Position numbers and translations under genes: made by a program. A DNA stretch of 64,000 nt from Cenococcum geophilum (taxonomy: Eukaryota), in NCBI GenBank assembly GCA_050273025.1, contig CP158635.1, forward strand, positions 16,430,001 to 16,494,000, given 5' to 3'. The notes under the pieces are model-generated. The model was not told the origin of the DNA. It ran no database searches and saw nothing but the letters and a program-made list of their open reading frames with translations. Position 1 is the first letter of the stretch. Each line of letters starts with the position of its first letter. Shown here one piece after another: positions 1-64,000 of this stretch.

Positions 1-3000
1 TAAAGCGTAAATTAAATATACGGACGCCTTGCGGAATATCTCTCTCTATTATAATCGCAAAAACACCCTTTTTAAGTAGTCCATTAATCTCTTTACGTCA
101 TAAGTCCGTAAATAGGGTTTCCTGTACTAGAACTAATATATCCGCAGGCGGAGGTTGCCTTACAGATATTGCTGCGGAGGTTAGGTAATTCTCTATTATA
201 GGGTTCTTGGTTACAGGGTGCTTTCAGGGGCATCCTTAACCACGCTTTATAATAGGTTTAGTAGGTTTAGTAGGTTTCTAGGAGACTTCTAGGGTAGGCA
301 AGGGTGCTTCCAGTTCATCTAATTCGGTAGTCGCTTTTAGTTCATCTAGTTCGGCGGTTGCTTTTAGTTTGTCTAGCTTAACGTCATAGGTGGTTTTGGG
401 CCGAAAGTAGGGTTTTACAGACGTGCTTCTAAAGCTAGTTGGCCCGCTAGGGAGCTATATACAGCACGTCTCGTTTTCTACAGCTAGTAGATAATAAGGT
501 CTAGTTCACTTGCCGCTTTTACGCCATATAAGGACTTTAGAGTTAAGCGGGAGGTCGTATACTAGGGTTATATTAGGTCTATTACGGTAATATAGGGCGC
601 TATTAACAGCTTATTTGGCCTATAGCTTAACTATCTTAGCCATTGCCTTCCGTATTACAGCTGCTCGTTCTGTAATAAACAGGGCAGGAGGATCTAGGTT
701 ACTTATCCTTAGGTAGGCTCCATAGACTAAGAGGGTAGGTACTAGTCCGTCTAGGCCAGCGGTGTCATTGACGGCTTTTACAGCCATCTGTAGAGCCAGT
801 TCCTTTTAGATGTTCTTACATTCGTCCGTAATAATCTAATAAGCTCTCTATAAGGCTAGGTAAGCTCGCTTAACAAGCCCAACGAACTAATACGCCTTAA
901 CTAGAACAGCTTTTATTAATATAGCCATAGCTATAGCATACTACTAGAATTCCTTACTAATAAAGTTCCTACCAGCGTCGTGGGTAATATACTCAGGAGG
1001 TCTAACGTACGTATCAATCCAGCAGGTCCGTAAAATATCCCAAGTATACTTTACGGATATATTTTACAACTAACAGGCGGCTTAGTAGCGGGTTACCTTA
1101 TTAATTATATATAGTACTAGGCTGCCGTTAATATACATAATGTCTACGTATACTAAATAGTTGAAGTTAAGATCCTTATAAAGGGTAAACTTAAATCGGC
1201 CTAGAGAACGTCCGTATTTCTAGCAGTAGGAGCAGTATTTAGTTAGGTGGTTAATTGCCTTCCTATTAACGTCGTTATATCCAGAGCGTTTAAGGACTCT
1301 ATACAGCTTTTCAGCTAATAGGTGGCCGAAACGGCGGTACAGGCAGTGGATTTCCGTACTGGTAAGGTAGCACGGGTTATAGTCAAAAGATTCCTAAATA
1401 TACGTCCGTAAGGTCTCTCCCTATATAAGGAACGGGTATCCAAATCGTCGTATAATTGGCAGGGTAATATGCTTACTTCCTAGGGTAGTTACAGGGCTAA
1501 TTAGGGTGTCCGTAATATTGTTATAGTAAACCTATAACCTATCTATATCCGCAAGATAAAGTAGGAAGGGGGTGTCTACTTTTACTACGTGGAAGTCAAC
1601 TAGGCTAATTGGGGTCTTAACTATAACTAATCTAATTAATGCAGTTAAGCCAATGCCGAATTAGACGTTTACGGCCCCAGTTTACATAGTATTAATGTCC
1701 GTAGTATCATTTACGGTGGTCTTATATGCAAGGTATTGTCCGTAACCTACAGTAGACTTCTTAGAGGCACCTATATCAATCATAACGCCATAGAATTCTT
1801 TGGGGGTATAGCGTTCTATAGTAATATATACAAATAGGTCCTATTCGCGGTCCATAACATCTATAACAGGTCCAACGGGTATACTTACGGGCCAGTTTTT
1901 AGGTGCAATTGAGTGTGTAAAGGAGCGGTTAGCTAATGCGGTCATAGTATTAAAGGCTTAGCTATCCGTAAAAGGTCTAAAAGTAGTTAGGAATATCTCT
2001 AAGGTCTCTTATTCCTAAGCGTCTAAGTTAAAGTTAATTATAAGGGCTTCTATTAACTTATTAGGGGGCTCTTCTACTTCCTCTCCTTTATATTCCAAAA
2101 TAAACTAGTTAATATAGCTATTAAGTCTCTTCCTAGACTTATTACGTTCTTCCTGGGTATACCTTATAAACTAATATCCTTCCTTACCGCACACAAAGCA
2201 CTTCTGGCTAGTTCGTCTATAGGGGTATGCTTTTATATAGGGGTTGCTACAAGGGTTATAGGTAGGACTTAGTCGGTACGGGTGCTGCTAGCAGTAGCGG
2301 CGGTCCATAAAGTAGACGTCTAAGTCTATTTACGGATATTAAATATCCGCAATAAAGGCTTAAGTGCTGCCTGGTGGGTTTAAGACTTTATACATTATAA
2401 TAGAGGAGCGTAGATTATTAATAAGGCTAGCTAAGGTGTCTGCAGGCTTATAATAGGCGTACTTACAGGGCTCTACTTCCTAGTAGGCCGTAATAAGTTT
2501 ATTGTGCAGGAAGTCGTCTGTTCGAAGCTTAGCGTTAAGGCCGTGCTATAAATGCTAGAGGTCTTTAATAAGGATTTACAGACACTCTATAGTCAATTTT
2601 TCGGTATTCTTATTAATTACGGTCCGTAGCTTAGTTACATTCCATTAGGTAAGAATATTACGCTTATATTCCGGTCCTTTAAAGTAGTTATATATAGCTT
2701 CGCATAGCTTATTAAAGGGGACACCAAGGGGGTTACTTTTAAGGTTGGTATAGTAGTGGTTAAGTGCTAGGCCGCGCAGTATAGTAGAGTAGGCTTGGCT
2801 GAACTCTTGTTTAGAAATATTAGCCTTTTAGCAAAGGTCCGTAAAGATAGTTAGTTTAAAGTTAAAGTTATCGTTTTTACCGCTATACTTAGATTCGTTA
2901 GTATAGAGCTTAGCTAGATTAGCTAGTTCCTTACTATAGGTCTTTACTTAGGTGCGTTACGGATCTATAACTTATAGATCTATAGCTTACGGATATATAG

Positions 3001-4249
3001 CTTACGGATATATAGTTTACAGATATATAGCTTGCGGATCTATAACTTAGGTAGGTTGCGGATCTATAGCTTTATTAACGGAAGGGTTTTAGTCTATATT
3101 TTGGTTTACGGGGGTATTACGGTCTATAACTTAGGTACTAGGTATACTTTGGCCTATAAGATTAATTCCGAAACTGCTTAGGTTTATAGAACGAGTTTAG
3201 TTAAGTGGGTTAGGTATAAGGCTAGCGATTATATTAAGTTTAGAAGAAGTAAAAAGTTCCTTAGTTTCTTAGAACTGGTCTAGGATTTCCTCTTTAGTCT
3301 ATTCCGTTTAGTCCTTTTTATATATTATATTGTATAAGGACTATACAACAGTAACTTATTTATTCCTTTTAACCTATACACCTTAGTTATATAAGAGGGT
3401 CCGTAGGTTACGGATAGTAATAGGGTTACATGCTTTAAAGATAGCTTCCGTAAAGTCCGCGAAGTCTTCCTAGTATTGCTCCTATAGGTCAACGTTTATA
3501 AGCTTAAAATATTCATATTTAAGAACTTTAAATTTAATGTAGTTATTGACGTTAGGTATAGACGTAAGGTCGACTCCCTACCTCCACTTTTCTTAACCTT
3601 TATCAACTTGCTTTCTTAGGTCTGCTATACTCTATTGTGTAGTATAGTATATAGTGGGTAGGAGGGGTCTTATAGTGGTCCGTAAAGGTAATTAATGGGT
3701 CCGTAACGGTTTATAAAAGGGTAAGAGGTCTCTATAAGGGGTCTAAAAAGAGGTCGGGGGAGGTATAGTAGGAATAGGGGTTCAAGGTTTAGGGGTAAGG
3801 GTTCTATACAGGTCTATATTCGCGTCTATTATACTTCCGGTAAACCGTACTAAGACTTAAATAAGTATACAAAGTTAGAGATAAGTCCGTAATCCCCAAC
3901 TTCTAACCTTCTAGTAGGTCGTACTAGGAGTCTAAACAGGTAGTCGCTATCAAGTATCGCTTGGGGGAGGTATCGAGTGATTGCTGATCTATACGCGCTC
4001 ACTAATCAGTGTTCGTACTAACTTAATAGCACAAGTAAGTTATATCCAGGGGCACGAAATACGTGTAGTATTATATGCTCGTTTGGATAGTAACTGTTAA
4101 TTATATGAAGCAGACTACGTAGTCTATATACTGATGCGCCTCCCCCCTAATTAGTTAGTGCTTTAAAAGTGCACCAGACGCGTAAGCGGGTGGTTAGTGC
4201 ACCAAACGCGTAAGCACGCGGTTGGTACGACAGGTGCTGTAATTATACA
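1..4249 (-). mobile_element. RIP-inactivated Ty1/Copia LTR retrotransposon, 5' part (5' LTR, gag, protease, integrase); continues beyond the left edge
   Basis: Minus-strand translation gives KCFVCGK zinc knuckle (~2185-2205), LYRRFGH (RIP form of LHRRFGH, ~1321-1343) and integrase ELALQMAVKAVNDTAGLDGLVPTLLVYGAY (~715-805). Many TAA/TAG stops and strong TpA excess. Confidence 0.9.
4095..4249 (-). repeat. Probable 5' LTR of the left Copia element
   Basis: TGTTAA...TACA boundaries, followed on the minus strand by GTTACTATC (PBS-like). Internal direct repeat GTGCACCA(G/A)ACGCGTAAGC. The partner LTR is outside the window, so the ends are approximate. Confidence 0.55.
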
Positions 4250-6895
4250 ACTATATTAAGGAAACTATTTATCTTAAGCTTCTTTATTATGTATCTTTTA
4301 CTACTTAGTTACGCCTTAATATCTAAATCTAGCTATATCTAGATGAGGATATGGTTTAAGGTAAGTGCCTATTCTTCTTTAGGGTTATATCTTTTAAGTC
4401 TCTAGTATAGGCCTTCGTCTATAAATATAAGGTTAATTATACTTCTAGAGGTTTCTTATTGCTATATAGTTACTCCTAGGGGGGTGGCTAACTTAAGGCC
4501 CTAGGTGTCTATAGCTCTTAATAGGCACTCTACCTATTAATTAGCAGTAATATAGATACCCCCCTACCACGGGTGGTAGAGGTTTATGTCTCCTAGTAGA
4601 ATGGACTCTATACCTTTGGTTTTTAGTAAGCTTATTACTAATATAATATTCTTTATTTATAGGACCCCTTTAACCCTAGGGTTATATATATTAATAATTT
4701 ATACCGGTCCCCTATATATCTAGATTGTTATAACTATAATATCTAGGTTAACTACCTGCTATAACTATAAGGATAGGCTGATAGCCTTGCTAATTATAAA
4801 GCATACGTATATGGCTGCTTTTGGTTCGTATAGGAGCTGGAATCCTTAGGGGTAGTATATTAATTATATGTAGGTATTATAGTACGGCTCTTATATAGTA
4901 AGGATATAGTATTTCTCTAGGTCTAGACTGTTTAGTAAAGGCCTTGTAAGACGGTGGTTTATATTGCTGTAGTTATACTATATAATAGATAGGTGGCGGA
5001 CCCCTAGTAAGGGTCCTTTGCCTCTCCTTTATTCCTTACTTCTTCTGTTTTTATTTTCTCTAGGATATTTAGAACTTCTATCTCTTGTGTTTATACCCTA
5101 GTTACTACTTATTTTATATAGAGCTTTTTATTTCTATATTTTGTGTTTCTACTAGCGCTTCTATATCTAAATCTGTTATTATCTCTAGTTTTTCCCCTAT
5201 TCTTACTAGCTAGCTATATGCCCTTTATAGGTTGGCTATAAATATTATATTTGCCGCATTAAATCTAATTTTTAATTATTCTAGTTTTAAGCTTGCTGTA
5301 GCTGTCTATAAGGGTCTTTCTACTAAGCATCCTCTCCCTTATATCCCCTATAACTCTTATATCCCTATATAGTCTAGTAATATTATACGGCGCCGCTTCT
5401 AGCCTATTAAGGCTTAGGATGGCTGGCCTAGCCCCCTAATACTAAAGGTAGGAAACGCTAGAAAGGCATCTATGTCCCCCTAGCTTATTGCCTATTGTTT
5501 CCATTTATATAACCTAGCGTGTAGTTATTCCCGTAGCTGTTAAGCCCTTACCTTCCGCCTCCTATATTTAATGTAGTCTTCTCTCTCCTACGCCTTATAT
5601 GTGCTTTGGTGGCAGTTTACGCATTTTATTTAGTCTTAATTTAAGTAGTGTCTTATATTATGGGGGCCTGTATAGTAGCTATATCATACTTATACTGCGC
5701 ATATAGATTAAGTATATCCCTATTATACGCAGCGGTAGCATCGTTTTAGGCGTAGTCTATAGTTATAAAGCCTTGCGTTGTATATAAGGCTATTTATAAT
5801 TATTCCTTTTTAGATAAGGAGTTTTTGCATTCCTAGTATATATATGCTGACGATAAGGGAGCTATATATTTAACTGGCGTTTTCCTAGCAAATCTCTAGC
5901 GACCCTTATATCCTCTTATTATTCTTATTATTTACTTAGTTTATATTTTCCTATTAAAGCTATTAGATTTAGGTAATCTTAAGGCCTAGTATAAGGCGTT
6001 CTATATATTTTACTATCTCTTATATAGTTACTATATTGTCCGCCTAGCGTCCCTTTTCTACCCTAAGGCTTATAGGAACCGCTAGGACTTTAACTAGGTA
6101 GTCTTTATAGAGCACTTTTATGCTAATATATTCTCCTAGCCTATCCCCTACCCTTACGGCTTATTCCTTTGCCTATTAGTCCTTTAAGGTAACTTTAATA
6201 TCTCCACTCCTAAGGTATTGGACTATAACTGCGTTATAGACCTCTTTATAAATCTTTATAAGGACTTCTATTTCTAATTATCCCCTAAGCCCCTTTACTT
6301 TTTCTATATTTAGTTATATTATAATTATATACCCAGTTATTATCTTAAGGGGGGTAGGTTCCCTATACTATAAAAGCGTAGTTATAGCGGCCTAGGTACA
6401 GTTTACCGGTAAGGGGGGTTTTTATTTATTTTTAATTTTACTTAGCCGTTAGAGGATTTAATTAAGGGTTTACTAGAGGGGCGCCTAAGGTTCGCTAGAC
6501 TAGCGGAGCCATTCTGCTAGCTATATTAGTTTATTATAGCTAATAGTTACTCCCCTATAATTCTAGATACTAGACGCGTCTAGTAGGCTTTATATTTTAT
6601 TAGATGCCTTCTTAATAGAGGTATTTCCGCTTTATAGTGTGGTATTTACCCGTCTTTATTATAGAGGGCCGTTATTAGGCGTAGATCTGGTAGTTACGCG
6701 CGAGTACGAGCCACCGTCGGTTGACGTGTGCCTCCCCTACGATGTATGCATCTTAGGGGGATTCTCTAGGTGTTTTTCAGGGTTCTTTTTGGTTGGTTTT
6801 GGTCTTTTTAGGCTAGGTGCAGCAAGAGCTCCTCTCTACTTAACCTATATAGCTAGTATTTAAAACTATATTATATACTTAATTACTAAGGTTTA
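4250..6895 (-). mobile_element. RIP-inactivated non-LTR retrotransposon (Tad1-like LINE): ORF1 and start of ORF2 endonuclease, interrupted by the Copia
   Basis: Minus strand GDINLYHPW*GG (~4560-4594) is the APE motif GD.NLHHP.WGG. Gag-like RCYRC...AGPH Cys/His cluster at ~5650-5745. 5' boundary approximate. Confidence 0.8.
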
Positions 6896-7900
6896 TTATA
6901 TTAGGTTTTAGAACTTTTATTTTACTATAGTTGTTATTTCTAGGTCTGTAAATATTTATATAAATTAGTTTATAAATCCATTCTAGCTTAAAAAATATAT
7001 ACTTAAATTTTAGGTTAGTAGTTATATCTTTATACTCTTATATCTTAATAAGGTAAGGTTTAAACTACTTAAGTACTCTTCCTATTAGGAATAGTCCCGC
7101 GTAAACTACTTAGTCTATTAGCGTAGCGAGCTTTATATCTTTCTATATTACTTTAAAACGTATTTATACTAAAAACCCCTTAAATTTTAACTTTTCTTCT
7201 AAAAATCGTTTAACTGATAATAACTTAACCTTTACTGCTCTAATTCCATTAATTTATTTTTTAAGTATTTAATTATTATCTATTAATTCGTTAACCATTT
7301 CTTATAATTAACCTACCGTAATAAGCTGTAAGTTAGTATCCCCGCTTATTTCTAAAGTAGTTACTATTATTAACGGCGTTATAACTAGTGCTTTTAGTAG
7401 TATATTGCTTAACTTATTAATACTATAACTAAGTAGTAAATATATAATAAAGCCTTATAGAAGATACTACGGTGGACTTATTATTAGGCTAGGTATATAG
7501 GTAATAAATAAGTTAACAACGTTAATATAATTAGCTATATAACTTAGCTACCTCTTATTTTATTACTTAATTAATTCTAGCGCCTTTTATACTATCTTAA
7601 CTAATCTATTTATATCTCTTTTTAGTAGTTTTACTACTACTAATATAAGGTCTATAATACTATTCCCCTCCTTTATCTTTATTCTTAAAAATATTTCCTA
7701 TCTTTAAGTTATCTATTAAAGGTATAGCATTTCTATCTTTAATTTAATAACCTTTATTATTTCTAATACCTTTTATTAGATCTTTTATATTTAACTATTA
7801 TAATTAGCTAATAACTGTAATTCTTTTATTTAATAATACTAAACCTTAATAAAGGCTAGAGATAGTTTACTCTATAGTTTTTTAGCCGCTTTTAATATAT
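6896..7900 (-). mobile_element. RIP-inactivated Gypsy fragment D: 3' internal end + PPT + shortened LTR (7443-7659) + leader/gag
   Basis: 6900-7440 aligns by eye to the Gypsy C leader/gag (GRVLK*FKPYL, de-RIP GRALEWFEPYL). 7660-7740 reverse complement matches the Gypsy C pre-LTR/PPT region (AAAGATAAAGGAGGGGAATAG vs AAAGATAAAGAGGAGGGAGATGG). Confidence 0.75.
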
Positions 7901-8291
7901 ACGACCCTATAAGAAATTAGATAAGGCACTAAATAAGTATAAAGAATATTAAAACGTGTATATTTAGCGTTGGAGATAGATTAAATATTATAAGATAACC
8001 GCATATTTGCTTATATATACTTAGTATATAAAGAATATTAGCAACTAAATAGAGAAGCTCTATATAAGGCTCTATACGAGGTTCTGCTCGAAGCTCTATT
8101 AAAGCTCTGCTCATAGCTCTGCACGAGGCTCTGTGCAAAACTTTATACTTAAGAAAGCTGGCCTACAGCGCGATAGAGGTATATGATTTGCGAAGCAGAT
8201 CCATACCTGCTCTTATGTATAAATAAAAATAATTAATTACTATAAACTAGAAGTATTAGCTAAAAGCAACAGCGAAGCATTACTACGGCCG

Positions 8292-10472
8292 TTAGGTATT
8301 TTCTTGCCGATTTGTCTCTTGGCCCTGCTCTTCTACCCTCGGCGTCGTTGTACTAGGGGTCGTTCTCGTCGGGCTCAAACTCTCGCTGCCCCTCGCTCCC
8401 CCCGCAGCGGTAGTAATGTCCATGTTCTCATCTACATCCCCTGGACTCAGAACCCTGGGGCTCATAGCCATTGGACTCATGCTCCCGCTCCCCCTCGCTC
8501 GTGTTATACGTGGCCTCGCCTGGCCTTCCGTCACTGGTGTCACTTGCCCGGGACTTTCTGCTCCTGGCGTCATGGCACCAGGTGTCATGGCTGAAGGAGA
8601 CATGCTGCCGCTCGCACGTGCTCGCCGCACCACGGGCTCGAAATGTTGCCCCTCAACGATGAAGCCGCTGTCATCGCCATGTAATTCATGCACGGGTGGA
8701 TCGCCTAGGCTTTGCTCGGCTTCTCCTCTAGCTTCTCTCCTCCTTCTGCTAAGATTCACGTCGAAATATTCATGCACACTGCTTCTCTGCCCCGGGCTCG
8801 TTGATGAAGGCTGGGATTCCAGTTCCGGTACCTCTGGCGGGCTTTCGAGTTCTTGCAACGGAATCTCTAGAATAGGGGCCGGTGGGAACTTCTCAGTGCC
8901 AGTGACTGGGTCCCAATAACCTCCGTTGGACGAAAAGCGTGGCGGTGGTGAGCCCGGCGGGTTAGAGGCAAGTTCACTAATTCGCCGTTCCTTGACTTGT
9001 TCACCAGCGGTTAGAGTATCGATCGCGTATTTCTTTAGGAGCTCATTTTGCTTTTGCTTGTGTCGCCAGACGAAGTAGCAGATAATGCCGATAATGAGAA
9101 GAATGGCTACGGCAGCGCCGATCGCTATGCCCGCTATTACGCCGGCGCCTAGGCTAGAAGGTTTTTTGGGCAATGGTGTAGATGAGCCGGAAGGCTGAGG
9201 CGACGGAAAGGCATTGGAGTATATTGGCACGAGGTGAGAACTTGGCATCGGATTAGAAAAGGTGGCAGGAGCCACTGTGAAAGTGAAATTTTCGTAGTTA
9301 ACGATAAGGTAAGTCTCTTGGAGGAAAGCACGACCAAGGATGTAAGGGCCCGGTGAGCGCTTGATGGGAAAGTAGCGTCGTGAGCTGTTAGTGAATATGG
9401 GAAAACCCATCTGGAGATCGAACGCGGCGTAGGGTAATACGATGGAGGTTGCGTCTGAGCCGGAAGCAGCGGTAGCTCCAATTGTGAAAGAGACAGTGGC
9501 ATTTTGTTGCTGATTGTGCGCGTGCGAAGTGTCGTTGACCAGATATAACTCGGTGTCGTTATCCCAGGTAAGCTGGAATCTGTCCGCGAATTTATCGCAT
9601 ACGGATTGCGGAAGCCATAGATAAGGAAGCGTTGAGTCAATCAATGCTAGAAATCCGGACGAGGTCATTGAGTATTGATTCGAGTCAACGCTAGGCTCTG
9701 GTATGACCAGAATTGATTGCACGCCAGCAATAAGGGAGCTATTGCTATTGCCAGGCATTGGTATAGTTATGCCAGTCCTACATCGTGACTGATCGTAGCC
9801 ACCAAAGACGAGATTCCCTGGAACACCACTGTTTCGATATTGAGCGCCGGCTGTATATCCATAGGACAAACTCGGGATCAAACTGTTGCCGCTGTAATCA
9901 GCCAAAAATGTGGAGTATGGTTTATTTGCGAGAGTGAAGGCAGTATCTGAGAGGCCGAAGCTGCCCATGAAGAAATCTTCCGTGTTTATGCCAGCCACTA
10001 ATATTGACCCAAACTGTGGGCTAAATTTCGAATCAATGCCTAGGCCTACCGTGGTAAGACCGTACGAGCCGTTCGGGTTACTCTCAGGCGTATACTGTAG
10101 ATCTTGGAGAATGGGCGGCTGTTGAAGACTGTAGAGTCCAAGTTGGGTCCAATTCTGGGTTTTCTGGGAATCAAAGCCTAGGCTCTGTTTGCTGTCGAAG
10201 ATTTGGACTCCGCGATGCTCTGCACAAGTGCTTTGGTCAGGCTCAGTGCACCAGGAAGCTTCCAGCGGTATCCAGACCATCTGGCCACTAGTGGAGATGT
10301 GAACCTTGAAGTTTTGGCCGGTTGTCCCAGCATCACTACCGTTTGACCCATTGTCGCCGATGTTGATTACGAAAGTAGACCACGACCCATCGTTTCCATC
10401 GAACGTTCCGCTGGGCGGAAAGAGGTAGGGCGCTGGGATAGTCGTGTTTTCGGCCCGCCTGTTCAGCGCCAT
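8292..10472 (-). CDS. Single-pass membrane protein with pepsin-like (A1 aspartic protease) ectodomain and degenerate catalytic motifs
   Basis: 763-aa ORF. Likely start is the CCCACCATGG Met at 10472, after a probable 5' UTR intron (10522-10603). DGNDGSWSTF, LVFGGYD, LIDST and ILGRAFLQ are pepsin-fold motifs. TM segment GVIAGIAIGAAVAILLIIGIICYFVW is followed by a basic stop-transfer and a low-complexity tail. Confidence 0.85.
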   Translation of the reverse strand: MALNRRAENTTIPAPYLFPPSGTFDGNDGSWSTFVINIGDNGSNGSDAGTTGQNFKVHISTSGQMVWIPLEASWCTEPDQSTCAEHRGVQIFDSKQSLGFDSQKTQNWTQLGLYSLQQPPILQDLQYTPESNPNGSYGLTTVGLGIDSKFSPQFGSILVAGINTEDFFMGSFGLSDTAFTLANKPYSTFLADYSGNSLIPSLSYGYTAGAQYRNSGVPGNLVFGGYDQSRCRTGITIPMPGNSNSSLIAGVQSILVIPEPSVDSNQYSMTSSGFLALIDSTLPYLWLPQSVCDKFADRFQLTWDNDTELYLVNDTSHAHNQQQNATVSFTIGATAASGSDATSIVLPYAAFDLQMGFPIFTNSSRRYFPIKRSPGPYILGRAFLQETYLIVNYENFTFTVAPATFSNPMPSSHLVPIYSNAFPSPQPSGSSTPLPKKPSSLGAGVIAGIAIGAAVAILLIIGIICYFVWRHKQKQNELLKKYAIDTLTAGEQVKERRISELASNPPGSPPPRFSSNGGYWDPVTGTEKFPPAPILEIPLQELESPPEVPELESQPSSTSPGQRSSVHEYFDVNLSRRRREARGEAEQSLGDPPVHELHGDDSGFIVEGQHFEPVVRRARASGSMSPSAMTPGAMTPGAESPGQVTPVTEGQARPRITRARGSGSMSPMAMSPRVLSPGDVDENMDITTAAGGARGSESLSPTRTTPSTTTPRVEEQGQETNRQENT

Positions 10473-12248
10473 GGTGGGCAGATTGTCATCGCGGGCGCTC
10501 AAGGAAAGTGAGGTGCGCAGCCTGATGTAATTAGTCATTGCTTTGGGAGAGATGGAACGTCTCAGGCTAGCTGTCAAGGACATGGCGAATGGAGGAAACG
10601 TACTTTTCGAAGAGCTGTGCGGCAGCCTGAGGTTACAGCTGTATTCGGGCTTGACGGAAGACTTGCGAGACCTTTCAATGACTAGTCGGTAGGAAGCTCG
10701 GCACTGGAAGCTACGAAGCCTGCAACAGAAGATGACATGTGCGGAACAGCGGTATAAGGTGGAGTTAGGCTGAAGATTGATTTCAGAAGAGGAAAGTTGA
10801 ACATGCGACAGAGGTGAAAGGATACATGCATAAATGACGATCGTAGATTATAACGAGGCAGAGCACAAGAGACGAGGAAGAGATGAGAGCAGCTTGGACG
10901 ATGTGGTGCCATGCATAGTCCAGAACCAGCGATCACATGGGCTAAATGCCGAAGCCGATAGGAATTATTGGCTAACAAAATTACATTAGATGCATCGCTG
11001 AGTACTAGCAGCGTGATGGTGGTGGCAGGGCCTGAGATGGCTGCAGGTGGGGTGTGGGGGACTGCAGATGGGGCCAATGGCAACGGCGTTGGCCAACGAC
11101 AGGCTCGTCCTATTACAAGGGGGCAACCTGAGCAGGTCACTCGCCCTCCCTGCAAGCTTTGATGACATTATAGTAATATCCTGGGAAAATAGTAAGTACA
11201 CGGCTATAATGCCACCAGAACTTGCGAGTGGCCCGCTCAGGTTGCCCCCTTGTACGATCAAGCGAACCGGGCCGCCTTCCTATCTGCAAGGCTGAAGGAT
11301 TCTTCCCGCGGCCGGTTCTGCTATTCGTGCGAATTGCTGGTTACCCAACCTGCCCAACCTGACTGGGCCCGTCGCAGGGTCCAGAGCCTTGGCCCCAATC
11401 TATTTTAATCTGCGATTCCAGGCCCAGTCCGCGCTGCTAGTCGGCTTCCGGCGATTGACCAGCTGAAAGCTTAACCCTCAACACCCCAGCGCAGGCCGTG
11501 CAGCCCACCGACCGCTCCCAACGCCAAGCAAGCGGGGTCGTTTTCTACATCGGGCGCCGCTAGTCGCCTGCTAGCTAGCCTCTCGCCTGTCTTTTGCACA
11601 AGTTATAGCCTGCCCCAATACGACATTGATTGAAATGGCACACTGGGGCTTTACTGGCGCAGGCACTTGCCTTCAGCCTTCGCAGGCTCTTGCTGCGGTG
11701 CACCTGTTCAAATACTCTGGCCCTGCTGCCCCAACATGCGTGCCAGAAGCCCCACAGATTCCCATCGTTTAGTAAGTCATCTCTTGCATCATGTTGTCCG
11801 CTCTTCAGCCTTGCGCTTTCTAGGCACTGCTAAAATCCCCGAGTCGCTACCGTTCATTTTATGCTTTTCACGCGGTGTAACGGCAAGGATAAACGCCTGC
11901 TCAGCATTGGCGGCTGGCCCGCTTAGATCCATTCTTGGTCTTGATCTTGTGTCACGTGTAACGCTCTCGTGCATCCCTTCTTGTGCGATTCATCCTTCTC
12001 TAGAATGCTTGACGTTGTGCCCCTCGGCGTACATTTCGCATTCGTCTCATGCTGTCTGCTAGGAAATGGTCTATTGGTGTTGCTTGAATAATGCCTTGAA
12101 CTTTCCTCGAGAACTTGTCTGAACGTCGTGCACAATCGTCTCAGGACTTTTTTGCTGCGTTCGAGAGCCCATCGCTGACGAGCATGACACGCAGATCTAA
12201 GCCCGTTCGGCCGCTCGTTCAGCCTACATAGGCATTCGCCCGTTCAAA

Positions 12249-15003
12249 ATGCGTTACATCCTCTCTGTAGTTGCATTCGTTGGTGGGGTTGCTTGTCAGA
12301 ACGGAACCTTGCAAAGTCTTGTCGGCAAGAAAACAAGCCCTTCGACGTGGGGTCCTTCATCAACCTCGCCTCCCGAAGAATCCTATAGCTGCGCGGCCCA
12401 AACAATTTATGATACTGTCACGTGCTATGAGACAACCACTTCCACAGAGACTTGTTTCGCAACAGTCACTTCCACTACAACTGATTACCTGTGGAATACC
12501 ACAACGACTACGTGCTTCGAGACTATCACTGAGTGGAATACGACTACAGACTACAGAACTAGCTGGTATACTACAGTATCTACCGAAACTGACATCTACT
12601 GGAAAACAACTATTTCGACCGAGATTGATACGGCATGGTACACTACAGAACGGAATATCACCCGCATTACCGAGGTACCAGTCCCTACGACCGTCGACAT
12701 CACTCGCACATCGATAGAGACGGATTTCGTCACTCGAATCTCTCTCAGCTTGATAACTCTTACCACAACATTTACGCAGAACTTTACATTCACAACCACG
12801 GCGTCAGGGTCAGTTATCACTGTTACTTCACCCTCATTAATCACTACTACAACTACATCCACTTTGACAAGCCTCGTTACTGTACCTACGACCAAGGTCA
12901 TCACAACTCCCGGACCAACCTCTCTTATCACTCAGACTTTCGCTAGCCTTGTAACCCTAACGACTACAACTACACGAGATGTTACCTTCACAACAACGGT
13001 TTCGGGGTCAGTGATCACGGTCACCACGGCTACTTCTGTCCCCACGACTATAGTGTTGACCGTGACTAGCCTGGTCACTACTCCTGGACCGACTCAAACT
13101 CGTCTGATTCCATCTCCAGTTACCGAGCTGGTCACAATTACAACCCCGGTAACGAGCGTTATAACAACTCCAGGACCTACCTCCTTTATCACTCAGACTT
13201 TCGTTAGCCTTGTAACCTTGACGACCACAACCACGCGAGATGTTACCTTCACAACAACGGTTTCGGGGTCAGTGATTACGGTCACCACGACTACTTCTGT
13301 CCCCACGACTATAGTGTCGACCGTGACTAGCCTGGTCACTACTCCTGGACCAACTCAAACTCGTGTGATTCCATCTCCAGTTACCGAGCTGGTCACAATT
13401 ACAACTCCAGGACCTGCCTCCTTTATCACTCAGACTTTCGTTAGCCTTGTAACCTTGACGACCACAACCACGCGAGATGTTACCTTCACAACAACGATTT
13501 CGGGGTCAGTGATCACGGTCACCACGACTACTTCTGTCCCCACGACTATAGTGTCGACCGTGACTAGCCTGGTCACTACTCCTGGACCAACTCAAACTCG
13601 TGTGATTCCATCTCCAGTTACCGAGCTAGTCACAATTACAACTCCGGTAACGAGCGTTATAACGACTCCAGGACCTACCTCCTTTATCACTCAGATCAGC
13701 CTTGTTACGATCACAGTAACTCAAACTCTGCCTGCGTCAACTTTATCCTTTACGACGACAGTTACACAGTCTGGAACAACTCAAACTATCATAAGCACTT
13801 CGGTTGTACCACCTAGCACTAGCACTTTCTTGTCAACCATCACGTCAACTATAACGGTCCTATCGATCCAGCCTACCCAGGTTACAGTTGTGTCCATCGA
13901 AACGACTCCTGTTACTGTTGTGTCAACTGAGACATTGCCACCCTCGCTTTTGTGTGGTAGTGCTTGCCAGCTTGACGTAACAGGTACCATTGTTACATTC
14001 CCAGGCCAGATTACAACTGTTACACAGCACATTCCTGCCACTAGCGTCGATGTCTACGTCATTAGTCATCCAGGTGATGGAAATAGTACAAGTACTTCCA
14101 CTACCATTCTTACCACAGTACCGCCCGCGGCACCGGTTACATGGGTATACGAGGGAGTAACTCTGTACGTTCATACCTTCCTATTGCTCAAGTTTAGCTA
14201 ATAGTACTAGGACATATCCAACTACCTACGTAGCCTACGAAGGTTTCAACCACATTTTCGCCGTGCCATCCGGTAGTGAATGCGTTGCCACCACTGAGGA
14301 GGTCCGCTTACCTTCACCAACGAATCATTCTCCATTAATCTTCCCTCAAGCCAGCATCACTATACCGGGACTCCCACCTGTCGCTCTGATAAGCTACTTG
14401 GATACACTCCCCACTGTGACTGAACAGTTGTCCGGAACGATTGCATCTTACTGTGACCCAATTGTCGGAGGTACTGTGACACCAAAGACTGTAAACCAAA
14501 ATGATAACCAGCCCACAACGGTTTCACTGCTAGACGGAAACTCGGCTACGACCTCAACGCGTTTCATCGTAGCAGCCATTGATACAGCCCCCCCGCCGTC
14601 CTCAGGTGCGCCGCCGGTACAACAGACGTCCAGCCCACCCCTCCCTAGTAATACTGGAGTTGCGCCTGCTAGCAGCTCTGCTGCGCCACGGCCAAGCTCC
14701 GTCCCGCCCGTGAGCAATAATCCTCCGCCTGCTTCATCCGCTCCAGGTAGCAGTATTGCACCAAGCATAGCTCCTGCAAGCAGTGCTGCTGCTTCAAATC
14801 TTCAGAGTCCGTCTCTTGGGCCGGCACAGAGCTCAACTACTGTTGGAACAGGAACGTCCTCGCCGCCACCGACGCCAGCATCTAGTTCAGCTTTACCGTC
14901 GCAGGTCACGGTTGCTGCTGCACACCAACGTGCGAATATGCAATACGTCGGCCTGGAACATTGGCTCATCGGAGCGGCTGGGATTGGGCTCGGATGGTTG
15001 TGA
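12249..15003 (+). CDS. Secreted Thr-rich mucin/adhesin-like cell-surface protein, probably GPI-anchored; exons 12249-14164 and 14211-15003
   Basis: Signal peptide MRYILSVVAFVGGVAC. A 46-nt intron GTACGT..GCTAAT..TAG joins the two ORFs in frame (GVTL|TYPTTYVAY). Ser/Pro-rich stalk and hydrophobic C-terminus. Confidence 0.85.
12906..13696 (+). repeat. Intragenic tandem repeat, about 3 copies of 240-261 nt (80-87 aa)
   Basis: The unit TPGPTSFITQTFVSLVTLTTTTTRDVTFTTTVSGSVITV...PSPVTELVTIT recurs with near-identical DNA. Confidence 0.9.
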
Positions 15004-15395
15004 ATTTTTTGATAATGCTTTTGGGTTCAGAAGCATGCGAGAATGGTGTTTTGATGGTAATGTTTGATGTGTAAGTGTAATGGACTTTACGTAATCTGAT
15101 CGGACGAATGCTAAAGGAGGAGTGATAATAATACGATGTACATGACGCTCTTTTGATAGTATGATTGTAAAACTGGAAGATATTAGAATGAGATTTTAAC
15201 AGGTTGAATTTGCCTTACTGCAGTTAGTTGTACCGCTCTCCAATCGTGTCGATGCAAATAGCCTGCAATTGCTACTTACTACTCCCCTTTTTAAGTAGGA
15301 AGTAGAGCCAATCCAAGCCTGCTAAAACATATTTAGGTGTAAACAAGTCAAATGCACGTGATATTCTAACCTGAAGTGGAAGGATTTAAGTTTAA

Positions 15396-15475
15396 GTAGG
15401 GGGTGTACGCGTAGAACTTAGGGAGTGTATACGCAGTAATTAGGGGTGTACGCGCAGTAATTAGGGGGGTGTGCG
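15396..15475. repeat. Short degenerate tandem repeat (~22-24 bp, TAGGGGGTGTACGCGCAGTAAT-like) at the edge of an AT-rich remnant
   Basis: 3-4 imperfect copies visible. Confidence 0.55.
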
Positions 15476-16185
15476 ACAAGCATGCTCTAGGTCTATTAGG
15501 TATACGCTTTTCCTCACTAAAATATACCTTTTTATACCACCTATAACTTAATAACCTTTCAATAGAATTCTCTAAGAATTTAAATACAGCTTATTAAATA
15601 CTATACAGCTCTGTGCATGGCTACAGTGATGTGCACGACCAGCTTCCACCCCCGTTGGCGAGCGCTCCAAAATTTTAAATTCGGTACTCGCATCCAATCT
15701 CTCCTGGTTGCCACCAACTGTACATAGTAATTATAATGAAGCCGTATGCTTGGCTGTAAGAACCTTACTTCGGCAGTGTCGTGATCTCTGCTAATGTCGT
15801 GAGGTTTCCACCCGTACGATATTGCCAAATTTCATCTGCAATTGCAGAGACAGCGTTGTATTCGCGTTTTGGCAGAGGCATAAGCAGAAAAGAGAGAAAG
15901 AGGAAGCGTACCTCAAGCAAGTTCTAAATTTAATTCTCCTGGCTAACCAGAATAATTCTCCAGGGCAACCTTTACAGTCTCCAGCAAAGTAACCTGTCGA
16001 TTGGTAGTCCGTGCACCGATTGTAAGAAAAGAATGAGGACTCTGTCTATTGAATGTGGCTCTAAGAGCCTCTATATATACATAAGAAAGGTGTAGGAAAT
16101 GAGAATGAGAAGGGGGAGGGGGGTGGCAATGGAAACAAGGAGTAGGTGACCGAGTCAAGACGGGGTAGGTGACCGAGTCAATGAC

Positions 16186-17001
16186 TGTCGGACAGACAAG
16201 TCACTCATAAGAACTCTGTCGATTGAAGCTGGCTCTAGAAGCTCTCTATATACATGAGGTAGGGGCAAAAGACTGACGACGACACTGACGACGATTTGGA
16301 ACTATTACTCAATCGCCACCAGGTCGATATTGCCACTCAGTCGGTAATAGGTAATGAATAGGTAATAGAAAATAGATAGTAAGACATACGATGGCAAGAA
16401 ACAGGGTGTGAGTCATAAGGCGGTACTTGACAGTGACCTCAACGTTCGACAATGACTGAGTCAATGACTGAGTCAATGGGAGGTAGCTGAGTCGATGACA
16501 AGACAACCTAATTCTGGTCGACACCCCCCCCAGCTGATTGACTAGTAGGTGATCAGCTGGATATACCTAAATAGGAAATATCCATGGTGTTAAACTAAAT
16601 AGAAACCATCCGAAAACAAGAACTTGATAAGGAAATCGGGCAAATAGGTTAAACAGTATAATTAAATCTGACTATAATAGGGTCTTAATATTAATCAGAT
16701 TTAGTTATTAAATAAAGCTCTTATACTTCTATCTTAATAGGGCCTTTATAAGACCGTTAGCCGCTATATTAGTAGTAGGAGCCTACTTAATTATAATCGA
16801 GCCTTTCCGAACCTCTTAATAAAGCTTCGTATTTAATTGGGGTCCGTTCTTAGCAAGTAGTTAAATTATCTATTAGTTATTATAGCTAATTATATACTCC
16901 TTATTTATATAAAGTCGCATATCTTAAAAGAAGCGCTACTACTAAATTAATTCAGTAGCCGCATTTAATAGAGCCTTAAGCTTAGTTTTAGTGCTTAATT
17001 T
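16186..17001 (-). mobile_element. Copia 3' end: RNase H remnant, PPT and 3' LTR (16186-16523)
   Basis: Minus strand de-RIPs to TEAELKAL...CDNQQTI...MAADGLTKAL (Copia RNase H). Poly-G PPT (C8 on plus, 16524-16531) abuts LTR TGTCGG...TCGACA. Confidence 0.8.
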
Positions 17002-17431
17002 TATAATAGTCTTCTATTTAGTAGAGCGTTAGTTAATTAGGTATATAAATAAATAAGAAGTTAATAATATAAATATAACTAGTATAGTGATTGCCTAATA
17101 GGTTAACTCTAATTATATTTTAGGATTTACTATAAAGAAATAAACTATCTAGGTAGGGACTATGGTCCTTTAAATATATAATACTACGCCTAATAAATGT
17201 ACTAAGTATATCGGTATATTAGTACGTTAGTACGTCCCTTATGTTCTTATATTCCTACGTTTCTATATTTCTACATTCCTATATCCTAAACTTATAACGT
17301 AACTAGCTACGTAATTTGGCTACCTCTTATCCTATAGCTTAATCGGTTCCAGTGCCTCCTATACTATCTTAACTAACCTATTTATATCTCTTCTTAGTAG
17401 TTATACTATTGCTAATATAAGGTCTGTAACA
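17002..17431 (-). mobile_element. Solo Gypsy LTR (related to Gypsy C/D LTRs) with non-matching flanks
   Basis: Begins TGTTACAGACC on the minus strand. 17296-17431 matches 7524-7659. The middle matches the Gypsy C LTR (GTCCCTACCTAGATAGTT...TATAATTAGAGTTAA). Length ~430 bp vs 425 bp for Gypsy C. Confidence 0.75.
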
Positions 17432-20389
17432 CTAGTGCTCCTATAAAGCTAGAAGAGATAGGCTTAATTACTTAAACAAAATTATCGTATGGCCTAAATC
17501 CTTATACGTCTAGTATCTCTAATTACTTAGTAAGCTTATAGATGTTCCGCTAGCTATTTAACCATTTTTTAATGCTCTGCTTTTTATTATAGGCTTTTAG
17601 AGCCGTATATTAGCGACTTAGTTAATCGAGGCATAAGCACGGCAAGAGGGACGCGTAAGCCTATATAATTAGTAGTCTATAAACGAGGATCTAAAGCTAA
17701 AGAAAGGAAAGGAGATAGAGGGCGATGCTGCTTAACGTTATATTTAATCCTCTAGTTACGTAATGACAACTGTCTGGAACTATATAAGACTGTCTATAAC
17801 TATCTATAACTATCCGCCATAATCTACCAATATTTATTAGCTATAATCTACCAGTTTCTACTAGTTTCCACTAATTTCTACTAACGCCGTAATATTACCC
17901 CCCCCCTTAGGCTTTATACGTCCGTATTATATCTATAGGGTATTCTTATCTTTATACTTAATAGGCAGCTTATTATCTTTGCTATTCTAGCACTCTATTT
18001 ACTTGTTAAGGTACTTTAGGGGTCTATATTTATTAGGGTAATAACTATAGAACCCCTAAAGCTTATAGGGACTACCTATAAAGTTCTATATAGAGTACTA
18101 AGTAGGGTCTAGGTTGTACCCTTTCTAACTAATATAATATTTTAACGTTCCTCTTATAAGCTTATAGGCCAGTATTTCTTTAATTTCCTATTTATTATTG
18201 CTATTAACTTAAATCGATAGGGGAAGTTTATTCTTTTATCTAGGTAATAGGTTATTTACGGCTTTCCGTAGTTTATCTGGAGAGAAATTAAGGTAAACTT
18301 TAATTAATTCTAGGAGCTTTACTTTATATATATTGCCTATCTTTTTAAGAACCTTATATGGTCCTGCCATCTAATAGTCTAGCTTATGGCTAAGTCGTTC
18401 CATTTTTTGGTTCTTTATTATAACCTAGACTATATCTTCTATAGCAAAGTCAGGCTCTCGCCTATACTTATTTGCCTATTATTATATTAATTTTTAGGCC
18501 TTTTTTAAATTTGCATAGGCTACCGTCTAGGCTTCTTCTAAGCGCTTAGCGTACTGCCGTGCTTCCTTATAAAATAGTTTTTTGTATATAGTTTAGGGTC
18601 CTTCTAGTCTTTCCCAGTTAAAGCTTATATAGGGTAAGTAACCCATTTCTAGTTAAATAGAGGCAAATCCTATGGAGTTATGGGGTAGGGTCGCGTAGGT
18701 ATAGTCTATTAGGGGTAGCAGTTTAGCCTAGTTATCTTAAAAGTAGTTAATAAAGGGCTGAAGTCTCTAATCTAAGTATTAATTTATGATTTCCGTCTAA
18801 CTATCTATCTAGGGGTGGTATACGGTAAAAAGCTTTAGTTTAATGCCTAAGATTTAGGTAAACTTATTCTGGAAAGCTAATATATATTGCGGCCCGTAAT
18901 TAAATATAATAGTATCTAGTAGTCTATAGATTTAGTAGATGTAGTGGATATATAGTTAGGCCGCTTCTTTGGCATTAATATTCTTATAATATAGGATTAA
19001 GAATAGGCGCTTGCTAAAGCGGTTAACTAGAATTATAACTATATTATATCTATTACGGTCTATAGGTAGCTTATAAAAGTCTATAAAGATATATTATTAG
19101 GGGCGTTTTAATATTAGGAGTGGTTTTAATAGTCCCAGAGTCTTATCTCGTAGGATTGTAGATTTATAGCAGCTATTGTAGTTCTATACATAACGGTTAA
19201 TATCTATAACTATTCCGGGCTAGTAGTAGCGGTTACTAATAATTTTATAGGTTTTATTTTTTCTAGGGTGGGCTGTAGAGACCTAGGTATAAGCTTTAGC
19301 AATAAGCTGGGTCTATAAATTTTATTCCTTAGCTACTACTAATTATTCCTAGTGCTTAAGTAGTCTATTTTTAAGGGACTATAGGCTAGTAACATTCTTT
19401 ACCTTTTTATAGTACTCCTATAAAGAGGGGGTCGTTTAGTTAGCCTATAGTAGTTTATTAATAAGGTTAAGTTTAAAGGAGTTAATAGGGTATATCTTAG
19501 CGCCTAAGGAATCCGTACTTAGTTCTACCCGTATTTAGGGGTTAAGGTATTCTAGTTATAGTAATATCTAAGTCTATAATAAGATCTTCACAGCCGTCTA
19601 GTTATTTAGGTCTTACTTACGCCTTATAAGAGCGTCCGCACGGGTTATAGCGCCTAGTCTATATATAATTAAAAAGTTAAACTAAAATAGAGTATCCGCC
19701 TAATATGCCTAATAGGCTATAAGGGCCTTAGTTATTATAAAGTATTCTAGGGCCTTATAATCTAAAACTACCTTAATTAGCTTAGGGGTCCCCTCTAGCT
19801 GTATACGCTAGTGCTAAAAGCTAGAGATAATAGCCAGCATTTCTTTATTATAGATGTGGTAGTTTAGCTTAGCATTTATTATAGTCTTTAAATAGTATGT
19901 AATAGGGTACCATTCTCCGTCCAGTTACTTCTAGAAAAAAATACTAGCTATTACGCCGTCTAACGTCAGGAAAACGGGGGGTGGCGTACGAAATTTAGTT
20001 TCGCTAAAAGTGTTTTTGGGGCCCGGGGCTAGCTCTCCGCTATATTAGCTGACCCCCTAGAGCTCTACGCTAGCTTTCCGCCATATTAGCTGACCCCCTA
20101 GAGCTCTACGCCAGCTTTCTGCCATATTAGCTAGGCCCTAGAGCTATACGCTAGCATTATGCTAGCTTATGGCTATAAAATAAATATTATTACTATTATT
20201 GCGTTTATTGCTATTAGGGTATTAAAATCCTAAAGGCCTCCTAGTAGGCTCCTAGCAGGCTTTCTAGCAGGCTCCTAGTAGGACTTTAATTTTCCTGGTT
20301 ATCTTAATCGTCCTAACAGCGACCTACAGTGCTATTGGGTCCCCACTATATTCCCGGCAGCCTTTACGTGTCTTTGTATACCCCTTATA

Positions 20390-22836
20390 CACCACCTCGT
20401 TAATTCCGGTTGTTAGCGCCTTACTAGTGACGCCTCTTGGGCGGAAATCCTTATATAGATTAGTATGAGTTTCCCCGTCTTAGCAGCGAGCTTTAAAAGA
20501 CCTTAATATTAAAAATTTATAAAGCTTTTTAAAACTAATGATTGTATGGTAGACTGTCTATATATAAATATTTCTGAAGTCATAGTAGCCAAATGAGTAT
20601 TAAAATTAACGCTTAGCAATTAAATGACTGTCTAAATGTCTCCTTTAAGCTCTTGATCGTCCTCTAAGCTCCTAATCGTCCTCTAAGATCCTAATCGTCC
20701 TCTAAGCTTTCTACTGTCCTCTACCACTTGGTAGGTCCCCCTTCTGCTTTAATTACTGCCTAAAGGCGTGCAGGTATAGAAGTAACCAGTTCCTTAAAGT
20801 AGCAGGCCTCCAGATTCTCCTATTCAGATTTAATGGCTGCTTGTATTACTTCTTTTATTAATGGGCGAGGCTTCCGCTTAGCTAATTAAGTCTTTATTAA
20901 ATTCCAAACGGCCTTAATTGGGTTAAGATCTGGGCTGTTTGCTGGCCACTAAAGTAACTTAATATCGTCTTCCTGGAACTTAGCCATGGTAATACGAGCT
21001 TTATAATAGGGAGCTCTATCCATTTATATAATTGTTAGGGTACTTCTAAATTCGTAATTAGGGAAATATACGCTATACTTAGCGTTATAGAAGTCGTAGA
21101 ATTCTTTAAGCTTTAGATAGATGTGATCTAGGAAGCCCTGCGCCGTAATATTGCCCCATTCTTCCTTGTTCCAAAATAGTAGAGGCCCTTTTTCTACACC
21201 GTAGAATGCAGCCTATACCATCGTATGAGGTATATTAGTGAACTTAGGACAGAGGCAGTTAGGATAATATTGTTTACTAGGTCTTCTAATAACATAGAGC
21301 CGCTAGTGCCCACCACGATGCATAGCTGCCTTATCTATCTATATAACTCTCCACCAATCCTCTTTTTGGAAGTGACGGTAAGCTAATATAAATGCCAACC
21401 GGGCGCGATAGTAAGCTGTAGTAAGCTAGGGCTTTACATAAGCAACGCAGCGTTAAAAGCCCTCCTTCTTAAGATATTGGGCGACTGTAGAGTCGGAACA
21501 AGGGACTCCTACATAGAAGGAAAGCTCTAAGTAGGTAAAGCGACGCGCCTAAGTATTTAACTCTAGGAAATTAACTAGTTAACGCTAAATTGGCGAGCCG
21601 TATGTAAGAGCATTTTAATAGCCACCACGTATTGGGGTCTGCGCTTTATTAACAATGTAGTAAACAGTAGAATATAGTTGCTTAACTAATGCAGCAATGC
21701 AAGAGATAGGTTCTTAAAGATAGCGATAGAGGCCTTTAATTGTGCATCTTAGGGAGTAAGGAACAAGCGCTTAAGCGTTGCTTTCCTAAAGCTGTCGGCG
21801 ACGTTAAATACGTTCTGCAGCTCGCTCCTCCCGCTCCTATTCCTTACGTCTCTCCCGTCTATTAAGACGGGCAATTGCTCGGCGAATGCGACGGTTGGGG
21901 GTAGTAGGCGTTAGAGTAGAAGAACTAGATACAGTAGAGCGAATAGAGGGAGTATTCAGCACAGTTATATTACTAGGTAAGGAAGGAGTAAATAAGCTAA
22001 AGAAGCTTCTAAAGCTAGGAAGGCGTAGTGGAGCTTTAGGATTAGGTAAAGTAGGTTCTGGAGTTCCTTTTGTACGGGAAGGATCGTACCTAGAAGATGG
22101 TATGGTGGATACCTTTAAGGATAGAATCTAAAAGATTTTAGTTAGGACTTATTGTAGGAATATGCAAATTTAGTATAAAAAGTGGTAAGGATGGTATTAC
22201 CTTATAACAGGCGCAGATAAACATCTTTATACTTAAATCTGCAGAGCCATCTAAAGTCCCTTACGATCGCGCTAAGACTTAGTATTCACCCAAACTTAGA
22301 AACCTTATCTGTGACCACCGCCATTAATATCCGTTTTAATAGCGTAATTAATACATCTAAGGGCCTATTTCTAACTTCTGTAAAGTCACCCAGGATAAAA
22401 GCAAGCCATTTTTGAACTGATTACCGCCGGAAAGGTTATTCGGACGTAAGAGCTGGCAATTGTCGTGATAGAGGCTTAAGGAAGGCCGTAATAGAGGAGG
22501 AAGGTCGTGATAGAGGCTTAAGGAAGGTCGTAATAGAGGCTTAAGGAAGTTAAGGATTGTTATAAATAACGCGTCGGCGGCTTAGAAGAGGGGTAGGAAA
22601 CTAGAAAACGTGTTATTAGTAGACTTCCTGAGTTAGGTTCCTTACCGCGTGGAGCTTACTAATATACCTAATCACGATGCGGCTGGCAGAGGCGTCGAAA
22701 AGCTTCAAATTTGACTGTCAGGTGAGGTTGTTCGGCAGTCTCTTTCTGATATTCAGCTGCCAAGCCGGATAGACTGAATTCGTGTTAGTTGGTGGCTTAA
22801 TCAAAAGCGCTAACAACCGGAATTGACGAGGTGGTG
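20390..22836 (-). mobile_element. Tc1/mariner (IS630-Tc1, DDE_3-type) DNA transposon, RIP-inactivated
   Basis: 30-bp TIRs CACCACCTCGT(C/T)AATTCCGGTTGTTAGCGC and TA TSD. Transposase motifs MDRAPYYKAR (MDGAPCHKAR) and WPANSPDLNPIKAVWN (E>K by RIP) at ~20900-21025. Confidence 0.92.
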
Positions 22837-22914
22837 TACACCTAAATACCACTTATTTTTTTTTACCCTTCCTTCCATCCTCTCTACCTAGGGAGGCACT
22901 ACAATGGCAGCTAG

Positions 22915-23503
22915 TAGATGACTGTGGCTAGAACCAGACGACCGTCGCCAGAACTAGATGACTGTTATTAGGACGACCGTCATTAGGACCAGACGACCGT
23001 CGTTAGGACCAGACAACCGTCGTCAGGACCACCGTCGCCAGAACCAGACGACCGTTGCCAGAACCAGACGACCGTCGCCAGAATTAGACAACCGTTGTCA
23101 GGACCACCGTCGCCAGAACCAGACGACCGTCGCCAGAATTAGACGACCGTCGCCAGAACTAGACGACCGTCATCAGGACGACCGTCATCAGGACCAGACG
23201 ACCGTCGCCAGAACTAGACGACCGTCGTCAGGACCAGACAACCGTCGTCAGGACCAGACGACCGTCGCCAGAACCAGACGACCGTCGCCAGAATTAGACG
23301 ACCGTCGCCAGAACTAGACGACCGTCGCCAGAACTAGACGACCGTCGTCAGGACCAGACAACCGTCGTCAGGACCAGACGACCGTCGCCAGAACCAGACG
23401 ACCGTCGCCAGAATTAGACGACCGTCGCCAGAACTAGACGACCGTCGCCAGAACTAGACGACCGTCATCAGAACCAGACGACCGTCGCCAGAACTAGACG
23501 ACG
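22915..23503. repeat. Minisatellite of 20-bp units (CCAGACGACCGTCGCCAGAA and variants, some 15-bp)
   Basis: About 29 contiguous units. 23221-23340 and 23341-23460 are identical. Confidence 0.95.
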
Positions 23504-23624
23504 ATCGTTCGAACAACCAGTCAGCAACACCACGAACGACTTAATCGATCGATCGAATCGAACCAGAGCCTCGATATCAGCCCGCTACCGAATCAAATTG
23601 AATTAGATACCATAGACAGATATA

Positions 23625-23810
23625 GACGGTAGGCACAGACAGGTAGGCATATACAGGTAGGCATAGATAGGTATAGGCAGGCAGGTAGGCAGGCAGGTAG
23701 GCAGGCAGGTAGGCAGGCAGGTAGGCAGGCAGGTAGGCAGGTAGGTAGGTAGGCAGGTAGGCAGGCAAGTAGGCAAGCAGGTAGGTAGGCAGGCACACAG
23801 GTAGGCGGGT
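23625..23810. repeat. Compound (GGCA/GGTA)n microsatellite
   Basis: Direct inspection; it explains the spurious LPAY/LPAC ORFs. Confidence 0.9.
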
Positions 23811-24034
23811 GCTAGGCCTAGTTAGGAAATCAGTACACGGCCGGTGGATCGTCAGGAATATCGCCAATTGACGATTTGGAGCCTCTGCAAGAGGCTTCCC
23901 ACTTATTTTAATTAATTGCTTAATAACCAAATTTTAAAATTTAAAACCTATTATTATTCCCATATAAATATTGCAGTTATAGAAAATATTATAACTATTA
24001 TAGTAAAAAGATATATTATAATTTTTAAAATTAA

Positions 24035-24117
24035 TATTATTAATATTACTAATATTGCTAATATTGCTAATATTGCTAATGTTGCTAATGTTGCTAATGT
24101 TGCTAATGTTGCTAATG
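24035..24117. repeat. 9-bp tandem repeat (GCTAATGTT)n, grading to RIP-like TAATATT variants leftward
   Basis: Direct inspection. Confidence 0.9.
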
Positions 24118-27100
24118 GGGCCCGGGGCTAGCGTAAAGAAGTGTACATGAGCAGATCAGCGGATCCAGCTAAAATGACCCCGGGCCAGCCCCGGGCCAGC
24201 CCCGGGCCAGCCCCTGGCTAGCCCCTACTACTCTCCCGTTTTCCTGACGAAGGCATTAGTTTTTAGTATTAAGGGCCGTTCTAGGTTTAAATGGGTAAGT
24301 AGGGAAGCCGATACTAGCCGTTTCTTAAGCTTATTAAAGGCCTGCCTATATATAACGTTAAAGTAGAAGGGCTAGTCTTTTTTAGTAAGGCGGTTAAGAG
24401 GCTAGGTAATTCTACTATAGTTTTTAATAAAGTGTTAGTAGAAGTTATAAAAACCTAAAAATAATTGTACCCCCTTTACGGTCCGTGGGGGTGCCTACTA
24501 GTTAACTACAGCTGTCTTCTTTAGGTTAGTTTTAATTCCGTCTATACTAATAATAAAACCTAGGTACTTTATACGCTTAACACTAAACTCTAACTTCTTA
24601 ATATTAACCTAGAGGCTAGCCTCGCGGAGCCGTTATAGGACTTTATAGATATACTTTTCGTATTCTAGCTTATTTTTAGAGTAGATTATAATATTATCTA
24701 AATAGGCTGTATAGAAGTCGTTAAGGTAGTTAAAAAGTATATCGTTTATATACTGCTAGTATATAGCTAGTCCGTTAGTTAGTCTAAAAGGAAGTACTTT
24801 ATATTTATACGTTCCGTAATAGGTCTAAAATATAGTAAAATCTTTAAACCCGGGGTTTATTCTAATTCGGTAAAAGGCCTAGCGGATATTAAGCTTTATA
24901 AAGACCTTAGCTCTACTTATTTAGGCTAAAGTCTTATTAAGTAGGGGTAGTGGATAGTGGTCCTTATGGGTTATATTATTTAGCTTATAGTAGTTAATAT
25001 AGAAGCAGAGTCCTCTATTTAGCTTTTTAATAAAGAGAATAGGTAAGGTAAAAGGGGCTTAGCTAGGCTTAATAAAGCCCTTATTTAGGTTATTAATAAG
25101 ATACTACTTTATAGCCTATAATTTAGTAATAAACTGCTTATAAAGGGGGCTAAAGCTAAGGGTGTTTTCTTTACCCTACTTAATTTTAATCTTATAGTTA
25201 TACGGTCGGTAAGGTGGAAGTATATTAAACACTACTTTGGAGAATATATCCTTAAATTTCTGGTGTTAATAAGGTAGCTTTTATTCTACTAGTTCCTTAC
25301 TTATAAGCTTACTTTCTTATCTACTAAGCTTACTTCCCTTTTCCTTAATTATTTAATTAATTTCGTATAAGCTCGTTATAAAGGTGATAGTATTAGGCTA
25401 AACTAAGTTCTAGTAGAATCCTATAGCACTAATACAGCAGATATTAACTGGTGGGAGGTCTACTAGTTTCCTTATAGCCGTTTTCTAAACCGTATTTTGC
25501 GGTCTAGGGTTTATAATCTTTTTTAGCTTCTATTTTATCTTCCGTAAGTTATTCCTCTAATTTATTAGTTTAATATAATGTCTAACGTCCCTTACTATTC
25601 TTTATAGCTATATAGGGCCTAAGTTCTCTATAAGGGGCTTTTTTAGGTTACTACTAACTTTCTAGGTCTTTAATACGGGTGGCGTAATATAGGTAGTCTG
25701 GGGGCAATATAGTATACAAATCCGTTGCAAATTAAGCTATATATCTTTCTTAAAGGCCTAGTCCCTACGCATAGCATTAGCCTAGTAAATAGTATTAATC
25801 TAGGGCCGTATAAGGTTTTCTATTATAATACTAATTTCTTTTATAAAGGAAGGGGTTAGGGGTAAGGTTTTAGGCTAGATAAGCTATCTACTCTATACGT
25901 TAAGCTATAAACCTAAATAGGCTAGCTATTTTTGCCTTAAGATTATATTATAGCTACCTAGGTCTATAATAAGGAAGGGGATATTATACTACCTTTATTT
26001 ATTAACACGGAGGTAAATTCGCAAAATAGTTATAATAGGTAGCCCCATCCGCCCGTTATACCTATAGATAGGAATTAGTTTAAGCAGTTCTTTAACAGGT
26101 ATATTTAGAAAGTTAGGCAGCTTTATAGCATACTAGGTGTTTATTAAGGCAAAGGTATTTACTTTAGAGTTAGCTAAAGCAAAGGTTAAAACTTAGTATT
26201 TATTACGGAATAAAGTATAAGGGATAGTTAGCTTCTTCTACTAACTAGCCGACCTAGATTAATATCTAATATATTAATCCCTTTAACCCTTAGAGAGGAG
26301 TCTTTCTCTAGGGTTCCTCTTTTTCTAACTCCGTATTATTCTCCTGGATTAATAAAACCTTGTCCGCTTTTACGTTTATTAGGCAATCGTTTATATAGTA
26401 ACCTTTCTATCCGTAAGAGAAGTAAGCTCCTTAATTACTAAGGGCCTATATATAGGGGTTGCTATACATAGGCCGAGCATTTACTAGACCTATAGTAGGA
26501 CTGGCCGTATAGCTAGCTACTAAATTAGCGGCGGGCTATACGGGTAGTGCTATGGGGGTTGCTAATTATGCTAGGGCATTGCAGGCCGTTCTTATATTAC
26601 TTATAGTCTGATTTAAAGGGTTTCTAGCTTTATACCGTTTGGCGCATGCCTTAATTTAATAAAGGCCTTAGTTAATAGCCAAGCACTAGTCTATAAGTTT
26701 CTTTAGCGTCTATATAGTAGTAAAAACTAGCAGTACGGCTCGCTAGAGGTCTAGGGTAAGCTTATTAAATAAGTCTAGTATTAAATCTTTCTAGGGAATT
26801 TAAGCCTAGCCGGCTAGGTGTAGAAAGCGGGTCTAAAAGGCTAAAAAGGTCTCTATCGTTTTTATATTTAGGCTTTTATAATTAAGTTAGGCGTTTTATA
26901 CTTTAAAGGGGTCCTTATAAATAGAAGATAGGTAAATAATTATCTCTTCTTTAGAGAGGAAGGGCTCTATTAAGTCCTATACGTCCCTACCAGTACGGCT
27001 AAAGACGTAGGCCATTTTAGCTTAAGTAGTAGGGAAGTAGTCTATATTAACTTCGAGCTTATCTTATAATTAAAGCTTCTAATTATTAAATATAGGGTTA

Positions 27101-27944
27101 GTTCCGTCTATAAGTAATAGGGGGTCTGCAACCTTTATAGACCGCAATAATACTAATACTATATATTAGGCTAGAGCCTTAAGGACTATAGTAAGTCTTT
27201 AGGTATCTAATAATTCCTTACTAGACGTAGGGGGTTCTCTAGCTTTAAGTAACTCTTAAAGTCGTTTAATTTTGGCATTAGCTGCTATAAGCTCCACCTA
27301 AGAGTTTAAGTTAGTTGCTGTTTTACTATTAAAGGTATTTAAGGGTCCTGCGGCTGCTTTACCGGCTACTATATTTCTTAGCATTATAGTATAGTTATTA
27401 GGGTAACCTTTAGTAGGATTCTATAGGGGTTCTATTTTATATATATTTTATAGGTCTTATTATTCTTTTCTATTCTTTTAGTTTTGGTAATATTCTTTAG
27501 GTCTAATTTTATATTTTATATTATATTATATTATATTATGTTATAATATTTAATTACGCTATTGCGGCTCCCGTTAGGGTCTATGTAGCGGGTCTATATG
27601 GGTCTATATATATATATATATAAGAGGGGAACCGTACCGCTGGGGCCGGATAAAACCTCTCCTTCTCTTGTTATACGGCCTATATAGCTTATTATGCGGC
27701 CTATATAGCCTCTCTTCTAATTAGTAACTGCCAAGCATAAGTAGACGTCTCTTTAAGGCGCTATAGAAAAGCCATCTTAATGCGTACTCCTGGGTTTATC
27801 CGGTGGGGTGTATAGCTAGGGCCTAGGTTCCGTTCCTGGCTGCTCTAATTATCCAGGTAGGGCGTAGGCCGGTAGCCCATAAGGCTAGTAGTAGTGTAAA
27901 AGGTTCCATTATTTATATCTACGTTAATATACGCAGCTTTATAC

Positions 27945-28315
27945 CTTGCCAAGTTTTATTAAGTTCTATTAGGATATTAACCTCTACTAAATTCTGCCAG
28001 GTTACCAAATTTTATTAAATTCTACCAGGTTGCTAAAGTTCTGCTAACTTCTATTAGGTTATTAAATTCTGCTAGGTTACTAAGATTCTACTAAATTCTA
28101 TTAGGTTGCTAAAACTCTACTAAATTCTATTAGGTTGCCAAAACTCTACTAAATTCTATTAGGTTGCTAAAATTCTACTAAATTCTATTAGGTTGCTAAA
28201 TTCTGCCAAATTTTACCAGGTTAATAAGTTCTACTAAATTCTACTAGGTTACTAGAGTTCTGCCAACTTCTACTAGGTTACTATCTGCAAAATTCTGCTA
28301 TATTCTACTATCCCT
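27945..28315. repeat. Minisatellite in the LINE 3' UTR (~29-bp unit CTACTAAATTCTATTAGGTTGCCAAAACT built of ~10-bp subunits)
   Basis: Four near-perfect units at 28085-28200 with degenerate flanking copies. Confidence 0.85.
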
Positions 28316-31300
28316 GTAGTATTTATCCTCCGCCTCTTAAAGTACTTCCTAGCCTCCTCTTTTTACCCTAGCCAGCTCTCTAGTAAATAAAAGGTGTAAT
28401 AAGAGGTTTATCTGCATAAACTAGTCCGTAACTACCTTAGCAGCCTTTAGCTTAGTTAGAAGCTCTTTATATCCCTTGGCCCGCTAATTTGCGTCCAGAA
28501 GCTATCGATAAGGATTAGCCAATTAGGTAGCTGTGTCCTACGCAGTTTTTGGTGTTCTCGTGCACGGTCCAACTATTTATCGATAAGCTCTAGACACCAG
28601 CGGGTCAAGGGATAAGGATATTCTAGTATAGTAATATATTTCCGCCCGGCTAGTAGCGTATTTAGGGCAGAATACCACTACGTGCATTATTAATTGTTAG
28701 CTATAGCCGCATAGGTAGGCCGGGGTTAGGTACCCTAGTACTTTTTAGTAGTAGAGGTATTTATTAAGCCCTATATACTTAGTTCTAAGTAGCGTATTAA
28801 TTATACTCTCTACCTTTATAAGCCTTACGTGGCGTTTAAAGACTTCCTTATTCTATAGCTCGGCCTAGGCCATTATATAGTGGGTGAGCGTGCTCTAGTA
28901 CTTTTCCTATTCCCTTTTCCACCGCTCCTTAAACGCCTCTTATACCCTAGCCCTTCTACTTCTCTTATACTGCGCTTTAGATAAGTCTATTAGCTGTATA
29001 TCTATCCCTAAGATAGCGGCCGCTATCCTCTTAAGCTTATCCCGTCTAGTAGGCCACATTAATAGCTTTATTCTAGGCCGGAGTTAGTAGGCTATTATGG
29101 CCCGTATAGTATTACACTCCCTCTTAATATACTCTCTTGCTAGTCCTTCCCACGTCCTCTCTACATAGGCTATAGCTAGCTTTTTAAAGTATATCTAAAG
29201 CGGCGGGAACCCCGTCTTATACTTTAGTACTACTATTAGCGTTAATTTATACGCCCCCGCAATAGTGCGGAGGTATAGGTTCTGTGCTATACCTAGCTAG
29301 CATAGCTTAGTTTTACTTATCTTTTTAGGCTTTATCTACTCCGGTGGTAAGTACTAGATACTATATCTATATAAGATTGCCAGCTGGACTACGGCGGAGT
29401 ATATTATCCGCGCCTTTTAGAAGAAGGCGCCCTATATAGAGGCCGTGAGCCAGGTTAGTGCGGCTATTCAAATAATCGCCTTTATCTTAACAATGTTAAC
29501 GTATAGTCCCTATTTAAGCTTTAAGTTAACTTATACCCCTAATATACGTAGGTTACTAACTAGGCCTTCCGTGAAGCTATATATATTAGCTATAGCCTTT
29601 ATATTAAACTTCTTATAGCTCCTTATAAAATAGATAAGGTAGTACTTTTTAGGGGCAAATACTACCCTATACTAGTATACCCACGCCGTGTATACTTTAT
29701 GCGCCCTTTCTATAGTTCTATAGTTTTCCTCTATAGTCTTGCTATATATTAATATATTAGAGTTATTAACAAATCTAAATACTGTAGTAGTTCCCCCTTA
29801 TAGCTCTAGTAGGAGTATATAGGCAAAAAAGAGGAATAGGATTGGCGATAGCGCTAAGCCTTAGGGTATACTAGTGTTTATTTATATTATTTATACCATA
29901 TATCCTCCAATTAAGAGCCTCGTTATTTAATCCTTAAGGAAGGACTTTATAAACTATACTATCTAGTAGGGCATGGCTTAGGCCTTTACATTATAGATTA
30001 TTCTTTTATAAGAGACTTAGTTAAAGGCTTTGGAAATATTAAGGCTAAGTAATAAGGCTACTAGGTTTAGGTTACTCCTCTATACTATATATACCTATTA
30101 GGTTAGTAGCTCCAGTGCTATCTACGTTAAGTACCCCAGCCTTACTTCTATTTAACTAGCCGGTAGTATACCCGTCTCCTCCGCAATTTTAGATAGTTAG
30201 CTAGCTACTATTCTCTTAAGTAGCTTCCTAATAGTGTTAAGCAGCGCAATCGGCTAGTAGGCCTTTACCGTAGTATAGGATGGCTTCTATAGTTTCTAGA
30301 GGACTACTATAATAGAGTCTTTAAACGGTTTTAGGTAATATCTAATTACTATATAGCTGCTAAAGAGTTTAGCTAGTACTAGGGCTAGCTACTCTCCGCA
30401 CGTCTTAAGGAATTAGTTAGTAATTTTCTTTAGACCTAGGGCCTTATTAGGGGCAAGCCCCTTTAGGGCTATAATAATGTCCTCCTCCTTAACTACTTCC
30501 TTTACTATTCGCGGCTCTGGGTATATAAACCCTAGTATATCGCTAAGGTCCGCCTTTACCAGTAGCGGGAAGAACTGCTCTATAAGGATAGTAGCCTTCT
30601 CCTTATTATTATAGTGTAGGGTCTCCTCTTCTGGTCTGCTAATAGGAGGAAACTATAATAGGGCCTTCGGCTTCCCGTCCGCTATATATACCCATTTTGC
30701 TATCCTTTATATCCCTTTAGGGTTATTTATTAGCTTTTTAATAGTCCTCCTCTATAGCTTATTAGCCTCTTATTAGATTACCCTTTTCTTCTTATTCTAT
30801 ACAACTCTATAGTTAATTTAGTTAGGTACTAACTAAGAGACCTTTTACGCCTAAAAGGCCTATTGGGTTTCCTTTACTACTTCTATATATTCCTCTAACT
30901 ATACTTTAAAGGCTTACGGCAAGGGCCGCACGTTAGGTACTATTTTTGCTATAGTGTTTTTAATTACTTAGTATATAGCCTCCGCTAGTACGTTTAGTTT
31001 ATCTTTTATATCGTATAGGAGTCTATATAGAGGCTAGAGTTAGCCCTCTAGCTCTCTCTATACCACCTTCTAATTAGCCTTCTTCTATAGTAGTCTCCTA
31101 GGTAAGGGGGGCCCCTTTAGTATCTCTACGTCCACCTCCGTAATAATAGGAAAGTGGTTAGACCCTGTATGCCAGCGGTCTTATCTTTAACTCTATAGCA
31201 GCCTATTAGTGATTTAGGGGAAGGTAAATACCAGGTCTAGCATGCTCCTTAATATGCCCTTTACCCACATCTCCATGCCCGCCTTAGTGGCTAGGCTTAG

Positions 31301-31836
31301 GCCGGCTGCCTCTATAGCGCAGATAAGGTTATCTACCGCGTTGTCTATATATATTACTATTACACCCCCCTAGAAGGGGTGGTATAGATTAAAATCACCT
31401 AATAGTATATATTCTCCTTTGGCCCTTAGCAGCTCTAGTAGCATATAAATACTACTATTTGTTTATTAGGGGTTATAAATATTATAAATCTAGATAGTCC
31501 TCTTGCAGCCCTTTAGCTTAATTATATATGCGTCCACTAAGTAGTATATAGGCGCCTACTTATTTATATTAATAGCCTTATTTATATAAAAGCAGACCCT
31601 TATATTATCTACTCCCGCGTATACTAGGTGGTAGGATTTTGTAGTATATATTATATTTCCTTAGTCCCTTCGCCATAGCTCTTAGATAGCTAATATATCT
31701 AGCTAGGGGTCTGCCTACTTTACCTCTTATAGGAAGTAAAGCAGTACGCCGTTCCTACTGTTATTGGTATTATACTATATAATTATAAGTGTTTTCCGGT
31801 GTCCTAATATAAGAGGTCTATACTAGCCTCTAAGTT

Positions 31837-32568
31837 AGGGGGTGTTTGGTTGCACCTCTATATTCAATATAGAGGTTCTATATTATAACCGAAATGGAGC
31901 TTAAATCTGAATATAAGGTGGGTGTTCGGTAAATATGACGACTTTTGAATATGGAGCTCCTCCATATCGGTAAGCGCGTTAAATTTGCAAGCTATACTGT
32001 ATACAGTAGTTAAAATGAGGTTCTTGGCACCATTTTAATATGGAGCTTTAAGCTCCCGTTCCATATTCCATATTAATATAGAGCTCCCATATACGCGCCA
32101 AAGTGACAACCTCTCGTGATATGGCGACTCCACACACCTCAATCGCGATACTACTGTCGCATTTGCAAGCCTTATATAATATTATTATCTTAACCTTTAT
32201 GATCGTAATAGGCTTCTTTCTAGGGGCGTTGTTGTAGCTCTGCTACGGCTCCTACGGGAGGTAGGCGAAGGTGTAGAAAGCGTTAGTTATAAAGGGGGCG
32301 TTGGCCAAGGAGGAGGTTCCATTATTACACCAAAGTAGGGAGTCGCGATAGAGGCCTGGTGGTAGAGGGTCTCACTTAAATCGCTCACCGACGTCAATTA
32401 TGCATTATGCGAAGTCAAATATAGAACCTTATCTGGAGCCCAACCGAACAGTCGACTCAATTACATATTTAAATGGTAGCCGCCACTAATTACAAAACGG
32501 GTGACACTAAAAGGCGCACAGATTGAGAGATTATAAATATGGAGGCGATTTGCAACCGAACACCCCCT
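31837..32568. mobile_element. 732-bp non-autonomous TIR element at the LINE ORF1/ORF2 junction
   Basis: 18-bp TIRs AGGGGGTGTT(T/C)GGTTGCA and exact 8-bp TSD TCTAAGTT. Repeated ATATGGAGCT subterminal motifs. Confidence 0.9.
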
Positions 32569-32918
32569 TCTAAGTTGGTACCCTTTAGCGTCCGTTTACT
32601 TTCTTATAACGCAGTTTCGGAGCCTCTAGATGCCTCTCTTCAGATCTAGGCTTCTACTTCCACCTCTATATTAAACTCTGTGTTTAGTAGAGGCTCCTAG
32701 GTTACTAAGATTTAAATTAGGGCGTATATACTACTATATAGTGCTATTTAGAGTGTTAATTAGAGGGTCCTCTAGCCTATTTCCTTCTTAAAATAATTAA
32801 AAGTTTACGGCCGGCCGACCTTCTAGGGGGCTTCCTCTACCTATATAGAGCTCTCTTGCGTAACTGTCTCCTTTAGCTTCCTTTTCTTAGCTCGTTATAA
32901 GACCTCCTTAATAATAAT

Positions 32919-35900
32919 TGTAACGGCGCTATCGCACGTTACCTGCCAAATTTTGCCATATTCTGCCGACCTGCGATTGGCCCGCCTAAAGCTAGCGCCT
33001 TAGCGGCTTACCCTATATATTTATTTACATCGGTCTTAGCGACCCCTTTTCCTTCTCTTTAGCTTAGTATCTTGGTAATACAGCATTCGTTCAAGCTTCG
33101 GTTTAGAGGCATTTGTTTAAGCCGTAACATTATACTAAGCTCTCCCTACCTTGCCTAGGAAGGCCTTAATAATATCCCACCCTAAAGAAACTTCGTCTGC
33201 AACGACGCATTAACGCGCTATACTTAGATACTAAAACAACTCTACATTGCCTGGGAAGGCCTGGATAATATCTTACCTTATAAGCCAGATAGGACTAGAC
33301 CTGTACCCCCAGAATTAAAACTAAAGCGTATAATACTAACGAACCTTAGGAAGCTAATAATGGCACCTAAAGTAAGCTTATTTAAGAGAGCTGCCTCTAC
33401 CTAAGAGGAACCTAAGATCCAATTGGGATCAGAAATTAAAGATAATAATAATATCGTAGATATACGCGAGCAGATTCGCGCCTTTACAGCTAGCTAGGAA
33501 GCTAATTGTCTTAAAGTGAGAAATACACAAAAGACCCTATAAGAGATCCTAGAAAGCCTTACGGCCCTATAAAATAGCCTAGCTTCCCCTTCTTAAAGCC
33601 CTAGTTAACCTATTTACTCTACTAAATACGATATACTAGGGAGTACGGATATAATAACGAAGCAATTAAAGTCCGTTAAGCTCCTTAACCCCCTACTACT
33701 ATTTAATGGGATAGACCCTACCTTTAAGAATTAGAGGATTTAAGTATAAGGAAAGCTCCGCGTTAACTATAACTATTTCCTTTCTAAAGAAGCTAAAATG
33801 CTCTACCTCTTTGGTCAAACCACTGGGGACGTCTAACGGCACCTTTAAGCCAAGTTTGAGGACGACTCCCCTGTCCGATTTATATCTGTTAATGAAATAA
33901 TACGGTACCTAGCGGCTATCTATATTAACCCGAATAAAGTATAGGATGCCCGTTATAACTATAATTACCTAATAATAAAACCGAACTAACCCTTTGCCAA
34001 ATTCTAGACTTAATTCCTACACCTTACAGGAGAAGGCTAGGTTCCCCTTAAGAACTACTGATTAAACCTATATAATAAGCTAACAATCCGGCTATAAGAA
34101 AAGATTACTATAACCTTAAATGACCTACTAACCTATAAAAGACTCGCAGCTTATTACCTATTATTAGACTTAGAACTAAAGCGGATTAACGCCCGCCCTA
34201 ATTAGCAAAAGCGACTCCGTAACAATTGGAACTCGCTAGCTATACCTATAGGAACTAGAGCAGGAAAATAAGTTACGACTGCTCTTATACTAAAGGCGGT
34301 TATAACTACGCACTAATAAGCCTTACCTAACTAGCTATGTACCACGCTATTAACTAGTATTTACTATAATACTCCAATTGACCTTACCTTGGCTATGTGC
34401 TTTAACTGTAATAAGTAAGGTTACTTTACCTTATTTTACCCAGAGCTAAAGGATATAAGCAATATTAAGGAGATAGAGGAAGGAGAAACGTCCGATAAGT
34501 TAGAAAAAAAAGAACCCTAGGGAAAAACTCCCCCCTAGGGTACCCTATTAATCTCAAAGAGATTAATCTTAGTTAGTTAATAGGTAGAAAGTATTTTACG
34601 GTTCTATATATAGTATCTTAAAATGGATATAGAGTTAATATAACCGCCCTTATTAATACTAGAGCAAATAGCTTCGCCTTTATAAATACTGCCTGTGTAA
34701 ATAATGTTGCTAAGTTTTTAAATATAGAAGCCATCTAACTAGAGAAGCCTATTTAGGTAAAGGGCTATAACGGCTAAGCCAGTTAGCCCGTTACCTACGT
34801 CTTAAAGTTATATATCGCTTTTAACGGACGACGCTAATATAGTATCCCCTTTTATATCTTAGACCTAGGGTCCCACGATATAATCCTTAGACAAAAATAG
34901 ATATCCTATTTTAATATTTGGTTAAACGTATAAAAAAAACAGTTTGTCTAGCCGGAGGATAGACTAAGGTTGCCCTCCTTTATTAGGGAGATCTAAACTG
35001 ACCGTAAGACACTAGCTATAAGGGCTGATCTTACCTACTAGTAGGATATTTAGGCCCGTGACCTAGCTTTTACCTAAAAGGACGCCTGCCGTAAAGCTGG
35101 AAAGAACTCTGTACCGATAAAGATACTCTCCTAAAGCGCTACATTTAAAGAGGACTTTACGTATGGAAGCGGGACAGATAATGATGTAGATAACGTCTAA
35201 ATTGCATAGATTTAACCGTTATGGAAAAGAACGTATTAACAGGATATAAGGGATGACCTTTAAAAGATATAATAGGAGCTAAAAGGAGTAATAATAACGC
35301 CAGTACCCTAGAAGTCCCTAAAGTTATATACGCCCCTATTATTAGTTAACCCCTCTACTATAGATATCGCCGCAATTAGCGCTATAGCGTTTCACTTTAA
35401 TATATACCAAAAGGACAATAAGGTCTTTATAACGAGCCTATATAAGATTAACCAAATTATTAATAATAAAGAGGAAAGGCTAGATAAGGAAACCGACAAG
35501 GAACTAGTTAAACGCCTCCTTTTTACCATTTATATAGGCTATAAGGATGCATTCTTAAAGGCGGCCTTAGATAAGTTACCCCCTTACTAGATATATAATT
35601 ATAAGATTTAATTAGAGGCCTATAACTCGCTAGGCTATAGCCCCCTCTACTATTAATTAACAGATAAGCTAAAAGTAATAAAGTAGTACTTAATTAACAA
35701 CCTGGATAAAGGGTTTATTGAGCTAAATTAAGCCCCTTTTACTTCCCCTATTCTATTCGTAAAAAAGCCTAATAGAGGCCTTTATTTTTATATCAACTAT
35801 TAAAAGCTAAACGCTATTACTTAAAAGGACCGGTATTTTATTCCTTTAATTAACGAGACCCTTGTATGTCTAAGCTAGGCAAAGATCTTTACTAAACTTA

Positions 35901-38900
35901 ATATCCGCTAAGCTTTCTACTAAATTAGGATAAACCCTATATTTAAAGATTTAACAACGTTCCGTACCCGCTATAGTTCCTATAAATATAAAGTTTTTCC
36001 TTTTAGACTAATAAACGGACTGGCTATATACTAAAGGTATATAAATGACGTTCTTTTTAATTACCTCGATGAATTCTATACGGCATACCTAGATAACATT
36101 CTTATATACTTAGATAACAAACTTAAGTATTAAGTTTATGTTAAGAAGGTCCTAAAGAGACTACGGAACGTAAGCTTATAAGTTGATATTAAGAAATACA
36201 AGTTTAGGGTAAAACGTATAAAATACCTTGGGTTTATCGTAACTATAGAAGGAATTAAGGTTAACCCTAAGAAGGTAGAGGCAATCCGTAACTAGAAGCC
36301 CCCTTATATAGTAAAAGGAATCCAGTCCTTTCTTAATTTTTATAATTTCTACCGCCGGTTTATTTATAACTATAGAATTATGGCAAAACCTCTCATATAA
36401 CTAACTAGGAAGGATACACCTTTTGTCTTTAATAATAGCTATATAGAGGCCTTTAAAGAGGTAAAGGATCGGCTTATCTCTTCCCTAATTTTTCGTTACT
36501 ATAACCTAGACCTTGAATTAATGCTAGAAACAAACGCCTCTAATATAGTTATAGCGGGAATCCTATTACAGTTATATCCAGACAGTAAATGGTACCCTAT
36601 AGCTTTCTTCTTAAAGATAATAGACCCGGCTAAGTGTAACTATAAAGTATATGATAAAGAAATATTAGCTATTATTTAATTACTCTTCTAATGGCGCGCA
36701 GAGCTTAAAGGTATAAACTCCTAGATTAAGATATATATAGATTATAAAGCCCTAGAGTACTTTATAACTATAAAGCAGCTTATAGGGCAATAAGCCTAGT
36801 GGGCCAAAATACTCTCCTAATTCTTCTTTACGATTATATATTATTTTGGTAAGTAAAACTCTAAGGCTAATACCTTAACCTAAAGAGAACAAGATATAGG
36901 ACCCTAGGATAAGCTAAAGACCCAATATCGGACACGCGCCCTCCTCTATTTAGAATAGCTTAACCCACGGATCCTTAAGGAGCTAGACTCTTAGTAAAAC
37001 GAGCTAGCACTAATAGAGAAGTCCTTAGATAAGCTAATAGGGCTAATTAACCGCCTCCTAACTATAAACCGCACAGCTAATACCCTAAGGGCCCTCCGCG
37101 AATAAGCCGTAAAAGGAGACCCTAATTTTAAGATGGAGGAAGGATTGCTCCTATACTAGGAGCGGCTTATAGTCCCTGATATTAATAATTTATAGACCGA
37201 ACTAATCTATAAAGCTTATTACTAAGTCTTTACGGCACACCCTAGTAAGAATAAGACCCGTAAAATTATTAACTACCGCTACTACTAGCCGAGAATAGTT
37301 ATAAATATTAATTAATATATACGGAACTGCAAAGACTACTAGAGAGCTATAATCCCACAGAATAAGACTCTAGGACTACTTAAGCCACTCTTAATACTAG
37401 AGCGCCCTTGGTAGTATATCTTTATAAACTTTTATAAACTACCTAGGGACCGTAACGGATATAATATAGTTATAGTTATAGTTAACCGCTTTAGTAAACG
37501 CCCATTCTTAATTCCATGTTATAAGAATATCAATACTAAAGAGGCAGCCCAGCTATATATCCATTATGTCTACCAAATCTACAGACTACTAGATACTATT
37601 ATATCCGATCACAGGCCGTAGTTTATATCGGCCTTCTGGAATAAGTTTACCCAAATCCTAGGTATTAAGCTAAAGCTTTCTACGGCTTATTACCCCTAGA
37701 TAGACGGTTAGACAGAGATTATAAATTAGTACCTAGACTAGAGGCTTAGGCCCTTTATTAACTATTTCCAGGACAACTAGTCTAAACTACTACCCTTAAT
37801 AGACTACGCGCAAGCAACCCTACCCTATAACTCCACAGGGTTTACCCCGATTTAGCTAGAAATAGGATACTTACCCTATATAAGCTTTAACTGGAAAAGG
37901 CTAGAAGAACCCTAAACTGTATAAGAGAAGCTATCCTATACTAAGGCCTAATAGTACGCTAAATAATTGGAGGAGGTCTAGACGGTAGCCCGCGAGAACC
38001 TAAAAAAAGCTTAGAGGTTAATAGAATAGTAGGTAAACAAACACCGTTAAGAGCCTGATTTTGCCCCTGGCGATATAGTCTAGGTTATAATAAGGAATTG
38101 GAGGACTGAACGACCTAGCCGTAAGCTAGACTACTAGATGGTAGGACCGTATAAGGTTTTTAAGAAGATAGGCAACTTATATAAGATAAAGCTCCCAAAC
38201 TTAATTAGGGTTTACCCTATTTTCTCGCTAGATAAGTTATAGAAAGCTATAAACGACCTATTACCTAGACAAAAGAACAAGCCTCCCCTACTAGTTTAAG
38301 TAAACGGTAATAATAAATAGGAGGTTAATAAAATACTGGCCTATAAGATAGTACGGGGAGCGCTAAAATACCGTGTCTAATAGAAGGGCTACAATCCTAA
38401 CCTAACCTAGTACCCTATATGGAACTTTATAAGCTGCCCCTAGAAGCTTAAAGAATTTTATAACTAATACCCTAATACGCCTAGACCCCTGAAGTACCTA
38501 GACGAATGGATGGAATACTAGTATAATAAAGATAATAAGTTACCGGAAGAATATAGGGATAAAAACGCCCTAAAGCCCTAATACAGCTGTCTGCCAAATT
38601 CTGCTATATTTTGCCGTTTTTTGCCAGTACCATAAAATTTTAAATGTTTAGGAATTTTGACCGCCGGTTAAAGTTATCTAATTGGTTAGATCCGTGCTAA
38701 GACTTTTAGCGGCTACTCTTTCTGGCCTAGTGCTTCCACTTAGCCTATAATTGCCCTTTATACTTAGTTAGGACGGACTTATATCCCCTTTTATCTCCTT
38801 ATCTTATATTTTTGTAATCCTACATTTATAAGCCTAGTGCTACCCTATTTTTTCTAACTAAGCCTAAGGGCAGGCTTTCTTTCAAAGAGGGGGGTAATAT

Positions 38901-39108
38901 AACGGCGCTATCGCACGTTACCTGCCAAATTCTGCTATATTCTGCTGACCTATAATTGGCCCACCTAAAGCTAGCGCCTTAGCGGCTTACTCTATATATT
39001 TGTTTACATCGGTCTTAGCGACCCCTTTTCCTTCTCTTTAGCTTAGTATCTTGGTAATACAGCATTCGTTCAAGCTTCGGTTTAGAGGCATTTATTCAAG
39101 CTATGACA
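32919..39108 (+). mobile_element. Gypsy B (chromovirus), complete, RIP-inactivated, inserted in LINE ORF1
   Basis: 211-bp LTRs at 32919-33129 and 38898-39108, TSD ATAAT, PPT AAAGAGGGGGG. Gag CFNCNK*GY at ~34398; RT AYLDNILIY at ~36083; RNase H ETNAS; integrase GPY; chromodomain K*EVNKILA at ~38315. Confidence 0.96.
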
Positions 39109-41978
39109 ATAATCTTATACTGTAATTGTAATTACTATCCGCTTATAGGTGCCTTATAGGTGCCTACGTAGTATATTAGCATATAGGCCCTAATTGCTAC
39201 AGCCTTCTCCTACTATGTCCGCTTAACACTATACGCCCCATTCTATACCTTATAGTCTACTTTACAGTTAATACACTTTTTAGGTAGGTCTCCTATACAT
39301 TTACTAATATTATATTACCTAGCGTAGCGTCCACATCTAGCTTCTCTCCTATAACTCTTAGCTATATAGTTAAAGCCTTAGTATTTAAAGCACTGTATTA
39401 CTAAAAACGTTATCTTATACCTTATAACTAGGTAGTAGTCTCCTCCTAAGAAGAGGCCCTAATTAAATAGTGTATTTGCTAACTCTTTTAACTATATACC
39501 CATAATAAGTAACAATTTAACCTTTTATCCCATTCGGACTTTTCCTAGCCTTTTTTACGCTAGCCTTTCTACTATAAGCCCCGCTATAGTACAGTTCTGC
39601 TTTATTATATCTTCTATTATCTACTTAGCCTCCAGGCCTTAAATAGTGAGGCTTATAGGTACCGCGTGGACTTCTACTAGTACTAGCGGAACAGCTAGTA
39701 TAGTAGAGCGTCTAAGGACCTTCGTCTACTCTATTTCTTATAGCAACCTATTTTTTACGTCTTTATCCATAATATACGCCCTAACGTTACCGCTTTATAA
39801 CTTCTTTACGGCCTATATCCTATAGGTATCTAGGGGTCCTGCGGCCTAGAGTTTATATACTAGGGCTTAGCTATTCTACTTTAAGGTTTTCTTACGGTCG
39901 GCGGCGTCGCCTATGTGGATTATAATCTTATGTACTTCTATAGGTTTATAGGCAACTTATTTTATAGCTTGGGGCATTATAGGTATAGTGGCAGCAACGT
40001 GTGCGTACGACAGCGGGCCTATGGACGTCAGTCCACTCTTTATAGCCATCATTGCGGCCTTCCTAAGGGCGCCAATATCTGTCCAGATTACCTTTATGTC
40101 CTAGGCATATTACTCCTGGGTTCCTTGGGTCCAGATAAGCTCCGCCAACGTGGCGAAGGCTATCTAGAGGGTTATAATCGCGGTAGTAAGAAAGGAGAGC
40201 ATGGTGGAGCGCTCCTCGTCTCCATCAAGAGATCGTTTCTGTAGTGCCTGCTGGGTTTGTTCTGCGGTTTGTATAGTCTATAGAACGCGTTCTTAAAAGG
40301 CGCGCTGTTCAATTAGGGTTGGTAATTTTATATTTTATTTTAGTTTATAGTCCGTAAATATATTTAAGTTCCTTCTTAGAAAGAAAGGGTAGTTAAGCTT
40401 TAAATAATATTAGCGACTTAGTTAATTAAGGCATGAGTATAGTAAGAGGGACGCGCAAGCCTATACGATTAGTAGTCTATAAACGAGGATCTAAAGCTAG
40501 AGAAAGGAAAGGAGATAGAGGGCGGCGCCGCTCGACGTTATATACAATCCTCTGGTCACGTGACGGCAACTGTCTAGAACTGTATAAGACTGTCTACAAC
40601 TGTCTGCGACTGTCCGCTATAATCCACTAATATCTATTAGCCACAATCTACCAGTTTCTACTAGTTTCTACTAGTTTCCACTAGCGCCGTAACACCGTAT
40701 ATTAATTAAGGACGTCGTACTTTTAACCTAAGGTAGTAGGGGTGGGTGCATTTTTTTAATTCCTAAAGTCATTCGTATACCCTTTTAAGGCCGTTAATAA
40801 GGGGAAGGTAGGCCACCAATATAAAATAAACAATGTAGTTACTAATATCATTTATAGCCTCTTCTTACTTCTAGTGTATACGGAGATTATCTTTATATTC
40901 AGCATAAAGCTAGTTATAGGTAGTAAGCCGGTTTTAGTCTAGCCTTGCTATTAATATAGTAGTAGGTAGTACGTCCGCTAATATAGGCCGATTTAGTAGT
41001 TCCAGCTTTAGAAGCTCCTTTTTCTTCTTAGATAGGTTAATATACTACTATACCTTATTAGTTTTAGCAGTGTATTAGATATTAAAGAACTACTAAATCT
41101 AATTAGATAGCTTGTTAAGGATAAAGTTAATTTTAGAATAAGATTTGTTTAAGGTGGTCGCTATTTTAGGGTTTAAAAGCGTCCAGAGAAGGGTCTAGTT
41201 AGTGTCTTGGCGTAACCTTATTTAGACCTTCCGAACTTTTATTTTGATTTGTTAGTTTGTTTGTCGGTTAGGTACGTTTATCCGTGTGTTTAGGAAATAA
41301 AGGAGCTTAAGATGTAAAGATGGAAGAAGTAAGGACTTTTAAATAAGGGAGTAGATTTATTGCTTAATAGATAGTGCAACAGGTAGTGCGATCCGGTTAA
41401 TTACTCAGCAGGTAGTGCGGTCCGGGCTTACAACTATAAGCTTTACAGTATGGGAGTTAAACTAGCGACTTAATTATAAATGTAGCTCTAAAGTCTCTAT
41501 ATATACTCGAGGTAGGTAGTAGGAAGATAACGACGATAATCTACAATTGCCACCATAGACAACGTCGCTTAGTCGGTAATAGGTAATGAAAATAGGTAAT
41601 GGAAATAAGTAGTGAGACATATATGTTAAGAAATAGGGTGGTGAGTTATAAGGTGGTGCAAGCTTTAGTACCGGTAGCCGGTTACAGCTATCAACCTTAT
41701 ATTGAGCGACTTAACCCCTAAAATTGGGCGTGTATATCAAATTACCATAAAATTAAAAGCTTTATATTCTTCGGTATGGGCGTTAAATTCAGCATAATTG
41801 ATTGGCTAGTTCTTATCGATAACCGTTAGGCGCGAATTGACGGGCCAAAGGATATACTTACTACCGCGATATAGGTATATTATAACCGTATAAGTGTATG
41901 TATATGCTTAGTATATATACCGTATATTCAGTGTATACGGTCGCTAAAGGTAAATTGTGGCTGCCGATATGCGTTCTA

Positions 41979-42110
41979 CACCCTCTCGTCAATTCCGGTG
42001 GTTAGCGTGTTTTATTAACTTTCCCTTAAACAGCAAAAATACCAAAGCTTCCCCTACAAAAAGGCCGTGCAGACGTGGCTGCGCTAACCACCGGAATTGA
42101 TGAGAGGGTG
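41979..42110. mobile_element. 132-bp MITE of the Tc1/mariner type
   Basis: ~29-bp TIRs CACCCTCTC(G/A)TCAATTCCGGTGGTTAGCG and TA TSD. The TIRs closely resemble those of the 20390-22836 element. Confidence 0.9.
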
Positions 42111-43797
42111 TATGTGGGTAAAAGTGTGGTGCTGCCGACCTCCACCAATGACCATGCCGACACCCATAGGTGACCACGTTGAGCTTTTCCGAAACCACGC
42201 TCAGCTGCACACCGATAGGGAGCAGTATGCCCGCACGTGCGTGTAGACGGTCCACCGAGGGTCTGATTAATGAGATAACGTAGGTGACAGGGTTATGACG
42301 GGTGTCAGAGTTATGACGGTTAGGAACACCAAAATTCTGCCGGATGGGCCCAACCATAGTAAATTAGCAGTAAAATTCATCCTACAGCATCCCGCAGTTT
42401 CTTTTATTATCCTAAAAAATGAAGCTTTATATTTGTATATAAATTACCTTATTTAGATATTTACTAGAGGCGAGGGCTAATAAGGGCTCCTTAGTCCTCC
42501 AGCTATATATATATATCCTTATCTAGCGCCTTATTATCGCTCGAATATACAAAGTCCTCAATAGGCTTATTAACAAGCTTATCTTCCAGCGTCTCCTCTA
42601 TCTACTTACCCTCTTCTATAACCTTTTTAGAGGCCGCAAGTAATTCTTTATAATGCGCTGCAGCTGCTACATAAGTAGTAGTAGATGATTCCGCTAGTAT
42701 GTTCTTTACAGCTTAATCTGCTTCTACTACTGCCGCTAATATAGTAGCAGCGGCAGCAGCGTCTTAGGCCTCTAACGTATTCTTCTTCTTTGCGATATTA
42801 GTGGCTAAATCTAAAGCCTTACGCGCCTTTTTTGCTAATCTTACTGCCGCCTAAGCGTCCTTCTGGTGTTATTCCGCGATCTTTTTAGCAGTAGAGGTAG
42901 TAGAGCGAGCTTCCTTCCGCGCTATTACTTGCTCCTTCTTAAGCGCTACTATATTCTCCCTCCTCTCCTTATCTCACTCCCTCTGTATTCTAGCGTCCTC
43001 TTTAGCTTAATTGGCGGCCTCTTGTTTAGCAACAATTTCTCTCATTAAGTCTACAGTAAGTACTGATCCAGTAGAGAGGACCTAGCGCTTACGCTCCTTC
43101 CTTACCCTCCTTTCTATAGCGGCCTGCCAAAGCTTATTATTTTCTATTTATAAAAGATGTTCCTAATCCTTGCATAATTCTATATACATTATTAGTTTCT
43201 TTACCACTGCCTCTATTGCCTTAGGTGTAGTTTTGGGATAGAGAATCGTATAGGCGTACTATGTATAATTATCGCGATTTTTAGGGGTATAGGGGTGTAA
43301 AGGTAAGGATAGGATTGTTGCTTGCTGTATAGAGGATAAGGGGGTAAAAGGTTAAGAGGGCGTAGAAGGATTTATATAGCGCTTAAGTACTTTATCTAGA
43401 TTATAAGGAAGAAGGCCTGCGGCTTTAAAGGCGCTATTAATTAGTCTTGGTGTATATATCTAAGGGCGGATCTCGCCTAGAATCCTTAGAAAATATTCCT
43501 TATTAATTCTAGTAATACCCTACGTTGTATATTTGTCGACTTTAGATAAGTAGAGTTGCTTAAGTTATAAAGAATATTATAAGATCTAGAGGCTGTAAAA
43601 GGTGTGTTAAATAAGGTGGCAGGCAGATTAGTATAATTTTATAATCTTCGTAGAATTATATAAACTTAAGATTAATATAACTACTATAGCCGTCTATAAT
43701 AAGCATTTGATAACTATAGATATAGTTATTATCCTAGCCTTTACTAAGGGCCTTCCATTTGCGTATATATTAAGTATAATACTTAAAATAGCGCAGC

Positions 43798-46700
43798 TGT
43801 TACGGACGCTTTAAGTACGATGTTATAACTACTTGGAGAAGAGACGGAAGAAGCTAGTTGGTTGATTTAGGCATGGTCCGGAATAGAGCCGATAGAACTA
43901 TATGATGAGGAATAGTAACCAAGGTTATATAATGTGCTACATATTAAACAAGAGGAACGAGAGGAACTTATATACCTTATATATAAGACGTATATTATAT
44001 ATAAGAAGGATTTTATAGGAGTATAGTTGTGTATTTAAGGACCCTTAATCCCTACCTAGATAGTTCCTTCCTTATAGTAATTCTTAGAATATAATTAGAG
44101 TTAATCTGTTAGGTAACTACTCCACTAGTTATTATTACGTTGTTAACTTTTATACTTATATTTTTTATATACCTAGCCTATTAACGAACCTATTATAGTT
44201 CTTGCTATAAGGTTCTATTATATAATTACTACCTAGTTATAGTATTAATATAAGAAGTTGAATAATATGCCACTAAAAGCAGCTACTATAATGCTATTGA
44301 CGGTAGTAACTACTTTAAGGATAGGAGGTGATACTAGTATAGCGGATACTAACTTATAGCAACCTATGACGGTTAAATAGCTATAGGAAATAGTTAATTA
44401 GCTAATAGCTAATAATATAGTGTTAGAAGAAAGACTTAATGGGATAGGAGCAGTAAAGATTAAGCTACTATTAATTGAGAGATTTATAGGAGAGAAGTTA
44501 AAGCTTAAAGGATTCCTTACGTAGATGCACTTTAAGGTCTTATAGGAAGGAGTAAAGTTACCTATACCCGTGGATTGGATAGCCTATATAGGACTATTCT
44601 TATTAGGAAAAGCACTTAAGTAGTTTAAACCTTACTTTATGGAGATATAGGCAAATGGAATAATGACCACTAATTAAGACGTATAATTTATGTTCTTAAG
44701 TTGGGAAGGATTTGTAGAATAACTTATATAGATATTTGGAGACCTAGAAGGAAAAACTATAGTAGAAAGAAAACTCTAGAACCTTATGTAATAAACTTTA
44801 GCAATTAAGTATATAATATAGTTCTAGATACTAGTAATATAAGTAGAGTAGAATAATAGGGCGCTTATGGTATAGTATAAATAGGGACTTAAGGCTAAAG
44901 TCTAGGACGTGATTATCCTAATGGAAGATGCGGATACCCTAAAGGAACTAATAGATTAGGCGATTAAGATTAATAATTAGATCTACTAAAGGGAATAGGC
45001 TAAGAGAGGCTAGGATAGAGTTCTATAGTTATATAAGGCGTAGAGTACGCAACAATAAAAGCTAAGTTAGAAACTATAGTATGGCGCAGAGCTAATGGAC
45101 CTAAGTGGTACTAAAGAAGCCTATAAGAGATAGAGCAAACTATAGAAACCTAGAGGATAAGGATTAAGTAATTAAAGGTCTAAGGAGTAGAGGCTGAATT
45201 AGGGATCTTAATAGCAGAAGATATTTAGGCGGACTCTATAATAAGAGAAATAGTTTAAAGAAGGAGCTTATATAAATTGCGGAAAATAGGGTTATTATGC
45301 TAGAGACTATAGAAGTGGGCAGAGTTACTACGTAGTAAAGGGTATAAGATTAGTAGATGATATATATATATAAAGGGACGATAATGTGCTGCGAGGAATA
45401 AAAGAGTGTTTAATTAGAAGTTTTGCGTTTTGTTATAATAACGTATACTAAATTTATAAGGACGCTAAGTATAGCGTAAGCTATTAGCTATAAGAGCTAG
45501 CACCTATAGGATGTAGAGGAACTAATGAACTAGTTTATAGATTAGATATTAAGAATAATGAATTCAACCTAGGCGAAATATTCCGTAATAATAAGGTAAT
45601 AAGGGCTGCTTACTAGGAGTGAGTAGACCTTGGAGATGTTATACTAGAGGTAGAGGATAATTCTATTATAGAATAAGGAATATTAGTAGGGATTAAAACC
45701 CTACTAGATACAATGTCTATCGCTTCGCAAGATATAAGAGAAGTAGGATAGTAAACCACTTTAGCACTCGATAAAGGCAAAAGGCTAAAAGCTTAAGATT
45801 CTTAAAATAAGATAAGAGATAACTAAGATTCTTAAAATGAGATAAGGTAAGCTTAAGGACCTATAATGGATAGAAACTAATGGAGTAAAGTAGCGGCTTA
45901 GTTTAAAGATATATAAATAAGCTTGGGATAAGAATTCCTAACGGCATAAGATTTTTAAGACGAGATAAGTGAGATTTAGGACTCTTAAGATAAGATAAGG
46001 ATACTAGTTAAGCTTAGTTGGACTAAGGTAGGGGCTAAGCTTAAGTTAGAAGCAAGCTTAGGATTAAAGAACCTAAGGGGTTAAGAATTTAGGGTACGAA
46101 TTAGGATACCCATAGATAAGAGGCTAGGAGCTTCTTTATAGATTAGAGAATCTGCGGTATAAATAGTAATTAGACTAGGAGATGAATATATAGACCTAGA
46201 AGATTTACTAGTTAAATAAAGTGTTCGGACTAAAGATCGAAAAGCCGATATTAGGATTAAGAAGTAAGATAACTTTAAGAATTAGAGCGTAAGGCGTAAA
46301 CTAAAAGAAACTATAGAAGAGTTTAGGTAAAGAATTATTGTATAGTAAGAACAGAAACTAGATAAAAGATCTAGTATATTAGGATGTATAAAGAATAGAG
46401 CGCTAGTACAAAGAATTACTAATAGGCTAAGAGCAGGCATACTAAGAGCTAAGTGGCTTACTAAACTGGAATAAGAAGAGGATTTAGGGATTCCTACTAG
46501 GTTTAAGGAATGATATACTAAAGGCTGTTATAACGCAGTAATAAAGAGATATTTCCTTACGGATAGACTGTATATACTCTAGCAGCTGTATTAAAAGTGG
46601 TATAGGCAACGATATAGTAATAAGTAGGAAGATTTCTATATATAGTTAGATAAAAAAGTTATCTAGGACTACCTAATTATAGAGAAGGCTATGACGTATA

Positions 46701-49700
46701 TTAAAGGAGCCTTAATTATAACATTAAAGGATCTAGAGGAATGTTTAGAGGACTAGAGAAGCGAGAGACGTATCTTAGTACCTATAAATAAAGTCGTAAT
46801 GTTTAGATTAGCATAATAAAGGTTTAAACTTAGGGATAAAGACGAGCTAAGAGTTAACCTAAAGCACCTAGTATACTATATAATATTATAGATTATATGT
46901 GTAGATAATATATGTGAAATATATAAGAATCCGAAAGAAAAGAATCGGAAATACCCTATAAGGATGTACTGGATAATAGATAAGCAATAGTACAGGAATG
47001 CTAAATATATGCATAAATAGCATCTAATAGAGATTTAAGAGGAAGGAAGTTTAGTACTTTAATTAGAAAGATTCCTTATAGAAGAATACTTAGACGGACA
47101 ATAGTAATGGGAATGCTTAGAGAATACGTATCTATAGTATATTAAAGATAAAAAGCGAACTAGGTATTGGCTAAAGAGTGAGCCAAGTGTACTAGGATTA
47201 AGTAGCTAATAGTTAGGAAAAGTAGAGGCCTATGGGACTAGAGGAAGCTAGTGGTAGAGCCTTAGACCCTTAAAGGAATTTAAGGATAACACCTAAATTT
47301 ATAAGTTAATTAGCAAGATTAGCAGTTTAAAGCGCTAATAGATAGTAGAGTAATATAAAACTATATTTCACTAGTAGCAGTTAAGAGAATGGGATTACCT
47401 TATAGATAAAAGGAGTAACTTTACCTATTAGTTACGATTTTAGGAGATCTAATAACCTATAGAGGAGGGATTATTAATCTTAAAATAGGACCTATTTAAA
47501 TAACTATTAAAGGAAGATAAATTAAGATGTCTTTTAATATCCTACTATTAGGACAGGATGAGGTAGTATTAGGTATGCCTTAGTTATAGGAATATAATCT
47601 AAGGATTAATTAGATTATAGGTTAGGTTAATATTAGAGATACTTAACGCTGTAAGATATAATAATAAGCTAAGATAGTATGGTATTAAGTAGGAGCAACC
47701 TATAAAGAAATAGAAAGAGGACTAAGCTATGTACTAAAGAGATACTATAAGTATAGTAAGAAACTATGGTCACTGGAAAGTAAAAAGCTGTTAGAATATA
47801 TAGTATAGGACTATAAAATAGAGTTAGAACTAGGAATAAGTCTAAGGTTCTTTCTAATCTATAAGCTTACCGAAGAAGAAGGTAGAGCGTTAAAAGAATT
47901 TGTTTAGGAAAATCTATAGAAGGGATATATTAGACTATTGTAATTATTAGCGGGTTATCTAGTACTATTTATACTAAAGAAGAATGGTAAACTAAGGCTA
48001 TATATTAACTATAGATAGTTAAACAGCATTACTAGAAAGGATAGGTATTCTTTACCCTTAATTAGCGAAATTTAAAATAGGATAGGTAATATATAAATCT
48101 TTATAAAGATAGATCTGAGATAGGCATACTATTAGATTAGGATTAAGGAAGGCAATAAATGGAAGGCAGCCTTTAGGTTAAAGGAAGGACTGTATAAACT
48201 ATTAGTTATGTAATTTAGGCTTATAAACGTACTAGTAACGTTCTAGAAGTGTATTAATAATGTATTAGGAGAATACTTGGATGAATTTGTTATAGTATAT
48301 CTTAATGATATTATTATCTACTTAATAACTAAGGAAGAATATGGGGAACATGTTAAATAGGTCTTAAAGAGACTATAAGAAAAATAGATACTAGTAGCAA
48401 TTAAGAAATGCGAGTTCTTTACTAGGAAGACCAATTTTGTTAGATTTATTATTAAACTAGGCTAACTTAGTATAGATCTAAAGAAGATTAAGGCTATAGT
48501 AAATTAGTAGGAACTAGAGAATATTATATAGTTAAGATTGTTTTTAGGGTTTTGCAATTACTGTAGAAGGTTTATAGCGCAATAGTTAAAGGATATTAAG
48601 CTATTTATACGGTTAATAAAGAAAGAAGAACTATAGGCATAGGGGGAGGAGTAAAGAGAACTCTTTAAGAAAGTTAAAGAGTTGTTTACCTAGGAGCCAG
48701 TTCTTAAGATCTATTAACTAGGACTAGAGATAGTTGTAGAAATAGATATATTAGACTATATACTAGGGGCGTGCTTTATATAAAGGTATTAAAATAGATG
48801 GTACCTAGTGGCATACTATAGTTAGAAGATAATACTATTAGAGTTAAACTATAATATCTATAATAAGGAGTTATTAGGTATAGTTGTAGTATTAAAGGAA
48901 TAGAGAGTATTCTTATAAGGTATAGAGAAACTATTTATGGTTAAGATAGATTATAAGAACCTAATAGGATTCCTAATAACAAAGGAACTTAACTAAAGAT
49001 AGGTTAGATGGGTAGAGATGCTTGCGGAATACTATTTCAAGATTTAGTATACTAAAGGTATAGATAATACGCGGGTAGATACTCTAAGCCGCAAAGCTAA
49101 ACTATAAAATAAGGAAAAGCCATTAGGGGCTTTATTGCGAAAGGATATAGACGGATTGATTAGGTATAATCACCCGAAAATTATAGCAACTTAAGAAGAC
49201 GATAAACTAGAGAAAGTCTATAAGATACTAGAAAGCTTTTAGGTATAAAGAATTCTAGAAGTATAGCTAGAAGATTTATAGATGGATATATATAAGAATT
49301 AAGAAGCTAAGTATATTCTAAGAAGTATAGCAAAGTAGTTCATAGAGGACTTCTATAAGGGACTAACCTAAGGATATAATAGAGCTATGAGCTTAGTATT
49401 AAGACTCTAGGAGGAGTACATTATTAATAGAATCTAGAGGATAGCTAGAAAGGTTATAAAGGAATATCTAGATTACTAAAGGAATAAATTAATAAGGTAT
49501 AAGCTATATAGAGGGCTATAACCTATTAAAATACCAAAGAGACTATAGGAGGTTATATTATAGGACTTTATTATTAAGTTGCTAAAATTAAAAGATCCTA
49601 TTACCAGACAAGATTATAACGTAATCTTAGTAATAGTAGATAAGCTTATAAAGTAGGGATACTTTATAGCATGCACAGAAGAAATTTTAGCGGAAGATGT

Positions 49701-51748
49701 CGCTAGAATCTATGTTAAAGAAGTGTTTATAAGACATAGAGTACTAAGTAAGATTATATCAGATAGAGATCTAAGATTTATAGTAGCATTCTGGGAAGTG
49801 TTCTTAGCGGAGTAAGGAGTTTAAGTAGTAACTTTTACCGTATATTATCTATAGACAGACAGTTAAACGGAAAGGTTAAATTAGACGCTAGAGTAGTACC
49901 TAAGGTATTATGTTAATTATGTATAGAACAATTAGGTATTGCTATTACTAGTTATATAGTTTGTATATAATATAACACCTTAAGAAGAAATAGGTATATT
50001 ACTATTTAAGGCAAATTATAGATATACGCTAAGAATATTATTGTTACTATGGCAAGTAAAGAAAATAAGTAGTATAGCTAAAGAGAGAATAAAGACATTA
50101 ATAAATCTTTATACAGACCTTATGGAATTAGTAAAGAAAGTATAAGAGAGAATAAAAAAGTACTATAATGCTAAGAGATTTAAGGGACTAGATCTTAAGG
50201 AGGGAGATAAAGTATAGCTACTATATAAAAATTTTAAGAGTTAACGACTAAGTAAGAAATTGGACTACGTTAGACTAAGACCTTTTAAAATTATATAAAG
50301 GATTTCACTAGTTATATTTAAGATTAACCTACTAGCTAAAATAAAGATCTACCCTATATAGTATATTACGATACTAGAGCTAGTATACGGAGATATTAAG
50401 CTACTAATCTATAAAGCAGATATATATAGAGGATAAGAGGAAGATAAATGGCAAGTATTAAAGATTGTTAATTATAAGGATATTAATGACGAAACATAGT
50501 ATAAGGTTAAGTAAATAGGCTACACTAAGACTACCTAGGAGCTACTAAAGAATTTAAAGAACGCTATAAGAAAGGTATAGGAGTATTAGAAGAGATTAGG
50601 TTAGGTAGCATTAATAAAAAAGAATTACTAGAGAATAAGTCACCTAAGGGGGACCTAAGAAGAGTAGTTGCTAAGCTACTTAGATCTATTCCCTTCTCTA
50701 TTAAAAGAGAATCTGTTTTTTTATTACCTAGTTCCTATAGACCTTATTTTATAAGTTTCTACTCCTTAAAATAAACCTTCTTACAAACCTTCTTAAGACA
50801 AAGTAAACGAGTAGATGCCGTAATTTAAGTATTTAGGGCCTTCTATTCCGCATTACGGGAACGTTTTAACTTAGTAAGGGCTTATAATAGTTTACTATCT
50901 AGCCGCGTAGTAGTAGATTAAATATAAGACCCTAAGATAAATTAATTAGGGAACTAGATAACTATTAAGAGTAATAGGTTATATATATTTAGTATTAGAA
51001 GTAGAGCAAATATTATAGGACAAATAAATATTCGCTTTAGTATACTCTAAGTAAGAGGATAGTTATTACAAAGATAGGTTTGCCAACGCAATATAAACTA
51101 ACCCCTTTTTTAAATAATAAGAATATAGAGACGGTATAATCTTACTAAGAGATAATATTGCAGTAATAGTGCGAGCACGACGTTGGGCGTGTAAAGAAGA
51201 AATTGCTTTAGGTATAATAAGCAATAATATTAACTAAATTAATTAAACGGATATTATACCTCTAGTGAATAACTTAGAGATGTTTTAAATCTTTAAGGAT
51301 AAAGATAAAGAGGAGGGAGATGGTGTTACGGACGCTTTAAGTACAATGTTATAACTACTTGGAGAAGAGACGGAAGAAGCTAGTTAGTTAATTTAGGCAT
51401 AGTCTAGAATAGAGCCGATAGAACTATATAATAAGGAATAGTAACTAAGGTTATATAATGTGCTATATATTAAATAAAAGGAACAAGAGGAACTTACATA
51501 CCTTATATATAAGACGTATATTATGTATAAGAAGGATTTTATAGGAGTATGGTTGTGTATTTAAGGACCCTTAGTCCCTACCTAGATAGTTCCTTCCTTA
51601 TAGTAATTCTCAGAATATAATTAGAGTTAATCTGTTGGGCAACCACTCCACCAGTTATTATTACGTTGTTGACTTTTGTACTTGCATTTCCTATACACCT
51701 AGCCTATTGATGAACCCATCGTAGTTCTTGCTACAAGGTTCCGTTATA
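43798..51748 (+). mobile_element. Gypsy C (chromovirus), complete, RIP-inactivated, 7.95 kb
   Basis: 425-bp LTRs at 43798-44222 and 51324-51748; TSD GCAGC/GTAGC (one RIP change); PPT at 51300-51323. gag ATG at ~44267, knuckle at ~45270, RT YLNDIIIY at ~48298, integrase, chromodomain at ~50440-50590. Confidence 0.96.
50600..51215 (-). pseudogene. RIP-inactivated antisense accessory gene of Gypsy C: Zn(II)2Cys6-like cluster + coiled coil, one intron (50932-50986)
   Basis: Six Tyr codons (TAT/TAC, the RIP products of TGT/TGC) spaced x2-x6-x13-x2-x8. ATA start and ATATAT donor match RIPed ATG and GTATGT. CTAAT branch and TTAG acceptor present. 3' end approximate. Confidence 0.7.
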
Positions 51749-53103
51749 GTAGCCACTATATACTAAGTTCTTAATTTAACTATCTATTATCTAACATTCT
51801 AATAGCACAGTCGCCTATAGCGCTTACAGCCTCCTACCATAGTAAGTCTGTATACTACCGTCCCTTAAAGATAATAAATAATAGTATAGTCTGGCCGTAT
51901 ATACCAATTACGTTAATCTAGCTTACCTACTCCCTTAAGCCGTTAATCGTCTTAAAGTTGCTTATATTACCGCGTAGTATAACTACTTTAGCGCTATAAG
52001 TAAAGCCTATAGTAAAGCCTGTCTTATTTATATTCCAAGTATTAATATCTACAATATTATATTAAGTTTTAACATTAGCGTAGTCTGTAAAGAAACTTAT
52101 AACTAGGGCGGGATTATTACCAGCTATAGCCCGTTCTTAATTAATTAAACGTATATAGTAAGTACGCAATTCTTTCTACCAATTTAGAAAGTAATATACC
52201 TATTATTTGCCTAGTGGGGGGGGTGGCTGAAGGCGAGGGATCCTCTAATACTCGCGTAGGTAGATTATTGTTGCTATTATTTAAACGGTATTAATTTAAC
52301 ATAGAAATCCGCCTTTAGTAAGATATATATAATGTTAAACAATTATACCTTCGCTAGAAGACGAAATACGTTATTAATTATTATAGGCGACTTTATAGGA
52401 CTGCTGCTTTTGGTTAATCCTCCTACGAAATGTATTTGGGTTAATATTATATGCTTTTACGCAGGCTTCCTTGCTCTTATAGTAGCCCAAATTCCAGGTA
52501 GTAATAGCTATATCTATCTTCTTATCCGAATTAGGTTTGCGAGGCTAGTGGGGTATTAGAGCGTTGGTAATAAGTATTTAAATTAAGTAGTAACAATTAG
52601 GGGGAAGACAAGATTTAGAAAGTCGAGGCAGCAGAATACTGAATTGGGTGAGTGCTAAGCCTAATACGGCAGGCGGTGTTACGCGACCGTTATAACTCTG
52701 ACACCCGTCATAACCCTGTCACCTACGTTAATCCCATGCACTCCCAAGCCTTGAAAGGCACGTGGTTACCTGTGGCCACTCTTCCTTCTCAGCCACGCAA
52801 GCCTTGCAGGCTGCCAGCCACGCTTCCTGACGTTCTTCTACTCCCTCCACTCCCTCCACTCATTTCTCACCTACCTACATCTATCTGTGCATCTCACCTA
52901 CCCTCTATACTCTTGCTGTCCACCCGACACAAGCGCTCCAACAGAGAACATAATAGCAATGATACCAGCCCGCTCACTCTAACTAGCCTTCATCGGTGGT
53001 CGCCTTCACAACTCCACGGAGCTGCCACGTGCTTGGCCGTGCCGCGATTCGAGTACTGAACATAGCACCACAGGGGTACAATAATAGCCTCAGCGAACTT
53101 GTC

Positions 53104-54488
53104 ATGGCTTCACTCCTCCACCGACTCAAGGCACTCACCCAGGATCAGCCTCAATCCCAGCTCTCATCGCCTCGGACCCCAAAAACTATCCATCAACCAA
53201 TTATGCCCAAGGATCCTAATGCGCCCGATAGTCGCTTTCAGCTCCAGCAGAAGTGTATCTATGAGCGCACTTTGCCAGGGAAGGCTTACATTTCGGCCCA
53301 TGTTAACCGCCTCCAACATGGCTTCTACCAAAGTAACGCAACGCATGAGCACCAGCTAGATAATGTATATTTTGTCTCTGTCCATTTCGTTTTCCATCCT
53401 GCCGATGCAATTTCACACCGCTTCAAATCGGCAACCATCCGTGTTGGTGTCCACAGTGACTTCAATCAGTCCGATGACCCCAAATATAACTGGTACTACC
53501 CGCCCTTTGCCAGCCCAAAGTTCCTAAAACATGCGCCTGAACTTATTTACGGCGCCGTCTCCCCAGAAACTTTACAGTGGAACTTCAGCCTGTCAAGCTC
53601 CCTAGGAGTAACACAGACGCCCGTATCTGCGAGCCTTAACCCTTCTGGTGGTGTTAAAGCAAGTTACAAAGTTTACACCATGATGAGTATTCAAGGCTCC
53701 CTTCGCACATTGCGTAGTCCGCTTAGCCCAGCTTATGATGTGGAGGATGGCTTAGCCGTCTGGACCCTTGAGGAGAATTCTCTACAAAGGTCTGGCCTGC
53801 CCCGAGAATTTGATTTCGTTTTGCTAGTGCATAGGCCCGATGATGTGCAGAATATGTACTTGAGCGTAGATGTCGACTCCGTTATCGATGCTTGGTTCGG
53901 GCATTATCCCCAGTGGTACATAAATCTACAGTCGCACCAACCACCACTCCACAGACAATTTCTCAATTTCCATACCGAAATTGGGCAGAAATTTCAACCG
54001 TCTAAGCCTGGGAAAGGTTTCAATTTCGCAGATCTTCCGAAGCCACTTAATGATTATGTTTCCATGCCCGGGACCATATATCCAACAAACGTAGGTTATG
54101 GCTTAATTGTACATGAATATGATTCTGACTATCCCCATAGGACACGGCAAGCCCCGCTGGTTCAAGCTCGAGCCAACATCCAACGGCCATTCAGAATACT
54201 CAATCAAATGCTCACAATCAGCAGGTGAATAACTCTAGAGGAAATCGCACCTCGAGCAAGCATAGTCTCGGTCTTGGTAACTCCAGCAACAGGAACAGCT
54301 GGGGTCTAGACACTTTGAATGTCCGCGTATTGCTTGAGCACTCCAATTCTCAATCTCCGTCGTCTCGACGTTACTCGGGCTCCCCACGAGGTGGTCAGGA
54401 ACCATTGCGGCACAGATCAATTCGGCGGTCAAAATCGCGTACTGGCCTAAACGAGTATAGCACGCAGCAAGCAGCACATGACGCGTGA
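53104..54488 (+). CDS. Conserved-looking fungal hypothetical protein; exons 53104-54090 and 54141-54488
   Basis: Long ORF with globular composition. A 50-nt intron GTAGGT..CTGAC..TAG joins the 54225-54488 ORF in frame. Confidence 0.8.
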
Positions 54489-55796
54489 TGGTTCCCGTAT
54501 GGATTAATACAAATCAAAATCCCATGAACAGGGCAAGCTCAGCATACGTTCTGCTTGCTACGTCTACCGCGCAGATCCGCTTCCATTTCTCTTAACTATC
54601 TCCTGGAACTAGACACTACGAGCACAATATCTCTCCAGGTATTGGACCTACGCAAATAGCGGTTTCAACTCTTCAACAGATGCAAAATCCACTCAAGACC
54701 TGGCCGGCGAGTAAAAATATTCACTCCTGCTGCAAATTCTAATCCCGATCAATTTTTTGCAACTTAGACTTGAAATTGGTCTGAGGCTTAGGTGAGCGCC
54801 TACATTCATGAACAGGTCATTATCACCCCCCGTGAAACCGAAAGTGGAGTCGAAGGCTCTAGTTATTATCATTTAAGCCAAATCCAAGGTTTATTATGGT
54901 CCCCAATGTCCACCACCGACACCAAATTTTTTCGGTTTCCCGTAGAAATTCTGGCTACAGCAAAGAGCGCCCATACGCTGTGACTAGTTATACTTTCAAT
55001 CTGCCAGGGACCTCGTGTCGGAAGAAGGCGTCGTAGTTTTCGGGTATATTTTCAAAAAGGTCTTGGGAACGTTTTCGTTAGCGTTATCAGACTCCTCGAG
55101 AGAGTCTTTGTACCTTCATGAGTAAACATCCGAGACGGGTCGTATTTTCCCTTCGAGTACCAAGTTCAGGAGGAATGGATAATGCTAGAGAAGCGGCCGA
55201 CCAGTCATAACACATTAATATTTCAACTTGAAGAGGTTTTCTTGCCTTTTGGGCCATCAGTTGACCACCGCGTACTGTGACTAAATTTTCCATCGTCATC
55301 CCGATTGAAAAGTCATTGGTTGTATAAAAGAAATCGCCAATCAATGCCGCATTTCCACATTTCCGAGTCGCTTTGATAACTAGCGAGCGGACAGCGAGCG
55401 ATTCAATTAATACAGTTAGTTAGCGAAGCTCGCTGAACGCCACACTGCTTGCGAGTGCCTCTGAGAGTGGCTAGGTACGTTATAATTCCCGATTGCGCTG
55501 GGTAGGTGGAGCCCCGCAGGTGAAGAGGAGAAAAGGTAAAAGGTGAAGAGGCGGTCACGTGGTAGTGGATGTCGCGGAGTAGCTTCCGCCCAGCATTATG
55601 CGCCCTTACGTCATCCTTTTGCGGGGAAGCTATAACACGCCAGAATGGGGGGTAGTGGCAGTTGCACGGGCATATGTACTATACCAGCACCCCTCTTACT
55701 TCTTTGTAGTTTCCATCTCCTTCATCTTCATCTTCATCTTCTTCATCTCCTTCATCCTTCACATCATCCTTCCTCCTCTATACCAACCCGCCAATA

Positions 55797-56965
55797 ATGG
55801 CTTCCTCATGGTTTCAACGTTCAGCACCGTCCGAGGGACGACATTACTCGGATTTAAAGCCACCCGATGTCGAAGTCCAAGTGGCTAATCGCGAGCCGCA
55901 CCAATATCACTTCAACTCTACCGCATTGCCTCAAGCTACACGATCTGAACACTCTCACTCTCAGCTGCATGTCCAGTCAGCTTCTCTCTTCGATATTGGC
56001 ATTTTCAAAGACACCCTTGCTCCCTCTTTGGCATTACATTCCTCATTCGCATTCTTGTCGTGGGCCGTTGGACGACAAATAAACCGCGTCGACGCCAAAG
56101 ACTGGTTATGGCCCACTGCACAAGTGGTAAATGGATGGTGGTCTGCTGTTGGCCGCCGTGTATTCGAAGGCATGTCACTTTCTCAAGCCTTAAGGCGCTT
56201 GTCCTGGCCTGAGCGTTTGATTCTGACCGGTGTAACTGTGTGGGGAGGCCGTCTATTCTATCGCATTGCCTCGCGGTCCGTGAAGCGCGGCGCCGATGAT
56301 CCAAGATACGAAGAAAGCGGCATCAAGAAAGAAGAGGGCTTCTGGAACAAGGCGTTTTTTACCATATTCCTGCCTGAGGCCGTTTTCCAAAGCATCATCA
56401 GTCTGCCTTTCACCGCTCCCTTTAGGCATGAGGGTGCCGTCTTGACAGGATATCATCCATATATACAGATGCTGGCTGTAGGTTTATTCTCTGCCGGCTT
56501 TGCGCTCGAGACATTAGCAGACTATCAGCTTGATGTCAGCAAAGAACAGAAGAGCGGCGGTTCGAAGAGAGACGGTGTTTGGAGTATTGTGAGGCATCCA
56601 AAGTATGTAGCAACTCCCTACGATGCCCATATCTGTATACATTGTGCGTCTAATTTCCTTTGATATCTAGTTACCTTGGAGACACTCTCGTTCACCTCTC
56701 GTTTCCTCTTCTCCTCTTCGGATCCGACATGCTTGCGCCCATCGAGCTGCTGGGGCCATTAGCAAACTACGCTTTCTTACGTTATTTTGGCGGGGACAAA
56801 GAGAATGAGACAAACCAAGAGGAGCGGGAGCTCATGGAGTGGCGCAAGGAGAAGAACTCATTCTGGCCACAGATGCGGGAATTTAGGAATAAGTGGACCT
56901 GGGTTGTGATCGGATGTGGTGCCTTGGGCGTTGTGATCGAGGAGGGCGTGCGGACATTCCATTGA
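55797..56965 (+). CDS. DUF1295 / steroid 5-alpha-reductase-like membrane protein; exons 55797-56602 and 56671-56965
   Basis: Motifs WGGRL, DDPRY, LETLADYQL and GVWSIVRHPN|YLGD reconstituted across intron 56603-56670. Confidence 0.9.
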
Positions 56966-57333
56966 ACTCCGGGCTATTAAATACATCTGAACTTCAAGCT
57001 AATGATTAAGGCATTCCAGGCAGACCAGGGATTACTGCGGGCGTTAGAGGTGTTGTCGACCTGAATCGGACTTGCTTACTACCCTCTTACTACTATCTTT
57101 GATGCCTACCACCTTATGACTGACCACCCTGCTGCTTACCACCCTACGTCTTACCACCTGTTCCTGTTGCCTGCACCTACATCATGTATATATGGTATAT
57201 ACCGTCCTTGCTTGTCCCTGATAGTGCTAAGATATACACCTGTCGAACGGTAGAACTCACGTGTTGACCGATCTGTGAAAGAAAAGAGATTGCATTAAAA
57301 AGAAATTTCCACATAATACGCCAGGAAGCTCCA

Positions 57334-57700
57334 TTAAGTATCCGTTCGCTTTAGCGTCGTTAGCCATTTCTCGTGAGTTGTGTGATCTAGTCCTCGAAGC
57401 CACTCAACGGTTTTATTTCTTACCGGATTTGGAAGTCTTTCGTATTCCCCTCCGTTAGTCATTAGCGTCTCCGAAATTGTTACCCAAAGGTCAATATCTT
57501 GATCTAGAATGATATAATTATCAAGCCCAATTCTCTTGTCTGTCAGAGCATTTACGGGAATGATGTGTGGGATGCCGGGTTTAGCCTCCGGGATCCCGCC
57601 CGCATTTGAGGAAACGACTGGAGTACCACGAAGTTGTGCTTCAGTCACGACAATCCCCCAAGATTCTAGCCAGAGTAATTGTTGAAATAAACGACGGAGG
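57334..57700 (-). pseudogene. C-terminal fragment of a GT-B (GT4/Glycos_transf_1-like) glycosyltransferase
   Basis: WLESWGIVVTEAQLRGTPVVSSNAGGIPEAK matches the E-x7-E GT4 signature. No N-terminal domain or ATG exon found upstream. Confidence 0.7.
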
Positions 57701-57813
57701 GGAGTCAAAAGTATGGTAGAAAGGTTGATTGATATTTGGTAGATATCGTTTACGCGCTTAACAAATGTTGCGAAACCCCCTCAGACGTGATTTCGATGGT
57801 GCATCACGAACGT

Positions 57814-57963
57814 GGTTAGTCACCCGCTTGCGGGCCGATTGACTCCGCACCAACGGAATCACGTCTGAGCTTGCTGAGGTAATACCACGATCGTAGTTAG
57901 TCATTCGCTTGCGGGCCGATTGACTCTGCACCAATAGAATCGCAGCTGAGCTTGCTGAGGTAA
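57814..57963. repeat. Tandem duplication, 81-bp period, 2 copies
   Basis: GTTAGTCA..CGCTTGCGGGCCGATTGACTC.GCACCAA..GAATC...CTGAGCTTGCTGAGGTAA occurs twice. Confidence 0.85.
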
Positions 57964-58179
57964 GAGCTTGCTGAAGTAAACAACGGCGACACTCTCCAGG
58001 TTCTGAAGCTAGAAAAGCCACCTCACTAACCACCTGTATCCCTCTTCTACAGCTATCATATCCCAACCCCATTTCTTAGGCCAGCCTTTATTCTCTGAAC
58101 TTCTCGGCCGCAACTACAAAATCGGCACAGGCACAGAACGAGAAGCACTTCATTTCATTATATCGCACAAGGTACCATC

Positions 58180-59119
58180 ATGGGTGCGTTGACGAACGTA
58201 ATCCGAATGTCTATCTCTTCTAGGTAGCCCAGAACGACAGCACATGCTAACAGCAGCCAAGTATCCTACTTATACTAAGCCTCGCTTCTTTCATCCCCCA
58301 ATATCGTCACATTCTGTCCCGCGGAAACTGCGCCGGAATTGTTCCCAACTATGTCCTCTTTAACCTCATCGCAGCCACGGAGCAGTTTGCACTTGGACTA
58401 TACTTTATCATTGACAATACCGAGGTGGAGGATAGTATCGTACGGTCCCCGCCAACACTAGGTGACTGGCTCAACCTGGCCCAGTTTACCGTCGTCTGGC
58501 TATGCCATTTAGTTCTGTGAGTGCAACCCTTGCTAACTCCTTAGCACCCTTGCGCTGTTGGGGCGCGTATGGACGGCAGTGCAGTTAATTAACCCTTTAT
58601 TCAAGCTTCGGACTATATCTCTACCACCCACCATCACGCCCCTCCGCCAAAAGAACCATAATCGCCATCTACATCGCTTTTCTCCTTATCTCACTCGCGC
58701 CAGTCATCTTCGAATCTACCCTACCGCCCCCCGGCACCGACCCTAACCACGACCGCCGCTGGGTCTCTGCCATCTTCTTCTACACGCACAGCATCCTTGT
58801 GAACCCCATCGTCACCGCCATCGCCGTCGCCGCGCTGTTCCCCCAGGCGCGCGAGACGTGGTCTCGCTCAGACCCCGGCGCGCTGAGCGTCCATGCCTTG
58901 GCCGCGCAGGCTGTCGTTTTCGCTGTAGTGGCCTTCTGCTGGCCGCTGCGTATGACACTACCATTGGGTGTCGGTTTCATCACGTGGTATCAGCTCATCG
59001 GTTGGGCAGCCGTGGACAACTTTGTGTTTGCCATTGTCCAGTCGGTGCTATGGTGGATCTCAAGGCGAGCCAGATTAAGTGGGTCTATAGAGGGCGAGGA
59101 GACTACACCTCTAATATAA
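58180..59119 (+). CDS. PQ-loop repeat membrane protein (3 exons; second intron 58517-58605; first intron boundaries uncertain, ~58209-58261)
   Basis: Two PQ motifs (SFIPQYRHIL...YVLFNLIAATEQF and ALFPQARE...GALS), several hydrophobic helices, C-terminal ETTPLI. Confidence 0.75.
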
Positions 59120-59621
59120 CCAGATTTTTATAATAGTTTTTATTATCTTTTTAATATATTTATAACGTAGGTAATAGAGTTATAACGGCAATAGAGCTAT
59201 AATAGTTTATAGTAATTGATAAGTAATTTCTATGGAAACAAACCAAAAAACGAACAAAGGGAATCTGCTTATATAAGTAGGAAACGCGTGTGGAGGACTC
59301 TTCCAGATCCATCCTTAGAGAGAAGCATGTTATAATTGAAACTCGATATATGCGGAATTTTCTTAATTTATAAAGATGTCATCCAGTGCCAAGTAATCCT
59401 TACTCAAACACGCAAGCCGAACCAGCAGCCATGAGTCAGGTATTGGATGAACACCAATCGGACCCAAAAGCTCCCAGATTCTATCCTCTTATTTTATGAC
59501 TCTCTTCTCCAGATATCGCCAATCCATACACAGCCCCCGCGCTCTTTTAGATACTGCGAAATCGCTAATTCCGCTCCGCATCCGTCCCTCGCTTGTAAAT
59601 CAGAGGATACTCCAGCGCACG

Positions 59622-60633
59622 ATGGCAACTGCAATGGCTAAGCGCCTCGAAGGCAAAACAATTGTCGTGACGGGGGCTTCATCTGGTATTGGACGGAGCA
59701 CGGCTATGGAATTTGCGCGGACAGCACCCAAGAATCTCAAGCTTATCCTCACAGCGCGACGTATCGACACTCTGAAAGAAATAGCGGCGGAGATAAACAA
59801 AGAGGTGGGCGAGGGTGTGAAGGTGTTACCCATAAAACTCGATGTGAGCAAGCCGGAGAAGGTAAAGGCATTCGTGGGGAGGCTGCCAGAGGAGTTTAGG
59901 GAGATCGACGTGTTGGTTAATAATGCGTATGGTTTCCTTCTGCCCGACTTCTCATTTACATAACTTCTAACTTTGGAGATCTTGGATAACATTGCTAATA
60001 ATATATTTGCATACAGTGGCCTTGTGAAAGGCGTAGCACAAGCTCCCTCTATCGCCGAAGAAGACATAAACGTTATGTTCGCGACCAACGTAACCGGCCT
60101 CATAAATATGACACAAGCTATCTTACCTATTTTCAAAGCTCGCCCAGATGGCGGCAAAGGTGACATTATCAACATTGGTAGTATAGCAGGGCGAGAACCG
60201 TATCATGGGGGAAGCATCTACTGCGCGACAAAGGCTGCTGTACGGAGCTTCACCGACGCGCTGAGGAGGGAGCTCATCGCAACGCGGATTAGGATTATTG
60301 AGGTCGATCCGGGACAAGTGGAAACTGAGTTCTCGGTGGTGCGATTTTACGGGGATAAGAAAAAGGCAGACGCTATATATGCGTAAGAGATGCCTGAGGT
60401 TGCATCATCGAGGTCGCCAGCTAATTTTCGTAGGGGCTGTGAACCTCTTACACCAGACGATATCGCCGAAGTCATAGTGTTCGCTGCTGGTAGGAGGGAA
60501 AATGTAGTCATTGCTGATACATTAATCTTCCCAAACCACCAAGTAAGTCATCATCTACTTTCTTAGGGCCCCTGGACTCGGGCTAATATATGGAAAGGCT
60601 GCGGCGACTGTCATGCATAAGAAGTCGGTGTAA
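59622..60633 (+). CDS. Short-chain dehydrogenase/reductase, NADP-dependent 3-hydroxy acid dehydrogenase (YMR226C/YdfG-like); introns 59927-60016, 60383-60433, 60543-60597
   Basis: TGASSGIG, LVNNA|GLVKG, GSIAG, YCATK, DPGQVETEFSVVRF, PLTPDDIAE. An in-frame upstream ATG exists at 59496. Confidence 0.92.
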
Positions 60634-60855
60634 AGGCAATTATGCTGGCAAAGAGTAGGCTAGCATAGGTGGTGAGATGTATAAAAAGTCATCATAACGA
60701 GCGTTGTATAGAAATTCGATCCGGGATGACAATGAGTTATTTGAGAGGAATCTGTCGAGGCATCACATAGACGATACATGGATAGACAGTCTAGCCTTCG
60801 TAGGCAATTTAAAATATATTTTACAGCACCATGTACAGGTATATCTATGTGCTAT

Positions 60856-61440
60856 CTATTTTCTGCATTTCCTCTTCAGCTCCTCTTCTTCCTCTTCCCT
60901 TAATCGCTGGTCAATCTTGGCACCTTTGCGTGGCTCGTTACCGTGCAATTGTACCCGTATGAACCAATCAGCGCCCTCCCAAGTACAGCTGTGCTGAGGG
61001 ACCGGTGGCCTAAGCCGACATACCGGTAATGTAGCATCCTCATGAAATCGTTGTCTCAAGACTCTTTGGATTTGGTTCATGTTCAAACCGCAGAACCCGT
61101 TAGTCCTATACGACTATGCTCAGGGCAGCACGGGGAAAATTACCCTTTCCTGACGCACGAGCTTGTTGGAGATAGGTCGTTGATCCTTTGAAATGATACT
61201 GTTAGTAAACAGTACCGCTGCCGGTGTCGCGTGATTACACAACGTTCTTGAATCGTTAGCAGGATGGCTGTTAGGCCTGGCGTCCTTGTATCGTTCCGCT
61301 GTGTTGATCTCCTCATTCCTGTATTTCCCCTAGAGGGATAAAAATATCAGAAACATAATGCATAGAATTAAAGGTGCTTGGGTCTCACCTAGTCGCCATC
61401 CTCATAGATGGACCGTTGACCGACGCTTGGTTCCGCTTAT
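60856..61440 (-). pseudogene. Pseudogene of a small conserved hydrophilic fungal protein (...NSH.ANDSKD.R.I.NKL...HGNEP.KGAKIDQ.LREEEE)
   Basis: Five exon blocks recognisable. Start CCACC-ATA, in-frame TAG at 61389-61391, four non-canonical splice sites and apparent frameshifts. Confidence 0.7.
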
Positions 61441-61888
61441 GGTGGAAATTTGGGATGACTGTTTAAGTTCGAATAGGAGATAAAACGAGCTAGATTTAGA
61501 GCTCAAAAGTTGGGTAATTGAGAGGTATTGCGTGGTGTCGAGAAATCGGTGCTGGGAATTTATGGAGCTCCACAGAACCTATGATGTTGTGATGAGTGCA
61601 CGCCTAAACTTGCTCACCCAGCAAACACCGAGCGCGAATTCCCCCGAGACTTTTTAGCAGCATCTCGGCCTACTCATTGTTTCATTTCTTCTTTAACATA
61701 AAATCTAGGAGGGTATCTGGAGCAAAGTGTGAAGGGAAATGTCTATCCTTCTATAACTTTCCAAAACCAAAACGCCTTCTAGCATAACCACCACAGCAAC
61801 CAGTCACCTAACAGCAACAGCATGCATGACCCAAATTAAAGAGTAAAGAAATACACAGAGAGTAATTTTGACGGAGGGAGTTGAGTCC

Positions 61889-63622
61889 TCACTCCATCTC
61901 AATAGTGCCAGGAGGCTTGCTAGTGACTGTATGGTTGTTAGTATACGGCCAGGGTTTGGGAATTTAGACAAAGACTCACCGTCGTATACAACGCGGCAAA
62001 CTCCACCAACCTCATTGACGATCCTCCGGCTCACTTTCTTCAGGAACTGCCCGTCAAATGGATACCAGTCTGCCGTCATGAAATCGCTGGTTTCCACTGC
62101 TCTCAGCGCAATGACTTGATCGTGCACCCTCTTATCTCCCATGACGCCAACAGCTTTGACCGGAAGCAGAGCTGCGAATGCCTGACTAATTTTACGGTAG
62201 AGCCCAGCAGCCTTGATCTCCTCAATAAAGATGTGATCCGCTTCGCGTGCGATGCGGACTTGTTCAGGGGTAACTTCGCCCAAGATTCGGATGGCGATTC
62301 CAGGTCCTAATTACGCTATGAGTTGACTTGGAGTAAGAAGTTTTAGAGAAAGACAAACCAGGGAATGGGTGACGCCAGACCAACTCCTCTGGAATCCCCA
62401 GATTCGTGCCGAGCTCGCGGACTTCGTCTTTGAAGAGCTCACGGAGGGGCTCGATGAGTTTGAGGTGCATACCGGCGAGAAGGCCGCCAACATTGTGGTG
62501 GGTTTTGATCGTAGCGCTCGGGCCTTTGAAAGATATACTCTCAATCACATCTGGGTAGAGAGTGCCTTGTAATAACCATTCAATCTCGCCAGCCTTCGAT
62601 GATCCAGCTGCTTCTGCGGCGATCTTCTTTGCCTCCTCTTGAAAGACTTCAATGAAGGTGTTCCCGATAACCTTACGCTTTTTCTCTGGGTCGTCCTTGA
62701 CTCCTTTGAGCAGGCCCAAGAATCGTTCGCTAGCATCCACGACTGTGAGGTTGATGCCCAAGTGCTTAGTCAGGGTTTCTTTGACTTGCTGCGCTTCGTT
62801 AAGACGTAGAACTCCATTATCGACCAAGACGGCATGGAAGCGATCGCCAATAGCTTCTTGCATCAATTTCGCGGCGACTGTAGAATCGACACCTCCACTG
62901 ACAGCGCCAATGACTTGACCCTTTTCTCCGACCAGAGCTCGGATCCTAGCAATCTCTTGATCGACGAACTTGCCCATAGTCCAGTCCTGTCTTGCCTTGC
63001 AAATATCCACGGCAAAGTTCCTGAGCAACTGTGTCCCACGAGGAGTATGAGTGACTTCCGGATGGAATTGAATGCCGTAATACGGCTTGTCTTCATGTGC
63101 CATGCCCGCAAATGGAGCATTTGAAGTTGTTGCGATCGTGACAAAAGATGGAGGCAGATTCGACAGTTTATCTCCGTGTGACATCCATACTTCCATATCG
63201 TCCTCAAGTCCGTTGAAAAGAGCGTCTACATGGATATCCTTGCCTGAATTTCTCTCAACCTTTAGAAACGCATGTCCATATTCCCGTTTCTCTCCTGCCA
63301 GCACGTTCTTTCCGAAATGCCATGCAATTTCTTGCAAGCCGTAGCAAATCCCTAGGATTGGAACATCAAGATCGAAAACGGCGGGGTCGACATGGGGTGC
63401 ATCGTCCCAGTAAACGGAGTACGGTCCCCCGGATAGAATAATCCCTTTTGGCTTCCAGGTGAGCTCGGAAAGCTTTTGGGTGCAGGGAAGCATCTCAGAG
63501 TAGACATTGAGCTCACGCAGACGTCGAGTGATGAGATGCGAATATTGGGAGCCGAAATCAAGGACGAGAATGGTGTCGAATGTCTTGTGAGGCTCGATCG
63601 TTAGTTCCCCGTTAGCAGCCAT
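61889..63622 (-). CDS. GUA1: GMP synthase (glutamine-hydrolysing); introns 62307-62358 and 61927-61979
   Basis: LDFGSQY, LGICYG, QFHPE, SGGVDS, KTHHNVG, RHPFPG|PG, and C-terminal [12 protein letters not shown] after splicing. Confidence 0.98.
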
Positions 63623-63851
63623 GTCGAGGATGTCTAGACTGGACTGGGGGCAGTATAAAAAGGGAATATGATGCGAGGAGGGGATGCTCACGATGCTCGG
63701 CTTTGACTCTTCGATTTTTTTTTTGGTGGAGCGAGGGGTATGCATAGGGCTGAAGATTAGAGTAGTGGACCGTGCGCTTATCCACCAGATTTTCATGCCG
63801 AAGCCATTGCAGGAGCCCAGGACTGATCCGTTCTAACTTACATCTTCCAAC

Positions 63852-64000
63852 ATGGTGAAACGGAAGCAGAACAGAGATTCGGAGACGTTAGAAGATGCGC
63901 CTCCGCGTAAGGACAAAAATGGGGAGGATGATAGCAGTGATGAGGTTGGTATTCTCTCCCACAGATGACGGATCGACTTTTGCTAATTCGAAGCATCTTG
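63852..64000 (+). CDS. First exon (63852-63944) and intron of a gene divergent from GUA1, probably BCP1/BCCIP-like; truncated by the window edge
   Basis: CCAACATGG start; MVKRKQ...GEDDSSDE then GTTGGT donor and GCTAAT branch. A basic-then-acidic N-terminus is typical of fungal Bcp1, but only 31 codons are visible. Confidence 0.55.

Follow-up and report, generated by a model that had tools for sequence, protein, structure and literature searches.

The window, the whole 64,000-nt stretch of DNA analysed here, contains a Ty3/Gypsy retrotransposon that carries an additional gene, antisense to gag-pol and located between pol and the 3′ LTR. The best explanation, which we hold with moderate confidence, is an RIP-killed copy of a Ty3/Gypsy accessory gene that encodes a putative zinc-cluster regulator. 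That the antisense gene is real and conserved is close to certain. Relatives hold it at a fixed position, splice it, and share six cysteines followed by a heptad helix. It occupies 50564-51215 of the minus strand in two exons, tail-to-tail with pol, and starts ~110 nt inward of the 3′ LTR. The features are as follows.

7900..8055, minus strand: stray second copy of exon 1 (3′ half), hmmsearch E 1.3e-10
43798..44222, plus strand: 5′ LTR of the Ty3/Gypsy element, one of two 425-nt direct repeats, sharing 91.3% identity with 51324-51748
44223..50604, plus strand: gag-pol, RIP-mutated, with the pol stop codon at 50602-50604
50564..50931, minus strand: exon 2, matched by the profile of relatives at 50567-50923, E 2.1e-29
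50932..50986, minus strand: intron of 55 nt, donor GT mutated to AT, acceptor TTAG, CTAAT at 50949-50945
50987..51215, minus strand: exon 1 of 229 nt, matched by the profile of relatives at 50982-51230, E 4.4e-23
51015..51125, minus strand: cluster of six cysteines, spaced Cx2Cx6Cx13Cx2Cx8C in relatives; every one of the six codons is TAY in the window
51295..51323, plus strand: polypurine tract adjoining the 3′ LTR, placed by its sequence and the LTR boundary
51324..51748, plus strand: 3′ LTR, paired as a repeat with 43798-44222 and presumed source of the antisense transcript

The host element and the window copy of the gene

The element is a Ty3/Gypsy LTR retrotransposon (chromovirus). Its layout had been proposed in a sequence-only reading of the window, and the LTR pair (43798-44222 and 51324-51748), the end of pol and the polypurine tract were all recovered. 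The RIP-mutated frames were scanned against Pfam with stop codons replaced by X and translated through. Within 46501-50601 we found RVT_1 (E 1.9e-17), RT_RNaseH (2.6e-17) and RT_RNaseH_2 (4e-16), together with a match below cutoff to SH3_Tf2-1, a Tf2-type SH3, giving the domain order RVT_1, RT_RNaseH, then Tf2-type SH3. An integrase-like stretch and a chromodomain-like pol tail were recognised by eye only, and neither Pfam rve nor Chromo scored at E 0.01 or better in the mutated window copy. Placement on the window of reads from X21 indicates that the element family is hugely repeated.

The minus-strand translation of 50600-51215 quoted in the sequence-only reading was reproduced exactly. The gene model spans 597 nt, or 198 codons plus a stop, and is in frame only when 50986-50932 is removed. 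This segment had been proposed as a 55-nt intron, and it does start with ATATAT, end with TTAG and carry CTAAT 14 nt before its end. Exon 1 opens with a mutated start codon, ATA, at 51215-51213, contains two in-frame TAA stops at 51063-51068, and is 62% identical over 89 aa to the relative P0001. Exon 2 encodes a long helix with heptad periodicity, followed by an acidic stretch and, at the C-terminus, a conserved motif. In the window, seven stops interrupt it before its own stop codon at 50566-50564; its final 41 nt are shared, tail-to-tail, with the end of pol, and it is 51% identical over 103 aa to the relative P0179. The codons at the six cysteine positions (51123-51125, 51114-51116, 51093-51095, 51051-51053, 51042-51044 and 51015-51017) are five TAT and one TAC, the last at 51051-51053, in agreement with the claim that all six are TAT or TAC.

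The window copy is thus a dead, RIP-mutated and non-functional accessory gene, since it has lost its start (ATG to ATA), all six cysteines (to Tyr) and its splice donor (GT to AT) and carries nine internal stops. A stray fragment of exon 1 lies elsewhere in the window, where blastn aligns 50918-51046 with 7892-8021 at 71.5%; P0001 also matches this fragment.

Conservation, position and splicing in relatives

We counted the pattern [YC]x2[YC]x6[YC]x5-16[YC]x2[YC]x6-8[YC] in six frames of the window and found 4 occurrences, against a mean of 1.49 in 200 dinucleotide-preserving shuffles. The pattern is present in 74.5% of shuffled windows, or in 26% if only the element's stretch is counted. Because of these counts, and because RIP reversal can undo every stop, the window copy by itself is not beyond chance, and only the comparison with relatives gives the observation its significance. 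The same points favour the reading that there is no gene, and that the tyrosine spacing and the open de-RIP frames arose by chance in an AT-rich, RIP-mutated spacer, as does the scarcity of stops in minus frames that face a purine-rich coding strand.

Relatives are numerous. We analysed nine DNA copies, comprising the window copy and eight from metagenome contigs, and an hmmsearch with their translations, continued through stops, yielded 163 clusters at E<=1e-3, with 61 of them at E<=1e-10; mutual identity among the 163 is at most 50%. A profile built from less mutated relatives found 308 proteins. This second profile contains none of the window sequence, and it matched both exons (E 4.4e-23 and 2.1e-29) in different minus frames. 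These relatives, their cysteine columns that hold only C or Y, the Trp junctions of spliced relatives and the window-free profile matches rule out the chance product, to which we assign a negligible probability.

Among the matches listed (150 of 163 clusters; 120 of 308 proteins) none has an NCBI name; likewise, among the matches listed, none has a precomputed Pfam domain, and the relatives are all metagenome-derived and none is informatively named. A cluster look-up of ten relatives returned only unnamed singletons. Viral contigs scanned with the RIP-degenerate pattern gave 0 matches. The relative P0178, annotated as a gene model on a contig of 120,785 nt, has the exon-2 part only, behind a different N-terminus.

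The position of the gene is constant. In all nine DNA copies it sits between pol and the LTR, and 201 of 286 relatives begin with MP at the start position of the window copy. Additionally, 12 proteins continue through the antisense polypurine tract and the LTR edge. In these divergent relatives, as in the nine DNA copies, the distance from the polypurine tract to the gene is ~35-40 codons. P0169 has an open 5′ end that aligns with 51333-51286 of the minus strand, across the LTR edge. Linkage to LTR elements, which the sequence-only reading had proposed as a test, was therefore found in 9/9 DNA copies and in the 12 proteins that cross the polypurine tract and LTR edge. Two subfamilies are separated by a 21-nt indel that keeps the reading frame, and the 21 transversions between subfamilies A and B cluster at 51183-51192 and 50800-50885, with none in the cysteine region. 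Across the 163 clusters the start, the cysteines, the intron and the C-terminal motif are conserved.

These observations bear on whether the gene could be a fragment of a host gene, captured once by the element lineage and carried along without a role. No host paralogue or function is known, and the exon-2 part of P0178 behind another N-terminus would fit such a capture. However, the fixed position in 12 divergent relatives and 9/9 DNA copies, the conservation of start, cysteines, intron and C-terminal motif across 163 clusters, and the frame-preserving subfamily indel all argue against it, and we consider it very unlikely.

Splicing is seen in the relatives. In 168 of 286 the reading frame runs on through the donor, with TGT (Cys) or TAT (Tyr) at that point. 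Six relatives have no intron (P0151, P0169, P0171, P0174, P0175 and P0177) and read Trp (T|GG) followed by exon 2; their records do not state whether they are of RNA or DNA origin. The Trp junction is exactly what removal of 50986-50932 predicts, as expected if the ancestral donor at 50986 was GT. An intron can survive retrotransposition in this position because it is antisense to the genomic RNA. When 88 reads from X21 were placed on the window, 87 fit only in part, none lay in 50796-51051 and none showed the splice, which gives no RNA support for the gene in this species. We infer that an antisense promoter resides in the 3′ LTR.

Six cysteines and the candidate zinc cluster

The six columns of the cluster in 150 related proteins contain only C or Y (Y82/C60, Y83/C60, Y115/C30, Y90/C41, C70/Y62 and Y60/C59), the pattern expected for RIP-mutated cysteines. 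All six are kept as cysteine in 8 of 286 proteins, and cysteine rather than tyrosine is thus supported at these positions, as had been proposed from the window alone. Overall, 225 of 286 proteins fit the cluster spacing with C or Y, and the spacings of 13 and 8 are conserved in 218 of 219. Within the nine DNA copies, the mutated state is present in 9/9 at the start, at the donor and at the third and fourth cysteine positions. The two loop TAA stops are resolved as CAA in copies L003 and L007, and relatives read R-Q there. Among the closest relatives, cysteines do occur in P0001 and P0173 (position 3) and in P0155 (position 4), where all nine DNA copies have Tyr. By a binomial fit the chance of loss in all nine copies is 0.04 per site; an overdispersed fit gave no settled value. 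Two positions reconstructed as Arg in the sequence-only reading vary among R, C, H and Y in relatives, and the S-E that it placed after the second cysteine was not borne out.

The DNA-binding region of Gal4-type factors is ordered as cluster, linker and heptad helix, with a basic-rich stretch between the second and third cysteines, and cellular members carry a large middle region. The antisense product resembles these factors (Gal4, Ppr1, Put3 and Hap1) in its six-cysteine spacing followed by a heptad helix: Cx2Cx6Cx13Cx2Cx8C falls within CysX2CysX6CysX5-16CysX2CysX6-8Cys, the pattern given for a published Zn2Cys6 screen (PMC2447501). Like Gal4-type factors, its family is seen only in fungi. 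It differs in a 13-residue loop that exceeds that of most members, in scoring below the Pfam cutoff and in being encoded by a retrotransposon, and at only ~200 residues it has no large middle region.

No match to PF00172 reached the curated cutoff. Against this cutoff of 21 bits, the best scores were 13.6 for P0151, 13.1 for P0186, 11.1 for P0199, 8.4 for P0216 and 8.1 for P0169. In the alignments of P0151 and P0186 the first cysteine triad falls on the second half of the model. There was no match in P0123, P0086 and P0282, three of the eight six-cysteine proteins, and none in the nine RIP-mutated copies or in a set of 15 related proteins. PF00172 is nonetheless the most recurrent Pfam match, found in 6 of 22 members of A4 and in 5 of the 8 six-cysteine proteins. 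Among PDB sequences PPR1 (1pyi) matches best, at E 0.56, and profile searches of PDB sequences gave 0 matches. The nearest ESM Atlas cluster carries the automatic name 'Zn(2)-C6 fungal-type domain-containing protein' (score 0.92, Ascomycota). A search restricted to the cysteine segment returned only unnamed clusters, at <=0.84.

AlphaFold2 places a helix over residues 77-151 at pLDDT 94-98, while the cysteine region reaches 42-67 in two runs. For P0186, modelled with 115 sequences, the mean pLDDT is 55.5, and Foldseek with the P0151 model found 0 matches in the PDB. Hydrophobic residues recur with a period of 3.5. Four of five relatives show this at a power that only 16-23 of 2000 shuffles reach; in the fifth, 174 of 2000 do, and the power at a period of 3.6 is weaker. 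A crude test of a/d positions in the 35-residue helix core did not beat shuffles. In the de-RIP view of the LTR we also noted CGG-N7-CCG, which was viewed without a control and is a lead only.

Altogether, the six cysteines probably form a zinc-binding cluster. A Gal4-like fold is evenly balanced in our judgement, and the role of DNA-binding regulator is a possibility that we place somewhat short of even. The gene could instead be real and encode an orphan cysteine-rich coiled-coil protein that is no Gal4-type DNA binder; it might then act as an adaptor, bind RNA or protein in the course of retrotransposition, or counteract silencing. This would agree with the unreached PF00172 cutoff and the 3 of 8 six-cysteine proteins without a match, and with a cysteine part that lacks a confident fold and matched nothing in structural or PDB-profile searches. 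From its second to its third cysteine, moreover, the protein does not appear basic-rich, unlike Gal4-type clusters. However, the exact six-cysteine spacing lies within the Zn2Cys6 screen as given in PMC2447501, Zn_clus is the most recurrent Pfam family and PPR1 the best PDB sequence match, the order of cluster, linker and heptad helix is that of Gal4-type DNA-binding regions, and the family is seen only in fungi. We give the orphan protein an appreciable weight that is clearly below even.

Known antisense genes and a proposed role

An antisense gene between pol and the 3′ LTR is an arrangement already known, as described for brtn of Boty-like elements (PMC7264820, PMC8365987). The primary report of brtn (2011, Virology 417:248) is known to us through papers that cite it (PMC7264820, PMC8365987, PMC4227169, PMC5987419). 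Boty-like elements are likewise fungal Ty3/Gypsy elements whose pol bears a chromodomain, and their additional gene also occupies the interval from pol to the 3′ LTR, antisense to pol (PMC7264820, PMC4227169); the descriptions used here do not mention whether brtn has six cysteines, an intron or a coiled coil. In Monilinia, a transcript similar to a truncated Pol and to BRTN is described (PMC5987419). Plant Ty3/Gypsy elements (Grande, RIRE2, Retand and PvRetro13) have antisense ORFs at the same position and orientation; within a family these ORFs are conserved, and most copies contain them (PMC7264820). These elements belong to other lineages, and no cysteine cluster is mentioned in the description used here. 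According to the review PMC7264820, no function is known for antisense ORFs of this kind, and brtn, likewise described without one, is a further point for an orphan protein.

The reading we favour is that of an accessory gene for a putative zinc-cluster regulator. The sequence-only reading held up for the antisense, spliced six-cysteine gene and its LTR linkage, and was not supported for a PF00172 match at cutoff or for the S-E after the second cysteine. In intact relatives the gene begins with Met-Pro ~110 nt inside the 3′ LTR, runs opposite to gag-pol, contains one 55-nt intron and ends in an overlap with the last pol codons, and an antisense promoter in the 3′ LTR would drive its transcription. 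The encoded protein of ~200 residues has a short basic and hydrophobic helix at its N-terminus, the Cx2Cx6Cx13Cx2Cx8C cluster and then a heptad helix of ~75 residues in its middle, and an acidic stretch followed by the conserved motif in its C-terminal part. The cysteines would hold two zinc ions in the Gal4-type manner, the helix would dimerise, and the protein would bind DNA and regulate the element itself or host genes.

More tentatively, many ascomycete chromoviruses may be 'complex' retroelements that encode a Gal4-like dimeric zinc-cluster factor from a spliced antisense transcript started in the 3′ LTR, which would make the gene a fungal counterpart of HBZ; the factor could bind sites in the LTR or in host promoters to tune element expression or escape silencing. 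HBZ of HTLV-1 is encoded on the minus strand, spliced, transcribed from the 3′ LTR and transcription-factor-like with a dimerising helix. The comparison is an analogy only, between a vertebrate retrovirus with a bZIP protein and an element with a cysteine cluster, and does not imply homology.

Fungal LTR retrotransposons are usually treated as gag-pol only. We find instead a large family of spliced antisense genes at a fixed Gypsy site, with 163 clusters and 308 proteins. The recovery of this gene also shows for annotation that de-RIP reasoning from a single copy can lead to a real gene. If the family is homologous to brtn of Boty, it would provide a testable identity for an antisense gene listed as 'function unknown'. 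Across many fungi the gene persists, and is spliced, in relatives that have suffered less damage, which suggests that elements may carry their own regulator. Should the product prove to be a zinc-cluster regulator, a transcription factor would travel with each of these elements, and this would bear on element activation, the spread of regulatory sites and silencing in RIP-rich genomes.

The antisense frame of a mutated Ty3/Gypsy element

The antisense gene is carried by a Ty3/Gypsy retrotransposon on the plus strand, with the following features.

43798-44222 and 51324-51748, plus strand: LTR pair, 425 nt each, 91% identical
46501-50601, plus strand: pol domains RVT_1, RT_RNaseH, RT_RNaseH_2, then a Tf2-type SH3 below cutoff, in this order
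50602-50604, plus strand: stop codon of the chromodomain-like tail of pol
Adjoining the 3′ LTR, plus strand: polypurine run
50564-51215, minus strand: antisense gene (exon 1 50987-51215, intron 50932-50986, exon 2 50564-50931)

The pol domains were matched after translating the element with X in place of stops. The element is AT-rich throughout (G+C 28-33%) and contains 290 stops in one frame, as is characteristic of repeat-induced point mutation (RIP). Copies of the family are extremely numerous in the DNA runs; run X1, for example, gave 57,326 aligned contigs.

The peptide quoted from the minus strand in the sequence-only reading is present letter for letter, the six codons it proposed as former cysteines are five TAT and one TAC, and the 55-nt intron (50986-50932) has the quoted ends with CTAAT 14 nt ahead of its end. 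This copy begins with ATA, has Tyr for all six Cys and AT for the donor GT, and contains nine internal stops. The spacing pattern with Tyr or Cys allowed matches 4 times when the window is translated in six frames; dinucleotide-preserving shuffles of the window yield a mean of 1.49 matches, 74.5% of them containing a match and 26% containing one inside the element's stretch. Because the pattern is common in shuffles, all stop codons are reversible by C>T or G>A reversal, and minus-strand frames facing a purine-rich coding strand are stop-poor in any case, the de-RIP reading cannot be judged from the window copy, which by itself does not exceed chance. The window also contains tandem arrays at 22972-23502 (20 nt x 27), 23674-23793 (12 nt x 10), and 24032-24117 (9 nt x 9), the last of which supplies 2 of the 4 chance matches.

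Copies and relatives of the antisense gene

Scanning metagenome contigs with a purine/pyrimidine pattern covering every RIP state of 51060-51128 recovered eight further DNA copies, 81-87% identical to the window. The gene lies between pol and LTR in all nine copies, in line with the proposed linkage to LTR elements. Many of the predicted unmutated states were found: TGT at Cys positions 1 and 2 (copies L001 and L003), a Cys codon (TGT or TGC) at position 5 in four copies and in two at position 6, CGT for the two proposed Arg, CCG and GAC for the proposed Pro and Asp, and CAA for each of the two TAA stops taken as RIP products (L003, L007). Cys positions 3 and 4, the ATG start, and the donor G are in the mutated state in 9/9 copies. 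The nine copies have 58 polymorphic CpA/TpG sites, 60 invariant TpA, and zero invariant CpA or TpG, and a binomial fit gives a 0.04 chance of a site being lost in all nine; with unmutated states absent at some sites and this chance of loss, the nine DNA copies alone are not decisive. A 21-nt indel that keeps the reading frame separates two subfamilies. At 50796-50859 and 50988-51179 the contig depth of the family is several-fold lower than in pol and LTR, and here the subfamilies differ by the indel and by clustered transversions, marking a fast-changing stretch at the helix start.

The wider protein family, rather than the single copy, supports the reading of these frames as a real gene. A first profile, made from nine read-through translations (X at stops) and searched against 1.84 billion representative proteins, matched 163 clusters at E<=1e-3, of which 61 reach E<=1e-10. 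Among the 150 of 163 matches listed, the six Cys columns hold C and Y only (positions 1-6: Y82/C60, Y83/C60, Y115/C30, Y90/C41, C70/Y62, Y60/C59). Since RIP converts TGY to TAY and never TAY to TGY, these columns were Cys. At the two Arg positions the relatives have the mixture of R, C, H, and Y that CGY would give. Less mutated members were added by searches with the related proteins P0140 and P0151, plus A4, an alignment of 22 relatives (308 proteins). All six Cys are intact in 8 of the 286 relatives fetched, 225/286 fit the C-or-Y version of the spacing pattern, and the spacings 13 and 8 are kept in 218 of 219 proteins; the natural intact cluster of P0151 reads CSRCAKEGLVCVAIAAPAGRQPSSCAECTRANMRSFC. 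The window's family is most closely related to P0001 (62% identity over 89 aa), P0155, and P0173, with Cys present at position 3 in P0001 and P0173 and at position 4 in P0155. When the window was searched with profiles containing relatives alone, matches fell at 50982-51230 (E 4.4e-23) and, in another minus frame, at 50567-50923 (E 2.1e-29). The same profiles detect a stray exon 1 fragment of a second copy at 7900-8055 on the minus strand (E 1.3e-10), bordering an AT-rich block and beside pieces of a related element (44125-44852 versus 7534-6835, 71%), and give no significant score in the rest of the window.

Splicing and transcription

Cys or Tyr at the donor site (T/GT or T/AT) followed by intron sequence is found in 168/286 relatives. 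In six others (P0151, P0169, P0171, P0174, P0175, and P0177; a pattern search counts all of these but P0177, which was identified by inspection) a Trp at the junction (T/GG) is followed by the exon 2 helix. Excision of 50986-50932, the proposed intron, joins the window exons in frame (597 nt, 198 codons) and likewise places Trp at the junction; the TAA that is invariant in the intron belongs to the branch-like motif CTAAT. As six divergent sequences are without exactly the intron that 168 have, the intron-less forms would most simply be explained as spliced transcripts. P0140, in which the exons are joined with one extra residue and no Trp junction, is read as an imprecise variant. P0178, predicted as a gene on a contig of 120,785 nt, has the exon-2 part alone, preceded by a different N-terminus; it may have been domesticated, or its model may be wrong.

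In twelve relatives, called as ORFs, the frame is open from the LTR edge and passes through the antisense polypurine tract before reaching the Met-Pro start; 201/286 relatives begin with Met-Pro. The intron-less P0169 has an open 5′ end that aligns with 51333-51286, crossing the LTR edge, and a transcription start inside the 3′ LTR would fit this end, short of proof. The last 41 nt of the gene overlap the pol end tail-to-tail. The RNA run X21, from a related organism label, gave 88 reads, 87 of them only a partial fit, with zero in 50796-51051 and zero showing a splice junction. The X21 reads at 50476-50795 and 51308-51700 differ from the window (11/11 at 50550, 50558, and 50559) and continue into sequence unlike it; the X21 organism seems to transcribe a relative of this element with fewer mutations. 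Facing exon 2 on the plus strand is the region's longest raw ORF (50529-50774, 81 aa), which in the de-RIP view is open for ~110 codons in a frame that differs from that of pol. It probably arises as a side effect of the codons that the antisense gene uses, but may be a third reading frame.

Nature of the protein and known antisense genes

Zn_clus (PF00172) is the most recurrent Pfam match, found in 6 of the 22 A4 members and in five of the eight proteins with all six Cys. Membership of PF00172 was not borne out: every Zn_clus match falls below the 21-bit cutoff (best 13.6), and in two proteins it is the later half of the model that aligns with the first Cys triad. Among PDB sequences PPR1 matches best (E 0.56); profile searches of PDB gave zero matches. 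In the ESM Atlas, P0169 falls nearest to a cluster auto-named "Zn(2)-C6 fungal-type domain-containing protein" (0.92, Ascomycota); the cysteine part alone retrieves unnamed clusters only, at <=0.84. The six-Cys spacing of the relatives fits the screening motif for zinc-cluster factors given in PMC2447501, CysX2CysX6CysX5-16CysX2CysX6-8Cys. AlphaFold2 gives the cluster no confident fold (pLDDT 42-67) and predicts a helix after it (residues 77-151, pLDDT 94-98); Foldseek with this model gave zero matches. Hydrophobic periodicity at 3.5 residues is equalled by only 16-23 of 2000 shuffles in four of five relatives and by 174 in the fifth, and is weaker at 3.6; a crude a/d test over 35 residues of the helix was negative. 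Judged by its sequence, the protein has the motif and the predicted architecture of a small Gal4-type DNA-binding region; it may bind zinc, dimerise, and bind DNA. In the LTR (51324-51748), when 9 sequences are viewed with RIP reversed, an inverted CGG-N7-CCG pair stands ~80 nt in; it is a candidate for the kind of site bound by zinc-cluster factors.

The observation is confirmed. There is support for the gene, its orientation, the intron, the six cysteines, and the heptad helix; Gal4-type identity and a regulator role are plausible, not proven. According to PMC7264820, PMC8365987, PMC4227169, and PMC5987419, Boty-like Gypsy elements of Botrytis and Sclerotinia carry brtn, an additional antisense gene located between pol and the 3′ LTR; several plant elements carry an additional gene of this kind as well, and its function is stated as unknown (PMC7264820). 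The gene described here shares with brtn this place and the opposite strand. BRTN-linked names are absent among the relatives listed; the two genes may be homologous. In the literature searched, papers that combine retrotransposon, antisense, and Zn2Cys6 are on other subjects by their titles and abstract openings, and PMC3248453 mentions neither antisense genes nor zinc. The kind of gene is already known from brtn; what is new is how broad the family is and how its make-up resembles that of a zinc cluster.
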